Positions 1-64,000 of a DNA stretch of 64,000 bases are shown piece by piece. The position numbers and the translations under genes are program-made. How positions within the stretch are numbered: position 1 is the first letter of the stretch; each line of letters starts with the position of its first letter. Under the pieces are notes generated by a model. That model had not been told where the DNA came from. It saw only the letters and a program-made list of their open reading frames with translations, and ran no database searches. The DNA lies in the NCBI GenBank assembly GCA_030264375.1, contig JASCQW010000081.1:40202246-40266245 (forward strand), read 5' to 3'. This DNA comes from Carcharhinus longimanus (lineage: Eukaryota).

Positions 1-464
1 CAATAGAAAAGAAAACCAATGGCTATATTGTTTAGACACTAGTTCTAGCTTTCTGAAGCACTATGTTGCAACCAAGAACCAAGTAATTTCTCAAACAGCT
101 GTCATCAAAATGGTATTTGTGTGACCTTACAACCGTTCAGTTCTGCACTGGCCATATCACAAGATTACATCAGCATGCTGTGCTGTGGGGCAACACAGGT
201 AAACAGTGAGCGCCTGATAACGCAATGGAGAATTCCTTCAGAAAATCAATACGTATATTTTTAGAACTGTTCCCCTTCATCCTTCTCGTTGTACAGTCCT
301 AACACACTTTTCAGAACAACTGGAAGACCATATGAACATAATGCAACCCCACGCTTGCTGCAAAAGAATAACAATTTTCAAAGCAGCGCAACCAGACAAT
401 TCTTTAACAACTTGTGTTGTGTGATCCAATTCCATCACTCTGAAGTGGTCATGTCATACTAGAA

Positions 465-488
465 ACACACACACACGCACACACACAC
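465..488. repeat. (CA)n microsatellite
   Basis: acacacacacacgcacacacacac read directly. Confidence 0.9.
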
Positions 489-1580
489 TTGTACTGAAAG
501 ACATTTTAGGTGTCAAATTTTAAAAACAGGCAAAAGAGTCAAAATAATTGAAGTTTTTGATATTTTAAAATTTATTTTTGCCATTTGTTGAATGTGCCTC
601 ACAACAATTAAGTGTAATTGCTCTAATTTCTAATTGCCAAGTTTAATAACTGTACCAGAACGGAACTGATAAACAATTTTGAACACAAGATTTTTGAAGA
701 ATGGTAAAGTTAAATGATAGATGTGAATAAAACATCATCAAATGAACTAAATTTCAAAACAAATGTTTTTCTTTACAATGATTACTTCACTGTAAATTCC
801 TGTCAAAAGACACACATTTGGATGTCTGGAGCACAATGTTTATGCAGGCTCATTCTCGATGTTGCATTCTACAGCTTTTTGCTGCTTGGTTGCATTTCAC
901 ATACCTTCTAAAACATTACAAATTAAAATTAATGGAATAGTGTTTCTTCTAAAACTAGGCATCAATGCATCACAGCAATAAAGAAAGGGAAACAGCATTG
1001 TTAAGGGAACAGTTCTATCAGTGAGTAAAATTTTGTGGCAAAAAGGTTAATCACTTAGAAGGAATCAACTGTACCTACAATCTGTATCACGTTAGAATAT
1101 TCAGTCAGGAAACTGATAAATTACTGTATCGATTCAGTTCTGCTTCACTTAACATAATTATAGCACAGTAATGGATAGCATGAGTGATGTGTTTTGCTTT
1201 AGATAAGTGCTGGTAGTTAGTGTGGTATTCTGGGATATTAGAATTAAAAATTCTATTCCGATCAAGTGTCAAACTTAATTGTATTTAACCCCTTTACTGA
1301 CCCATTGTGAGCTTTGTAGTGCTTTCACTGTAGCCCCATCAAACATCCCATTCAGTGTGAATCGTAATATATCGACTCTGATCTGATCCCGCTATCCCTC
1401 TCATTACACTCAATTACTGCCCAGAATAAGTCCGGACATCGGCTGGCAATGAAATCACCAGCTTGTCACGTGAGATCCATTTTCTTTCTCCCAGAGGAAG
1501 ACAGGAGATTCACATCAGCCGTTGGTGCCAACCTAATACAAATCCTCCTTCTGCACAGCTTTGTACAGATCCCTGAGTGA

Positions 1581-1613
1581 GGGAGGGGTGGTGGGGGGGG
1601 GTGGGGGGGGGGG
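1581..1613 (+). repeat. G-rich tract with G-quadruplex potential
   Basis: gggaggggtggtgggggggggtggggggggggg, four or more G-runs. Confidence 0.75.
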
Positions 1614-3091
1614 AGTCCTAATGGCGGTCACTGTAAACAACTGCTGCACAATTTAGCGTGCACTCGGAAAACCAGCTGCAAACTTGCACAATGAAGACTA
1701 ATGTACAGCTGTGGTGCGAACGGGCATTTAAGCTGTGGCTCTGAGCAAGCTGCTGCTCAGCTGATCATTTTATTGGGAGAGAAACGGTTGGATGCCATTG
1801 TTTGCCATGGATTTCGTCAATAAAAGTGCAGACTTGTAGGCACGTTTTGCAAACCTCAGCTAAAGCAAGCAACTTGAGAAAAAAATATTTCAGGCAAATG
1901 TTTCGATACTTCAACCACTATATCAAGATATGCAAGCAGACATTAATAATCCAGAGATACATCAATAAAATCTGGTACAGGCACCAGAAAAAGTTGTAAC
2001 ATATGTACTTTATTTTGAGATGGAGATATGTAAAGGGCAAGATGTCTTGCATTGTAAGATACATAATCAAGCGACATCCATCACATATATTGAGCCAGTA
2101 CGTCCATTTTGTTATCTTTCACCATTATACTATAGGGCATGGCAAACTCTTTGTATTTGACTTGATATCTGAATTATACTCCTATAGATGGAGTTTCTCC
2201 TGCGATATCATTTATATAGCAGCAAAAACTGGAAAAAAAATTGGTGAGTGGGGAGGGGTGGAAGGGGGGTGGAGAGGAGCCCACAGCAGCCTTAAACCAC
2301 CAACTTGGCTATCTCTTTCTCCCTGACATCAGGGAGGTAGCCGGGTGGATGCTCACTTGCCTCAATGGCCCCGCTTCTGCTAACATCAGGGGCCACGAGG
2401 CAAAGAGTGGCAGTGATCCGGTGAAAGAGTGAAAATAGTAGGTGGCAGAATACCAGGCCAGTGGTTGGCTTTCCTCTTCTTCCAGCTAATGGAAAGCTCT
2501 TTGGCCCCTTTAAGATCCTTTTTCATCTTCTGCTACTGACTTCTCTGTCTTCTCCCTTTTGGTGACGGGGATCTTGCTGCAAGTCAGCCAATGCATACAA
2601 AATAGGCCCAAGCCAGGGTAAAGGGCAGGGTTACAATGGGGTCAGAGCAATAGACGGTAATCCAGATATCATCTCTCCTCTGGTGTCACTCTCGTGTTAC
2701 CTCATTTACTGTTTGTAGGTGGCAAATAGAAAGCAAACACAGAAGGGGCCAAGTTCTGGTAGTTTTCTCTTAAAGGACAAGTCATAGACAGGCTGAGTCG
2801 GCTGAGGAACGTCAATTAGTATCAATGAAATACTGTCACTTTATTTGATTGAACCAGTGACAACCAGATTGCTTTCTTTCTGAACGGGTGCGATTATGTG
2901 GCATCCAAACACATTACAAACCAGGTCATTGGTTTACAAAAATGTCAATCAAATAGAAAGAATGCACAGTTAATTTGGGAAAACAGCACAATAGTGCTTT
3001 GCCGTGGAAATGTTTATACAGGATAAATAACCTGTTTACAGCTGTTCAATTAGCCAGAAGAATCAAGGTGGATAAAACAAAAATGTAATAT

Positions 3092-3268
3092 AAAAGCAAA
3101 ACTCTGCAAATGCTGAAAATCTGAAATAAAAACAAAAATGCTGGAAATATGCAGCAGGTCTGGCCGCATCTGTGGAGAGAGAAACAGATTCAAACATTAG
3201 CTTGGTTTTGCCCTCCACAGATGCTGCCAGACCTGCTGAGTACTTCCAGCATTTTCTGTTTTTATTTA
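3092..3268. mobile_element. Fold-back (palindromic) Penelope-derived short repeat, hammerhead centre deleted
   Basis: Inverted arms aaaaatgctggaaatatgcagcaggtctggccgcatctgtggag / ctccacagatgctgccagacctgctgagtacttccagcatttt; right arm resembles the sequence 3' of the ribozyme at 17841-17900. Confidence 0.75.
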
Positions 3269-4238
3269 TTAAAGCAAATTGTCATTTTTTAACTTGTCTA
3301 TTTTGGAATGAATGCTTTAAATGGAATTCTGCACCCTGCAAACGACCACTGATTGCTTGGAAATGGGCATTTTGTCACATATCTGAAGTGTCAAAATTTG
3401 ATTTAGCTCAAAAATGTTATCCCTAAAGCAGCAATCAAAGCTGGGCAATCTTTAAAAAAAATTGCGGGCATTAACAAAATAGAGGAAATCCAACCATTCT
3501 CTACTGATTTCTCCGAACCTGCAGAGCTTGCCATCTGCCCAAGGGGAGGAGCTGGGAACTTACACAAACCTCTCAGAAATAACAAGTTGCCTCGGCACTG
3601 ACCTTATTGACTGACATGCCTATTTAAATCACTCCCTCATAAGGCTGCTTGGGTTCTAAAGGGACAGATCAGATTAAACAAAACTCCACCTCAATCAATA
3701 AATGACACAACTTGTGCTCCTGTCTGCAGATGCTCTGAGCAATGCCACTAAAGATCAGCCAAGTCGTTATAGCCAGACAACTGGAAGCAAACTTTTACTT
3801 GTACAATCAGCAATTCAGAACACCCAGAGTGTGAAGGTGAAAAGCAACTACAATCTAGAGAAATGGCATAGATTCTCCAACTAAATATCAACCCAACCAC
3901 ATGTCTAAGCACATTATCCCACAAAACCGGTCGGATGAGTACAAACTGAAATGTTTCTGCTTTTTTATTTTCTACATAAATCAAATTAAGCTTGAAAGGT
4001 TGCAAGTCATTTATACCTGACCAAGGGTAGCAACTGGAGACAAAGTAGAAACAGCATAGATCAAAATAGGGTGCGATCTTGGATATTTCAGTGCTACTTA
4101 GCTCTGCAGCACAGTTGATTTACAACTGTAGTTAATTGTTATTGTAGATTTATTTTTGCATTTCTGTGGCTGAGTGTTGACCATGCACAGGGAAAACAAA
4201 TACCAGAAGCTTTGCCATAGTCTCTATTCACTTTTATA

Positions 4239-4542
4239 CATAGAATCCCCACAGTGCAGAAGTGGGCCATTCGGCCCATCAAGTCTGCACTGATCACAAT
4301 CCCAACCAGGCCCGATCGCCATAACCCTACTCATTTACCCTACTAACCCCCTGACACTAAGGGGCAGTTTAGCATGGCCAATCAAACAAACCCACACATC
4401 TTTTGGAGTGTGGACGGAAACTGGAGCACTTGGAGAAAACTCATGCAGACATGGGGAGAATGTGCAAACTCCACACAATGACAATGGCCGAAGCTGGGAA
4501 TCGAACCTTGCACCCTATCATTGTGAGGCAACAGTGCAAACA
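4239..4542 (-). mobile_element. HE1-type V-SINE with CR1/HER1-like tail
   Basis: Reverse V-domain (ggaaactggagcacttggagaaaactcatgcagacatggggagaatgtgcaaactccacac), tRNA B-box-like head near 4500, tail catagaatccccacagtgcagaag. Confidence 0.85.
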
Positions 4543-4639
4543 GCCCCTTGATTTATCCTGTCCAAAATGGCTGAGAACTTTCCACACAGATTAAATTATT
4601 ATTCAATTGACCATCTATTCACAACATCATTTTTTTATA

Positions 4640-5210
4640 TTTGTTCTCAGAATATGACCAATTCTGGCAAGATTTTATTTATTGGCATTGGCCTTTTCCT
4701 TAAACTGTTGCGACTTGTTTACTGAGAGCATCCCCACATTGGTGCTAGGGAAAGAGTATCTGGATATTGGGCCAGTGACAATAAAGGAACTGTCCACGTC
4801 AGGACAATGCCACCTGGAGATGATGATGATGTGTCCATCATATTGTTGATCTTCTCCTTCTTAATAATCTCAGCAGAAAGAGGTGCTGCCAAAGTTGTTG
4901 CCATGCATCCTGTAGATCATACATGCTACAATCTTATTTGCTTAGTGGTGGAGAGAATGAATGTTAAGTGCAGAGACAGGGGCACTAATCATGCAAGCTG
5001 CCTGTTCTGGAGCTGTCGGCGTTGGTATGGATGCATTAGTTCAAGCAAGTGGAAAGTAATCCTGACCTAGGATTCTTGATGTTTGGGAAACAGAAGCTAT
5101 AAAAAAAAATTCAGTCATGGGATAGGAGTGTCCCAGGCTCAGCCTAATTTAAGTGCCTCTGAGAAGCTGGTGATGTGCTATCTTCTTGAACCGCTGCAGT
5201 ACATGTGATA
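4640..5210 (-). mobile_element. Degenerate L2/CR1-group LINE 3' fragments
   Basis: Similar to the better-preserved copy at 23575-24140 (gagaagctggtgatgtgctatcttcttgaaccgctgcagt; caagcaagtgga). Confidence 0.5.
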
Positions 5211-5440
5211 TGATGATTATATCCTTTGAGCCGAGTGCAATGGTGATTTTAATAATGACACTACTTAATTTGCAGTTTTTGCAGCAAGTGATTATTTGGA
5301 TTACTTGTTTGCGGTCTTGAGCACAACCAAAATGAGACAGATACAGTCATACAAACCATAACCATACTGTATGGGGCTGAGAATAGGCTGACAAAGTCCA
5401 TACTGATTCTCAAAATGAACAAGACAAGTTTATGGAAAGA

Positions 5441-5635
5441 AAAATAAAAAATGCTCGAGAAACTCAGCAGGTCTGACAGCATCTGTGGTGAGAGAACAGA
5501 GTCAGCTCTTTCTGAGTCTTCCGGACTTGAAATATCAGCTCTATTCTCTTTCCACAAATGCTGTCAGACCTGCTGAGATTTTTCAGCATTTTCTGTTTTT
5601 GTTTCAGATTCCAGAATCTGCAGTATTTTGCCTTT
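5441..5635. mobile_element. Fold-back Penelope-derived repeat with decayed hammerhead in the centre
   Basis: Inverted arms; centre agct-ctttct-gagtc-ttccg-gactt-gaaat-atc-agct keeps stem II and GAAA but has lost CTGATGA. Confidence 0.75.
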
Positions 5636-5748
5636 ATCTTACCATAAGTGTTCAGTATCCAGAATTATAAATGTATAACAACTTGAATATTGCCAGTGTT
5701 AGCCAAAACAATGATAAAGTACATGTTAACATCATAAATAAATACTGT

Positions 5749-5874
5749 GGCTGGAATTTTACCAGTTTGTCCGCCTCAGGAATTGGAGTGGGTGAGGGGT
5801 GGAGCTTGGGAAGGTCTGTTGACCTCAGGCAGGATTTTATGGTTTTGGGATGAGCGAGGCAGTAAAATCCCATT
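5749..5874. mobile_element. MITE, probably non-autonomous PIF/Harbinger type
   Basis: Terminal inverted repeats ggctggaattttac / gtaaaatcccattc; GC-richer interior. Confidence 0.6.
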
Positions 5875-5907
5875 CTATATCCTTTGCCAATTTCGAATAT
5901 ATTTATT

Positions 5908-6192
5908 TTTAAGTTTAAGCTTATTTATTAGTGTCACAAGTAGGCTTACATTAATGCTTCAATGAAGTTACTGTGAAAATTCCCTAGTCACCACATTCCG
6001 ATGCCTGTTCGGGTACAGTGAGGGAGAATTTAGCATGGTCAATGCACCTAACCAGCACGTATTTCGGGTTGTGGAAGGAAATTGGAGCACCTAGAGGAAA
6101 CCCATGCAGACATGGCGAGAACGTGCAGATTCTGCACAGGTAGTGACCCAAGCTGTGAACTGAACCTGGGTCACTGGCCACTGTACCACCCT
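5908..6192 (-). mobile_element. V-SINE with alternative (type B) 3' tail
   Basis: V-domain and tRNA-like head; tail ttattagtgtcacaagtaggcttacattaa...gttactgtgaaaattccctagtc shared with copies at 18243, 25375 and 60397. Confidence 0.85.
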
Positions 6193-6319
6193 GTTGCGGT
6201 AGTAAGCTTAACCACTGCTCAAATCACCGCACTTCCACTACTCAACTACCTACAATCCTCATCAATCAGGTCTCATACCTAACAGACTAACTACTGTGCC
6301 GCCTCATTGACGTTATATA

Positions 6320-6425
6320 GGAAGAAAGACAGACTTGCATTTATAAAGCACCTTTCATGACCACTGGATATTTCAAAGCACTTCTTATTAATGACGAACC
6401 TTTGAATAATGTCGCTGTTATAATG
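6320..6425 (-). mobile_element. SacSINE1/DeuSINE-like 3' fragment
   Basis: agacttgcatttataaagcacctttcatgacc...caaagcactt matches the ends of other copies (63305, 40740). Confidence 0.6.
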
Positions 6426-6587
6426 CCCTGAAATCATATTGATATTATGTACAACCACCAAACAAAGTTCAATTACATGGAATTAATAGCACAGGAACAG
6501 CCCACCTGACCCAAATGCTTTATGCCATTCTTAATGCCCCACAAGGTTCCTTGCACCTTATTTCCTTCCATCCTAACAACATAGATT

Positions 6588-7213
6588 GGGGTGGCACAGT
6601 GGTTAGCTCTGCTGCCTCACAGTGCCAGAGACCCAGGTTCAATTCCAACCTCGGGTCATTGTCAGTGTGGAGTTTGCACATTCTCCCTATGTCCGTGTGG
6701 GTTTCCTTTGGGTGCTCCAGTTTCCTCCTACAGTCCATAGGTGTGTGGGTTATGTTGATCGGCCACGCAAAATTAATCCTAATGTCGGGGGATTAGCAGA
6801 GTAAATATGTGGAGTTACGGGGATGTGGCCTGGGTGAGACTGAAAGAGTACAATGGACACAACAAGAGTAAAAGACAGAGCGAGGTAGAGAGAGAAAGAG
6901 AGAGGGGGTCAGACAGACAAATAAGTAAAAGGGAGTCAGAGATGGAGCGTGAGAAGGAGAGTGAGACTGAGAGGGGGCAGGAGTGACAGAGGAAGAGGGT
7001 AGAGAGAGGGACACCAAAGGAGAGGCAAAGAGATAAACACAGAGAGAGACAGAGGCACAGATAGACACAGAGCAAGAGAGATAAGGAGAGAGATGCACAG
7101 AAACACAGAAAGAGACTGAGAGACATACTTAATGCATTTAAAGATAACAATCAGGTGGACTTATTGGAATCTGGGCTGAATGGCCTCCTTCTGCACCACA
7201 GGGATTCTATGAT
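6588..7213 (+). mobile_element. HE1-type V-SINE interrupted by a GA-rich insert
   Basis: Head ggtggcacagtggttagc, V-domain, body to ~6840, tail gggctgaatggcctccttctgcac...gggattctatgat at 7171-7213. Confidence 0.85.
6842..7125. repeat. Degenerate (GA)n/(GACA)n low-complexity tract
   Basis: Purine-rich run; explains the Ser/Leu-rich minus-strand ORFs. Confidence 0.85.
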
Positions 7214-7684
7214 ATCTTTCTATTCCTTTCTTTGTCATGTGTTTATGCAGCTTCCCCTTAAATGCATCTTTCTTATTTTCCACAACTACTCCATGTGGCA
7301 GTGATTTCCACATTCTAACCACACTTCGAGTAAGGAGGTTTGTCCTGAATTCCTTGTTGAATTTATTTGTGACTATCTTATATTTCTATCTTCTAATTAT
7401 GAATGTATGATAGCTGTATTTCTTTTCCCCTGGAGCAAGGAACAGTCGATCTTTATATTCATGGCTGACTATAGTTAGAAACTTAAATTACTGTTCCCTA
7501 AACAGAATGGCATAAATTCCTCATAATAAACTGGGGTTAATTGACTTTTGCTCACTTTCAATTAATTAGAGGTAGACTAGACAAGTTTATCTCAATGCAG
7601 ATATCCAACATATTACATTTTTGGAGGCCTAAATGAATAGTTTAAACCTAAAATAAACTTCACAAGACCTCTTATGTTTTTCTT

Positions 7685-8068
7685 TCTTTATTCTTTCATG
7701 GGACATGAACATTGCTGATAAGGCCAGCATTTATTGCTCTTGAACTGAGTAGCTTGCTGGACCATTTCAGAGTACAATTAAAAGTCAATCAATTTACCAT
7801 GTGTCTGGAGTCACACGTAAGCCAGGTCAAGTGAGGATGGCAGATTTCCTTCCTTAAAGGACATCAGTGACCAGATGGGTTTTTACAACAATCAATGATA
7901 GCTTCATGATCCATTCACCATTACTGAGCTTTATGTTCTAGATTTATGAATGTAATTTTAAGCTCCATGAGTTGCCATGGTTGGATTTGAATCCATATCT
8001 CCAAGGAATTAGTCTAGGCATCTGAATTACTGGTCCAGTGCTATTACCACTACATTATCATCTCCCCC
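7685..8068 (-). mobile_element. Meta-domain-like tRNA SINE
   Basis: ctggagtcacacgtaagccagg...gcagatttccttccttaaaggacatcagtgaccagatgggttttt core; same family as 41010 and 51428. Confidence 0.8.
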
Positions 8069-8084
8069 ATCAGCTCTTGTCAAT

Positions 8085-8560
8085 GGTGAGCAGGGTTTGG
8101 GAAGTCAGGAGCTGAATTACTCACTACAGAATTCCTAGCTTCTGACCTGCACTTATAACCACAATGTTTATCTGGCTCAGATTCTGATGAGTTGTAACCC
8201 AACGGATGTTGATGATGGGAATTCAATTGTGAATGGTACTGAACACTGTAAACATTCCCATTTCTGACCTCATGATGGAAGGAAGGCCATTGATGAAGCA
8301 GCTGTAGATGGTTGGGCCTAGGGCACTTCCCTCAGGAACGTCTGCAGTGATATCCTGGGGCTGAGATGATTGAAGTCTAACAATCACAACCATCTTCTTT
8401 TTGCTTTGATTTCAACCTGTGCCGGCCCGCCCACCCTCCCACCCCACCCTGCATTTCCATTGGCTTCAGTTTTATTGGGGTCCCTTGATGCCACACTTGG
8501 GCGAATTCTGTTTTCATGTTAGAGGATTGACTCCCGCCTCAGCTCTGGAGTTCAAATCTT
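8085..8560 (-). mobile_element. L2/CR1-group LINE reverse-transcriptase relic
   Basis: Minus strand reads QSSQPQDITADVPEGSALGPTIYSCFINGLPSIMRSEM, a variant of the GVPQGSVLGP..FINDLP RT motif. Confidence 0.8.
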
Positions 8561-8735
8561 TTGTGTTCTCTCATAACTTAAAGCAGAACAGGCTCGATGG
8601 GCTGTATCCTCTCCTGCTGCTACTTCTGCCTACCTGGTGACACAGTAAGCAATGCTACTGTATGTGACTCTGAGGCTGAACCATTTCTTTTGCAGACTTT
8701 GCCACCTGTTACTTTTCTAAAAGAAGCAAAGCAAT

Positions 8736-8900
8736 NNNNNNNNNNNNNNNNNNNNNNNNNNNNNNNNNNNNNNNNNNNNNNNNNNNNNNNNNNNNNNNNN
8801 NNNNNNNNNNNNNNNNNNNNNNNNNNNNNNNNNNNNNNNNNNNNNNNNNNNNNNNNNNNNNNNNNNNNNNNNNNNNNNNNNNNNNNNNNNNNNNNNNNNN
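8736..8900. other. Assembly gap (165 N)
   Basis: N run. Confidence 1.
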
Positions 8901-11900
8901 AAATCAAGCCTAGACCAGCTGCAGTAGAAATCAAACCCCTCTGACACATGATAAAAGCCCGTGCTGAGCCACAAGGTTTCCATTAAAAACAGTCTGCAGC
9001 AAGATGAACAACTCAAAACCAGCTATTGATCAGCCCATCGATCTTCCGTGGGGGAACCAAGATGGGAAAAGTACCAATCGGGATAGGATTTCTTATTTAT
9101 TTTCATCTCTGGCTTAGTGGTTGCCAAGCTCTGGTCCTCCCAGGCTTAAGCCGTCAGACATTTCTGACGGAACTAGCCAGGATGTCTGACTGAGATAATT
9201 CAAGTTGAAGGCAGACAATCTGCTGTGTGAGCTGATTAGCCATTGACTTGGAACTTGACCTGTCTGATCCGTGACAGCAGTTTCTTAAAAGAAAGGCAGC
9301 CTGATAGAACAAATTCTACAAACCAAGTTGGCCCAGTGATAACAGGAAAGTGACTGCCTCTGTACATTCGGAAATAATCTTTCCTCCTTTTCATTCTCAA
9401 ACACTGGCAAGTAGGGACACACCGCAGCTCATAATGCGTGTGCACAATCCAGGACGTTTAACCAACTGAAGGGTGCCGCAATCACCTTGGGATCAAAGGA
9501 TTACAATTGATAAGTTGCTGCATTAAATAAGAGGACACATTTATCATGCATTTCTTCAGCTCAATTTCGTAATACGAATGGAAGACATATTTCCTGCAGT
9601 TGTTATATGCCTAGATATTAACCGCACATATTTTGAAATCTGCCAAAGAAACTGCATTTCAAAGGATCAATATTTTACAGAACACAACTATTTACACCTT
9701 TGCAGAATGTGGTGGGTGAGGCTGATGGAATAATCAACTTTATTGAGAATCCCATCAATTTTTCCCCTTGTACATTGCCAATCATACAGACATAACATGC
9801 AGTGAGCAGAGCCTATGACACTGCTCCCCATAAGATTGACTGCCATTGGAAAAATGACCAATCGACCAAGAGGCATAATTGGATTTGAAGTTAGTTTTTC
9901 ACCCACTGCAGCCAGATCGACTTGCCAACCCCAACCCCAACCCTACCTAACTTACCAAGCTTCATAAACAAAGCAGCTGCTAGCTTGTGCAAATGATCCC
10001 AGATTTTGGGAAGGAGTCATCAATGGGTTAGACCATCAGAGATCCGACCAGAATTTTTACATTTTAAACCATATATGCGGCAAGAGGTGCATGAGCTACT
10101 CGGATCTTTCTTGGGTGGTTTTGGAAAGGCAGTACAAATGTGTACTACTTGGCTGAGAAGTTAGCTCCTGACTGCAACATAACACTAACAACGACAAATT
10201 CACTACACATACACCACTGTCTGCCGCGCCCTTAACTGTGGCATAACAAAATGTTCTGTTCCATGAGCAACAAATTAGTCTGGCATTTCTTCCAGGACAC
10301 AAAGCTGCAATAGGTGGGATTGAAATGTGAATGAAATTAGCATGATACAATAATATTATAATAATTAATATCTTAAAATTGGTAACATCATGTACAAATT
10401 ACAGTCATGTTTTAAATGGCAACGTTCTCAAGGAAGTTCTTCAAATGGTGTGATTGTTCTTCAGAACAAGAATAACAATGCAAAACAAACTTTAGACTTC
10501 ACTTTAGACGCAATTCCTTTTTCAAATAAAAAGCTGTGTAATTCTAAAACCTTACTCGGCGGTGGGGGAGGGGGCGGAAATAATATGTTGTGTTTTAATC
10601 TGCTTAAAAATATCACAGCGTTTCACTTCACAATTTTCTATTTAGTACAAAGGAATACAGGGTTTTGGAGCTCCATGGCCTAAAGAGTTAACAAGTTAGC
10701 TGGGTTCTGAAGCAGCTGGCATCAAGCCGATAATCATTCAACATGTCCTTTATCACAGCACATGGTACAGTCTTCTGCCTATTGCTCTGTGCCAGTCTCA
10801 CGGTCCAGGTGATAGCATAGTGACAATGCACCAGTATTGAATTCTTCTACAGACAAAGAATGAGCTCACTCGGAGTGAGCCCAGCTTACTGTCTGCTGCT
10901 CATGACTACACAGTCTGTCTGCCGACAGACAAAGATATCGGCAAGGGAGAGTTTGAATACAGTTTCTGGGTCCCTGCGTTTCAAAAGAGCTGAAAGCCAG
11001 CGGCCCGAGGGGTGAGGCTGGCTAGTCGCTGGCATACTTGGCTGTGCATTGAGCCAGGTGGCCTAAGCATACTGGCAAACGACTGGCATGGAGCCCAATG
11101 CAGATGGCTTGCATCACTTTGGTCTTTCCCCATGAAGCCTTTTAGACTGTGAACACAGATTTCTTTCAGGTCAGAGAGCAGCTTTCAGCACTAAATCAAA
11201 GTTCTAATAAATATCCCATTGTCTTATTCTTTGTTCATGCGTAGCAGAAAAACTTCAAGCTCCATTCTCTATCTTTTCACAACTGACACCCAGCTTGTGG
11301 ACTGTATACCCTACCTGGCCTCCCTGTTTTTTTAAAAAAAACATGCCTTCAGGTTAAAATAATCTCCCCCTGCCCCCACCCCCCACAGTCAGAGCTTTTT
11401 ATTGAAAGAGAAAATTCTTTCTAGCCTCCCACCGAACGCATTATAGATTTCATCAGTCTCTGTGTAGTTTCAGGTTTTGTATAAAACTGCAGATGAAAAG
11501 TATATTTATAAAAGAAATACCAGACCCCCAGTGTTATTTATACCATTGCAGGAGGTCCACAGTAAACTACAGGGAAGGATTTCAAACCTTGAATTTTGGA
11601 TATAAATTATGCTGGAGGCCTTCTAGTCCCTAATTTATTTCTAAACATTACCTTACTTCATTTAGCACCGTGTGTGCTTCCAGTGTTTAAAACTGCTCTT
11701 TACTCCAGATCCATTATTTTTCCCAATGAGGATTTCACGCCTAATGATTCAATGTATTACAACAAAACTAATGTCTTTGAAAACCGTACAAAAAGGACTT
11801 GGGTGTCTTCTATTCGCGAGGGGGGTCTTTCCAGTGTTTCATTATTAATGAGGGAGTCATGGCTGCTACGCATTAGTTCAAAGCTGATGACAGCGGAGCA

Positions 11901-12869
11901 GCAGCAAAACTGCTGGTTCAATTGTATAATATGGGTCACTTCTACTGATCATCAATACTTGAATCGGGGACAAGTTTCTATTGGTTTTGAGCTGGTGTGT
12001 AAGGTGGGTGAGAAGGAGTCTTCCAGCATAGTTTTACACCTCTTTACATCATAATCCCGATCAGTCAATCCACACAATGGCCTATGCGTGGAGAGCAAGG
12101 CAACCTGTTCACCTGTTCTAGGTGTCATGTGTTCATAACTCAGGTCACAAGAACCAGGTATCTGCGGGTATTTTGCCCTTTTGGCAATTTAAAGCCATCT
12201 TCAGCTTTCAAATCATGTTCATCAGAGAATACATGAAAATGAACTGGTTGCATATTTTAGCAGGGGAATGAAATATCAGTGTCAATCTTTCCCCAGTGTC
12301 TTTGAGCATCCAATGTGCAGGGCCACTGATAGAATCCTGTTTTTACATTGGAGTGAGGTTTCAGAAGTGGAAAAAGAAAATGCAGTATTTTTCATTGTAA
12401 ATTCAATTCTGGAATGGATAAAAAGTTATGAAACGCTACTTTAAAAAAATGTTTTTAATCAATGCCACAATGTCCTATTAATGTAACAAAACAATTATAA
12501 TAGTTTCTGCAACTCTGCTATTTATATACTACCTTATTATGTTGAAATAGTTAAGAGTGTTTTACATGGTAAATTACTTTAAACCCTGCCTTATTTCAGT
12601 AAATGATGTCCCACCATCAGTAATGAGATGAAAATTCTCTCTATTTCAGGGAAGAACAGCATCTGATCTTTCAATTAGGCACTTCATAGCCTCCTGGACT
12701 TAACACCGAGTTCAACCATAATTCACCCCATTCCCATCAAATTATTTATAACATTTATTTTCATTTCTTCTATTGTTTCATTTTTCAATTTTTAAAAAAA
12801 ACCCACTTTCCATCCTTTTTTCCCCTGACCAATATCTCCCCAATTTTCTAAATGGGGAAATAATTTAAA

Positions 12870-13585
12870 AAACAGAAACACAAAGGGACTTGAGGGTCCT
12901 TGTTCAGGATTCTCTTAAGATTCACGCACAGGTTCAGTTGGCAGTTAGGAAGACAAATGCAATGTTAGCATTCATGTCGAGAGGGCTAGAACACAAGCAC
13001 AGGTTTGCACTTCAGAGGCTGTACAAGGCTCTGGACAGACCCCACTTGAAGCACTGTGAGCAGTCCTGGGCCCCGTATCTAAGGAAGGATGTACTGGCCT
13101 TGGAAAAGGTCCAGAGCAGGTTCACAAGAATGATCTCTGGAATGAAGAGCTTGTCGTATGTAGAACGTTTGAGGACTCTGGGTCTGTGCTTGTTGGAGTT
13201 TAGAAGGATGAGGGGGGATCTCATTGAAACTTACAGGATATTGCGAAGCCTGGATAGGGTGGACGTGGAGAGGATGTTTCCACTCAAATGAAAAACTAGA
13301 ACCAGAGGGCATAACATCAAGCAAAAGGGACAATCCTTTAGAACAGAGATGAGAAGGAATTTCTTCAGCCAGAGAGTGGTGAATCTGTCAAACTCTTTGC
13401 TGCAGAAGTCTGTGGAAGTGGGTCATTGACTGTCTTCAAGACAGAGATAAATAGATTCTTGATTAATAAGGGGATAATAATGGCGAAAAAGAATGGGTAT
13501 GAGAAAAATATCAGCCATGATTAAATGGCAGAGCAGACTCGATGGGTTACGTGGCTTAATTCTGCCCCCAATGTCTTTTGGTCTT
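12870..13585 (+). mobile_element. CR1 (HER1-like) LINE, 5'-truncated 3' end, relatively young
   Basis: ORF 12890-13291 LYKALDRPHLKHCEQSWAPYLRKDVLALEKVQSRFTRMI..RMRGDLIETYRIL is a CR1 ORF2 C-terminus, followed by a CR1-type 3' UTR. Confidence 0.92.
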
Positions 13586-13589
13586 ATGG

Positions 13590-14196
13590 TTCCAATGGCT
13601 CTCTCCATTGATACATGGCATCCGCAGAGCATTCTGAGTTGAGTGGCTCCCTGTGCCATTGCAAAGTGACTACCCTGGCAAAGCTATATGTTGCTTTTCC
13701 TGCTATTCTCCACTTAGTAAAAAGTCTGACAACACCAGGTTTTAGTCCAACCTATTTATTTGATAATATTCTCACAAGCTTTCGGGTTAGACCCTCCACT
13801 TAGACAGAAGGCAATGGTGTCCCTTTTCCTTGCATACAGGGCTTGATTACCCAGCTGATGTAATGATGTATGGCAAACTGAGAAACGTTAGCTCCAGACT
13901 GAAGAATCCTGAGGTGTCAGAATTGAGGGCAACAGTGAAGGCCACTGACAACACCATCATCACCATGTAGGTGCAGGTCTGGTTAGAGGAAGTGGCACAT
14001 TCAATAACTGTTTCCTTAGTGTACAGCATCTTCTGCAGACACTGCTACTGGCTGAGATAGAGGTAGGAGAAGTATTTTCTGAAGACCTAACTGGACACGG
14101 CCTCCTGTTGGCAGCCCTCCTTCTTTGCTCCAACTCCATTCATGCTACAACTCAAGAGGGTTAAGAAGCCCTCATAAGGGCATTAATCACCCCCAT
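13590..14196 (-). pseudogene. PIF/Harbinger (HARBI1-like) transposase relic, N-terminal part
   Basis: With frameshifts: RRPCPVR/VFRKYFSYLYLSQ*QCLQKMLYTKETVIE..LSVAFTVALNSDTSGF..SQFAIHHYISWV..LYARKRDTIAF..SFARVV..MAQGA, resembling Harbinger VALNFYASGSFQ and FARIAGFPxVQGAID segments. Confidence 0.8.
13718..13793 (-). mobile_element. Penelope-like terminal fragment with 10-bp target-site duplication
   Basis: Flanked by ctccacttag at 13708-13717 and 13794-13803; minus strand reads ggg-tctaa-ccc-GAAA-gctt, the 3' half of a hammerhead. Confidence 0.75.
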
Positions 14197-14599
14197 AACA
14201 GAACAAGTTTTTGGCTCAAAGGCCTTTAAAATCCAGTCCACTCCTTGCACAGGTCCAGCATCACTGCCAAGTTGGTGAACTTGTGAGAGTTCCTCCAACA
14301 AAACAGTATCTGCACTACAAGAACAAAAGAAAGGAAAAAGCACTTCACGCCTAATTCCCATGATGATGTTTTTAATTAATGGTAGTGGGAAGTTTCCGTA
14401 TGCAACTGAACGCATCTACTCGTTGATTGCACGGATGGGTTTCGACCCTCTGGTGGAGAAGAGGATTGCCTTCCTTTGATCCAGGGCAATTGGGTTACCT
14501 GCACAATATAACTGGAACCTCTGCAAACCAGTTGTTTGATGCCAAATTTCAAGAGATCCATTTCAAGAGGAGGATGATATCAGGATGCAAAAACTAAAT

Positions 14600-15620
14600 C
14601 CAATTGGTTAGCATTAAGGAACATAAGGCAAAGTCTTACTGTACGAAGGGACTCAACTGCTCAACATTGGAATGGAGTTTGAGAAACAGATATGCTGCCA
14701 GCATAGAGGTATAGTGCAAAAGTAACAGGATCATAATATTGGGTAACTTTATATATCCAAAAATAGACTGAGGTGATGTAGAGTATTCTAAGTGTTGCAT
14801 AAAATGAGAGGTTAAATGGCATGCCCATCAGTATGTTTTTAGTCCAACAAGGAAGTATGGAGACTAAAATAGAAATTAAAAGGGGTGAATTTATATTTCA
14901 GGGTAAGGAAATAAGAAACAGTATCACAACGTAATAAGACTTGATATAAAATCTTAAATCAAGAGGAGTCAAAGTTGAAAGTATTTGACAGAAAATACCT
15001 ACTTCCAATAAAATAACAAGGGAACTAGCCCAGATAAATTTGAAGGAAAAAATAGGCAGCATGCGCCAACAGTAGAAAGCAAAAACATTTACTGTCCAGA
15101 ATTCAGCTCATCACATTTCCATCACTTACATTTAACTTCCCTTGCTTTCTCCCACATTCTTATTTTTCTTTATCATACATTTATCCACTTCCCCTTTAAA
15201 TAGCTTCTATGTCAATCGTTACATTTTGTAAAGCATTTATGTCCTAAGAACTCTACAAAAAGTAAATCTCCTAACCTCTCCATTCATTCCATTGGTTTTG
15301 ATCTTAAATTTATGCCATCTGGATAGTGAGAATTGGATAATTATCTGAAGGGAAAAGAATCTGCAGGGCTATTGCAGACAGAGGTGTGGGACTCAAGGAG
15401 TTCCTCCACAGAGAGCTGGCATGGATGCTACAAGCAAATAGCCACTTGCTTTACTCTAAGTATTCCATGATTAAGCCCCATTGCTTGTAACACCTCAATA
15501 AATCTCTTCTGTACTCTCACCTTCATTAATACCATTCTTTACGTTTGATGTCCAAAACTGGGCACTCTATGGCAACTGTGGCGTATTTAATAATTTGAAT
15601 AGGTTTTAGCATTACAGTTT
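14600..15620. mobile_element. Highly decayed CR1 fragments, mixed orientation
   Basis: ataatattgggtaactttatatatccaaaaatagactg resembles IILGDFNYPxIDW; CR1 tail-like pieces at 15130-15470. Confidence 0.45.
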
Positions 15621-15689
15621 TAATCAATTTGTAATCAATGTTGCTACTTATAAAACTTACCATATCATTTTTTTTAATACATTTATTGG

Positions 15690-16890
15690 TATGGATTTTG
15701 TGGTTAGCAGCAAAGGAATGTCACTCACTGTTCATTACACCTACACATCCCACAAATCTTGCAGGTTTTTGAGTGACAGCTTATTAGTCCAGGTCTTTTG
15801 TTCCATGAGGAATGTACTCTGGAAGTACCTCAGAAGATGCATTGGGGACCCCTTGGAAGTACCCATGTAAGGTCTACAAGGAAATTGCCCGGGATTTTTC
15901 AACTTCCAGTGGACAATTGCTGAGTCTGGAACCATATAGATGACTTTGAATGATTCTGACTTACTTAGCAGAATAGCTACCCAGGAAAAAGTTAAAAGGA
16001 TTCAGACCAATTCTAACTCCTTGATAACTAATGATCCCCTCTACTGGACCTCCCTGACTACTTCCCCTGACTTTCCCCATGACTAACCCCCTACTGCTGA
16101 CCACCTGACTGCCCACTGCCCTCCCAACCACCCACGCCACCTCCCTCCCCATTTACTATAATCCCACCCCTGACTTCCATCACTACATGACCAAACACTC
16201 CCTGACTTTAATCTGGAGCTCCACATTTCTTGCCCAAACTTCTCAACCAGGCCTCTTTACAAATGTGGAGCACAACTGTTTCTGGAGGCCTTCAGTGCAA
16301 GGCAGGGTGATAAGGGGATATGAAATTATCTGTCATAAACTGAGAAGTTTAAATGCACCAGCACTTTGACAAGTCAGGACAGAGGAGGCAAATGGCTGAG
16401 GGAGCAGGGTCATCTGACCCCTTTTGATCACCCAACCCTCTGCAGCCTCCAATTATCCTCCAACATTCCTCTCAACCCTCTATTCCGACAACCATGGCCT
16501 GACACCTCAACTTCCCCCTAACCCCACAAGTATCAACACCCTCCTGACCACTGGCCCCCAACTACCCCCTGCACCCTACAACCACCCAACTGCATCCGAC
16601 GATCTCCCGACTCCCAACAGCCCCTGACTAACCCTCTGACTCCATGACTAACCTTCCAACCACCCAAACTCCCTCCAATCACTCCCCATCTAACACTACC
16701 CTTCACACCCCCAAATAACCTCCTGAACCCTCAACATCACCATGACTAACCACCTGACCCCACAACAATACCCCCAACCCAAAAACTATTCCCCACCTCA
16801 CTCTGCAGAAGATACAACCTATTGTATTTAGAGATTCTTTTTCAGCATTCACCTTGTATCAAAGATCTGTGACGAACATGCGCAGGGTAT
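15690..16890. mobile_element. Degenerate non-autonomous DNA-element-like region with C-rich low-complexity core
   Basis: Starts ggtatggattttg (TIR-like); cccctgac/cccaac-type decayed tandem units at 16030-16800. Confidence 0.4.
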
Positions 16891-16900
16891 GAAACAGCAC

Positions 16901-17393
16901 GGCTGGAATTCTCCCAAAAAAATTCTAAGTGTCGATTTCACATAAAAACTGGAGTAGGTCATGCTGTTTTTCTCAGTGAGAGTTCAGAGAAGAATCTCCC
17001 ACACTCTATGCACTAGAGAGGTCACCAGCCTGAATATCATTAAATTTCAGAGGGTGCAGCCTATTTCTGCTGGAGAGGCTGAAATCAGTGAGCTGAGCGG
17101 ACCACTGCGCGTGCACTGATCTGTCAGTGCCAGGATTGGAACATGCCCCACACTGACGGTCTTCTGATTGTTGGCCAGCTCTGCGACCCCACAGGCCGGT
17201 TCTCCGCCCTGCCCCCTATGGCCCAATCGCTGGCCTCCCAACCATTCCCAGGCCCAACACTGACCCCTGCACCATCCTGGCCTGCTACAATCTCCAGCAA
17301 CCCAGCCCCAAGCCCGACCCCTCCCAGCCTGTCCCGATCACTGGTCTTCCTCCTTCCCCCACAATTCAAATGCAGAGTGGCAATGGAATCTGC
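16901..17393. mobile_element. MITE / non-autonomous Harbinger-like element, truncated by gap
   Basis: Begins ggctggaattctcccaaaaaaattctaagtg, similar to 56808 ggccgggattctcctgagaaatatctaagtg. Confidence 0.65.
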
Positions 17394-17493
17394 NNNNNNN
17401 NNNNNNNNNNNNNNNNNNNNNNNNNNNNNNNNNNNNNNNNNNNNNNNNNNNNNNNNNNNNNNNNNNNNNNNNNNNNNNNNNNNNNNNNNNNNN
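17394..17493. other. Assembly gap (100 N)
   Basis: N run. Confidence 1.
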
Positions 17494-17565
17494 AAGGTCC
17501 AGAGCAGGTTCACAAGAATGATCTCTGGAATGAAGAGCTTGTCGTATGAGGAACAGTTGAGGACT
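17494..17565 (+). mobile_element. CR1 ORF2 fragment
   Basis: KVQSRFTRMISGMKSLSYEEQLRT; near-identical to 13106-13177. Confidence 0.85.
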
Positions 17566-17599
17566 ATGTTACCTGTTTCAGGTTGTCCACTGACACACT

Positions 17600-17902
17600 G
17601 GTTACTTTTGTTCTTCCATTTACACTTGCTGATTTCTTAATATGCCGCTATCAGCACTCGTGTTAACCACGATCAGCACCATCAACATTCCCTTTGTCTT
17701 TTTGTCTAAGACATCTTTGTCAATCTCTCTTGCCTCCACCACTCACTAGCCCTCTATCCAGCTCCACAGCTTCCTGCCTCCTCACCATTTCAATTGTCTT
17801 CAGCTCTGATGAAGAGTCATCCAGACTCGAAACGTCAGCTCTCTTCACTCTCCATAGATGCTGTCGGACCTGCTGGGATTTTCCAGCACTTTTTATTTAT
17901 GT
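17600..17902 (+). mobile_element. Penelope-like element terminal (pseudo-LTR) fragment
   Basis: Pyrimidine-rich leader, then hammerhead, then ctccatagatgctgtcggacctgctgggattttccagcact arm shared with the fold-back repeats. Confidence 0.7.
17802..17840 (+). ncRNA. Minimal type I hammerhead ribozyme
   Basis: Stem I AGCT, CTGATGA core, extra A, stem II GAGTC/atcca/GACTC, GAAAC, GTC cleavage triplet, stem I' AGCT; palindromic ACGT in place of stem III. Confidence 0.8.
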
Positions 17903-18242
17903 TGCAATGGAAGAACTACTTGCTCTTCTTCAAATAACACTAGGGGATTTTTTGTTTCAAAAGGAATGACTGTTTACTATTTTAGAGACACTGAGGCCAC
18001 AATCTTCTAATTTTCAAATCAGACTAGTTTTTAATTTTAGGGTAAACTACATGGATCGTGGATATCAAAAATTACCATGTCATTCAGCTTTCAAGTAGGA
18101 AACTATAAAGAGTTTGTGAGAGCCATCCGTCCTGTCTGAGAACATGTTCTACACATCCAATTTAAGCTAGAGGTGGAATCCAATGAAATACAGTGCCTTA
18201 GACTCATAAGATTTTGAAAAATTTAATCTTAGTCACTAATAA

Positions 18243-18482
18243 AGTTACTGTGAAAATCTCTTTATCACTAGACTCCGGTGCCTGTTCGGGTACACTGAGG
18301 GAAAATTTAGCATAGCCAATTCACCTAACCTGTCGGAGGAAACCGCAGCACCTGGAGGAAACCCACGCAGCCATGGAGGAAATGTGCAGACTCTGCAGAG
18401 ACAGTGGCCCAATCCGGGAATTGAACTCAGGTCCCTGGTGCTATGAGTCAGCAGTGTTAACCACTGTGCCACCATGCCACCC
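18243..18482 (-). mobile_element. V-SINE (type B tail), internally deleted
   Basis: Reverse head ccactgtgccaccatgccaccc, V-domain, tail gttactgtgaaaatc. Confidence 0.85.
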
Positions 18483-21039
18483 AGAAAGGTGCAGAGAGTT
18501 GGTATTGGTGATCAAAGGATAACTGCAGAGCAGACATAAATGATCATTCTATGTTTTAGTCTTTCCATTTGTTACGTCTGTGGAAAAGTCAACATAACTG
18601 TCCACTTAAAATTGAGCTAAACGATTTCTGTTCTTCCAGCAATGTTCCCCAAATAAGTCAAAAACGCATCAAAATGAAAGTGAATTGCAAAGTTGTCTAA
18701 TAATTTCTGCTTACACATGAAACCCATCTTTCTGATTCAATTTTATCTGTTGCTTTTTTCAATGTAACCCGCTGTACTGTTCTACCACCTAAATTCATTT
18801 TTTTTATTGCAGTATCTGCTTCTGATTTCCTCAAGTTGGAAGAATTTTTTAAAAAATATAATCAATAAATTGCACTTAGGAGAAACCTCGTTGTGCTGGG
18901 TTATGCAGTTCATTCATCCTCACAAAAAAAGCGAGCAATTTATTCAAGGGAATCACAGAATTGAACAAAGGAGAAATATTTTTCAAAAACCTTTTTTTAC
19001 GCTAGTGTTCGTCTTTGGTAAAAGAAATGCTCTGGAATCAGTCAATTTCTCTCTTTTGCCCTTGTGGATTCTATTCAGATTGTGCATAGGTGAGAGAATG
19101 AGTACATATCCCACTGTAGCTTGATGATTCGCCACTTGGAGGTGCATAAATGTTACCCGCACTTCTACCAATTCCACAGCTCTCTCCTAACAGATTTCAA
19201 CTTTTTCAAAATCTAGCAGTGAAGCTTTGCTCCATACTCAGCCTCGGTCACCTCTCACCTGTCGTCAACTCCCAATATTTCCATATTCTGCAACAGCCAT
19301 AACTCCTCGTTGCTCAGCCCAGCTCCAAAAAGATTCACAAAACTTCAATCTGGTTGATTGTTCAACATGTGTTAAGAGTAACAAGCTGCTGGGTGGTATG
19401 ATAGAATTCGTCCTCACGGCTCAGTGCATCCACATCTGAGATGGGCTGCCCAAGGCACATCTTACCTATGATTGATCCTACACAACCCGAATTGGTCACA
19501 AGATTGGGTGAGGGACCCACAGACATTGACAACATGTCACTATATGGAAGCAGTCAAATTAGCTACTTTTTCCTGATATGCTGGTTGAGAAATCTGCCAA
19601 TGGGATCTCTACTACAAACACCACAAATAATACGCATTGGAATTCCTGCAGTTCCACACGCTATATGATTAGTCTTATTGACATCCTTGTAAATGGGGCC
19701 CAAGCCATTAGCTCACCATTAAAGATTGATGCTGAAATAAGGCACTGAACCGAGAAATACCACTTTTTATTATGCCCACCCCAGGCATCTCCACATCATG
19801 CTGTAAGATAATGACTATCCTGATTACATCACTGCTTACTGTATATTGTGCCAACATATGAATGGGCCCAAGGCCGCTACATTTGGTCATGAAAATGGCC
19901 CAGTTCACCAAAATTTTGAGTAACAGGTTTCACACAGCTACTATGCAGTAGCAACATAAGTGATATTGTCCACCAACAGAATACTGCTTTCAAGCTAAAA
20001 AGGTGTTCTGTCTATCACACAAATGAATGTGGTATATGAATTTCAGTGCTGGTGTGTTGCCATGATAGTAACACCATGTCCCTTCAATTGTTTGCAACTG
20101 GCAAATTACTGACCCCAACCAATGAGACCCCATGCTTGCTAAATTCAAAACATCATGTCCAACATTGGGTGTAATTCTGTGATTGGACAACACATTTTAA
20201 GCAATCCTGATTTTGCTAAGAATTACACTGACAACCAATTTAAGACTTTTAGTAGGACTTGGGGTGTGGCACAATTATGCATGCTAGGAGCTATATATAT
20301 ATATTCACAAAAAGGGCCCTGCCATTTGTAGGCAAAAGGAGCATGTCCACATATTGCACCTTTTTCAATTAAATAAAAACTTGGGGGACAGCCATTCCTT
20401 GATTTATTCCCCAGAGCAATGCCTTGAACAATCAATGTCAATCTGTCTGCTTTGAATGTAAACAAAAGCTTGGCAGTTAACTGTTGCCTGCTGCATTCTC
20501 CATGGCAAAACCTCAATCAGAGTCCACTTGCCAATCAATCAGCACTCCCTTCTCATGCAGTGTAAATTGTTGTTCCATTTACAACTGGTATTCTTGCAAA
20601 TCTGATTCGATGAGTGTGAGATGAAACATTTCAACAGAATGTTTCTTTTTTCAGCAATACGCAATTCAGCTTCAATTCCAGAGCATGCGGCCTGGACAGC
20701 TGAAGGCTTTGTTAATATTGCAGGCAATGGTGGTGCACAAGAGGCCAGTGACAGAGGACCAGCACATTCTGGAGCTGGCATAGGGTTGGAGAAAAAATTC
20801 TAGGGATCAAGATGGCAATTTGAGGCATTGGGAAACTGAAAACTAAGGTAAATCTCTGAGGAAAGGGGTGAGACTTGTGAAAGTTAGGATAAAAGAATTT
20901 CAATGATCTACAGTGTACAGAAGTGGAGAATGAGAGGTTGGCCAAGAAAACATTAAAATTAACGATAATAGCATTGCCAAGGGATCCAGCACTGGGTGGC
21001 CTTAGGTAGAAATGGAACAGGCAATGTCATGTAGGTTGT

Positions 21040-21440
21040 TTGGCAAAGTTGGGACTGTCTTTCTTGGAGAGGAGAAAGTTGAGAACAGATTTAATAAAGG
21101 GATTTTATAAAGAGTCTGGACAGAACAGATAACGAGAACCATAGATGGGAAGATCAAGAATCAGAAAACATAGATTTAATTAACTGGCAAAAGAAGCATT
21201 AGCAACATGGGGAAAAGCTTTCCTGTGCAGCAAGGTGTGATCTGGAAGACACAACTTGTAAGTGTGGTGGAGACAAGATTCAATTAGGATATTCAAGAAG
21301 ATATTGGATTATTATCCAAAAAAGGAGAATGCGCAGACTTACAGAGAAAAGGGAAGGGATTGCTATTTCAGACAGCAAAAACAGACATGAATGGTCAAAT
21401 GGCCATCTTCTGTGTCTTCTACAGTCATTCTACGATTCTA
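21040..21440 (+). mobile_element. Degenerate CR1 3' end
   Basis: gttgggactgtctttcttggagaggagaaagttgag ... caaatggccatcttctgtg...cattctacgattcta tail. Confidence 0.7.
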
Positions 21441-21685
21441 CGTCACAATGGACAGCCATTAATGAGAGTTTAGTTTGAAGTCAGATAGCATGCGGAGGCT
21501 ACTAGCAAGGATACTGAGGGCCAAAAATAATTGCGTTGTTCCTTCCAAATATTTAGCTAAAGAAAATGCAGTTCGGCTACCACTGAGTTCCTGACAAGCA
21601 GTCCAATAGCACGGCAGCAGCAGACAGATTGACAGAAGCGGGCGAGTTGAGTTTCATTTGTGGACGTATGAAAGTAGACCCCATT

Positions 21686-21742
21686 ACAGGGCATAATTTT
21701 AATTCACTCATTCACTTACACAGAATTAAAATCAGGTCCTGT
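21686..21742. mobile_element. Very short MITE-like inverted repeat
   Basis: Arms acagggcataattttaattc / gaattaaaatcaggtcctgt. Confidence 0.5.
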
Positions 21743-21769
21743 GCCTGCAAAATGAGGCTTTTAGAGTTG

Positions 21770-21843
21770 CTCTTGAAGAAAGCTGGCACTGCTGTGATGG
21801 GCTGAATGGTGTCCTTGTCTGATGTAATCATTCTACGATTCTA
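21770..21843 (+). mobile_element. CR1 3' tail fragment
   Basis: agctggcac...gatgggctgaatgg...tgtaatcattctacgattcta. Confidence 0.65.
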
Positions 21844-22301
21844 GGATTTCTGAAATCAAGACTTGCTTCATGCTCGACAAGAATTGGTTTTGTTTCTTTT
21901 ACCTGGAGCATCACAAAAAGATTTTGTTTCCAGATAGATATTATAGCTGTTATATCATTCGGTTCTGAAAACACAGACAGGCTTACAGAGGCACTTTGCT
22001 AAGCTTCAGAAGACCACATTGAGAAGTAATTTTTTTTACACTTTGGCAGTAAATTGCAAACTGACGTGTGGCAAATGGACATAAACCTTTGCAGCTGATG
22101 TTATGTCAACAATGAAAGCTGTAAAAACTCAATTTGGGTATTTTTGTTTGGAGATTACATTGTTAATTTTGTTTTTAAAAATTACCAAATAAAATTACTC
22201 CTTAAAAGAGGGAGAAGAATGACAAAGAAAATGTTTCTTTCTCCTGGTTCATACTGCTTGCATTTTTCTTTCTTTTTTTAAAAAATATACAATGCTGTGC
22301 A

Positions 22302-22320
22302 AGTGCTCCCTCTGGTACCA
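22302..22320 (-). promoter_or_regulatory. CTCF-like motif
   Basis: Minus strand TGGTACCAGAGGGAGCACT resembles the CTCF core; motif match only. Confidence 0.35.
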
Positions 22321-23574
22321 AGCTGTGTTGGGGGTTGGGAAAGGGGGTCAAACTACAAGCTCACTTTTGGTAACATTCCCAGAACATATGGGAAGATATG
22401 GCTCCACAAAGCTACGTGAAACAGATGTTTAAAGAACTAATGCTAACAGACCAAAAAACGTGCAAATAGAATCTAAGGAACTGTACACAATAAATCCAGT
22501 CCCAGGGTCTTTCTGCAGTGCCATGAGAGTGCCTCAGAGACATGTAGCATCGCTTGGAAAAATAGCAACATCCGTTCACTCTGCTCTGCTGTACTCAGTT
22601 GAAATATGCACAATGTCCCATTATTATTGAATCATTATCTGGCTATAGCTCTGACAGAAGCATCATATGGGCTATGAAAGACTCCTTTCTTTTCATGATT
22701 AGCCTTTAAAACATTTCCTCATGTTACAGTCCTTTACAGCCTCCCAGAATGCGCTGCTAAATTACAGTGCTGAAATTAACTGTATGCCGTTGTGATTTTA
22801 TGATAAATAAAGGGGAATTGAGCCAGTCTGACCCAGTACGCGTTTAACCCTTCACTGAACATTTAAGTATAAAGCGTAGCGACGCAGAGAAACTTTAAGA
22901 AACCATTGCCTTGGATGAAAAAAAGGATTCCAGATGTTTGTTAATAAGTAATTAACACATATATAACTTAAAAAATATTCCAACCCTTGCAATCATGAAA
23001 ACTATTCCTTTATTTGCACACTTTGTGCCTTTTGTTGCCAAACTAATTCTAGCTTCCATCATCAACCTGCAACACAAACATTCTAGCACATCTGCAGACT
23101 TTTGATGGGTTGCAAAAGATAATCAAATTTTACCCCAGGTGTCATCTGGATGAGTGAAATATAGAACTCGCAACATATGCTATATCTTGACCCCACAAAA
23201 AAATGGAAGTGATCTTTCATGATTGGAAGAAATTTGATAGAGGAACGCAATTACCTCCACCATTTCCTGCTTCCTTTCCAGCCCAAGCATGTCCTTTTCC
23301 AGTCACTTCCCTTCATGGTTTCACACTTTCCCCAGTCATGCCCCTTCCCAGCCACGCTCCTCCTGGTTTTCCTCTTTTCCAACGTTTGCACATGTGTTTA
23401 AATTATTTAAGAATATTCTTGAAACCAATATTTTTCCAGCCACTTTGTAATGCTTATGAAGAATTTCTTCTAAAAGCATCTCAAGTGGAGCATTTCATAT
23501 TTGAGCTTCCATAAAATAAAGGAAGACATCACAGAGAGTCCTGTAGGGCCCAGATCTTTCCAGGCCTTTTTTAA

Positions 23575-24140
23575 AAATTCATTCATGAGATGTGGGTGTC
23601 TTTGGCTAGGTCAGCACTTTTTGTCCATCCATAATTGCCCTTGAGAAGGTAGTGGTGAGCTGCCTTCTTTAATCGCTGCAGTCCCTGTGCTGTTAGGGAG
23701 AGTGGTCCAGGATTTTGACCCAGCAACAGTGAAGGAATGGTGATATATTTCCAGGTCAGGATGGTGAGTGGCTTGGAGGCGAATTTCCACATGGTGGTGT
23801 TCCCATGTGTCTGCTGTGCTTGTCTTTCTAGACGTTAGTGGTTGTGGACTTGGAAGGTACTGCCGAAGGAACCTTTATAAGTTCCTGTAGATGGTGCACA
23901 CAGCTGCTACTGTGCATTGGTGGTGGAGGGAGTGNNNNNNNNNNNNNNNNNNNNNNNNNNNNNNNNNNNNNNNNNNNNNNNNNNNNNNNNNNNNNNNNNN
24001 NNNNNNNNNNNNNNNNNNNNNNNNNNNNNNNNNNTGATTGTTTGTGGGTGGAGTGCCAATCAAGTGTGCTGCTTTGTCCTGGATGGTGTCAAGCTCCTTA
24101 AGTGTTGCTAGAGCTCCACTTATTCAGGCAAGTGGAGACA
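23575..24140 (-). mobile_element. L2/CR1-group LINE 3' end (shares its tail with the Meta-type SINE); spans a gap
   Basis: ORF 23583-23792 KPLTILTWKYITIPSLLLGQNPG..GLQRLKKAAHHYLLKGN; tail ttcattcatgagatgtgggtgtc... Confidence 0.8.
23935..24033. other. Assembly gap (99 N)
   Basis: N run; further short gaps at 25746-25755, 25987-25994 and 63114-63123. Confidence 1.
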
Positions 24141-24445
24141 ACAGCCAACAATCAACAGCCAAACTACATTAGCTTAGCACATGGACCCTGCTGAGGTACA
24201 GACATGCATAAGATTCAGTAAAAGAGCTGTGGGTTGAGTGAAGTTTGGCAAGCTGTAAACTTGGAACAAGTTGACAGATTCAATTTTCTTGCATATGCCA
24301 GTTACCTGGTACATGATACTGCTGCTTAGTCTTACCTCACCAGACTTTTTTTAAAGCGAGCTGTCTTTTCCCATTTCTGCTTCCAGGCACAATAAGTAGG
24401 GTTGAGTTTAGCCAGCACCTTCTGCTCAGTGCAATGTACTGCTAT

Positions 24446-24605
24446 TAGAGTCACCAATCCTTCTAGATTGCCCTAGAATCTCCAGGAATTAAAGATCAAT
24501 CTTGGAAGAAAAGTTATAGTGGCACGTTAAAAAAAAATCAGAGGTGGGAAGTAGGCAGTTTGATGAAACCTCCTGGAAGACCTACACTCAATGTTAGCAA
24601 TGCTA
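24446..24605. mobile_element. Old MITE with decayed AGGGTTGCCAAC-type TIRs
   Basis: tagagtcaccaatcc...tctccaggaattaaagat...gttagcaatgcta. Confidence 0.4.
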
Positions 24606-25374
24606 ACAGTTATTTGCTGGGGAGTATGATCTGACATGATTAACAGGCAAGCCTCATTGTCGCATCATGTGCTCCGCACTACGCTGTCCTTTCAACCAAG
24701 TAAATCATTCATTAAACCCTCGCTGTCTATATTTTCCAAAGGCTGAGCATTAAAAGAGGTGACAACATGGTTTTCCACCATAAACAGCCACTTACCTTCA
24801 TGTAGACGTATCCCTTTAATTTGGAGCAGTGGGGCCCCTTCATTACACAATTAAACAAGTTCCACCTCCACAGGGAGTGCAAGTAAATTATTAAAAATAG
24901 CTGAACTTGTGGAATCTGGCGATACCAATCAGGCAGGAGAGCATGATCAGTAAAGTGGTTCTCCCAGGTCAAAGTTAACTTATTACACTTGGGGTTTGCT
25001 GGATACTGCACAATTAACAACCACACGATCTTGAAATTGGTCCTTTTTTATTGTATAAAGTAGCCAGAATACTCCCGTTAACTTTGTGGGAAAATACATC
25101 AGCAAGTAAGGGTTGTAAGGACATAACCCAGGTTCAACCCACAATCGATACCAAGTTAGCTGATAGAAGCTCATGCTGAATGGCCAAGCCATTGCAAAAT
25201 AGAAAGGGAAAAGGAGTAAGTAGGACTGCAGGCCTTAAATACTTCAGTCACAAAACAGGGGTAACTTCAACTCTAGTCTCAAATACCATTAATTATGAAG
25301 CTGAATATCGAAATTTGGGGACAAGGAGAAGCTTATCCTGAGACTTAGCAACCTAACTTAAATGAGGTTTGATA

Positions 25375-25545
25375 GTTTCTCCCACAGTCCGAAAGACATG
25401 CTGGGTAGGTGCAGTGGCCGTGCTAAATTCTCCCTCAGGGTGCCCGAACAGACGCCAGAGTGTGATGACCAGGAGATTTTCACAATAACCTTTATTGCAG
25501 TGTTAACGTAAGCCTACTTGTGACGCTCATAAATGATTGATTATT
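25375..25545 (+). mobile_element. V-SINE (type B tail), 5'-truncated
   Basis: ctcccacagtccgaaagac...gctaaattctccctcag...gtaagcctacttgtgac. Confidence 0.85.
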
Positions 25546-26817
25546 AAAGTACGCTTGCAGTCTACCAGTTCCGATGCAAGGATACCTTCCTACACCCCGG
25601 TTTATTTAATTATTCCAGGATAGAATGTATCCATAAAATCTCAATTTAAAAAAAACTTTGAAAGACAGTAAAATAACTGATTAACCCAGTCAGCCCTCAA
25701 AATGCCCTTGTTGCTCTATGAAAATGGAACATTGGAAATCCATTCNNNNNNNNNNTTATCATCCAAGTCTGCCAAACTATACATTATAAATGAAAGTTTT
25801 ATAACCCACAATTATCATTCAGTTTAAAGGTTAGCATTACAGTGTGATTTTCAAATGCTATTTAGAATCATAAAACTTGCAGCCCTCTTTTGAAAAAAAG
25901 AGATCAGTTCAGCAGAAAAGAAGGATTCCTTCCCCCCCCACACACCCCCCACCCCCCCAGTATATTGGGATTGGGGATTAAAAACCNNNNNNNNAGTGGA
26001 GAATTTTCAAGTCTCATATGGGAGGCAGAGAAACAGGGCTGCTATGCTGCATCTTCAGTGGCCAAAAATGAAAGCGCCCACTCATAGATCCCAAAGGCTG
26101 ACAGTGCCAGGGTCCTGCACACTTGTGCCAGCCTAATGATCATTCTCCAATACTTCCGGGGTTGGGCAGAGAATAGCATGAGCAGCAGAAGTTCTATCAA
26201 AGCTTGGATAATATTCCCCCCCAAGTACAAGAGTACAATTGCATGGAAGTTTTGTTAAATGTTGATAAGTTCATTCAGCAGCACATATTTCTATGCCATG
26301 CTGCTGAATACAGTAGGTATTTTGGCATCATGGTGCAAACAAAAAACGATTAGTACTGTTGTCAATGTACCAAGCAAAAATAAAAGACCTTGCTCATGTT
26401 AAATTAGTCTTCAGCCTCAGAAGTCATTGGGTGATGTCCAAAATGCTGCTCAATTAAAGCTTATTTTATAAAACATAGCCTTTAGATTATTATGGAATAT
26501 TCTTAAGATAGGGTCACAAGTGCCATTTATATAAATCGCAATATAAAATACAATTTGTATTTCATAGCTCTCCCTCATATCACATAATAGTAAGTAAGGA
26601 CAATCTAATTTTTGCCACCAGATGTCTCTAGCTCACTGCACAAGTAATACACAATAGAGTGTTTTCAAATTAAATTGAAGACATCAGTGGCAGCTAAAAA
26701 GACAAGGGACCAGTTCTCAGATCATTTTCACTGCGACAGCAAAGTGTTCCAATTAGACATGCTAAACCTGCTTTTGTGTGTAATTCTACTGTTGCACTGT
26801 TCAAGTTTCTACTTAGT

Positions 26818-27230
26818 CTTGCCTCTAGGTCAGAACAGAGTTAGTTCCAGCACAACCCCAATGCTTCCGCACAAAATCTATGCTGACATTTCAGTACAGT
26901 ATGGAGGGAGTGCCACACTGTCAAAAGTGCTGACTTTCAGATGAGGCATTAAATCAAGGTCCCATCGGCTTTCTCAGGTCAACTATCAAGATTCCATAGC
27001 ACTTGTTCAGAAAAGAACAAGTCATTCGTCTTCTGGCCAATACAAACCTTTCAACTAGTGGTGTGCAAAACAGATGAACAGTTCATTCATCTCATTGTTG
27101 TCCGTAGGACTTTGCTGTGTACAAATTGGTTTCCACATACGAACACAAAATAACAATGACTGCATTTCAAAAGATACTTCTTTGGCTGTGAAACCAAGGG
27201 ACATTCTTAAAGCACTGTATACAACAAATG
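26818..27230 (+). mobile_element. SacSINE1/DeuSINE-like element
   Basis: gctgacatttcagtacagtatggagggagtgccacactgtc...tttcagatgaggcattaaatcaaggtccc Deu-like core; ttcaaaagatacttctttggctgt tail. Confidence 0.7.
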
Positions 27231-28387
27231 CTGTTTCACTTAGACTCGTAGCCAGTAAGCAAATCGTGTACTTTTAAATAAACTTCAGCTGCAGATGACC
27301 AAGCAAAATCTTTTAAAATTAACAGTGGAACATGTGCAATTTATGCCAGCTTAGTTCTCTGGGAAAGAACTTTATTTAGTGCTGGAAAGGAAAGTATAAT
27401 TAATTCTACTAAGAGAATATGCGGGCGTGCCTCGCTACCAAGAATGAAGCTTTCTGCTTGTAGACTCCTGGGACTGAATTTTTGTTTTCAGGACAGGGGC
27501 AGACATCAGAACATTGTGGGGGCAGGAGAAGGATTAAAAATGGTAAAGACCGTCAGCATTAGCACAATGGCCTTACTATACTTATTGGCTACCTGCCACT
27601 TGTGGGCAAGTAGTCATCATGCCACCCTCCCAACCAGCCTCTTCGAAGAGAGTCCCAAGATGGGGGACATGTCAGCAAATCTGATCGGTAGTAGGAAATT
27701 GCTAGCATGACCTTCTCCATATGTAATTCCGCAACCTTTCCAAAATGCAGTGCCTGAGGGTGAGTAAGGGATGACTGAAGCTGCTTGTAAACTCCTGTGC
27801 CCAGGTTAGAAGACCTCAGGGCTTTTCTCGTTTTCTGTAACTTCTGCAGCAACTAAATAAAATGACCAGATCCCATGTGCTTGTGCTAATTAGGATCAAG
27901 AGATCTGGAGTACTGTATCGCAGTGATGTTCAGCTGCTGAGATGGAATTTTGCTTAACCTTGTCTAACACATTAAAGCCACCGTTGAGTTATCCCCAGTG
28001 GGAAAGATATCTAAACCCATTCTGAGCTGAATTCAAGTTTCACAGTTGAAGTTAATTGTCAGCTACTTGTATCGTCTCACTTTCTGCCATTGACAAGAGG
28101 CAAAGATACTGAGGTCACAAATACCTGCAGGATTGACTTTCTTGACTAATACATTGGGTGTCAGAGTGTGACAGGTCTGCACCACACACACAAGGCCAAC
28201 ACACTTACTTAGAATAGATAACTTATCCTCTGACTATGAGCAATGTTTACAGGAGATCAGCTAGTAAGACAAAAAAAAGCTACTGGAATCATTCTCAAGG
28301 CTTTGTCATGACCAATATTGGTACAGATCATTTGTCTACAATCACATCATAATTTTCCCAAAGTAAAAGGTCAATTAAAATAGACAA

Positions 28388-28588
28388 TGGCCAAAACTTT
28401 TCAGCTGTTCGTACTGATGGGATTTCCCGGTACTGCCAACAGTGCATCCCTGCTACGGCTTTCACGGTGGTGAGGGAGAAACCCCGTTGATAATGGCAGG
28501 ACCAGGAGGTCCCGCCATTGGTCAATGGCAGGGCTGCCCCCTGCCGCAATAAAACACATGGCAGGTTGCATGACAGATCTCTGCCCAA
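28388..28588. mobile_element. MITE (Harbinger-like TIRs)
   Basis: tggccaaaacttttc ... gatctctgccca ends, GC-rich interior with internal inverted motifs. Confidence 0.65.
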
Positions 28589-29844
28589 TATGTTCAAAGT
28601 CAACCCTGCATGTTGCTTGACTCTCAACTTCATAATCAAGTGGACTGAGATACACTTAAGCTGTCCAGGAAATCTGGGCCAACAAGTGACAGTGATTTAC
28701 TGTACCTAAACCAGATGGCAAATTTCCTGAGATTGGCGGGTGTGGGTAGCACTGTTTTTGCTTTATTCAGGCACCGATAATGGGAGTGCTGCTTGGAATC
28801 CTTCATATTCAATACTAAAACTCGTTACTATGATAACAACTCTGTGTTCCTTAAACTAAAAACTGAAGGCCAGCACTTTAAATAAACCAGTTATTCCAAA
28901 AACTTTCTGACCTCCCCATAAATGTAACTCTCAGGCGCAGAATTATAGGTTCAAACCCAGGGCAATCATATAATTTTTAAGTGGTTAGGTGTCCAGAGGA
29001 AGGCTCTCCCTGACAGCCTCAGCTTTCAGCCTGTGCTTAGGTCCTCCCTTCAACCACTACTTGTGGTTTTACACAGCCACAGGATCGCAGTGACACGAAG
29101 GCATAGAATCGCTCCCCATAAAAAGAAAAAGTTAGCCAAAGTGCAGTGGTGGCACACAGCCAATGGAGACTGCTGTAAAGAGGTGTTGCCAGTCTCAGCA
29201 TCCACAAACTATATATCAGTAACCCTCAATTACATATTTTGTAAACCACTTCTTTAAAAACATAACTGAAAGAAAATTGCAGTTTGCCAACATCCGATTC
29301 ATGAATCTGGTCTGCTGTTGCCACCTATACAGTAACACCACATGCAATTCATATTCAAACAAAAATAATAATCAAAATAATATACGAACTCCACAGGTAG
29401 GAGTAGTAGTGATGTGGCCTGTGTGCACTGCTGAAACTGGGCCAGCAGAAAAACATGCTGGTCCAGAACACATCAGGCCCAACACAGCCTGCAAAATTTG
29501 GGATTTACTTGAAGAAGGACAGGGGCTGCCTTTGTAGTTCAAGATGAAGGATGCCAGTGACCCTGGAATACTATAGCAATAGAGGAGGCCTATCTTCTTC
29601 CTTCAGGAGATTGATCTTCTTTCTTCAATAGTGGGTCAGTGATCTCCAGTGCATTTTTAACATAGCACAACAGCAGATTGTGTACCTTCAAGCTCATCCT
29701 GCCATGGATAGTGGTACAAAATCACCAGATGCGTAATTAATTACGCAGAGGTGGATGATATGGGATAGTTTCCCGCCAGCCTCCGTAGCAGGAAACAGTC
29801 CCCATTTCACCACAGGACTTAGCCCAGGTTAGGTGAATTCCATC

Positions 29845-30014
29845 CAGATTATCTGGTCAGTATCACATTGCTGTCTATAGCAGTTTGCTGTGTGCAAGTT
29901 CACTGCCATGTTTCTTAAGTGGCCATAGTGAGCACACTCCAAAAGTAGTAAATTGGCTGTAAAGCACTGTGCAAAGAACCATGGTCATAAAAGGCGCTAC
30001 ATAAATGCAAGTAT
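29845..30014 (+). mobile_element. SacSINE1/DeuSINE-like 3' half
   Basis: cagattatctggtc...ttgctgtgtgcaa...attggctgtaaagcac...aaaggcgctacataaatgcaagt. Confidence 0.7.
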
Positions 30015-30015
30015 T

Positions 30016-30684
30016 TGGCCGGGAATTCACGTCAGGCGAGTTTGCCATTGGGAGCAGAAACTATTGCATGAATGCATGATACGATTGTTCCCTCCCCTGG
30101 TCTGTGTTGGGGCATGTTTCCTGATGTTTAATGTTGGGAACCTCTTTTGAACATATTAATATGTAATTACCTGACCTGCATGCCAAATCAGCCCTCCCCC
30201 ACCATCAGAAAATCCATCCATGGTAGCATGACGGCTGAGTGGCTTCCGAAAGTGTGCACCTGGTAAGCAGAATTCCCAGGGGAGCTTAGGTGAGTGCAGT
30301 GCTCAGGGAGGAGGAGGGCTATACCTCCGTAGTCCCCTGGCACTACCTGGGCATTTCCATCACTGCCTTGGCACTAACCAGGGAGTGCTCAGATAGTGTC
30401 AAAGGATGTGCCTGGGGAGCGGGGGGGGGCATTTCTAGTGTTAACTGATTTGGCTGCTGTGCATTGGAACGGCCTTTACAAATAGCGCCTTGGATCCTCA
30501 AGTTGCTGGTGGGATGGGCGAATCAGAGACTGCCCACCCACCAGCAATATGTGTTGTGGGACCCGTTACTTCAGCTTTCGTTTTCTATGTCCCACACTAC
30601 AAGGCTGAGGAAGCCTTCGTTGCCATCAGCGGCTTCAACATCAGATTTGCCGCCTCTGCCTATACCTGAGAAAAATCTTACCCA
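30016..30684. mobile_element. Non-autonomous Harbinger-like element / long MITE
   Basis: Imperfect TIRs tggccgggaattc / gaaaaatcttaccca; GC-rich interior with ggcac-type repeats. Confidence 0.6.
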
Positions 30685-32104
30685 TCCTCTTTTTTACTGA
30701 CAAGTCTGAAAGCATTATACTTTGGGAACTTAGTGCATATTTGAGAACTCAGCAACGTATATGAGACTAAGGAAGTATACAAAGATCAACTTTGGCAGAT
30801 TTTGAGGGCTGCATTTCATTTATTTTAAACCAATCATTATTGTTCTAACCCCAATATTTATATTATGTCATCCTCTTGTTTCTCCCATGCTCCCAGCATC
30901 TCCTATTTTTAGATTTGATTAGTTCTACCCAAGTTACTAGAAAATCTTCAATCTTTTGAAATGCATGTCATTTCATATCAATGGCCAGGTTTTTCTGTGC
31001 CAACTAGTAACTTTATGTTCAGGCAGCAGTGACTCCAGAATGTCTGCTCCTTCTCCAGAAACAATCCCAGGGATATAGTCTGAAGCACACCGTCCATTTC
31101 TCCTCCCCCACCTGTCCCCTATATACCTAGCTGGGGCCTCTGCATTCCGAACAACGGTTGAGTGCAATGCCTGACATTGAACTGGTGACTGTCTTAATGA
31201 CACAGAGAAAGGTTGATACCGTTGCTGTGAATTAAATCAGGAGGATCTCAGATGATTAATAACATAAATACCATTTCAGCAATATTTTGACCTATTAAAT
31301 CTTAATATCAAGTTATTAATGAGTCTGAAAACATTGTTCCATTTGCCACAACAGTCAGATGGTTCTTGGGAGAAGATTAACCCAAACATTTTAAATTCCA
31401 AAGGTTAAAACTCTCAGAAATTTCTGCCTACTTTTGTAGTTCTCTAGATTCGAACACTCATCAGAAATAAACTTTGGGACAAAACATTTAAAATTCAAAA
31501 TATTCAGCGACTACGAAAGGTACAAATATTCAAAGTAGAAAAATGACTGTACCAAATTTCCCAACAACTCATTAGCTTTTCATTTGTAACCACAGCTAGC
31601 CAAAGGAGAATCATTTTTGTTATATGAGAACTCATAGTTTTCCTTGCAAGGCAGTTATTAGATTTGCACTAAATATTAAAGGAATCATAGATGTTGTATC
31701 TGAGCCTCAATTGCTGTTGATGTGAGTGAACTCCAGGAACTTTTTGTGATACAATAAAGATGTGATTTATAAATCATTTCCTTCTGTAAATGCTCTATCT
31801 AAGGAACGATTCTGCCAGTTTGTGGGTGACTGAGATTCACAGTGCAAAAATGTGATCATAATTTAACACAAATTGGGACTAAATTACTAAAATCTGAGAG
31901 TACACAGGGTGGCTATAATGGTGAATGGAAATGGCACCCACGTTGATCCCTCTTAATAACGAGTTGCCAAGAAGCTCAAAAAATAGAAAAATATAATATA
32001 GAAGGAATTATTGTGAAGAATACCATTCATGATCGCACTGCTTAAAGCATGCTGAGCAAAAAGTTAAAATTTCAATTGTCGCTTGATAGCACACAACTTG
32101 AATA

Positions 32105-32285
32105 TTGTTGATAAAAGAGTCATGCTGTTGAAGCTTTTCATCTTTAACCCATCAGGACAGATGCGCAAGAATATCAAATCTCAAAGGGAACAATGATTTA
32201 TACTGCATGTGCAGAGGGAACTGATTGGTTGGCAAGTGGACTCTGATTGGTAGAGGCAATGCCCGAGAATGCACCGGGGATGCTG
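32105..32285 (-). mobile_element. Penelope-like terminal fragment (second family) with decayed hammerhead at 32126-32159
   Basis: Minus strand tgtc-CTGATGG-gttaaagat-GAAA-agctt-c-aaca, with palindromic AAGCTT stem III; adjacent ctgattgg direct repeats. Confidence 0.65.
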
Positions 32286-34094
32286 CACAGTAAAAGCTGT
32301 CCTGATACGTGCACGATGAAAACATTTGACAGGTTTCTTAAAATAAACATAAAAATACACGAATTGCTCTGCCACAGTAAAATTTTGCATTTACTGGATT
32401 CAGAACAATCAGTAACATGTGAGTGATCATAACGTACAAGTTTAGATAATTTTTGTTTTCAGGTCAAGATGCTGGTCATCTCAACTGATCTTCCCATGCC
32501 CAAGTGTCTATTTTCTTTTATTTATAGAAGCTAAATATACTTTTGGTAACAGAATAATTTTACTTCTCTGATATTAATATTTTATGAGAGGGTTTGATGG
32601 AAAGAGTTATAAATCTTCATCTGTTTCACTTGAGTAACTGGACTACATTTGCCAAAATAAGACAAAACAACACACCCACCTTCCAACAATACTTTCTTAA
32701 TTCTCCAATCGTCCCTACCAGTGGGAAAATCAGCTCGCACCAAACAAGTCCTTGGAAAATTTGGGGTTTGGTCCATATGCTGACATGGAAAGATCAAAAC
32801 AAATAAAGTCCAGTCTAATCTTTAGCTATTGTGCCCAGTCCTTTCAAGAATTTTTATGAAGGCATTTCTACAATTCTGTAATTACAATAATTTAATTTCC
32901 TTGTTCAATTTACCTAAACAGTTATGGTTGATTTGATTCTAAAGAAAAAGATTGCTTTATCTTGTCCTATCCAATCTGCACTTCAGTATTCACACTGAAC
33001 TATTCATCCTGTTCTGAATAAATTCTCTTGTGGTGTCAACCTTAATAAGTCATCCTTAAAACCTGCATTTAAAATGTGTTCTTTTTTCCAGGAGGCAGTC
33101 ATCTCTGCATTATTGAGAGATCGACGATTTGTTCTAATGTAAAACAACTACAGTGGAACTATGTTCATCATATACATCTGTCAGTAAACATTCTTGGACT
33201 GCTGTGAGAGAACAATGTGAACCAAACACTGCATTATATGCTTTATTGGGTGGAAAGAGGGGTTGAATTGCACAAAATTGCTCAGATTAGTGAAGATCAA
33301 GGGACAGAGGTCATTTTCATTATGCAAACTCTACGTGGCGACAAGAGAACTAAAGACCCTTAACTTTTTTTTAGATCATTGGTGTGATTTTTAAAATTCT
33401 TTTTTGTTCCCTTCTCAGATTTTTTTTCCCTTTTCAAGCATATTTTCTACAAGCTTTCTTTGCACATTTGCTAAGTTAAAACAAAAATACATTGACAGCT
33501 ACAGTCCTGTCTAGCTGCATACTGCACAACACTGAAGCCACCAATGATGGCATTATGACTGAAGCAGGCAGTAGGAGTTTCTTAACCTCAAGACTTTTAA
33601 GTAAGACCAAAGATGAATGCAGTCAACACTCTGTGTTTTCTCGTCACATATTTCTACTTCAAATGCTGTGAACCACTCAGAAAAATTGAGAGCAATCTTC
33701 AGGAAGTTCCTGGGCACACAACCAACACTAACTTAAAAAGCATTTATTTTCCCATTTGAAAAAAGACAACTATAATGTATGAGCAATTTTTTTTATAACA
33801 ATGGACTTATGGTGTCACTTCTCACATATTTTTGTCAGTTTTGGGTAAATTGCCAGTGTTGCACCTCAGTGTTCAGATAATTCACATATCCATAGCAGTT
33901 GATGCCAAGGTTCTGGGAATGTCTGTCTGTGGAGTTGGTTTTTGAAAAATTGAAGGAAAATCATTCATGCTGCAAATCAGGCATGCTGGCTCTCAGCTTC
34001 TGACCTCCCACCGTCAATGCCATAGAAGTCCAGTACATGTAAAATACACTGAATCCAAAGACAGGATTATTTATCTTCATCCTTTTTAGAAACA

Positions 34095-34500
34095 CAATTC
34101 TTGACGGCCTCCAACCTAATTCAGAACTGAGGCCTGAGTCTTTTATTACCTAAAGTCCAGCATACTCATCAACCCATTTTCACCCAGCTCCACTGGCTTT
34201 CTGTAAGCAATTGGATAGATTTAAACAATGTCATCCTTTTCCACTGCAAACCCATTTACAGCCTTGCTTAATTTTACCTTAAATGATATTCTTTAGACAT
34301 TCATACAGTTCTTTTTAACTCTGGACTATAAATTATCTTCACTCCTTCCTTCCATCTTGAAGATCAATCATTTTAGTCCCTACCAAATGTCGCTGGAATT
34401 CTCCAAGATTACTTGATACCAGTTTCCCTTCCCTACGTTATAAACCCATGCCTCTAGCATTGTCCTCAGACTCTTTTTGTGCTTGGTGTCCACCTCTTGA
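34095..34500 (+). mobile_element. Degenerate L2 LINE 3' fragment
   Basis: atcaacccattttcacccagctccactggctttctgtaagcaa reads INPFSPSSTG/LHWLSVSN, resembling L2 ITPVLxxLHWLPV. Confidence 0.5.
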
Positions 34501-34669
34501 TCTTGTAGCAGGCTCTCAAACTTTACTTCAATACTTAATTTATGAATGTAAATTGTCTCTTTGTGCAAATGTACAATTTGTCAATAAATGATGAGAAACC
34601 TCAAAACATGAGATGCTTGTGGCCAAAACATATGTGACATTTAACCACTGGAAATCTTTGCATTCAAAG

Positions 34670-35015
34670 GGAGTGCAATGATGGCACAGTGATTAGCGCT
34701 GCTGTTTCACAGCGTCAGGGGCCTGGATTTGAATCCAGCCTTGGGTGACTGTCTGTGTGGAGTTTGCATATACTCCCCGTGCCTGCGTGAGTTTCCTCCG
34801 GGTGCTCTGGTTTCTTCCCACAGTCCAAAGTGCGCAGATTACGTGGATTGGCCATGCTAAATTGAGCCTTAGTGTTCAAGGATGTGTAGATTACGTTGAT
34901 TAGCCATGTTAAATGTGTAGGGTTACAGGGATAGGGCAGGGAGGGGTTGGGTCTGGGTAGGACGCTCTTTAAATGGGCCAAATGCCCTACTTCTGAACAG
35001 TAGGGATTCTATAGT
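34670..35015 (+). mobile_element. HE1-type V-SINE with CR1-like tail
   Basis: Head atggcacagtgattagcgctgctg, V-domain, tail gggccaaatgcc..cttctg..gtagggattctat. Confidence 0.88.
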
Positions 35016-35292
35016 TCTGTGGTATGGTTCTAAAAATTTATATTTGGGTTGGCTATTTACAGAAGTGGACAAATATTCCAGGCAGATATAAGCTATACTT
35101 GATTATTGTGTCTTATATTTTAATGGCCTGGTTTGGAGTTTCATGCTCCTTAAAAGGGACAGGAGAACATTAGCAATAGCTTTTGTCTGTCTATTGACCA
35201 TCTCAAACTGAAAGTGGAAGCAGTAGGCAGACAGAAATGTTTAAAAACATGGCCTTCTGAGATCTGCACAACTAGATTTTTAAGCAACCCTT

Positions 35293-35586
35293 GGGTCGGC
35301 ATGGTGGCACATTGATGAGCACTGTTGCCTCACAGTACCAGGGATCCGGGTTCGGTTACAGCCTTGGGTCACTGTCTGTGTGGAGTTTGCATGTTCTCCC
35401 TGCGCGTTTCCTCCAAGTACTCTGTTTTCTTCCCATAGTCCAAAGATGTGTGCAGCCATGCTAAATTGTCCCTTAGTGCCAGGGTAATTTGCAGGGTAAA
35501 TATGTGGGGATAGGGACTGGGTGGGCTTGTTGTCTGTGCAAGTTGATGGGCAGAATGGAGTCCTTCTGTACTGTATGGATTCTATA
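35293..35586 (+). mobile_element. HE1-type V-SINE with CR1-like tail
   Basis: ggcatggtggcac head, V-domain, tail gatgggcagaatgg..ccttctgtactgtatggattctat. Confidence 0.85.
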
Positions 35587-38500
35587 AGAGGGAACTTAGT
35601 GTTCCTACTCTACACAAGCAGTATTTACATCAGGGCCACATGCCAGTTTAAGACTACAACTCAATTTTCAGGTCCAATGGGTGCAGATATGCCACTCATG
35701 CTCTTTCTTCTCCCACTGGACATTGAGCAGCCTATCCTGCAGTCCTTTAAAAGGTGGCTGGAGGTTGCACTAGACACATTACAGGCAAGTTTTCAAAATG
35801 ATTCATGTGCAATCATGAGGAGCATTACCTTCTTAGTCCCCTCTAACCAAATATTTCTGGCTCAGATCCATGGAAGGGTTGGTGCAGTTCTCAGCTCAGC
35901 AACTTGTCCGTCTGCGCTCACTGAGCACCAGCAGTTTGCTGATCATTTTCAATGCAGCCCAATCATGAAAAATGGCTTGGTACAGCTATCCAGCAGACAA
36001 AACACTGTTGTCCACTGCCTGTCCAACAACGTATGTGATAAATGAAAATTAGCCTCATTACAATGTGAGATGGCGAGAATAATTTTGCTTGAAAATGATC
36101 TGGTGTCCTTCGGCAGCACTGAATATACAACTTGCTAATTTGTAACAATTGCAGTGGGAGGGGAGTTACGTTCCAGTGTGCAAACCTGGTGGACTCTCTC
36201 ACAGAAAACAAGCTATGTTCCAAAATGGATAGTTTTCTTAAGTGCAAAAAAGTTAGTTCAGTGCTCAAAGGGTTAAGAAATTGCCAAAAACTTAGGAATA
36301 GGTATAGCATTAAAAGGAAAAAAAAACAGAGGTTATTGTTGTATGAACCATATAACAGCAGTGGGCAAAAATACTGAAGGTGTACAACAGTGATTTTTGG
36401 AGTGTTTAATTGTAATTGTATATTAAGCAGTCCAACTGTTTTATGTACTTTTAGTATCCTCATCTCTTTCTACTTCAACACTCTCTTCCTCCCCCTCCCC
36501 CCAAAGACTTCTGATAGAGAACTGAAGATTAGTAGTGCCTAGTCTAGACTACTAGCAACACCACCGTAAACTGAAAAGCTCAGATATTACAATCTGCCTT
36601 TAACAAATCCAATAACGTGAGCAGATCTTGACTGCAAAATAGTCACATCCCACCCCATATACTGCATCTGACTGAGGTTCCATTAAGTCTAGCTAAGCTG
36701 TTCAGCAACTGTTGGGCTGCTGCAACGAAAACCATCATTCAGATCAACTTCTGATTACATAATAATTTGTTATTTTGCTGAGTTCTGGCACTAATCTCCC
36801 TTCGTTTGGTTGGAAGCCAGAAATTAGAGTGCGTCATTCCACCAGTTTTCAACAGTGAAGCACTCATCTCACCCAGCGAGCACTCTGCACTCTTGGACAG
36901 GGGCCAGGAAGGGAAATCCATTTTGCATGAAGAATGTGCACAGCACAAGGACTTACGAGACAGTTTTTTTTTGCTTTCTTAAAATAACCTATGGACAACT
37001 GCCAATCTAGCTAGACACATATAACTTCAGAAATTTGGCATCAAAAACATGGTTAAGTATCTGAGAGGCAGAGAGAACAAAAATATGCTCGAGACTGGGT
37101 AACGGCTGTGAGTGCATTCGTGGCATATCACATGATCTGGCACAGCACACCTAATTGGTTAGGTTTTCAGCAAAGTACAGCCGCCATGTAAGGAGCTGCA
37201 AGCTGTATTCTGTTCTGGGGACTTAAAATGGCGGCTTCATATTTCGGCAAAATGGATAAAGTGAGCCCTAAAATCCTTTCTGAACCTGGCTGCAAAAGAA
37301 ACAGTTTCAGGGGAAAAGATGTACAGCAAAGCTGAGTAAAACCAGATACTCTCAAAAATTCAAATCACAAAGCTGCACGTTTAAACGAGTGCTGACAAAG
37401 TTCCAAAATCCACGTCAATTTAAAGGAGTATGTGAAAGACACGGAACACATTGACCTCATTACAAAAAAATTACTGTACTTTGAAAGAAAACAAGGGAAC
37501 TCAAAGCATTTTAACTGTCTGCCCCTTAGTGCGCGAGAGAGATTGAAATTTTGACTAACATGTGAAACCATCGGCACTCATGAGATTTTTTTTTAAAAAA
37601 AGGGCATCTCTCTACCTTGGCTCAAACCCACATTCACTCAGCACAGGCATGACCAGTCGAAAAACGCACATCTTTCTGCGCAAATATTTGCCTCTGGCTG
37701 AAGTTCAGACAGCCTGTAAGTGGCTGCCAGACACAACAGTGAAGTAAGGAGCAAGAGAAAGTAGCCCAGCCAGGGCAACTGACAGATAAACAATCAGCAC
37801 TGATTTGCGAGCCTCTGACAGGCTTTTGCTGTTGAATGACTTTGCCACCAGTCACAAGGTGCTCTCACCCTGTTATTAGTGGTTAATCTTTCTAACAAGA
37901 AGTCTTCCCACAGTTAATGCCTAACCTACAAACATACAGTCTATTTTTATTGCAATCCTTTCTTAGCTTGCACATGGTTATGTGGTCACAGCCTATGTGG
38001 GCAGAATTATGAGTAAAAACACTTAACCCTTTAGGACTTTAATACATTTCAAGATATGCCCACACAAGTCAGTTGATGTAAATTTCAAGGACTGATTAGC
38101 AGAAGACAAAATGAAGAAATATCAGGAAAATCATCTTTATTTAGCCTTACACCTACAGTGGCTCTGGAAGGACTCACACTGGACGCTCACTGTGAGATAA
38201 GGGCAAGAAGCTATGCAGTTCGGAACAGTGAAGCTGCAGCATCCTGTTCATACAGCATCCCTCACAGAGGTCACATTTAGTTCATGTTATGTTGACCCTG
38301 AATCAAATGAGTTTGCTTAGGATTTTTAAGTTGTGCGCAAAGCGGTGTCAATTACAGGTCTGACGGATGCCGTACATTTGTATTTTGTGCTTAAAACAGG
38401 AAATTTGCCTCCAGCATTTACACCAGCTGATTTCAAATGTCTACACACTTCCCAAATCAGAGCCACTACAAGGTCGTGTGCTGAGAGTCTCCACTTAGAT

Positions 38501-39399
38501 CGGAATCAATAAGGCAGTGCTGGTTATAAGTGACAATTTAATACCCATCTGTTGCAGATTTACAACAAATGTGAATTTCTGACTCCACTGCAGCTGGGTG
38601 GTAAACAGGGAAATACTTCTGCTGCTTGTGGCTTCCAACAGCTCCCAAATCCAAGAACAATAACCAAGTGATCAAAATGATAAATCTAGGCTTTAACGGG
38701 GTGAGGATAACGAGGATTCTCCGGGAATCTGTTCTGATAAATTTTCATTTAGGCGGCTAAGGAAAAATTTTATCCTGCGGTATTTTTCAAACTTTTCCAA
38801 AAAAAACAGGGTTTTATGTTGAGAAATTAGATTGTGCAACATCGTCATACAAATCCTTAATGCATTTGCATCAAGTTCATCTATATTAACAGAAATATCA
38901 ACCTGCTTAAAAGAATTATAATTGACACAAATGCATTAACTGTTTATGTAATACTATTGCATTGTCCCATTACTAGTCTCGGGATTAAAGTGTTCAAGTT
39001 GGCTTTCCATCTGTCCAGCAACTATACCAGGTGATGGAACTAGAAGCGAGTCAGAAGCTAATGAAACAGGGCTATTGACTCTCGTGATTTCATATTACAC
39101 AGCCTTTACAACTCTGATCCAAGAGGTCCATGTCAGTGTTTCTTTGCCACACAAGCCTCCTCCCACCCTGCCTCATCCGACCCAATTAATGTTTTATTGA
39201 TTTCATACTATTGTTTTAATTTGCATGATTCACTAGAAAAGCAGAGATTAGATTTTATTCTCCGCTGTATTCCACATTCATTCAAATAATAGTCTGGCAA
39301 CACCCTGCTCCAAAAATGTAACCAAACAAAATCCCAGAATATTCACCCATCCCTAGACTTTGATTATTCAATGTCAATCTTGTGTGTTCATAGACAACA

Positions 39400-39850
39400 T
39401 AGCCAGGGGCAGCACAGTACCATTATGGTGTGGGGAATATTAATATTGTCCTCTCAGTTTATCCAGATGGTTATAATTTCCAATCTTATTCATAACCAGA
39501 AATTAGTCAACAGCATTCACTACTTTTTCTCGTAATCTATTCTAAATTTTCACAACTCTGTTGAAAAGTATATCTTCCAATCTCCAAGCTTATTTGAAAG
39601 TTCTTAATCTTAATCAAGTGCACTCTTTCTCTCTGCTCACAATCTAAGCTAAATCGCTGATTTACATCTATATCATCTAGATTTGGCAGTATTTTTACAC
39701 TCTGGAACATATCAAGCTTCAATCTTTTTTTCTCTAAAGAAAACAATTTCAGCTTTGCAAGTCTCTCCTCATAACTCAGAGTTTTACGTCCCAGAATTAT
39801 CCATGTCACTTTGCTTTGAACCACTGCCAATCATCAATGTCCTTTAAACA
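39400..39850 (-). mobile_element. Degenerate CR1 ORF2 3' fragment
   Basis: ORF 39537-39830 LSYEERLAKLKLFSLEKKRLKLDM. Confidence 0.75.
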
Positions 39851-40039
39851 ATGACTCCGAGTTACTTCATTGAGTAGGTGGGAAAAACAGAAAAATAAGG
39901 TCTCAGTTTCAGTCTCTCAGTGTTATCCAATAATCCCTGCATTAAGTACATTAGGTCATGGGATTGTGATGAATATCTTTCCAACTTTCACTCTACACAC
40001 ATTTATATTCATTCCTAAATGCTCTAAAAGGGTCTGTAC

Positions 40040-40630
40040 TTTTGAACACTGAAGCCCTTCTAGAAAAGGTGCTCCCACAATGCAAGGAATAGAAGGTAAA
40101 GAAGTCCAGGATTTTGATCCAACAATGATGAAGGAATGGTGGTATATGTCCAAGTTTGGATGCTGTGTGACCTGCTAGGGAACATGTGATTGACTGTGTT
40201 CTCATGACGTTGCTGTTCTTGGTGGTCGGGCTTGCAAAATTGCTACATTATGTCCTGTCGAAAGTACATACAGAAGCCAAAAGGCTTCAATGGAGGAGGT
40301 TAGAGCTAATTTCCATGCTAGGAGTACTAGCAAAAGGACTGTTCTTCCTAGATACACTTGTGCTTCATGGATATTGTTGCAGATATACCTGTCGCATTCC
40401 TAACTTGAAGATATGAATGACAAAAAGGTTTTGAGAGATCGTGTAAGCCACTCACTGCAGGACAAGTACTACTTGTCCTGATCTAGTCTGCCCTGGTCTT
40501 GTAGCCATGATGTTGATATGGCTGTGCCAAGTTAATGTGCGACCACTGGTAACTCCCAAAATGAGGATTATGTGGAACCTGGTGCTTGTGGTGTCATTGA
40601 AGGTTGGGTGCAATCACTGGACTTTTTCAC
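40040..40630 (-). mobile_element. Degenerate L2/CR1-group LINE fragment
   Basis: tccaggattttgatccaacaatgatgaaggaatgg matches 23706-23740. Confidence 0.6.
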
Positions 40631-40635
40631 ATTGG

Positions 40636-40738
40636 AACTCAAAATGTCAGCTCTTTTCTCTCCCTACAGATGCTTCCAGACCTGCTGAGATTTTCTCTTT
40701 CGGTTTCAAATTCCAGCATCTGCAGTAATTTGCTTTTA
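40636..40738 (+). mobile_element. Half of a Penelope-derived fold-back repeat
   Basis: actcaaaatgtcagctct...acagatgcttccagacctgctgag...ccagcatctgcagtaatttgctttt. Confidence 0.7.
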
Positions 40739-40739
40739 T

Positions 40740-41555
40740 ACTTGCACTTAGATGGTGCCTTTCAAGACCTCATGGCTGAAAAACACTTTGCAACCAATCA
40801 AGAACTCTTCAAATGTAGTCACTGTTGTAACATAGGAAGCATGCCAACCAATATACACAAATCAAGTTCCCACAAATAGGAACAAGAAAATTAAAAACAG
40901 ATTATCTGGTCATTATATTGGTGAGGGATATGAAACCTTGAGAATTTGCCTACTTTAATTATTTTTCTTTAATTCATTAACACTGGTGAAATTTATTCAT
41001 CCTCAGCTTTAGTTTATTCATTCATGGGATATGGGCATTGCTGGCTGGCCAGGACAATCACACTTGAACCGAGTGACTTGTGAGACCATTTCAAGGGCTG
41101 TTGAGAGTCAACCACATTGCTGTGGGTCTGGAGTCACATGTAGGCCAAAACAGGTTAGAACAGTAGATTTCCTTCCCTAAAGGGCGTTAGTGAAACAGAT
41201 GGGTTTTTCCAACAATCGACCATGGTTTCATGGCATTAGACTTCGAATTCCAGACAGTTTTTATTGAATTCAAATTTCACCATCTGCTGTAGTGGGATTT
41301 GAACTCTTGTCCCCAGAACATCAGCTGAGTTTCTGGATTAATACTTTATTGATAATACCGCTCGGCCATGGAAAAATGTCATAGGGTCTTTTAAGTCCAC
41401 ATAAGAGGGAAGATATTTACTATCGCATCTGGAAGACAGCACCTCCAACGGTACTACACTGTCAGCCTAGATTACGTGCTCATTTCTTTGAAGTAGGACT
41501 TGAACCCTGATCTTCTGATTCCGGAGTGAGAGTTATGCTATTGAATTATTGCTGG
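40740..41555 (-). mobile_element. SacSINE1/DeuSINE-like element split by a nested SINE
   Basis: 3' part at 40740-40960; 5' part at 41375-41555 (gacagcacctcc...gtcagcctagatt...ggacttgaaccc). Confidence 0.7.
41011..41368 (-). mobile_element. Meta-domain-like tRNA SINE
   Basis: tttattcattcatggga...ggagtcacatgtaggcc...ttccttccctaaagg...ccccagaacatcagctgag. Confidence 0.85.
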
Positions 41556-41740
41556 CTGAGGACTCAAGTAAAAATTTTATGACTATTATAAAACACAAAA
41601 GAAAATTCAATGCAGAAATTTAATCATAGCATTGTGAAATATTTTATTTTGGTCATAAGAATTTTAATTTGTAAAAAAAAAAGCAGATGGAAGTTCTTCC
41701 AAAAATGTTTTGAGTGATTACTATATATTTTCTCAAACTC

Positions 41741-41813
41741 CAGAAACTCAGCTAATGTTCTGGGGACCTGGGTTTGAATCCCACAACAGCAGATGGTGAA
41801 ATTTGAATTCAAT
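41741..41813 (+). mobile_element. Head fragment of the Meta-type SINE
   Basis: ccagaaactcagctaatgttctggggacctgggtttgaatccc is the reverse complement of the head of the 41011 copy. Confidence 0.75.
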
Positions 41814-43829
41814 ACTAAACTCACACAGACCTGACTAGTTGCCTGGTAATTTCTGTAGCAATTTTATTGGCAATGGTTTATCAGAGTGCAGGTGAATATT
41901 AAAGTGCACCAGCTCCCTATGACCAGTGTAGGTCAGGAGTGAGAGCATAGTTTTCAAACTAAATGAAAACTGCATTTGGTTTAGGACTTAAGGAACAAGG
42001 ATTTTATTGTTAATACATATGTGTGATTCAAAGCTGGACTGTGGTCGGATTTTCTCACTTTAGTGCAAGCAATTGCCACCACGAAACATTCAGAACCGAG
42101 GCTCCCAGAGGAAGTACAAAAGCAGACAGTTTGATAGGTGCTGATCAGACCGAATCTGACAATATTACTAAAGTGAGCGCTCTACACTATTGTTTTTCTA
42201 AATTTCCTGTTGTCAAAACGGTGCTCGTGACTATATTGTAAATACGCACAGGTCACAGGATTTACAATTTCAGAATTTCTTTTCAAATCCAGTTCAATGT
42301 CCCTTTAGTTGATTTAAAAACCAATCTGAATACAGTAGAAATTTGCACAGCAGAATAAAGGTTAATGCTCCCAAATGAGGTAACCTCACAAGATCGTCTA
42401 AACTAGGATAAAAAGTTTATGGAACTCACTCATTTCCAAATCCAGATGTGGCAGGATCACTGAGGCTGCTGTGATTTTTTTTTTTAACTCTTTTAAACCC
42501 AGCAGTAAAAGTAAAAACTGTCATATTCAGAACCATCAAATGTGTTGCAAAAATTAATTTGATGATTCCAGTTTCAACCCTCCCAGCAGGTTGTTAAGAA
42601 CAGAAACAGACTGAACAGCTTTGTGATGAGCTAAAAGGTGTGGAATATCAACAGTGAAAAATTTGTTGGGCCATTGTATACCATTGTTTATCTTTTCAGA
42701 ATGAATACAGATAAATGGCATCAAAACCATGTTGTCAAGATGACACTCATCATTTCAACCCCAACAGCAGAGAACAATCCGGAGCCTTTGCACTCTTCAA
42801 TGATCTATTTTCTTTCTCCCTTCTGTAATGAAAATCTTCAGGAACCCTGCTAACCAGACTGTCCCAATCTCCTGTTGAATTTTCCTCTCACCTGGACAGC
42901 ACAAATAATCAGTGATGTTGCCATGTTGGTTGGTTCAACGCAAAAAGCCTATTGCTTAGTGCATCAGGACCAAACAACCAGCACCATCGTGAAATGTGTG
43001 AGAAAGGATCAGGAAGCAACATTGTGTCCATCCGGAAATGCTGAAAGCTCATAGATTGAAGAGAAGTTTTGTAAAACTGCACTAAAATAAGTGGCCTAGT
43101 GAAATGTTATTCTCCTGCAGTTTGGATTCTTCTTTAAAAAAAATGGAGGTCAGTGACGGAGAACAAGTGCAATCAGAACATGATTCTATAGCCTTGACAG
43201 GAGACAAGCTTTCAAGTACATAATTGGTTCCTGATCTTGCCGCAATCTTGACCTAGACATGGTTGTAAGAGCTGAATGACAGACGTGAGGTGAGAATCAG
43301 TGCCTTTAAAATCAAGGTAGCATTCAATCAAACATAACACCAGCAAAAGACAGCATACAATTTTGAGGAACACCAGGTCACTGGGGAGGACATGACAACA
43401 TGTAGCATTTAGAAACACAGAAGAGAAAGCTATGGTAATAATTGCCCTCAACTCTACCTTTGGAAGTTGGGAAGTGTGGACTTCTTTATCTATCAGAGAA
43501 TGCAATAGTTCTATGTGTGTGTCATCACTCATTACCTAAGAATAGTGATCAAGGTAAATAGGCTGTTCAAGTGAACCAAAGTTAACAATATTGTGCCCCA
43601 GAGACTGCCAAGACACTGTGAATAAAATGGTGAAGGGCCCTTGAACCCTGGCCACATAAACACCCAACATCCTTCCCCTTACATTCATTGGACCATGACC
43701 TCAACTCAACATGACACAGGTAGTGTACTTGAGAAATTGATTCATGGTAAGACAGCACAAGGAAATCGGACAATGCAGACCAAGGTATGGAGCTGAATGT
43801 AGTTGTGAAAAAGCGTTAGGCTTGCGAGT

Positions 43830-43937
43830 TTCCTGTTCAGTTCAAGCAAATGGTCATCAGCTTGAAACATTAACTCTGTCACTCCCTAAATGCTGCCTGA
43901 GTTGCTGGACTATTTCCAGTATTTTCTGATTTTATTT
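43830..43937 (+). mobile_element. Decayed half of a Penelope-derived hammerhead repeat
   Basis: ggtcatcagcttgaaacattaactctg...tatttccagtattttctg. Confidence 0.55.
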
Positions 43938-44378
43938 ACGTTTTCTGTTTACTGAGCAAACAGATGATGACCTGAAGGATCTTGCCATGAGCAGAAGGAT
44001 TCTAAAACAGCGTGAGATATATATAAAGGTTCTGCAGTTCCTCTCCCAAGAGGTATGGCAAATGGCTGTGAAAATTCCACAAAGAAAACTGATTTAATTC
44101 AGATTTTTTTAAAAGTTTTGTCTGGTTTACTTACTGGAACTCATTGTCCTGTTATGCACCATCATCTATGAGTCAATTCAATGCAAGTTACCCTCATAAC
44201 AATGGCAGCTGCAGAAGCATTTAAAAACTTTCTCCTGCTTCATGAACAGTCAATTCAATGTAGAACATTGAATGAAGGAATGAAAATATTGGGCTGCTGT
44301 CTGGACAGGTTAATGCTAACTGCATTGCAAAAGATACAGAGCTGCTGCTTGGAGATACTAGAGACTCTTTAGTTTACT

Positions 44379-44433
44379 TGCCTTGGAGAGAAGTAGATGT
44401 CCATGCCTTGGAGAGAAGTAGATGTCCATGCCT
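44379..44433. repeat. Perfect 25-bp tandem duplication
   Basis: tgccttggagagaagtagatgtcca twice, plus tgcct. Confidence 0.95.
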
Positions 44434-47099
44434 CAGACACTGCTTCCCACCACAGCCAATCCCCAATAAAAACATTTATCTGAGTTGGTTTGGAGACTAT
44501 AACAAAGAGTGAGCCTGACCCAGGTCCATTAACAGGCCTGGGGGCTCGGAAAGAATGATCTCCTCTAACACAACAGCCTCATACGACTTAGAAGCTGCAA
44601 TTTCCATCCAAAGTAATTAAACCAGACAAAACTTTAATAAGATGAACAGGAAATTTTGGAATAAATCTGAATTAATTCAATTTTCATTCAAAAACCATGT
44701 CCAAGCAAACTTTGCTTCAGAGATTACAGTTTTTACCGACAGTAATCTTTTATGGGGGCATGTCATCACCAGCCCCTTTTGAAATATTAAACAGTTGGAA
44801 AAATGCCTAAACATGTCTTATTTTAAAGAATTGTTTAAGTTGAGTAGTGCTATCATCAGAGTTGCTAACTGTCCAGCCATAATTGCTATGCCTGACAGTG
44901 TCTCAGGGCTGAATTAACACCAGATAATCACTATTTACACAGGGTTATGAATATCTGTTTCAACTGTGTGCAAATTAATTCCATTCTCTCACACGAGAGG
45001 ATTTAGTAATTCCTTAAAGACAAATCCCTGAAGATGTAATCAGTACAGTGTATTTGAACACTTTTTTTTGCTCCCCCTCACCCTGGTACTGTTATTCCTT
45101 AATCTCAAAACAGATTTTACAATGTTCAGACTATCAGATTTCATCGTTAATACCACTTTAATAAATGGCTAATTATTCACTTACAATCCTCTTACATAAA
45201 ACAATTTTTTTATATGTGTGTATGTCCTAGGTAAAACTATAGCCAGCTGTAAAAATTGCAAGTAATTCCTTGAATGGCCAGTATACATTTGCAGTTATCA
45301 ATAGCAAAAATGCAGAAGGAATCAAACTAAATGTTGCCAGCAAGTTTTTGACTGAAGAGAAAACATAGCTATTAGCTCAGGGTTTAAAATATTGCCTGAT
45401 ACAAAAGCTCAATAATTAATAATCGACAACATTACTTTTAAGTACAGCTGTTCACACATTATTAACGTAATTGCCATTTTGTTTGGAAGAAAAGTGAGGG
45501 GATGCAGCCATACCATGACAGTCAAACTAAAACTATAATTTAGGGTGCGGGAGCTGGTGTATATGTACCAAAATTAGTTCAGATCAGACAAAAAATCATG
45601 CAAGTGCCTAAACTGATCAAGAAATAGGTGCTATAAACAGCACACCACAAAAAAGCAGCAAAAGTCCTGGATGAATGTGGAAGCCACAGGTACAGCGTTT
45701 ATAATGCACCAAAGATTTTTGAACCAGGCTCAGCACACACATTCACTCATGAAATGACAAAAAAAGGATCATTTAAAATGTCAGCCTACCACGACTGCTA
45801 TTGGGTGGTGGAAATCTGTGCAAGTTCACAACTCCATTCTTCACAGGGTCCAGTAGAAGGATGAATAAAATATTGATGCTTGTTGACCAGCGCAGATATC
45901 ATGGGCTGAATGGCCTCTTTCTGTCCTGTAAAGCTCTATGGCCTTACTTTCAACAACATCGATAAGGAAATGCTTCGCTGAAGTTCTCAATTAAGATTAA
46001 GCGGCTCATTTTCACCAACTCTGCTAAGTTGAAATGGGCATAGCACTTCATGAATCCTAAATTTTATCTGCTCCCATCCACCCAGTGCCATTTCTCATTT
46101 GTTCTGGAAATGAGCAGCTGCCTCATTAAGGCATGCAAATCGGTCTCTGATAATGTACGGAGGATCTAAATGCAATTTTCAGATACTAATGGCTGCTGCA
46201 TGTACTGTATAGACTCCGCCCATTAGTACTAGGCGTAGAACAGTGAACCAGCGGTCCTTAAAGGAACAGCGCAGGTAAATTTTCGAAATGATTTTTGTGG
46301 GGCCTGGAACAGAATAAATATTTCTCCTGGCCCTACCCACTATGGCGAGATGGCTGCAGTTTGACAAGGGTTGGGTCCCAAATGTTGAGGGTTATACGAC
46401 ATTCAAGAAAAATAGGAAGCTGGGTCCACTGAAGGTCTTTGAGTCCCTGCTATTTTCAGATTGTCTCTTCCTCTTTACAGGGAGAAGCCACAAGATGCCA
46501 TGCCCTTTCCCAGGCTAATCAGGTGGCTGCATCTATCCATCAGCCTAGCCATTACATTTCACCAATCTGACGCAAATAAGCCTGACTTTAAAACAATTCT
46601 GTTCTCTTACCAAGGACATCGGGCAGATGTATCAATCACAATCTGCACAATGCTCATCAAGAATAGAAAGCAGACCCTAGTTTTCAAGTCCTTAACCTTT
46701 CCGCTCCTCATTTGACAAAAACAATAACATATTGAAGACAACATCACTAATGTTCACATGAATGAAAACACTGCTACAATATAACCACAAATATATCTTT
46801 TGATACTAAGATTTGTTGAAAATGTTTTTGCAGCAGAGACATGCTGCAAAAATGTCTCAGACCGGCCAACATATTTCTTATTCAACGTGTATTCCCAATC
46901 TGACGTCTGAATTTCCTGGAAAGTTGGTAAATCAGTGGGAGCAAATGGAAAATCTTTTTTTTAAGCAACAGAGCTGACAGAATCAAGATAACACAGCATT
47001 AACAATGCAACCAGATCAATGATGGGGAATGCTGGAATCTAGATTTTGCAATTAGCTGTGGGATTCACTGGAAGAACACGATTCACTGCCATTCTATTT

Positions 47100-49662
47100 A
47101 AATGCTGGAGGAGGAATGATCACGCTTGGGAAGATGTAGCAAATCAACAGGTAAAGTCAAGGCAGCACAGCAAAATAGTAAGACGGGAAAAGAGAGTCAG
47201 GGCAGGCAGGGACAGGGAGGAAAAAACCCAAGAGTACACTAAAGTAACAACTAGATGTTACAAAGATACCAAAAAGACAAAACTAAAGGCTCTGCATCTA
47301 AAAGTGCATAACACTCAAAACAAAGTAAATGAACTGATAGCACACATTGAAGGAAATAAATATGATCTAATAGCCATTAAAGGGTGAGAAGGATTGGGGT
47401 TTCAATATTGAGGAGTATATGACAATTCAAGAAGAATAGGAAGTTAGGTAAAGGTGGAGGATCGGCACTGTTAATCAGGGATGACATGAGTTACAGATGA
47501 CCCTGTTTCAGGAATCAGGATGTAGAATCAGTTTTGGTGGAGATGAGGAATAATAGGAATACAAGTCACTCATGGGAATGGTCTACTTTCCCCCTTAACA
47601 GTAACCACAATATAGGCCAAAGTAGATAAGAAGTATTGGGTGCTTGTGATAAAAGGATGTCAATAATCATGGGTGATTTGAATCTACCTAAACTAGAAAA
47701 GTCAGATTGTCAGTAGCAGCCTGAATGATGAGTTCAGAGAATAATTTCAAGATAGTTTCTTACAGCAGCATGTTCTGGAACCAACTGGAGAGCAAATTAC
47801 ATTAGACTTGAAATTGTGTAATGTGACAGGATTAGTTAACTAGCTCATGGTGAAGGCAGGCCTAGATAGCAGCAACCACAAAATGGTTGCATTTCACACC
47901 AGGATTGAAAGGCAGAAGAATGGATCTAAGACTAGTATTTTAAACTTAAATAAGGGCAACTACTTGGGCATGAAAACTGAGTTAACTGAAGTGAACTAGA
48001 ATACTAGTCTACAGGATTGATCAATAGAGAAACAGTGGCTGTTATTTAAGGGCATTATTCAGAACACTCAGAAGAAATATACTCCTATTTTTTATTCCTA
48101 AAGAAAAATTCTAAGAGAAGAACCGACCATTCATGGTGAACTAAGGAAGTTAAGGAAAGCAACAAACTTAAGAAAAAAGAATAAAAGTAACTGCATGAAG
48201 ATGGGTGGCAAGTCAGATGATTGGCCAGAATGTAAAGAATGGCAGAGAATGACTAAAAATTTAATCAGGAAAAATAAATGAGTGTACAAGAGGAAGTTAG
48301 GTTTAAAAGTAAAAAATGGATAGCAAAAGTTTCTACAGGTATTTAAACAAGGATAAGTAACTTTTGTGTTGGTCCTCTAAAGAGTGACAATGGGCATTTA
48401 GTAGTAAGGAAATGATGGGTGAAATGAACAAATATATTGCTGCGTGTTCATGCCACAGGATGCAAAAAATATTCTAGCTCTAATCAGGAGGTGAAAAGGA
48501 AAGCAGTGCTGAGCAAACTGACGGAGCTGCAGGCTGACAGGTCTCCAGGTTCTGATGGACTTCATCCTAGGGTCTTAAAAGAGGTGGCTAATAAGGAGTA
48601 AATGCATTGGTATTAATTTTCCAAAATTCGCTAGATTCTGGAAATGTTCCATTAGATGAAAAAGTAGCAAATATAACCCCTCTATTCAAGAAAGGAGGGA
48701 GACAGGAAACTATAGGCAGTTAGCTTGGCATTTATCATAGAGAAGATGTTAGAATCAATCATTTAGGGGTTTATAGCTGGGCACTTAGAAAGACCCAAGG
48801 TAATTGGGAAAATTGAGCATGATTTTACAAAAAGGAAATCATGTTGAAACAACATGTTGGAGTTTTTTGAAGGAGTAACATATTGTAGACAAAGGGGAGT
48901 CTATAGACATACTGTACTTGGATTTCCAGAAAGTATAATGTGGGAAAATGTGAAGTCATTCACTATGGTGGGAAGAATAAGAGTATTACAAACAGAGAAT
49001 GACTGAGGACTCCAAGGTACAGAGGAATCTAGGTGTCCTCGTGCATGACTCAAAAAGTTTGCATAAAGATACAAGTAATTAAGAAGGCTAATGTAATGCT
49101 ATCCATTATTACAAGAGGAAGTGAACATAAAATTAAGGAAGCTATACTTCAGTTATACAGGGCATTGGTAAAATTACATCTTGAATACTATGTGCAGTTT
49201 TCTTCTCCTTATTTAAGGAAGGATTTAAATGCATTGAAGGTGGTTCAGAAGAGGTTTACTAGATTGACACCTGGAATGAGTGTGTTATCTTATGAGGAAA
49301 GGTTAGACAGACTGGGTTTGTTTCCACTGGAGTTTAGAAGAGTGAGGGGTGACCCGATTGAACAATATTGACGAGGTGGATGTGGAAAAGATGTTTCCTC
49401 TTGCAGGTGAGTCTGGAGATGGGGGGCACTGTTTTAAAATTAGGGGTCACATTTTTAGGACAGGGATAAGGAGATTGCTTTTCTCTCAGAGTTGTGTGGC
49501 TTTAGAACTTTGGTAGATTTTTGTTTGGCAAGGGAAACAAAAGTTATTGAGGCAGATGGGAATGTGGAATTTGAAACACAAACAGATCAGTCATGATTGT
49601 TTTCAATGGCAAAGCAGGCTCGAGGGGCCAAATGGCCTAGTTCTGCTCCTATTTTGTATGTT
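47100..49662 (+). mobile_element. Long CR1 LINE relic (APE endonuclease, RT, 3' UTR), pseudogenised, with internal RT deletion
   Basis: KLKALHLKVHNTQNKVNELIAHIEGNKYDLIAI (APE start), IIMGDLN, SPGSDGLHPRVLKEVA, ANITPLFKKGGRQ, YLDFQK, ORF 49033-49371 C-terminus and CR1 tail; many stops and frameshifts. Confidence 0.93.
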
Positions 49663-50659
49663 CAATGAAAGGAGAAGGGGACAACAATCTTGAATAATTT
49701 GTATGAGTTCAGGTGCTAGGAATGCACTCCATTGGGAGAATGTTTGTTGGGGGTGGGGAAATAAATGCTTTGCTGCAGTACTTAAAGGGCTGTATTAACT
49801 TTAAGGGACAACCATTACCTCAGTAGCTTTGTTTACACAAAATGTAATTTTTACTCTAAAAATGTCTGCATGATTGTCGCACGATCAAAGAAATCCTTCA
49901 TTACAATTTCTGATAAGAACATGCTGCTACTTAAGGTTAGAATCAGGATCGAGGCTTTTTTGGGAAGAGACAGATACAAGGTTCTAAAGTTAGACAGGCA
50001 ACTCTTAGGGAGGACACAAGGAAAATGATCAATTCAGTTAATTTACAACTAAAAAATCTCATACCTGACTTCTCAATACTGGAAAACGTTTAATGACTTA
50101 CCAGGTCACAAACAGTGTTAAGTACATGTGGGATATATAATTACCTTGCTGCTCTAGGATTATTTTGCAGGTTACAATAACTGAACGGCAACAAAAAAAA
50201 TTATAATTAGAGGTTTCTTGTTATATTATTCAAAAGTGTTATGAACTCTGTTGTTATGCATATAAATCCAAAATGCCACATCACTCAGTACTGCACTACA
50301 GTCAGTGTAGTAAGCATGCATCAGTCTGAAGTTTAGTGAGATATAAGAAATAAATTTAATGCCGGTAACTTAATGTAAAACCACAATGTTACCCACTTCT
50401 AAGCAATCATAAAAAAGAATGCTTCAGATCTTGACTGGATGTTTTAGTTTTCAGTAAAAAAAAAAGCAGTTGGATAGATTCTGTCATATAAGTATCAGGA
50501 AAACAATATTCATTATAAAATTAGATGCCGTGATCCATCTGCTAACTTTACTGCAAATCTGCTGTCGGATTATTGTATTCAAAAGACAAACCTGGGCAGA
50601 CAAAAGGCAATGGGAACTTTAAAGACCGAAATCAATGACACAAATTTGATTTTGACTGA

Positions 50660-51795
50660 CTTAATCCCGAAAAGTGAGTTGACGCATTTTGGGAGGACTA
50701 ACAAGGCAAGGGAATGAACAAGGAAAGGTGGGATGCTCAAAAATACAGAAGACCAGAGGGATCTTGGGGTGCATGCCCAACGATCCCTGAAGATAGCAGG
50801 AAGGGAAGATAAGGTGGTTAAGAAGGCATATGGAATACTTGCCTTTATTAGTCAAGGCACAGAATATAAGAGCAGGTAGGTTATGGCGGACCTTCATAAA
50901 ACATATTGCTACAGTACTGCATGCAATTCGGTTTACCACACTATAGGAAGGATGTAACTGCACATAGAAAGGGTGCAGAGGAGATTTACCAGGATGTTGC
51001 CTGGGCTGGACTGTTTCAGTTATGAAGAGAGACTGGATAGGCTGAGGTTATTTTTGAGCAGAGAATGCTGAGGAGGTTCCTCATTGATGTGCATAAAATT
51101 ATAAGGGACAGAAAAAGAGCAGATAGGAAGAAATGCTTCCCCGGAGCAGTGTGGTCAATAACCAAGGGGCACAGACTTAAGGTTAGGAGCAGAGAAGATT
51201 TAAAGGGGATTGGAGGAAAAACATTTTCACCCAGAAGGTGGTGGGAATCTGGAACTTATTGTCTGAAGTGGCAGAGACAAGGGCCCTCACAACATTTATG
51301 AAGCATTTTGATGAACACTTGAAATGCCATAGCAGGCAAAGTATGTTGACAAAGTGCTGGAAAATGGGATTAGAATAGATTGGTGTTTGATGGCCGGCAC
51401 AGACATGGTGAACAAAAGGGCCTCTTTTTTTATTTATTCATGGGACATGGGTGACACTGGCTTACCAGCATTTATTGCCTATTTCTAGTTGTCCTTGGAG
51501 GGTCAATCACATTGCTGTGGCTCTGGAGTAAGCATGTAGGCCAGACCAGGTAAAGATGATAGATTTCCTTCCCTAAAGGACATTAGTGAACCAGATGGCT
51601 TTTTCTGACAATCAATAATGGTTTCATGGTCATCAGTAGATCCTTAATTCTAGATATTCTTTATTGAATTCAAATTCCACCATCTGTCATGGCGGGATTC
51701 GAACCTGAGTCCCCAGAACATTAGCTGAGCTTCGGGATTAATAGTCTAGTGATAATACCACTAGGCCATTGCCTCTTTCTGTGCTGTAAAACTAC
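50660..51795 (+). mobile_element. CR1 LINE 3' portion with a SINE inserted in its tail
   Basis: ERVQRRFTRMLPGLDCFSYEERLDRL; tail gggcctcttt|insert|ctgtgctgtaaaac. Confidence 0.88.
51428..51773 (-). mobile_element. Meta-domain-like tRNA SINE, young, flanked by gcctcttt direct repeats
   Basis: Full head-to-tail match to the 41011 copy; gcctcttt at 51420-51427 and 51771-51778. Confidence 0.88.
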
Positions 51796-52064
51796 CTATT
51801 GAGCTGGCTACATTTTTTTTCTAAGTGCATTCCATTGTATCTTTGTACCCTTTCCAACAGAGTTGTTATTCAATAAAAGTAAGCAAATTTGCATGAATAC
51901 TTAACAACAATACAGTTATATTGGTTGCTATAATTGTCCCATCAATTCTGTAAACATTTTTCTCAACAGTTCCTCCGTTTTCTCCTGATGGTATTGCCTC
52001 TTTTTTGAGATGTGGTTCAATGAGTACCACTGATATTTTACTCATGTGATTATTCTTCATGTGA

Positions 52065-52335
52065 GTGACCATGGGCAGCATTGCTGAGTTCATCTTGTCC
52101 TCACTACCATCTATTCGCACAATACCATTAGTGATTGCTGGACCATGATTAGGAGAGAGAATCCTAAGCTGAAATGCTCCACCATCCTCCTCCCACTGTC
52201 ACAAAATTTGCTTTGACCAATCATGGTGTACCTAATGCCAATCTAGCTAAAATCAGTCAAATTGGACAAGGTGAGGATCAAGCCTGGAGCAATCCTGATC
52301 AGTGTGACTCATTGGATTAAAATCTGTACCACTGA
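52065..52335 (-). mobile_element. Ancient tRNA SINE, AmnSINE2-like
   Basis: cttgtcctcac...gattaggag..gaatcctaagctga...ccaat...ctagctaaaatcag...ggatcaagcctgg resembles my recollection of that consensus; strongly diverged. Confidence 0.45.
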
Positions 52336-53648
52336 ATATGGTTCACCACAAATTTAACAGAGTGGGCAACATGGCAGGCTTTGATTAGAGTTTGAGAGTG
52401 GGTCGCTCAGAAGCAAAAATACCTGAAATTTTTTGCAATGTAATGATCTGAATCCTTTGGTAAAAGGCTTCAAACTGTAAGGAGGAATCGAAATGTGAAT
52501 GAATCTGAATGTAAACACTTGTCTATTTGATCAGTTTGGATGTCTTTTCCACACTAAACTACCTTAAATGCAATTATGGCAAAAAGAGATCAACGAATGT
52601 TTTAATTTCATATTAATCATGTTGAAAACATCCAAATATATTCAAAATTAATTCCTCTGGCATTTGGATATAAACCCTAATTCTATGGTAAGCCGCAATC
52701 TTAATCTAATAATCATCTATTGAAAATACATGTATTAATGGCAAGTTATATCTTGGTATTAAATTGTGGATTAATTAGTAAGTGAAAAGATAAATTCCTG
52801 ATTAAAAAATGAACTGAAACTGCCCTTTTATTTGCTTTCTCTTAATGTGAATTGTCTGCACTAATGAATGCCTTCAAGTTAATCACACCAATCATGTAAG
52901 GCAATGAAGCATCCAATATCATTTTAATAGCAATACCATTCCAATATGTAATACATGCCTTTGAACAAATCATTCTGCAGGGTCACGGGCCAATAACTTA
53001 CTCCTTTTTCGGAGCACTTGAAATATAATTAAGAACACATTTGAACTTTTTCTAAGTGTTACACACAGTATGATCAAGGTAAGTGGAGACAAATAAAATA
53101 ATCTCTTTACAGGTGAAGGCAAATGTGAAATGGTCGTCAAAAATTACGGATGGACCTCACAAATTACATCTTCCAATTGCTTGTTTTTCCCACTGAATTC
53201 TTTGCTCTGTTTGCAATTTCACACCTTCACTTGTCGAACATTTAGCAAAGAGTCAAGAAGCCTCAGCTTTTCTTCAGTACTGCCAATTATATTCCCTTGC
53301 TACATTTCACAGTAAATTTCTATCTCAGAGCTCTCTAATTCAGTGTGGCGCATTGGTAATGACCTGAACGGTAGATGTTTCACACATACATATTTAATTA
53401 CAGCAGCTGAACAAATTACATATTTATGCTTTATAAAGAAGATTGTCATTCTAATTCATTTGCTATGCATGCAGGTACAAGACTCCCATCTGTGACTGCA
53501 TCTGCACAACAAGGGGCTTTCATGGGATAACATGCTGTTAGCAGAAACAGTGAAACCTGTATTAAATGGTCATTCTCCAGACTATCAAAAAAAACGGCAT
53601 CAAGGGATTGCTTCTTCATCCAGAATGGTCAAACTGGCCCATTTGCCA

Positions 53649-53805
53649 CAAAAGCAAAATCTTACTGATGCCGGAAATCTGAAATAGGAACAAATAAAAG
53701 ACTCAGCAGGTCAAGCAGCATCAGTGAAGGGAAGAGTTAACATTTCAGGTCAATGACCTGAGAGGATGATGCCCAACCTGTTGAGTTTTTCAAGTTTTAT
53801 TGTTC
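53649..53805. mobile_element. Decayed fold-back Penelope-derived repeat
   Basis: actcagcaggtcaagcagcatc / gatgcccaacctgttgagt arms; centre gttaacatttcaggtcaatgacct is a reversed stem II plus GAAA. Confidence 0.65.
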
Positions 53806-54969
53806 TTACAACCCATTTGTCAGTTTATTATATCGATACGGTACAATCAGCACTTGGCCGTTGTAATGATTACAGCATACAACACCTAATGGACAAAAAC
53901 TTCCCTCGTTAATATTTTGCAGAGGGTATCTCAAGAAACTTCTAATAATAACTTTGTAAACATCAATCTTTAATTATCTCACAGCACAGCAGCAACTGAA
54001 CTCAGTGATTAGATATTTGCACAGGCAACCTAACACTGGTACACAAACTGAATAAATTAATATGTATTAAAACAAAATCCACATTATAAACAATAAAATA
54101 GACACAGAAACTATTTATACTGCAAAATAATCGTGGTCAGATGGTTATTATAAGCTCTAATTTTGTGGTTTGGTGTGAAATAACTACATTTAATCACTTC
54201 CAGGCATGTATTAACTTTATGTTCCCTTTCCTTCACCACCACCCTCCCCCCACCCCCTTTCTCTTTTAAAATGGTGTACTAATGGTTGACAGGGTGTTTT
54301 TAGGGCCTCTGTATTAAAATATCATCCCCAGTTCTATTGTATATGAATTAATTCCCCAGTGGCCATTATAGTAATCAGTTCTGGCTCTCCATTATTCTCT
54401 GGAGAAATAATCATATGAGGTGTTGATTACTGTCCACAACATCCCTCTCAGTTTGTTCTTTATGTAGCAAGTTATCGATGAACACCAATGAAGAAAGACT
54501 GAATGCGTGACACACTTGTCCAAGGAGATCGCACCGGTGATCAAGAGTTGTGACTAATGCATAAGCGCTAATTGGTCTTTTTGCATATGTGAACAAATAT
54601 CCTGTATTCATTGGGTTTTGATAATTATTCAGATATATCAAAAAGTCAGGTTAAATAGAGTGTATTGGATTGCTGAAAGATGAACAACGACGCAACAATG
54701 AGCTGTATAATGCTTGGAACTGAAATACAGACAAAAGTATCAAATCACTATTCTGAAGATGATTTTATTTTAGGTTTAGTTTATATTTGGTGGAACTGTT
54801 ATTTCTAACAGCAACCCTCATAGAAGAGGTGAATAATTGCAGATATACTATAGGTACCTTATACAAAGTCCGGTAGTCAAAAATAGAAATTGTCCAAAAA
54901 CTCAAGATCTGAGTGTTGTTTCCAGAACTGAGTAAGCATAAGAGGCCATTCTCAGGCTGATACCAGAAG

Positions 54970-55272
54970 ATAGAATCATTGAATCCCTACAGTGCAGAAG
55001 GAGGCCATTCGGCCCATCAAGCCTGCACTGACAACAATCCCACCCAGGCCCCATCTGATACCCTGCTATTCCCCCTGACACTAAGGGGCAATTTAGCTTG
55101 GCCAATCAACCTAGCCTCCACATCTTTGGACAGTGGGAGCAAACCGGAGCACCCGGAGTAAGCTCACGCAGACACGGGAAGAACATGCAAACTCCTCACA
55201 AACAGTGACCCGAGGTCGGAATTGAACCGGGGTCCCTGGTGCTGAGAGTCAGCAATGCTAACCACTGTGCAC
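54970..55272 (-). mobile_element. HE1-type V-SINE with CR1-like tail
   Basis: gaatccctacagtgcagaaggaggccattcggccc tail; V-domain; head gctaaccactgtgc. Confidence 0.9.
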
Positions 55273-56559
55273 ATACAGGACCAGAGTCCATTGTAGTTCT
55301 TTGAGATCTGCTTCCCCACACCTGCGGCCTTCCCTATTCTCCAGACACGAAGCTGCATGTTCCGCCGACAGATAATCCAAAATCCAAGAATGTTCAAAAT
55401 CCAGCACAGTCTTGGTCCCAAGGGTGCCAGATATTGGACATCGGAGCTGTTCGCTATGCCCTCATTCTTTCAAGGCAGGGTTTGCATTTTAAACTGAATG
55501 TGAACCACATTTGTTTAGCTCCTGCTCGCTGGCAGTTAATCTTGTTGTTTCTACATGTAAATTGATACCACTGTGAAGGTAGTATTTCCTTTCTGGATTG
55601 GGATTTTCATAGTATCAATTTATCATGCAGATCACGTACTCATTCATACGTTAGCAAGTTTTATATACCTTTTACTTGGTCAATATAATGGCAAGAGTGA
55701 ACTTGTTTCATTTGAATTCATTCTCATACTTCAGTGTTGCTGATCTTAAACTGGCTCATCCAGTCAAGTTATTTCAGCTAAAAAAAAATGGACCAATAGT
55801 TTAACTTCACTGTGATTTTAAGATTTGTTCGGTAAATGGGTTTACGCGATATGAAAACCTTTAATCTCACTGAATGCCACCTTTGCTAATAGCAAAGAAA
55901 ATCCATTATCTCGTGCTTCCCAAAGTTTATGCAGTGAAACAAACAAATTAGTTCAGGCTATTGCAGTGGCAAGAAGCAGTGTAATTACACTTTAATTAGG
56001 GCTATCAGCAGCTTCCATAATCTGCTAGGCTCCTGCCAAAGCAGACAGAGAAGCAATACAGGGGCCGATACATAAACGATTGGAAGAACAGCTGGCCTCG
56101 CTTGTAAAGTACTTAAAACCAAAGGTACTACATGCTTTTTATGAGATAACGATCTTAACTGGTTAAATTTGGCTCATCCTTGTAAGAGTAAACTCATCAG
56201 GTTGAAACTACTGTGTTTACCAGATCCATTAGAGAGTGACAGAGATTGAAATCACATTGTCACTTCAGTTATGTTTGTTGTTGCTTCCTGAAGTGACTTT
56301 CTTTGATAGCAATTTCTGTAACTGTCAGATCACCCTGACTTGTACTTGAGAATGGGTATCATTATTGGCATGCCCTTGTTTGGATGGCATTTCATATACA
56401 GCCCATGAGAGAACAGATTCATTCGGAAAGGTTTTCCACATCATAACAAGAAAGCATAATAGTAATAACTAAAATAAAGAGCTGGGCAAAAATATAGGTT
56501 ACATAACTCCTTTACAAGACTTCTTTCCAAGTACAGTTACAAAAATCATTTCATGTCCA

Positions 56560-57180
56560 CAAAGTGCCCCAAAACATTTTACAGCCAACACAGTGCCTTT
56601 TTCTTAAAAAAATGTTGTAATGTAGGAAATGCAGCAGCCAATTTGCACATAGAAGGACCCCAAATACAGCAATGTGATTTTGAAAAATGATGTTGGGTCA
56701 GGAAAAATTATTGACCAGGGTGCACGGCCAGAAATTCCCATCCCTTCTTGAAAATAGTGCCAATCCCCAGATAGGACAAACAGCATCTCAGTTTAAGCAA
56801 AAGACAATGGCCGGGATTCTCCTGAGAAATATCTAAGTGCTGTTGTCAGTGGGAAATCCGGAATACAAGGAGGCCAGAGCATCTGGTCTCAAACCCAGTA
56901 ATTATATTCAAACGCATTCAAATCAGCTGTGATCTAATGCTCACCCACTCTGGGTGAGAACTTGACCGGGGTCGATGTGGCAGGCTGGGAGACTCGCAAC
57001 AGGTTTGACAATCGGTGAGAACCCTGATTTGGCCTTTGAAGAATCACGCCTAACATCTCCAGAAGCACAGCATTCCCTCAGCATCAGCCAACATTTACCA
57101 TTCAGTCCTCTGCAGTGGGACTTGTAACCCAAGGAAAAGCTCAGATTCAGAGATGAGTGTCCTGCTTACTGAGCCAAAGC
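56560..57180 (-). mobile_element. SacSINE1/DeuSINE-like element split by a MITE
   Basis: tgttgtaatgtaggaaatgcagcagccaatttgc..., resuming at ~57051 (cagcattccctcag...gtgggacttg..gagccaaagc). Confidence 0.7.
56808..57050. mobile_element. MITE nested in SINE
   Basis: TIRs ggccgggattct / agaatcacgcc. Confidence 0.65.
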
Positions 57181-57917
57181 AGGAGAAAAATTTAACTTCA
57201 AACGAAAGTTTGAGAGAGAATTACACTGGAGAATGAATGTTGAAAAATGGTTAGTCTTTCTACAATGTTCAAATTTAAGCAGTCCATCAACATCCTGCCA
57301 TTTTCTATGGATGTACAAGAAAAACATGGAGTAGCTTTGACAATAATATTAGAGAAAGGCCAAGTTGAATAAATTAAGAGAAATTCACAGTCTGTGATTT
57401 GGATATGCTGGGATCGTCGTTGATTGTACTCTCCAGTGATGCCTCCATCACAGTGTACAAAGTCAGTGGCAAGGCACTCATATACATTGAGTTGGCAGGC
57501 TCCTGGTTTACTGGGTGTAGGGACACAGCACCTGTATCTCCACCTCATGCGTTCAAAAATAACCCAGTGCTACTTGCTAACTTGCAAGTAGAAACTAGAA
57601 ACTAAAGCTGTCACCAAGACACATCCTTCTTGGAAACACACCCCTTGAGATTATCAAAACCTCCTTTTGGGGGTCTGGGCCTTCTCCTACATCAGAATTT
57701 CCCCACTGATCATCCACACTGGGGTCCACTTGTGCATAACTCAAGGTTAGTATCTCACTCAGCATAATATATTCACTAGCTGGGGAAGTGGTGATCTCAG
57801 GGCTGGGAGCCCAAGCTCCTAATATCAGTAGTCTCACATGGGAGGGTAGAAGTTGCACAAGATCCTGGAATCACTAAGGACCCATCCCAAGCAGGCCTTT
57901 GTTGTATTCCAAAATCA

Positions 57918-58012
57918 ATAAAAGGTAACTGGCCCGAAACTTTAATTCTGTTCCTCACTTCACATACACTGCATGACCTGATGAACATTTCCAGCATTTT
58001 TCATTTTCATTT
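57918..58012 (+). mobile_element. Decayed half of a Penelope-derived hammerhead repeat
   Basis: ggcccgaaactttaattctg...tgacctgatgaacatttccagcatttt. Confidence 0.55.
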
Positions 58013-58309
58013 CTGTTATAGTCCAACTGATTTGACTGTTGGAGTTATAATGGGATATGGTAGAAACTTCAAGAAAATTCAGACTGCTTGGTTTAAAAAA
58101 GACTGAATTCCAATTCACTTATTATGCAATTGAATACAAGAATAGTCATCATATAATGAAATAACTAACTTTTAAAATTTAAAAAAAAGCTAATAATGTC
58201 TAAACTTTCCACCTGGTATTACTTTAGACTCTGCAAATAAAGGATTTATTATGAGTGAGTTACCATCAGTGCTAAAATAACGCTTTTTGGAATATCTTGG
58301 TCTAAGAGT

Positions 58310-58668
58310 TAGCTGTGCTCAGTTAACAATACTTGCATCACAGTCAGAAATCTCAGATTGGAGTACTCAGTCCAGGCTGCAGAACCAAGCTAACGCTGCA
58401 CTATCTACATGTTCCAGTGGCCTTGTTGATTATGAGTAATTCAATAAGTGGGGAGTTCTCCTAATTTCTTGATCAACAATCCTCCCTCAGCCACCTGCAC
58501 CAAAAACAGAAGAACTAATGATCCACCTAATTGCTGTTTGTGAGACATTGCTATGCACAGAACAACTGATGTATTTAACAATATAATAGCAGGAACTGCA
58601 CTTCAAGGCTCCATGTGAAATATGTTGGGATATTGCTGAGGGATGCTATAAATACAACTTCCTTTCTT
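58310..58668 (+). mobile_element. Degenerate SacSINE1/DeuSINE-like element
   Basis: ggggagttctcc...ttgctgtttgtgagacattgctatgcac...ctgcacttcaa...gatgctataaatacaa. Confidence 0.6.
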
Positions 58669-59614
58669 GTTTAGTTTCAAAGGGCAGTGTAATGTCTAGT
58701 GGTTAATCATAGTTCAGCCAAAGACTTTAGTGCAGAAAAGCTGAAGCTCACATCCATCCACCTGAAGTCTCAAAGGTTGGCCATACCGCAGTTTCTAATT
58801 CTCATAATTCAGATGAGCTCCCTTGGAGAAAACTTTGTGCAAATCGATTGTAGAATGTGACTTCAGGTAATGTCACTTGGGTGGCAGAAAGGCCTCAGGG
58901 TCCTCTGGTGATACAACCAGAGTCCTGCCTATCAGACTGAGAAAGGACATGAGGGCTACAGGCCCCAAGAGAGAACAGCCTAGCAAAAGGTAATAAATAT
59001 CACTGCTCTGGTACCAAGTACAGCAAATCTGAGCTGCAAAATACATACGGTCACATTTGGCCTGTCAACAGAACAGCAGTCAATCAATACCTTGCAAAAA
59101 GGCTGTACAGTAAGCATATCAGCCAGTGATCTCCCTACACATTGTGATGTGTTGTCCTCCATTAGCTGGAGGCCAGCTCATTCTTGGCTGTACTAAAAGT
59201 TGTCCTTCACTCAATGACTTAAATTGGAACTCATCTCACCAAAGATCTCACCTGGGAATAATTAGAAGCATACACCTATTATAACCTTCACTGTGATCTG
59301 CTTTATAAGATCTGTATTTTACTGAATCTCATGTCCACCAGCTCAGATACTGACATGAAACAATGGAAACTGTGACTATGCATCATAGTAGGATTCACAA
59401 GTGTGGAAATGAAATTGAACTTCCTTGCTGGAAAGAATGGGCTTCAAGCTCTGTGCAATGCCCTGTGTGAAGTTGGTGTGAATACGTGCATGCTCCTCCG
59501 CACTCAGTGCTTTTTTATCAGGTTTCCTAATGCACCAAGTAATTTGTTGTTCACACTTTTCAGTGTTCTTCTGCGGCCCTACCCAAAGTCCTCTTCTGCA
59601 CAACCTGCGAGCAA

Positions 59615-59633
59615 CTGTGCCCTCTGGTGAGCT
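59615..59633 (-). promoter_or_regulatory. CTCF-like motif inside the Harbinger relic
   Basis: Minus strand AGCTCACCAGAGGGCACAG; motif match only. Confidence 0.35.
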
Positions 59634-60396
59634 CGCATTTGAACTACCCTGGCCCTCTCCATCAGCAGCAGCCCATGCATGCCCAATTTCTCAACCCGTA
59701 CAGATTACACTTCTAATCTATCCTCTAATACGGGCACAGTGTCAGTATCTGAGTTGGCAGCTGTGAGCATGGAATTAAATGATAGTGTCGTGACTTCATC
59801 ATCACTGTCTTCTTTGTGTTCCTCTACTGCCTGGCCAGGCTGCACCTCTTGGGTATCTGAAAGGAAAAAGGCACAAAGGTAAGATTGTTGTGGGGAGGAC
59901 AAAGTAAGAGGTAAATGCTCACATCATCTTCAGCTTGCACATCACAGGAGAATGGAGGAGGAACAGGAGATGGTATGCCTGTTGAAAATGAGTTATGGAG
60001 ACACCATCATCGTTGATGGTTTCACTCCGCCACTGGCCACAACAATGGGTTGTGCAGTGATTGTCAGCACCTATTCCTTCGTAGATTTAGGACATGCAAG
60101 CACACCTGTCACCCTCCAGTTGCCTCCTGCTGCATCCAGTTATTGCACCACCTTCTACTACAATAGTGAATGTGTGTTTCAATGTCATGCAATTATTTTG
60201 GCTGATGCGGCGGTCATGCTGACAGTGTGAGCAACATGTAAAATGTGAGTTTGATGCTTGCTGCAGTGCTAAATATGTGTGAGGATGAGGTGAAGTATAT
60301 GAACGTTAGGTACGAGACCTGATTGAAAGGGATTGTTGGTAGGTGAGCAGTAGGAATGTGGGGATTTAAGCGTGGCTAAGATTACTTCTGCAACAA

Positions 60397-60700
60397 GGCG
60401 GCATGGTGGCACAGTGGTTAGCATTGCTTCCTCACAGCGCCAGGGACTCTGGTTCGATTTCTGGTTTGTCTGTGCAGCGTCTACACCTTCTCCCCGTCTG
60501 CATGGGTTTCCTCAGGGTGCTCCGGTTTCCGCCCACAATCCAGAAGATACACCGGTTACGTACATTGGCCATGCTAAATTCTCCCTCAATGTACCCGAAC
60601 AGGTGCCGGCGTGTGGCGACTAGTGGATTTTCCCAGTAACTTCGTTGCAGTATTAATGTAAGCCTACTTGCGACACTAATAAATAAACTTTAAATTAAAC
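60397..60700 (+). mobile_element. V-SINE (type B tail)
   Basis: ggcggcatggtggcacagtggttagc head; tail gtggcgactag..agtaacttcgttgcagtattaatgtaagcctacttgcgacactaataaa(taaactt)n. Confidence 0.88.
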
Positions 60701-60744
60701 TTTAAACTTAAAAGTTTAAACTTAATCTGGTAGGACATAGCATT

Positions 60745-61105
60745 TGAATCACAGAATTATTACAACATAAAAGGAGCTAATTCAGTCCATTGCTCTTTCA
60801 GAGAAATAGTACAGGGTCAATGTAGACAATCCCAATTCCCTACCCTTACCTCAAAATTCTGCAAATCTTGTCCAGTTCCCCTTTGAAGGCTACAATTGAA
60901 TCTGCGTCCACCACCCACTGAAGCAGTGCATTCCAGATCTTAACCAAATGTTGTGTAAGATAACACTAAATGTGTCCTGTGCTTCTCAATCCTTCTGTCA
61001 ACAGGAACAAATTCCATCTACACATCATCATTTTGACATCGCTATCAATTTTTTCCTCATCCCTCTTGAAGGAGAACAATCCCAGTTTTTCCAATTTATC
61101 CACAG
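60745..61105 (-). mobile_element. Degenerate CR1 3' end
   Basis: LEKLGLFSFKR in ORF 60966-61202; gcagtgcattccagatc motif. Confidence 0.7.
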
Positions 61106-63304
61106 GTGTATTTTTTAATCTTGACCGCTTGTGAAGTGACTGAACATCTTGCAGCGCTGCTTCCAAGTTTTCAGTGCTTGATTTCTTGCATTGATCCTCC
61201 AAGGCTTTCTGTTCCTACTGCCTTTTGACTGTATTTGGAGGGCCTCCCTTCTGCACTGCGGATGCAAGACATCCTTCCACTTTGTCCTTCAAGATCTCCA
61301 GCGCAGCATCTGAAAACGCTGGGAGTCCGCTATCTCCCATGATCACCATCCTCATTGTTTCCTAGGTCAGATTCTCTTTAACCTCACACCCAGTATCTGT
61401 TTCAGCAACAATGTGCCTCCCCTTTAAGAGATGCGGGCTGCTTTACATAGTATAATTTAGACTTTACTGGTGCTAGTGCAATTAGCAGTGGCTGGACACA
61501 GACATCATTCAGATAAACAGGCTGCATGAAGATGATGTGCTGCCTGCATCACAATTGACAGTCTTGGGTCAGTAAAAAAAAAATGATCTCCATGTCCATT
61601 TTCAAGAGCTCTATAACTTAGCCTTATGGAACTAGAAAAAAAATCCCGAAGCAACAGTTTTCTTTTTGTGAATCATTAATGCAATCCCTTAATCATATGC
61701 CGGCCGATGGTCCTCAAAGTCACTCAGAACATTTTACTAAAGTCATCTTTATGTCAAAAGTGACATTACAAAAGATGAAAAGCATTAGTATGAAGAAGAA
61801 AAAACAGACAGCGATCAATGGGTTTAATTATTTACAATATATTTCTTGAAAAATGAATAAGATGAAGAGATGCAAGTCGTCAGATTGAACTGCGAGAGAT
61901 GTCAACAATGATATGAGACACATGCTAATTACAAATTGCCTGTCTCTCTTTCTTTGAGATTCAACAAAGTCCGTCAAACAGCTGAGTGGGCTCAGTTCAC
62001 CAGTCTGGCTGCTCTGGGGACCCTGTAATGCAGGCATTGATCTTTACTAATTCACTGTACTAAGCTTTATCAAGAAGGTACAATGAGAGCTTTCAATTTT
62101 TAACCTGGTGACGTCTTTTACAAGCTAATGCAGAGATTGCATTTTTTTTCACCCTGCATATTAAGAAATCATATAATGACAGCTCTTTCAGCCTGGCTAG
62201 AAGCTTCGCGTGATTTATGTTATTTCTCTGCACTTATTTCAATCACCTTGATTTTTAAGTACAAGTGAAAAGAGAATGTCAGTCACCTCTTACAAGCAAA
62301 GTACTTAATGATTCGCCAGCTTAGTCCTTATGGCCAAAATGCCTGGTCAAGCAAATCCACTGCCTACTTGTTTCCCAAGTGTCAATCAAAAGCCACCTTT
62401 AAACCCTACCCGCTCCAAGCCCCAACTCTGTTCAGGGACAGGGAAACATTTTAGAACATTGTATACAAATGCAGGCTAATCCCAGATTATTCTTTTATGA
62501 TTTTGCATACTAAAATGCAGCAAATTTATTTTAACCTGATAAATTATGTTTTACTGGAAGAATCCATGCCACCTGTGACAATTTTGGTCATGACCATATC
62601 ATTAGTAAAACGCTTAACAACATTTTCTAGCAATAAAGAAAATGTTGAACTTTAATGCATAAGTATAACTTGTTCTCCTTTCTTCACCCTTCCTCCCAAA
62701 AAACATTACTAAATCACAATTAAAAAACTGCATTTGTGGCATAAACCTGAAAAGCCACATGGATACTGAGCAGAGGTAAGATCTGAAACCAGATATTGAC
62801 ATGTGCATCCCTAATTGAAACATATCTGAGAACAGTGAATAACCAACCATGCTACTTCACTTCAAGTGCACACTCCACTCAACCCATCAAGTGTTCCTGT
62901 CTTCCCACCTGTAATCGAGGCAGAAAGCTTTGCCAAATGTCAGAAATGAATTGCAGTTTGATTACTGGTTACTGTGAACCAAATCCTACCTTGTCCCTCC
63001 TTGCCCTTCTTAAAAAAGTGAGAAAATCAAGAGGCAAAATTGTTGAAGTTCTGTTCTCTGAATTTATAACAAGCTATATTGAGCAGAATGTTAACATCAT
63101 AAGATTTGAAAATNNNNNNNNNNACAGTGAGAAAATGTCAGAAGGATTGCTGTTTTCTATTATCTAGTTAGCACATACAAATCTTTTGAACTAGCATTTG
63201 ACTCTTGACTACTTTCAATACAAACATTCCAGGACATCATCAAATGGCAACCTCCCTCCTGTACAATTAGTGACTCATTGTTGATCTGCTAATGTATATA
63301 ACAC

Positions 63305-63680
63305 AAAGAAAGAACTTGCAATTATAGCTTGTCTATCCTAACCTCAGGATGTCCTAAGGTGTTTTACAGTCAACACAGTACTTTTTAAATGTAATTACCA
63401 CTGTAATATAGGAAACACAGCAGCCAATTTGTGCACAGCATGGTTTCACAAACAGCAATGAAATAAATAACTGGATCATCTGTTTTTAGGTGTTGGCTGA
63501 GAGATAAATGTTGGCTTGAACACCAGGGAGATCTCAATGCTCTTCCGTGAATTCTGCAGTGGGATATTTTAGATCCATTTAGGGGGGCAAATAGGATGGC
63601 TGTTTAACATCTCATCTAATGCCTGAACTTGAGTTTCTGACTCAGAAGTAAGAATGCTACCCCTCAGCAAAGGCTGACAC
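63305..63680 (-). mobile_element. SacSINE1/DeuSINE-like element
   Basis: aagaacttgca..aacctcaggatgtcc..ggaaacacagcagccaatttgtgcacagc..ttctgactcaga. Confidence 0.78.
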
Positions 63681-63892
63681 TCAATCGTACTGAAATAGGA
63701 GGATGGTAAAGTATATAACATTTCAAGATCAACATGAATAATCACTGCTGAGCATTAACCAGCAAAGGAACTGAAGCGCTGAATTATAAAGCAAAAATTC
63801 TAGAGAATAAATTGAAAAAAAATCTTGCTGAAACTGAACAGTGCCAGTTTTAAGAGTCAGCAGAGGGATTTGATATGCATTTTCCTATGAAT

Positions 63893-64000
63893 GCAAAATG
63901 TTCTGGATGATAGCAATCTGCAAATCAAGACAGAAAATGTTGGAAATACTCAGTGCACTAGGTAGTAACTGTAGAGAGAGAAACAGAGTTAATGTTTCAG
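63893..64000. mobile_element. Left arm of a Penelope-derived fold-back repeat (runs off the window)
   Basis: acagaaaatgttggaaatactcag...gagagagaaacagagttaatgtttcag. Confidence 0.65.

What the first reader, a model, noticed from the sequence alone, without database searches (positions are those of the whole stretch)
17802..17840. Minimal type I hammerhead ribozyme with a complete core in a Penelope-like terminal repeat
Seen: AGCT(17802-05) CTGATGA(17806-12) A GAGTC-atcca-GACTC(17814-28) GAAAC GTC AGCT(17837-40). All catalytic-core nucleotides are present, with a perfect 5-bp stem II, a 4-bp stem I and a GUC triplet (predicted cut after 17836). Stem III is reduced to the palindrome ACGT. Established: Penelope-like elements carry minimal hammerheads with very short palindromic stem III that work best as dimers. 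Inference: this is the only copy in the window that could still cleave, if transcribed on the + strand and paired with a second copy.
Basis: partly seen in the sequence, partly recalled or inferred. Interest (0 to 1): 0.7.

Follow-up and report, generated by a model that had tools for sequence, protein, structure and literature searches.

The report
Fossil Penelope hammerhead, promoterless solo copy
This is a real, intact small self-cutting RNA motif of a known kind in a broken solo copy of a very common shark-type jumping gene, and it likely does nothing here; its sister copies suggest that the jumping gene's RNA likely starts at the motif's first letter and was mostly copied back into DNA uncut.

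Summary
The motif is exactly as described: a minimal type I hammerhead with no loop III. It lies in a solo, 5'-truncated 3' pseudo-LTR (about 17565-17906) of a Neptune-like Penelope family; relatives carry RT and GIY-YIG upstream, and the genome holds roughly 10^5 fragments. The class is published (Cervera and De la Pena 2014).

This copy is probably a neutral fossil. Its TATA box is deleted, no intact same-strand partner lies within 104 kb, and a competing hairpin is predicted to be more stable. Its GUC-AGCU ending is rare (4 of 293 intact C3-G8 copies). Across copies the core decays about as fast as loop bases, and CpG decay destroys it freely.

Selection shows only between subfamilies: 293 intact C3-G8 against 724 intact U3-A8 copies.

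The better result is at family level. TATAAA lies 30 nt before the hammerhead's first base. Of 129 flank-selected copies, 54 begin at that base and only 5 near the cut site. The RNA therefore likely starts at the ribozyme and is mostly reverse-transcribed uncut, as reported in vitro for an anole element. Neither cleavage nor transcription was tested.

The parts
17565..17906 (+). Solo, 5'-truncated 3' pseudo-LTR fragment of a Neptune-like Penelope element, without ORF and without the optional tail. It matches about 165-480 nt downstream of the endonuclease stop in longer copies.
   Evidence: BLAST to 29 relatives, homology from 17564-17569 to about 17906; position relative to the GIY-YIG stop; 3' end classes
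17802..17840 (+). Minimal type I hammerhead: 4-bp stem I, core C3-U4-G5-A6-U7-G8-A9, extra A, 5-bp stem II with 5-nt loop, G12-A13-A14-A15.1, no loop III, C17
   Evidence: Sequence; descriptor 1 match against 1 in 300 shuffles
17802..17805 (+). Stem I 5' strand. Its A is +1, the inferred transcription start of intact family members.
   Evidence: TATAAA starts at -30 or -29 in 9 long reference copies; 54 of 129 copies begin at -3..+6; the start site itself is inferred
17814..17828 (+). Stem II and loop, closed by G10.1-C11.1; A10.2-U11.2 here, G-U in most relatives
17832..17835 (+). Palindrome ACGT (A15.1, C15.2, G16.2, U16.1). It can form stem III only between two molecules or two copies.
   Evidence: sequence; dimer model from PMC4209133
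17836..17837 (+). Predicted cleavage site after C17
   Evidence: hammerhead numbering (established knowledge); not tested
17776..17786 (+). Scar of a deletion of about 24 nt that removed the TATAAA box (exact placement ambiguous)
   Evidence: alignment with 11 close relatives: 8 keep a TATAAA-like hexamer (<=1 mismatch) at -25 to -36; orthologous contigs in three other runs show no large gap against the window here, so they lack it too
17806..17838 (+). Competing hairpin: CUGAUG (17806-11) with CGUCAG (17833-38), stacked on stem II
   Evidence: similar competing folds are predicted for 5 other copies
17494..17565 (+). Abutting fragment of another LINE (CR1/L2-like, label recalled), next to a 100-N assembly gap; not part of the element
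   Evidence: 93% identical to 13106-13180; loose ends

Best explanation
The 39 bases are a complete minimal hammerhead motif inside a truncated, promoterless solo end of a Penelope-like retrotransposon, and this copy likely never cuts in the cell. Shown: the motif, the family link, the lost TATA box, the missing partner and the decay pattern. Inferred model for the active parent elements: (1) a TATA promoter in the pseudo-LTR starts RNA at the first base of stem I. (2) Reverse transcription starts inside the RNA, at about +100 or +137. (3) On an RNA that begins at +1 it runs off after 100-140 nt, which yields the many short copies that begin at the ribozyme. On a read-through RNA it continues upstream and yields longer copies like this one. 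(4) Most integrated copies therefore came from RNA not cut at +35. (5) The ribozyme would cut only when two copies pair through ACGU, as in tandem read-through RNA, probably with help from the element's protein. Selection kept the core in parent elements only; inserted copies decay neutrally, and this one kept its core by chance.
For: Family link: GIY-YIG frames lie about 370-410 nt upstream of the motif in relatives; 22 of 30 endonuclease-selected loci have a hit to this element downstream. L136 carries RT, then endonuclease, then a hammerhead-type repeat. RT relatives are from rays and sharks, and one 955-aa homolog has RVT_1 plus a weak GIY-YIG hit. Neutral decay: non-CpG core substitutions 18/246 against loop and flank 19/213 (p=0.61) in the C3-G8 set, and 19/344 against 26/302 (p=0.16) in the U3-A8 set; CpG positions are 43% and 29% changed. 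The C7-G8 CpG gives 146 harmless U7 copies against 192 C3-A8 mismatch copies. A strict core survives in 0 of 30 and 3 of 44 covering copies. Neutral expectation at 6-10% divergence is 44-192 intact C3-G8 copies (observed 293) and 350-1602 U3-A8 copies (observed 724). Parent-level constraint: C3-G8 293, U3-A8 724, C3-A8 192, U3-G8 50. 5' ends: 54 of 129 at -3..+6, 5 of 129 at +33..+39, 26 extending past -10. No shared sequence upstream of 53 short copies. TSD-like repeats in 5 of 33 short copies against 0.33 in controls. 3' ends fall in two groups, about +95-105 and +135-140. This matches the two RT starts and unprocessed substrate in PMC11167929.
Against: No cleavage or transcription data. The observed 293 intact C3-G8 copies exceed even the top of my crude neutral range (192), so some selection on copies is not excluded; age differences among copies would also do this. 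Core substitution rates are slightly lower than loop rates in both sets, though not significantly. The motif is identical in one orthologous locus about 1.8% diverged; by hand arithmetic that happens about half the time by chance. No extra G from a cap is seen before +1 (4 of 32). The 3-8 change is probably one historical event counted many times. Stem I covariation is unclear: 130 U-A against 68 C-A copies. Drosophila Penelope has a TATA-less internal promoter (PMC2377424). All flank-selected copies come from one contig, and I did not remove copies of other subfamilies from the 129.
Confidence: 0.8

Rival explanations
1. This copy is a functional or co-opted ribozyme that cuts a host or read-through + strand transcript, pairing in trans with one of about a thousand intact family copies.
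For: Complete core, perfect stems and the favourable GUC triplet. The insertion is present in four other runs, and the motif is unchanged in at least one. At least 1017 intact cores exist genome-wide.
Against: TATA deleted; no cis partner; competing hairpin 3.3 kcal/mol more stable. Minimal hammerheads show no monomer activity and low dimer activity (PMC4209133). No Pfam-matching frame among 246 frames of 62 aa or more in the window, although short exons would be missed.
Confidence: 0.07
2. Copies pile up at +1 because AG|CT is a splice acceptor, or because RT stalls at the base of the hairpin, and not because transcription starts there.
For: A pyrimidine tract and YAG precede +3. In D. virilis Penelope the intron ends at the 5' end of helix I (PMC4209133). 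No cap-G signature. A long hairpin spans +1 to +39.
Against: TATAAA sits at the canonical -30 in both subfamilies. Upstream sequences of 53 short copies share nothing, so there is no common first exon. Some carry TSD-like repeats ending 0-7 nt from the junction. A stalling RT would be expected to stop at the 3' base of the hairpin, near +39, where ends are scarce (inference).
Confidence: 0.2
3. The family's hammerhead cuts efficiently and the RNA is re-joined into circles before reverse transcription, so copies run seamlessly across the cut site.
For: Proposed in PMC4209133. It would explain long copies such as this one, and the 3-8 pair is kept between subfamilies.
Against: Circles have no end at +1 and cannot explain the 54 of 129 copies that begin there. 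Ribozyme mutants did not affect insertion by the anole element in vitro (PMC11167929).
Confidence: 0.15
4. The motif is a chance match.
For: No Rfam hammerhead hit; the predicted minimum-energy fold differs.
Against: 1 match in 300 shuffled windows; hundreds of exact family matches with 0 controls; fixed place in a Penelope repeat.
Confidence: 0.01

Closest known systems
Minimal hammerheads (min-HHR) in pseudo-LTRs of metazoan Penelope-like elements (Cervera and De la Pena 2014, PMC4209133; parts 1-2 of 4 read: abstract, results, discussion, start of methods)
   Same: Type I, 4-bp stem I, extra base between 9 and 10.1, G10.1-C11.1, palindromic 15.2-16.2, mostly solo truncated copies. A U3-A8 core variant is also described there, in Schistosoma.
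   Different: Stem II is 5 bp here, against 7-8 bp in Schistosoma. Cartilaginous fish are not named in the parts I read; supplements were not read. In this genome U3-A8 is the larger intact class. A TATA box at -30 and copy ends at +1 are not mentioned in those parts.
PAc, the Poseidon element of Anolis carolinensis (Frangieh et al. 2024, PMC11167929; parts 1-2 of 4 read: main text and start of methods)
   Same: Hammerhead in the pseudo-LTR, two internal RT start points that define an optional tail, unprocessed RNA as the main substrate, no reads ending at the cut site.
   Different: PAc is Poseidon clade and its ORF starts in stem II. The family here has a Neptune/Nematis-type linker zinc finger, and no long ORF was seen starting in the motif.
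Neptune/Nematis-clade EN+ Penelope-like elements (described in 10.1101/2021.04.23.441226; passages read)
   Same: DKG motif, RT, CX2-5CxxC linker, C-terminal GIY-YIG with cysteines between the two half-motifs, 5' truncation, inverted arms, 30-40 bp tail.
   Different: Clade not tested by a tree; all ORF copies seen are broken.
Non-LTR retrozymes (10.64898/2026.07.22.740005; part 1 of 5 and passages read)
   Same: Type I hammerhead related to Penelope pseudo-LTRs; reported in one chondrichthyan.
   Different: Retrozymes are tandem arrays; this copy is solo.

Membership tests
Minimal type I hammerhead of Penelope-like elements | Core C3-U4-G5-A6-N7-G8-A9, G12-A13-A14, A15.1-U16.1, H17 | tested here: met
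Minimal type I hammerhead of Penelope-like elements | Stem I of 4-5 bp, stem II closed by G10.1-C11.1, extra base after A9, palindromic 15.2-16.2 with no or tiny loop III | tested here: met
Minimal type I hammerhead of Penelope-like elements | Compensatory changes across the family | tested here: inconclusive
   3-8 pair: C-G 293, U-A 724, C-A 192, U-G 50, probably one event. Stem II reads AGGTC/GACCT in an older subfamily (by eye). Stem I is unclear, 130 against 68.
Minimal type I hammerhead of Penelope-like elements | Self-cleavage as a dimer | not testable with these tools
   Needs an in vitro assay; nearest-neighbour energies do not score the catalytic core.
EN+ Penelope-like element | RT followed by C-terminal GIY-YIG upstream of the pseudo-LTR in family members | tested here: met
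   Pfam hits on the broken fragments are weak (RVT_1 E=0.006, GIY-YIG E=0.018). Homolog P0019 has RVT_1 E=2e-9 and GIY-YIG E=0.002.
EN+ Penelope-like element | 5' truncation, inverted arms, optional 30-40 bp tail | tested here: met
   30 of 129 copies with an inverted arm; two 3' end classes about 35-40 nt apart
Neptune/Nematis clade | CX2-5CxxC zinc finger between RT and endonuclease | tested here: met
   CNHRRCxxC-type motif in alignment A1; definition
Neptune/Nematis clade | Placement in an RT tree | not tested
   no named reference sequences were at hand
Non-LTR retrozyme | Tandem units, each with a hammerhead | tested here: not met
   no tandem repeat at the site; no same-strand partner
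Rfam hammerhead families | Match to a covariance model | tested here: not met
   no hit at E<=5

The most novel reading that the evidence does not exclude
Shark Neptune-type elements use a TATA promoter that makes the hammerhead the first 39 bases of the RNA. The genome's stubs are a fossil 5' RACE: RT starts at +100 or +137 on uncut RNA and runs off at +1, almost never at the cut site. The ribozyme, kept as C3-G8 in one subfamily and U3-A8 in another, would act only on tandem read-through RNA, as a brake or a circularisation switch and not as a routine maturation step.
Probability: 0.55. Interest if true: 0.45.

Novelty: new member of a known kind. Interest (0 to 1): 0.27.

Why it matters
The single copy matters little: it is one of at least a thousand intact cores among about 10^5 decaying fragments. 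The family-level pattern bears on an open question, since the role of hammerheads in endonuclease-bearing Penelope elements is called unclear in 10.1101/2021.04.23.441226. Copy ends at the inferred start site and not at the cut site give genomic support for the in vitro finding that unprocessed RNA is the main substrate. The two natural core versions give a ready pair for a cleavage test.

Tried and rejected
1. Rfam scan: no hammerhead.
2. RNA evidence: no RNA holder listed among 22 runs. This says nothing about expression.
3. Base-level comparison of the motif in more orthologs: not obtained; only bears on it. In runs X6 and X7 some differences, and a 5-base gap in X6, fall in repeat-rich parts and cannot be placed.
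4. Target-site duplication for this copy: TATGTT at 17565 and 17898 was rejected because both places align with element sequence in relatives; there is no longer match at the junctions.
5. Cap-derived extra G before +1: not enriched, 4 of 32. G in place of A at +1 is 11 of 21 (p=0.024), but A-to-G transitions would also give this.
6. Shared first exon upstream of short copies: none among 53.
7. First 5'-end mapping used wrong references and was replaced. Dropped there: 13 of 142 copies cut by assembly gaps. Two pairs (L263, L268) may be assembly duplicates.
8. Stem I covariation: inconclusive.
9. Host gene: 0 Pfam hits in 246 frames.
10. Homolog search with a broken endonuclease frame found nothing at E<=1e-20; PDB search found nothing relevant.
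11. Lunse et al. (PMC5785218) is not held; I saw only its title in a reference list.
12. Paper searches for Penelope + TATA + transcription start + pLTR and Penelope-like + hammerhead + TATA box found 0 papers. Subscription journals, Repbase entries and supplements were not seen, so the promoter reading may already be in print.

Full report
Observation. The motif is a type I hammerhead with a 4-bp stem I (AGCU/AGCU), the full core, one extra A after A9, a 5-bp stem II closed by G10.1-C11.1, and A15.1-C-G-U16.1 with no loop. A descriptor finds it once in the window and once in 300 shuffled windows. Rfam gives no hammerhead at E<=5. The predicted fold of the 39-mer is a competing hairpin, CUGAUG with CGUCAG, at -12.6 kcal/mol against -9.3 for stems I and II alone. 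Five other copies show similar competing folds, so this is a family trait. These energies do not score the catalytic core.

What it sits in. A genome search with 17780-17890 gave 3228 candidates, of which 40 were scored. Homology to the 29 other fetched loci runs from about 17565 to 17906. Three of them carry endonuclease-like frames upstream. A search with one such frame gave 15147 candidates, and 22 of 30 fetched loci have a hit to this element downstream, mostly with the hammerhead about 300-410 nt after the stop. Longer copies show a DKG motif, RT, a cysteine linker and a GIY-YIG domain in that order. Pfam hits on these broken frames are weak. RT homologs come from rays and sharks, and one 955-aa homolog has RVT_1 and a weak GIY-YIG hit. 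The linker finger points to the Neptune/Nematis group by the definition in 10.1101/2021.04.23.441226 (passages); no tree was built. A flank profile found 41 hits in 568 kb of 66 arbitrary stretches, which scales to about 1.7 x 10^5 fragments, counting inverted arms and all subfamilies. The window holds 11 hits; only this one has an intact core.

This copy. It has no ORF and no tail. A deletion of about 24 nt has removed the TATAAA box that 8 of 11 close relatives keep with at most one mismatch. No intact same-strand partner lies from 20 kb before to 20 kb after the window; the scan found only a decayed stub at 5506 and an opposite-strand copy beyond the window end. Only 4 of 293 intact C3-G8 copies end in GTCAGCT, and C17 is seen in 1 of 31 flank-selected copies of that set. 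The favourable triplet is therefore probably a later substitution (inference). The insertion is present in four other runs at roughly 1.5-4% difference. In run X2 two contigs cover the motif with no change. At 1.8% divergence an unchanged 39-mer is expected about half the time (hand arithmetic). No Pfam-matching frame was found among 246 frames in the window.

Are copies under selection? I selected copies by an exact match to the downstream flank only (1545 and 2328 genomic matches) and analysed 70 loci of each set, all from contig C1. Non-CpG core positions change at 7.3% against 8.9% for loop and flank in the C3-G8 set (p=0.61), and 5.5% against 8.6% in the U3-A8 set (p=0.16). CpG positions change at 43% and 29%. 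A strict core survives in 0 of 30 and 3 of 44 covering copies. The CpG at 7-8 gives a natural test: 147 copies keep C7-G8, 146 have the harmless U7, and 192 have the C3-A8 mismatch. Some of the 192 may come from the other subfamily. A rough neutral expectation is 44-192 intact C3-G8 copies against 293 observed, and 350-1602 U3-A8 copies against 724. The first is above range, which age differences or some selection could explain.

Was the parent under selection? Intact-stem copies split as C3-G8 293, U3-A8 724, C3-A8 192 and U3-G8 50. The U3-A8 class is a distinct subfamily with its own loop and flank. The pair thus changed on both sides, but this is probably a single event, so the large counts are not independent. 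The same variant is published for Schistosoma (PMC4209133). An older subfamily reads AGGTC/GACCT in stem II (by eye). Stem I is unclear: 130 copies have U-A and 68 have C-A at pair 2.2-1.2.

Where copies begin and end. Numbering the A at 17802 as +1, the cut is after +35. Of 142 flank-selected copies, 13 were cut by gaps. Of the other 129, 54 begin at -3..+6, 23 at +7..+16, 5 at +33..+39 and 26 extend past -10. Among the 100 ends between -9 and +40, the excess at -3..+6 has p=6e-14 and the deficit at +33..+39 has p=0.003 against a uniform spread. TATAAA starts at -30 or -29 in 9 long reference copies from both subfamilies. The DNA upstream of 53 short copies shares no sequence. Five of 33 show TSD-like repeats against 0.33 in controls, with the downstream copy starting at about +100-105 or +128-138. 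3' ends fall in those same two groups. A cap-derived G was not found. An earlier AI note on this genome also says joins cluster at the ribozyme's edge; that is a lead, not independent support.

How it likely works. In the anole element PAc, RT starts at two internal sites that define the tail, unprocessed RNA is the main substrate, ribozyme mutants still insert, and cleavage needs the protein (PMC11167929, parts 1-2 of 4). Applied here (inference): RNA starts at +1; RT starts at about +100 or +137; it runs off at +1 to give stubs, or continues through a read-through RNA to give longer copies such as this one. Cleavage would need two motifs paired through ACGU; a single minimal hammerhead showed no activity and dimers showed low activity (PMC4209133). 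Cut-and-rejoined circles could explain long copies but not the peak at +1. A splice acceptor at AG|CT remains a rival, because the D. virilis intron ends at helix I and that element's promoter is TATA-less (PMC2377424, passages).

Verdict. The motif is real, of a known class, and most likely an inert fossil at this locus. The TATA box at -30 and the copy ends at +1 were not found in two paper searches, which do not cover subscription journals, Repbase or supplements. I also read passages of PMC6765202 and part 1 of 5 plus passages of 10.64898/2026.07.22.740005. Interest 0.27.

Noticed in passing
window 5431-5628: Fold-back stub of the same family (inverted arm plus a copy truncated inside the hammerhead). 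It gives a weak Rfam MIR1507 hit (29.8 bits against a cut-off of 73), which is only the hairpin.
   Followed up: partly
window 3106-3267, 40637-40730, 43836-43937, 53676-53802, 57935-58017, 63905-64000: Further decayed or truncated stubs of this and older subfamilies; none has an intact core.
   Followed up: yes
genome-wide; L151-L170: A more uniform subfamily with a U3-A8 core and GUC triplet is the largest intact class, with 724 exact matches.
   Followed up: partly
one search matches: A further subfamily reads CTGAAGA with a C-A mismatch in stem I at 2.2-1.2 (by eye).
   Followed up: no
window 17844-17862 and relatives: Downstream of the ribozyme the family has a pyrimidine tract followed by CAG-ATG, which resembles a splice acceptor; the frame from that ATG is short.
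   Followed up: no
L133:944-6211; L137:1775-2826: Complex insertions with several pseudo-LTRs and ORF pieces in both orientations.
   Followed up: no
window 17394-17568: A 100-N gap followed by 75 nt that are 93% identical to the LINE piece at 13106-13180. The junction to the Penelope fragment is real, since orthologous contigs span it.
   Followed up: partly
window 16500-16800: C- and A-rich low-complexity stretch with strong negative GC skew.
   Followed up: no
P0004, P0007, P0012: Ray gene models named as ordinary enzymes (nicotinamide riboside kinase 1, divergent protein kinase 1C, chitinase domain protein 1) contain Penelope RT sequence, probably annotation artefacts or exonised copies.
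   Followed up: no
L047, about 17.4 kb past the window end, minus strand: Nearest near-intact hammerhead; it has the ACGT palindrome changed to ACTT.
   Followed up: partly
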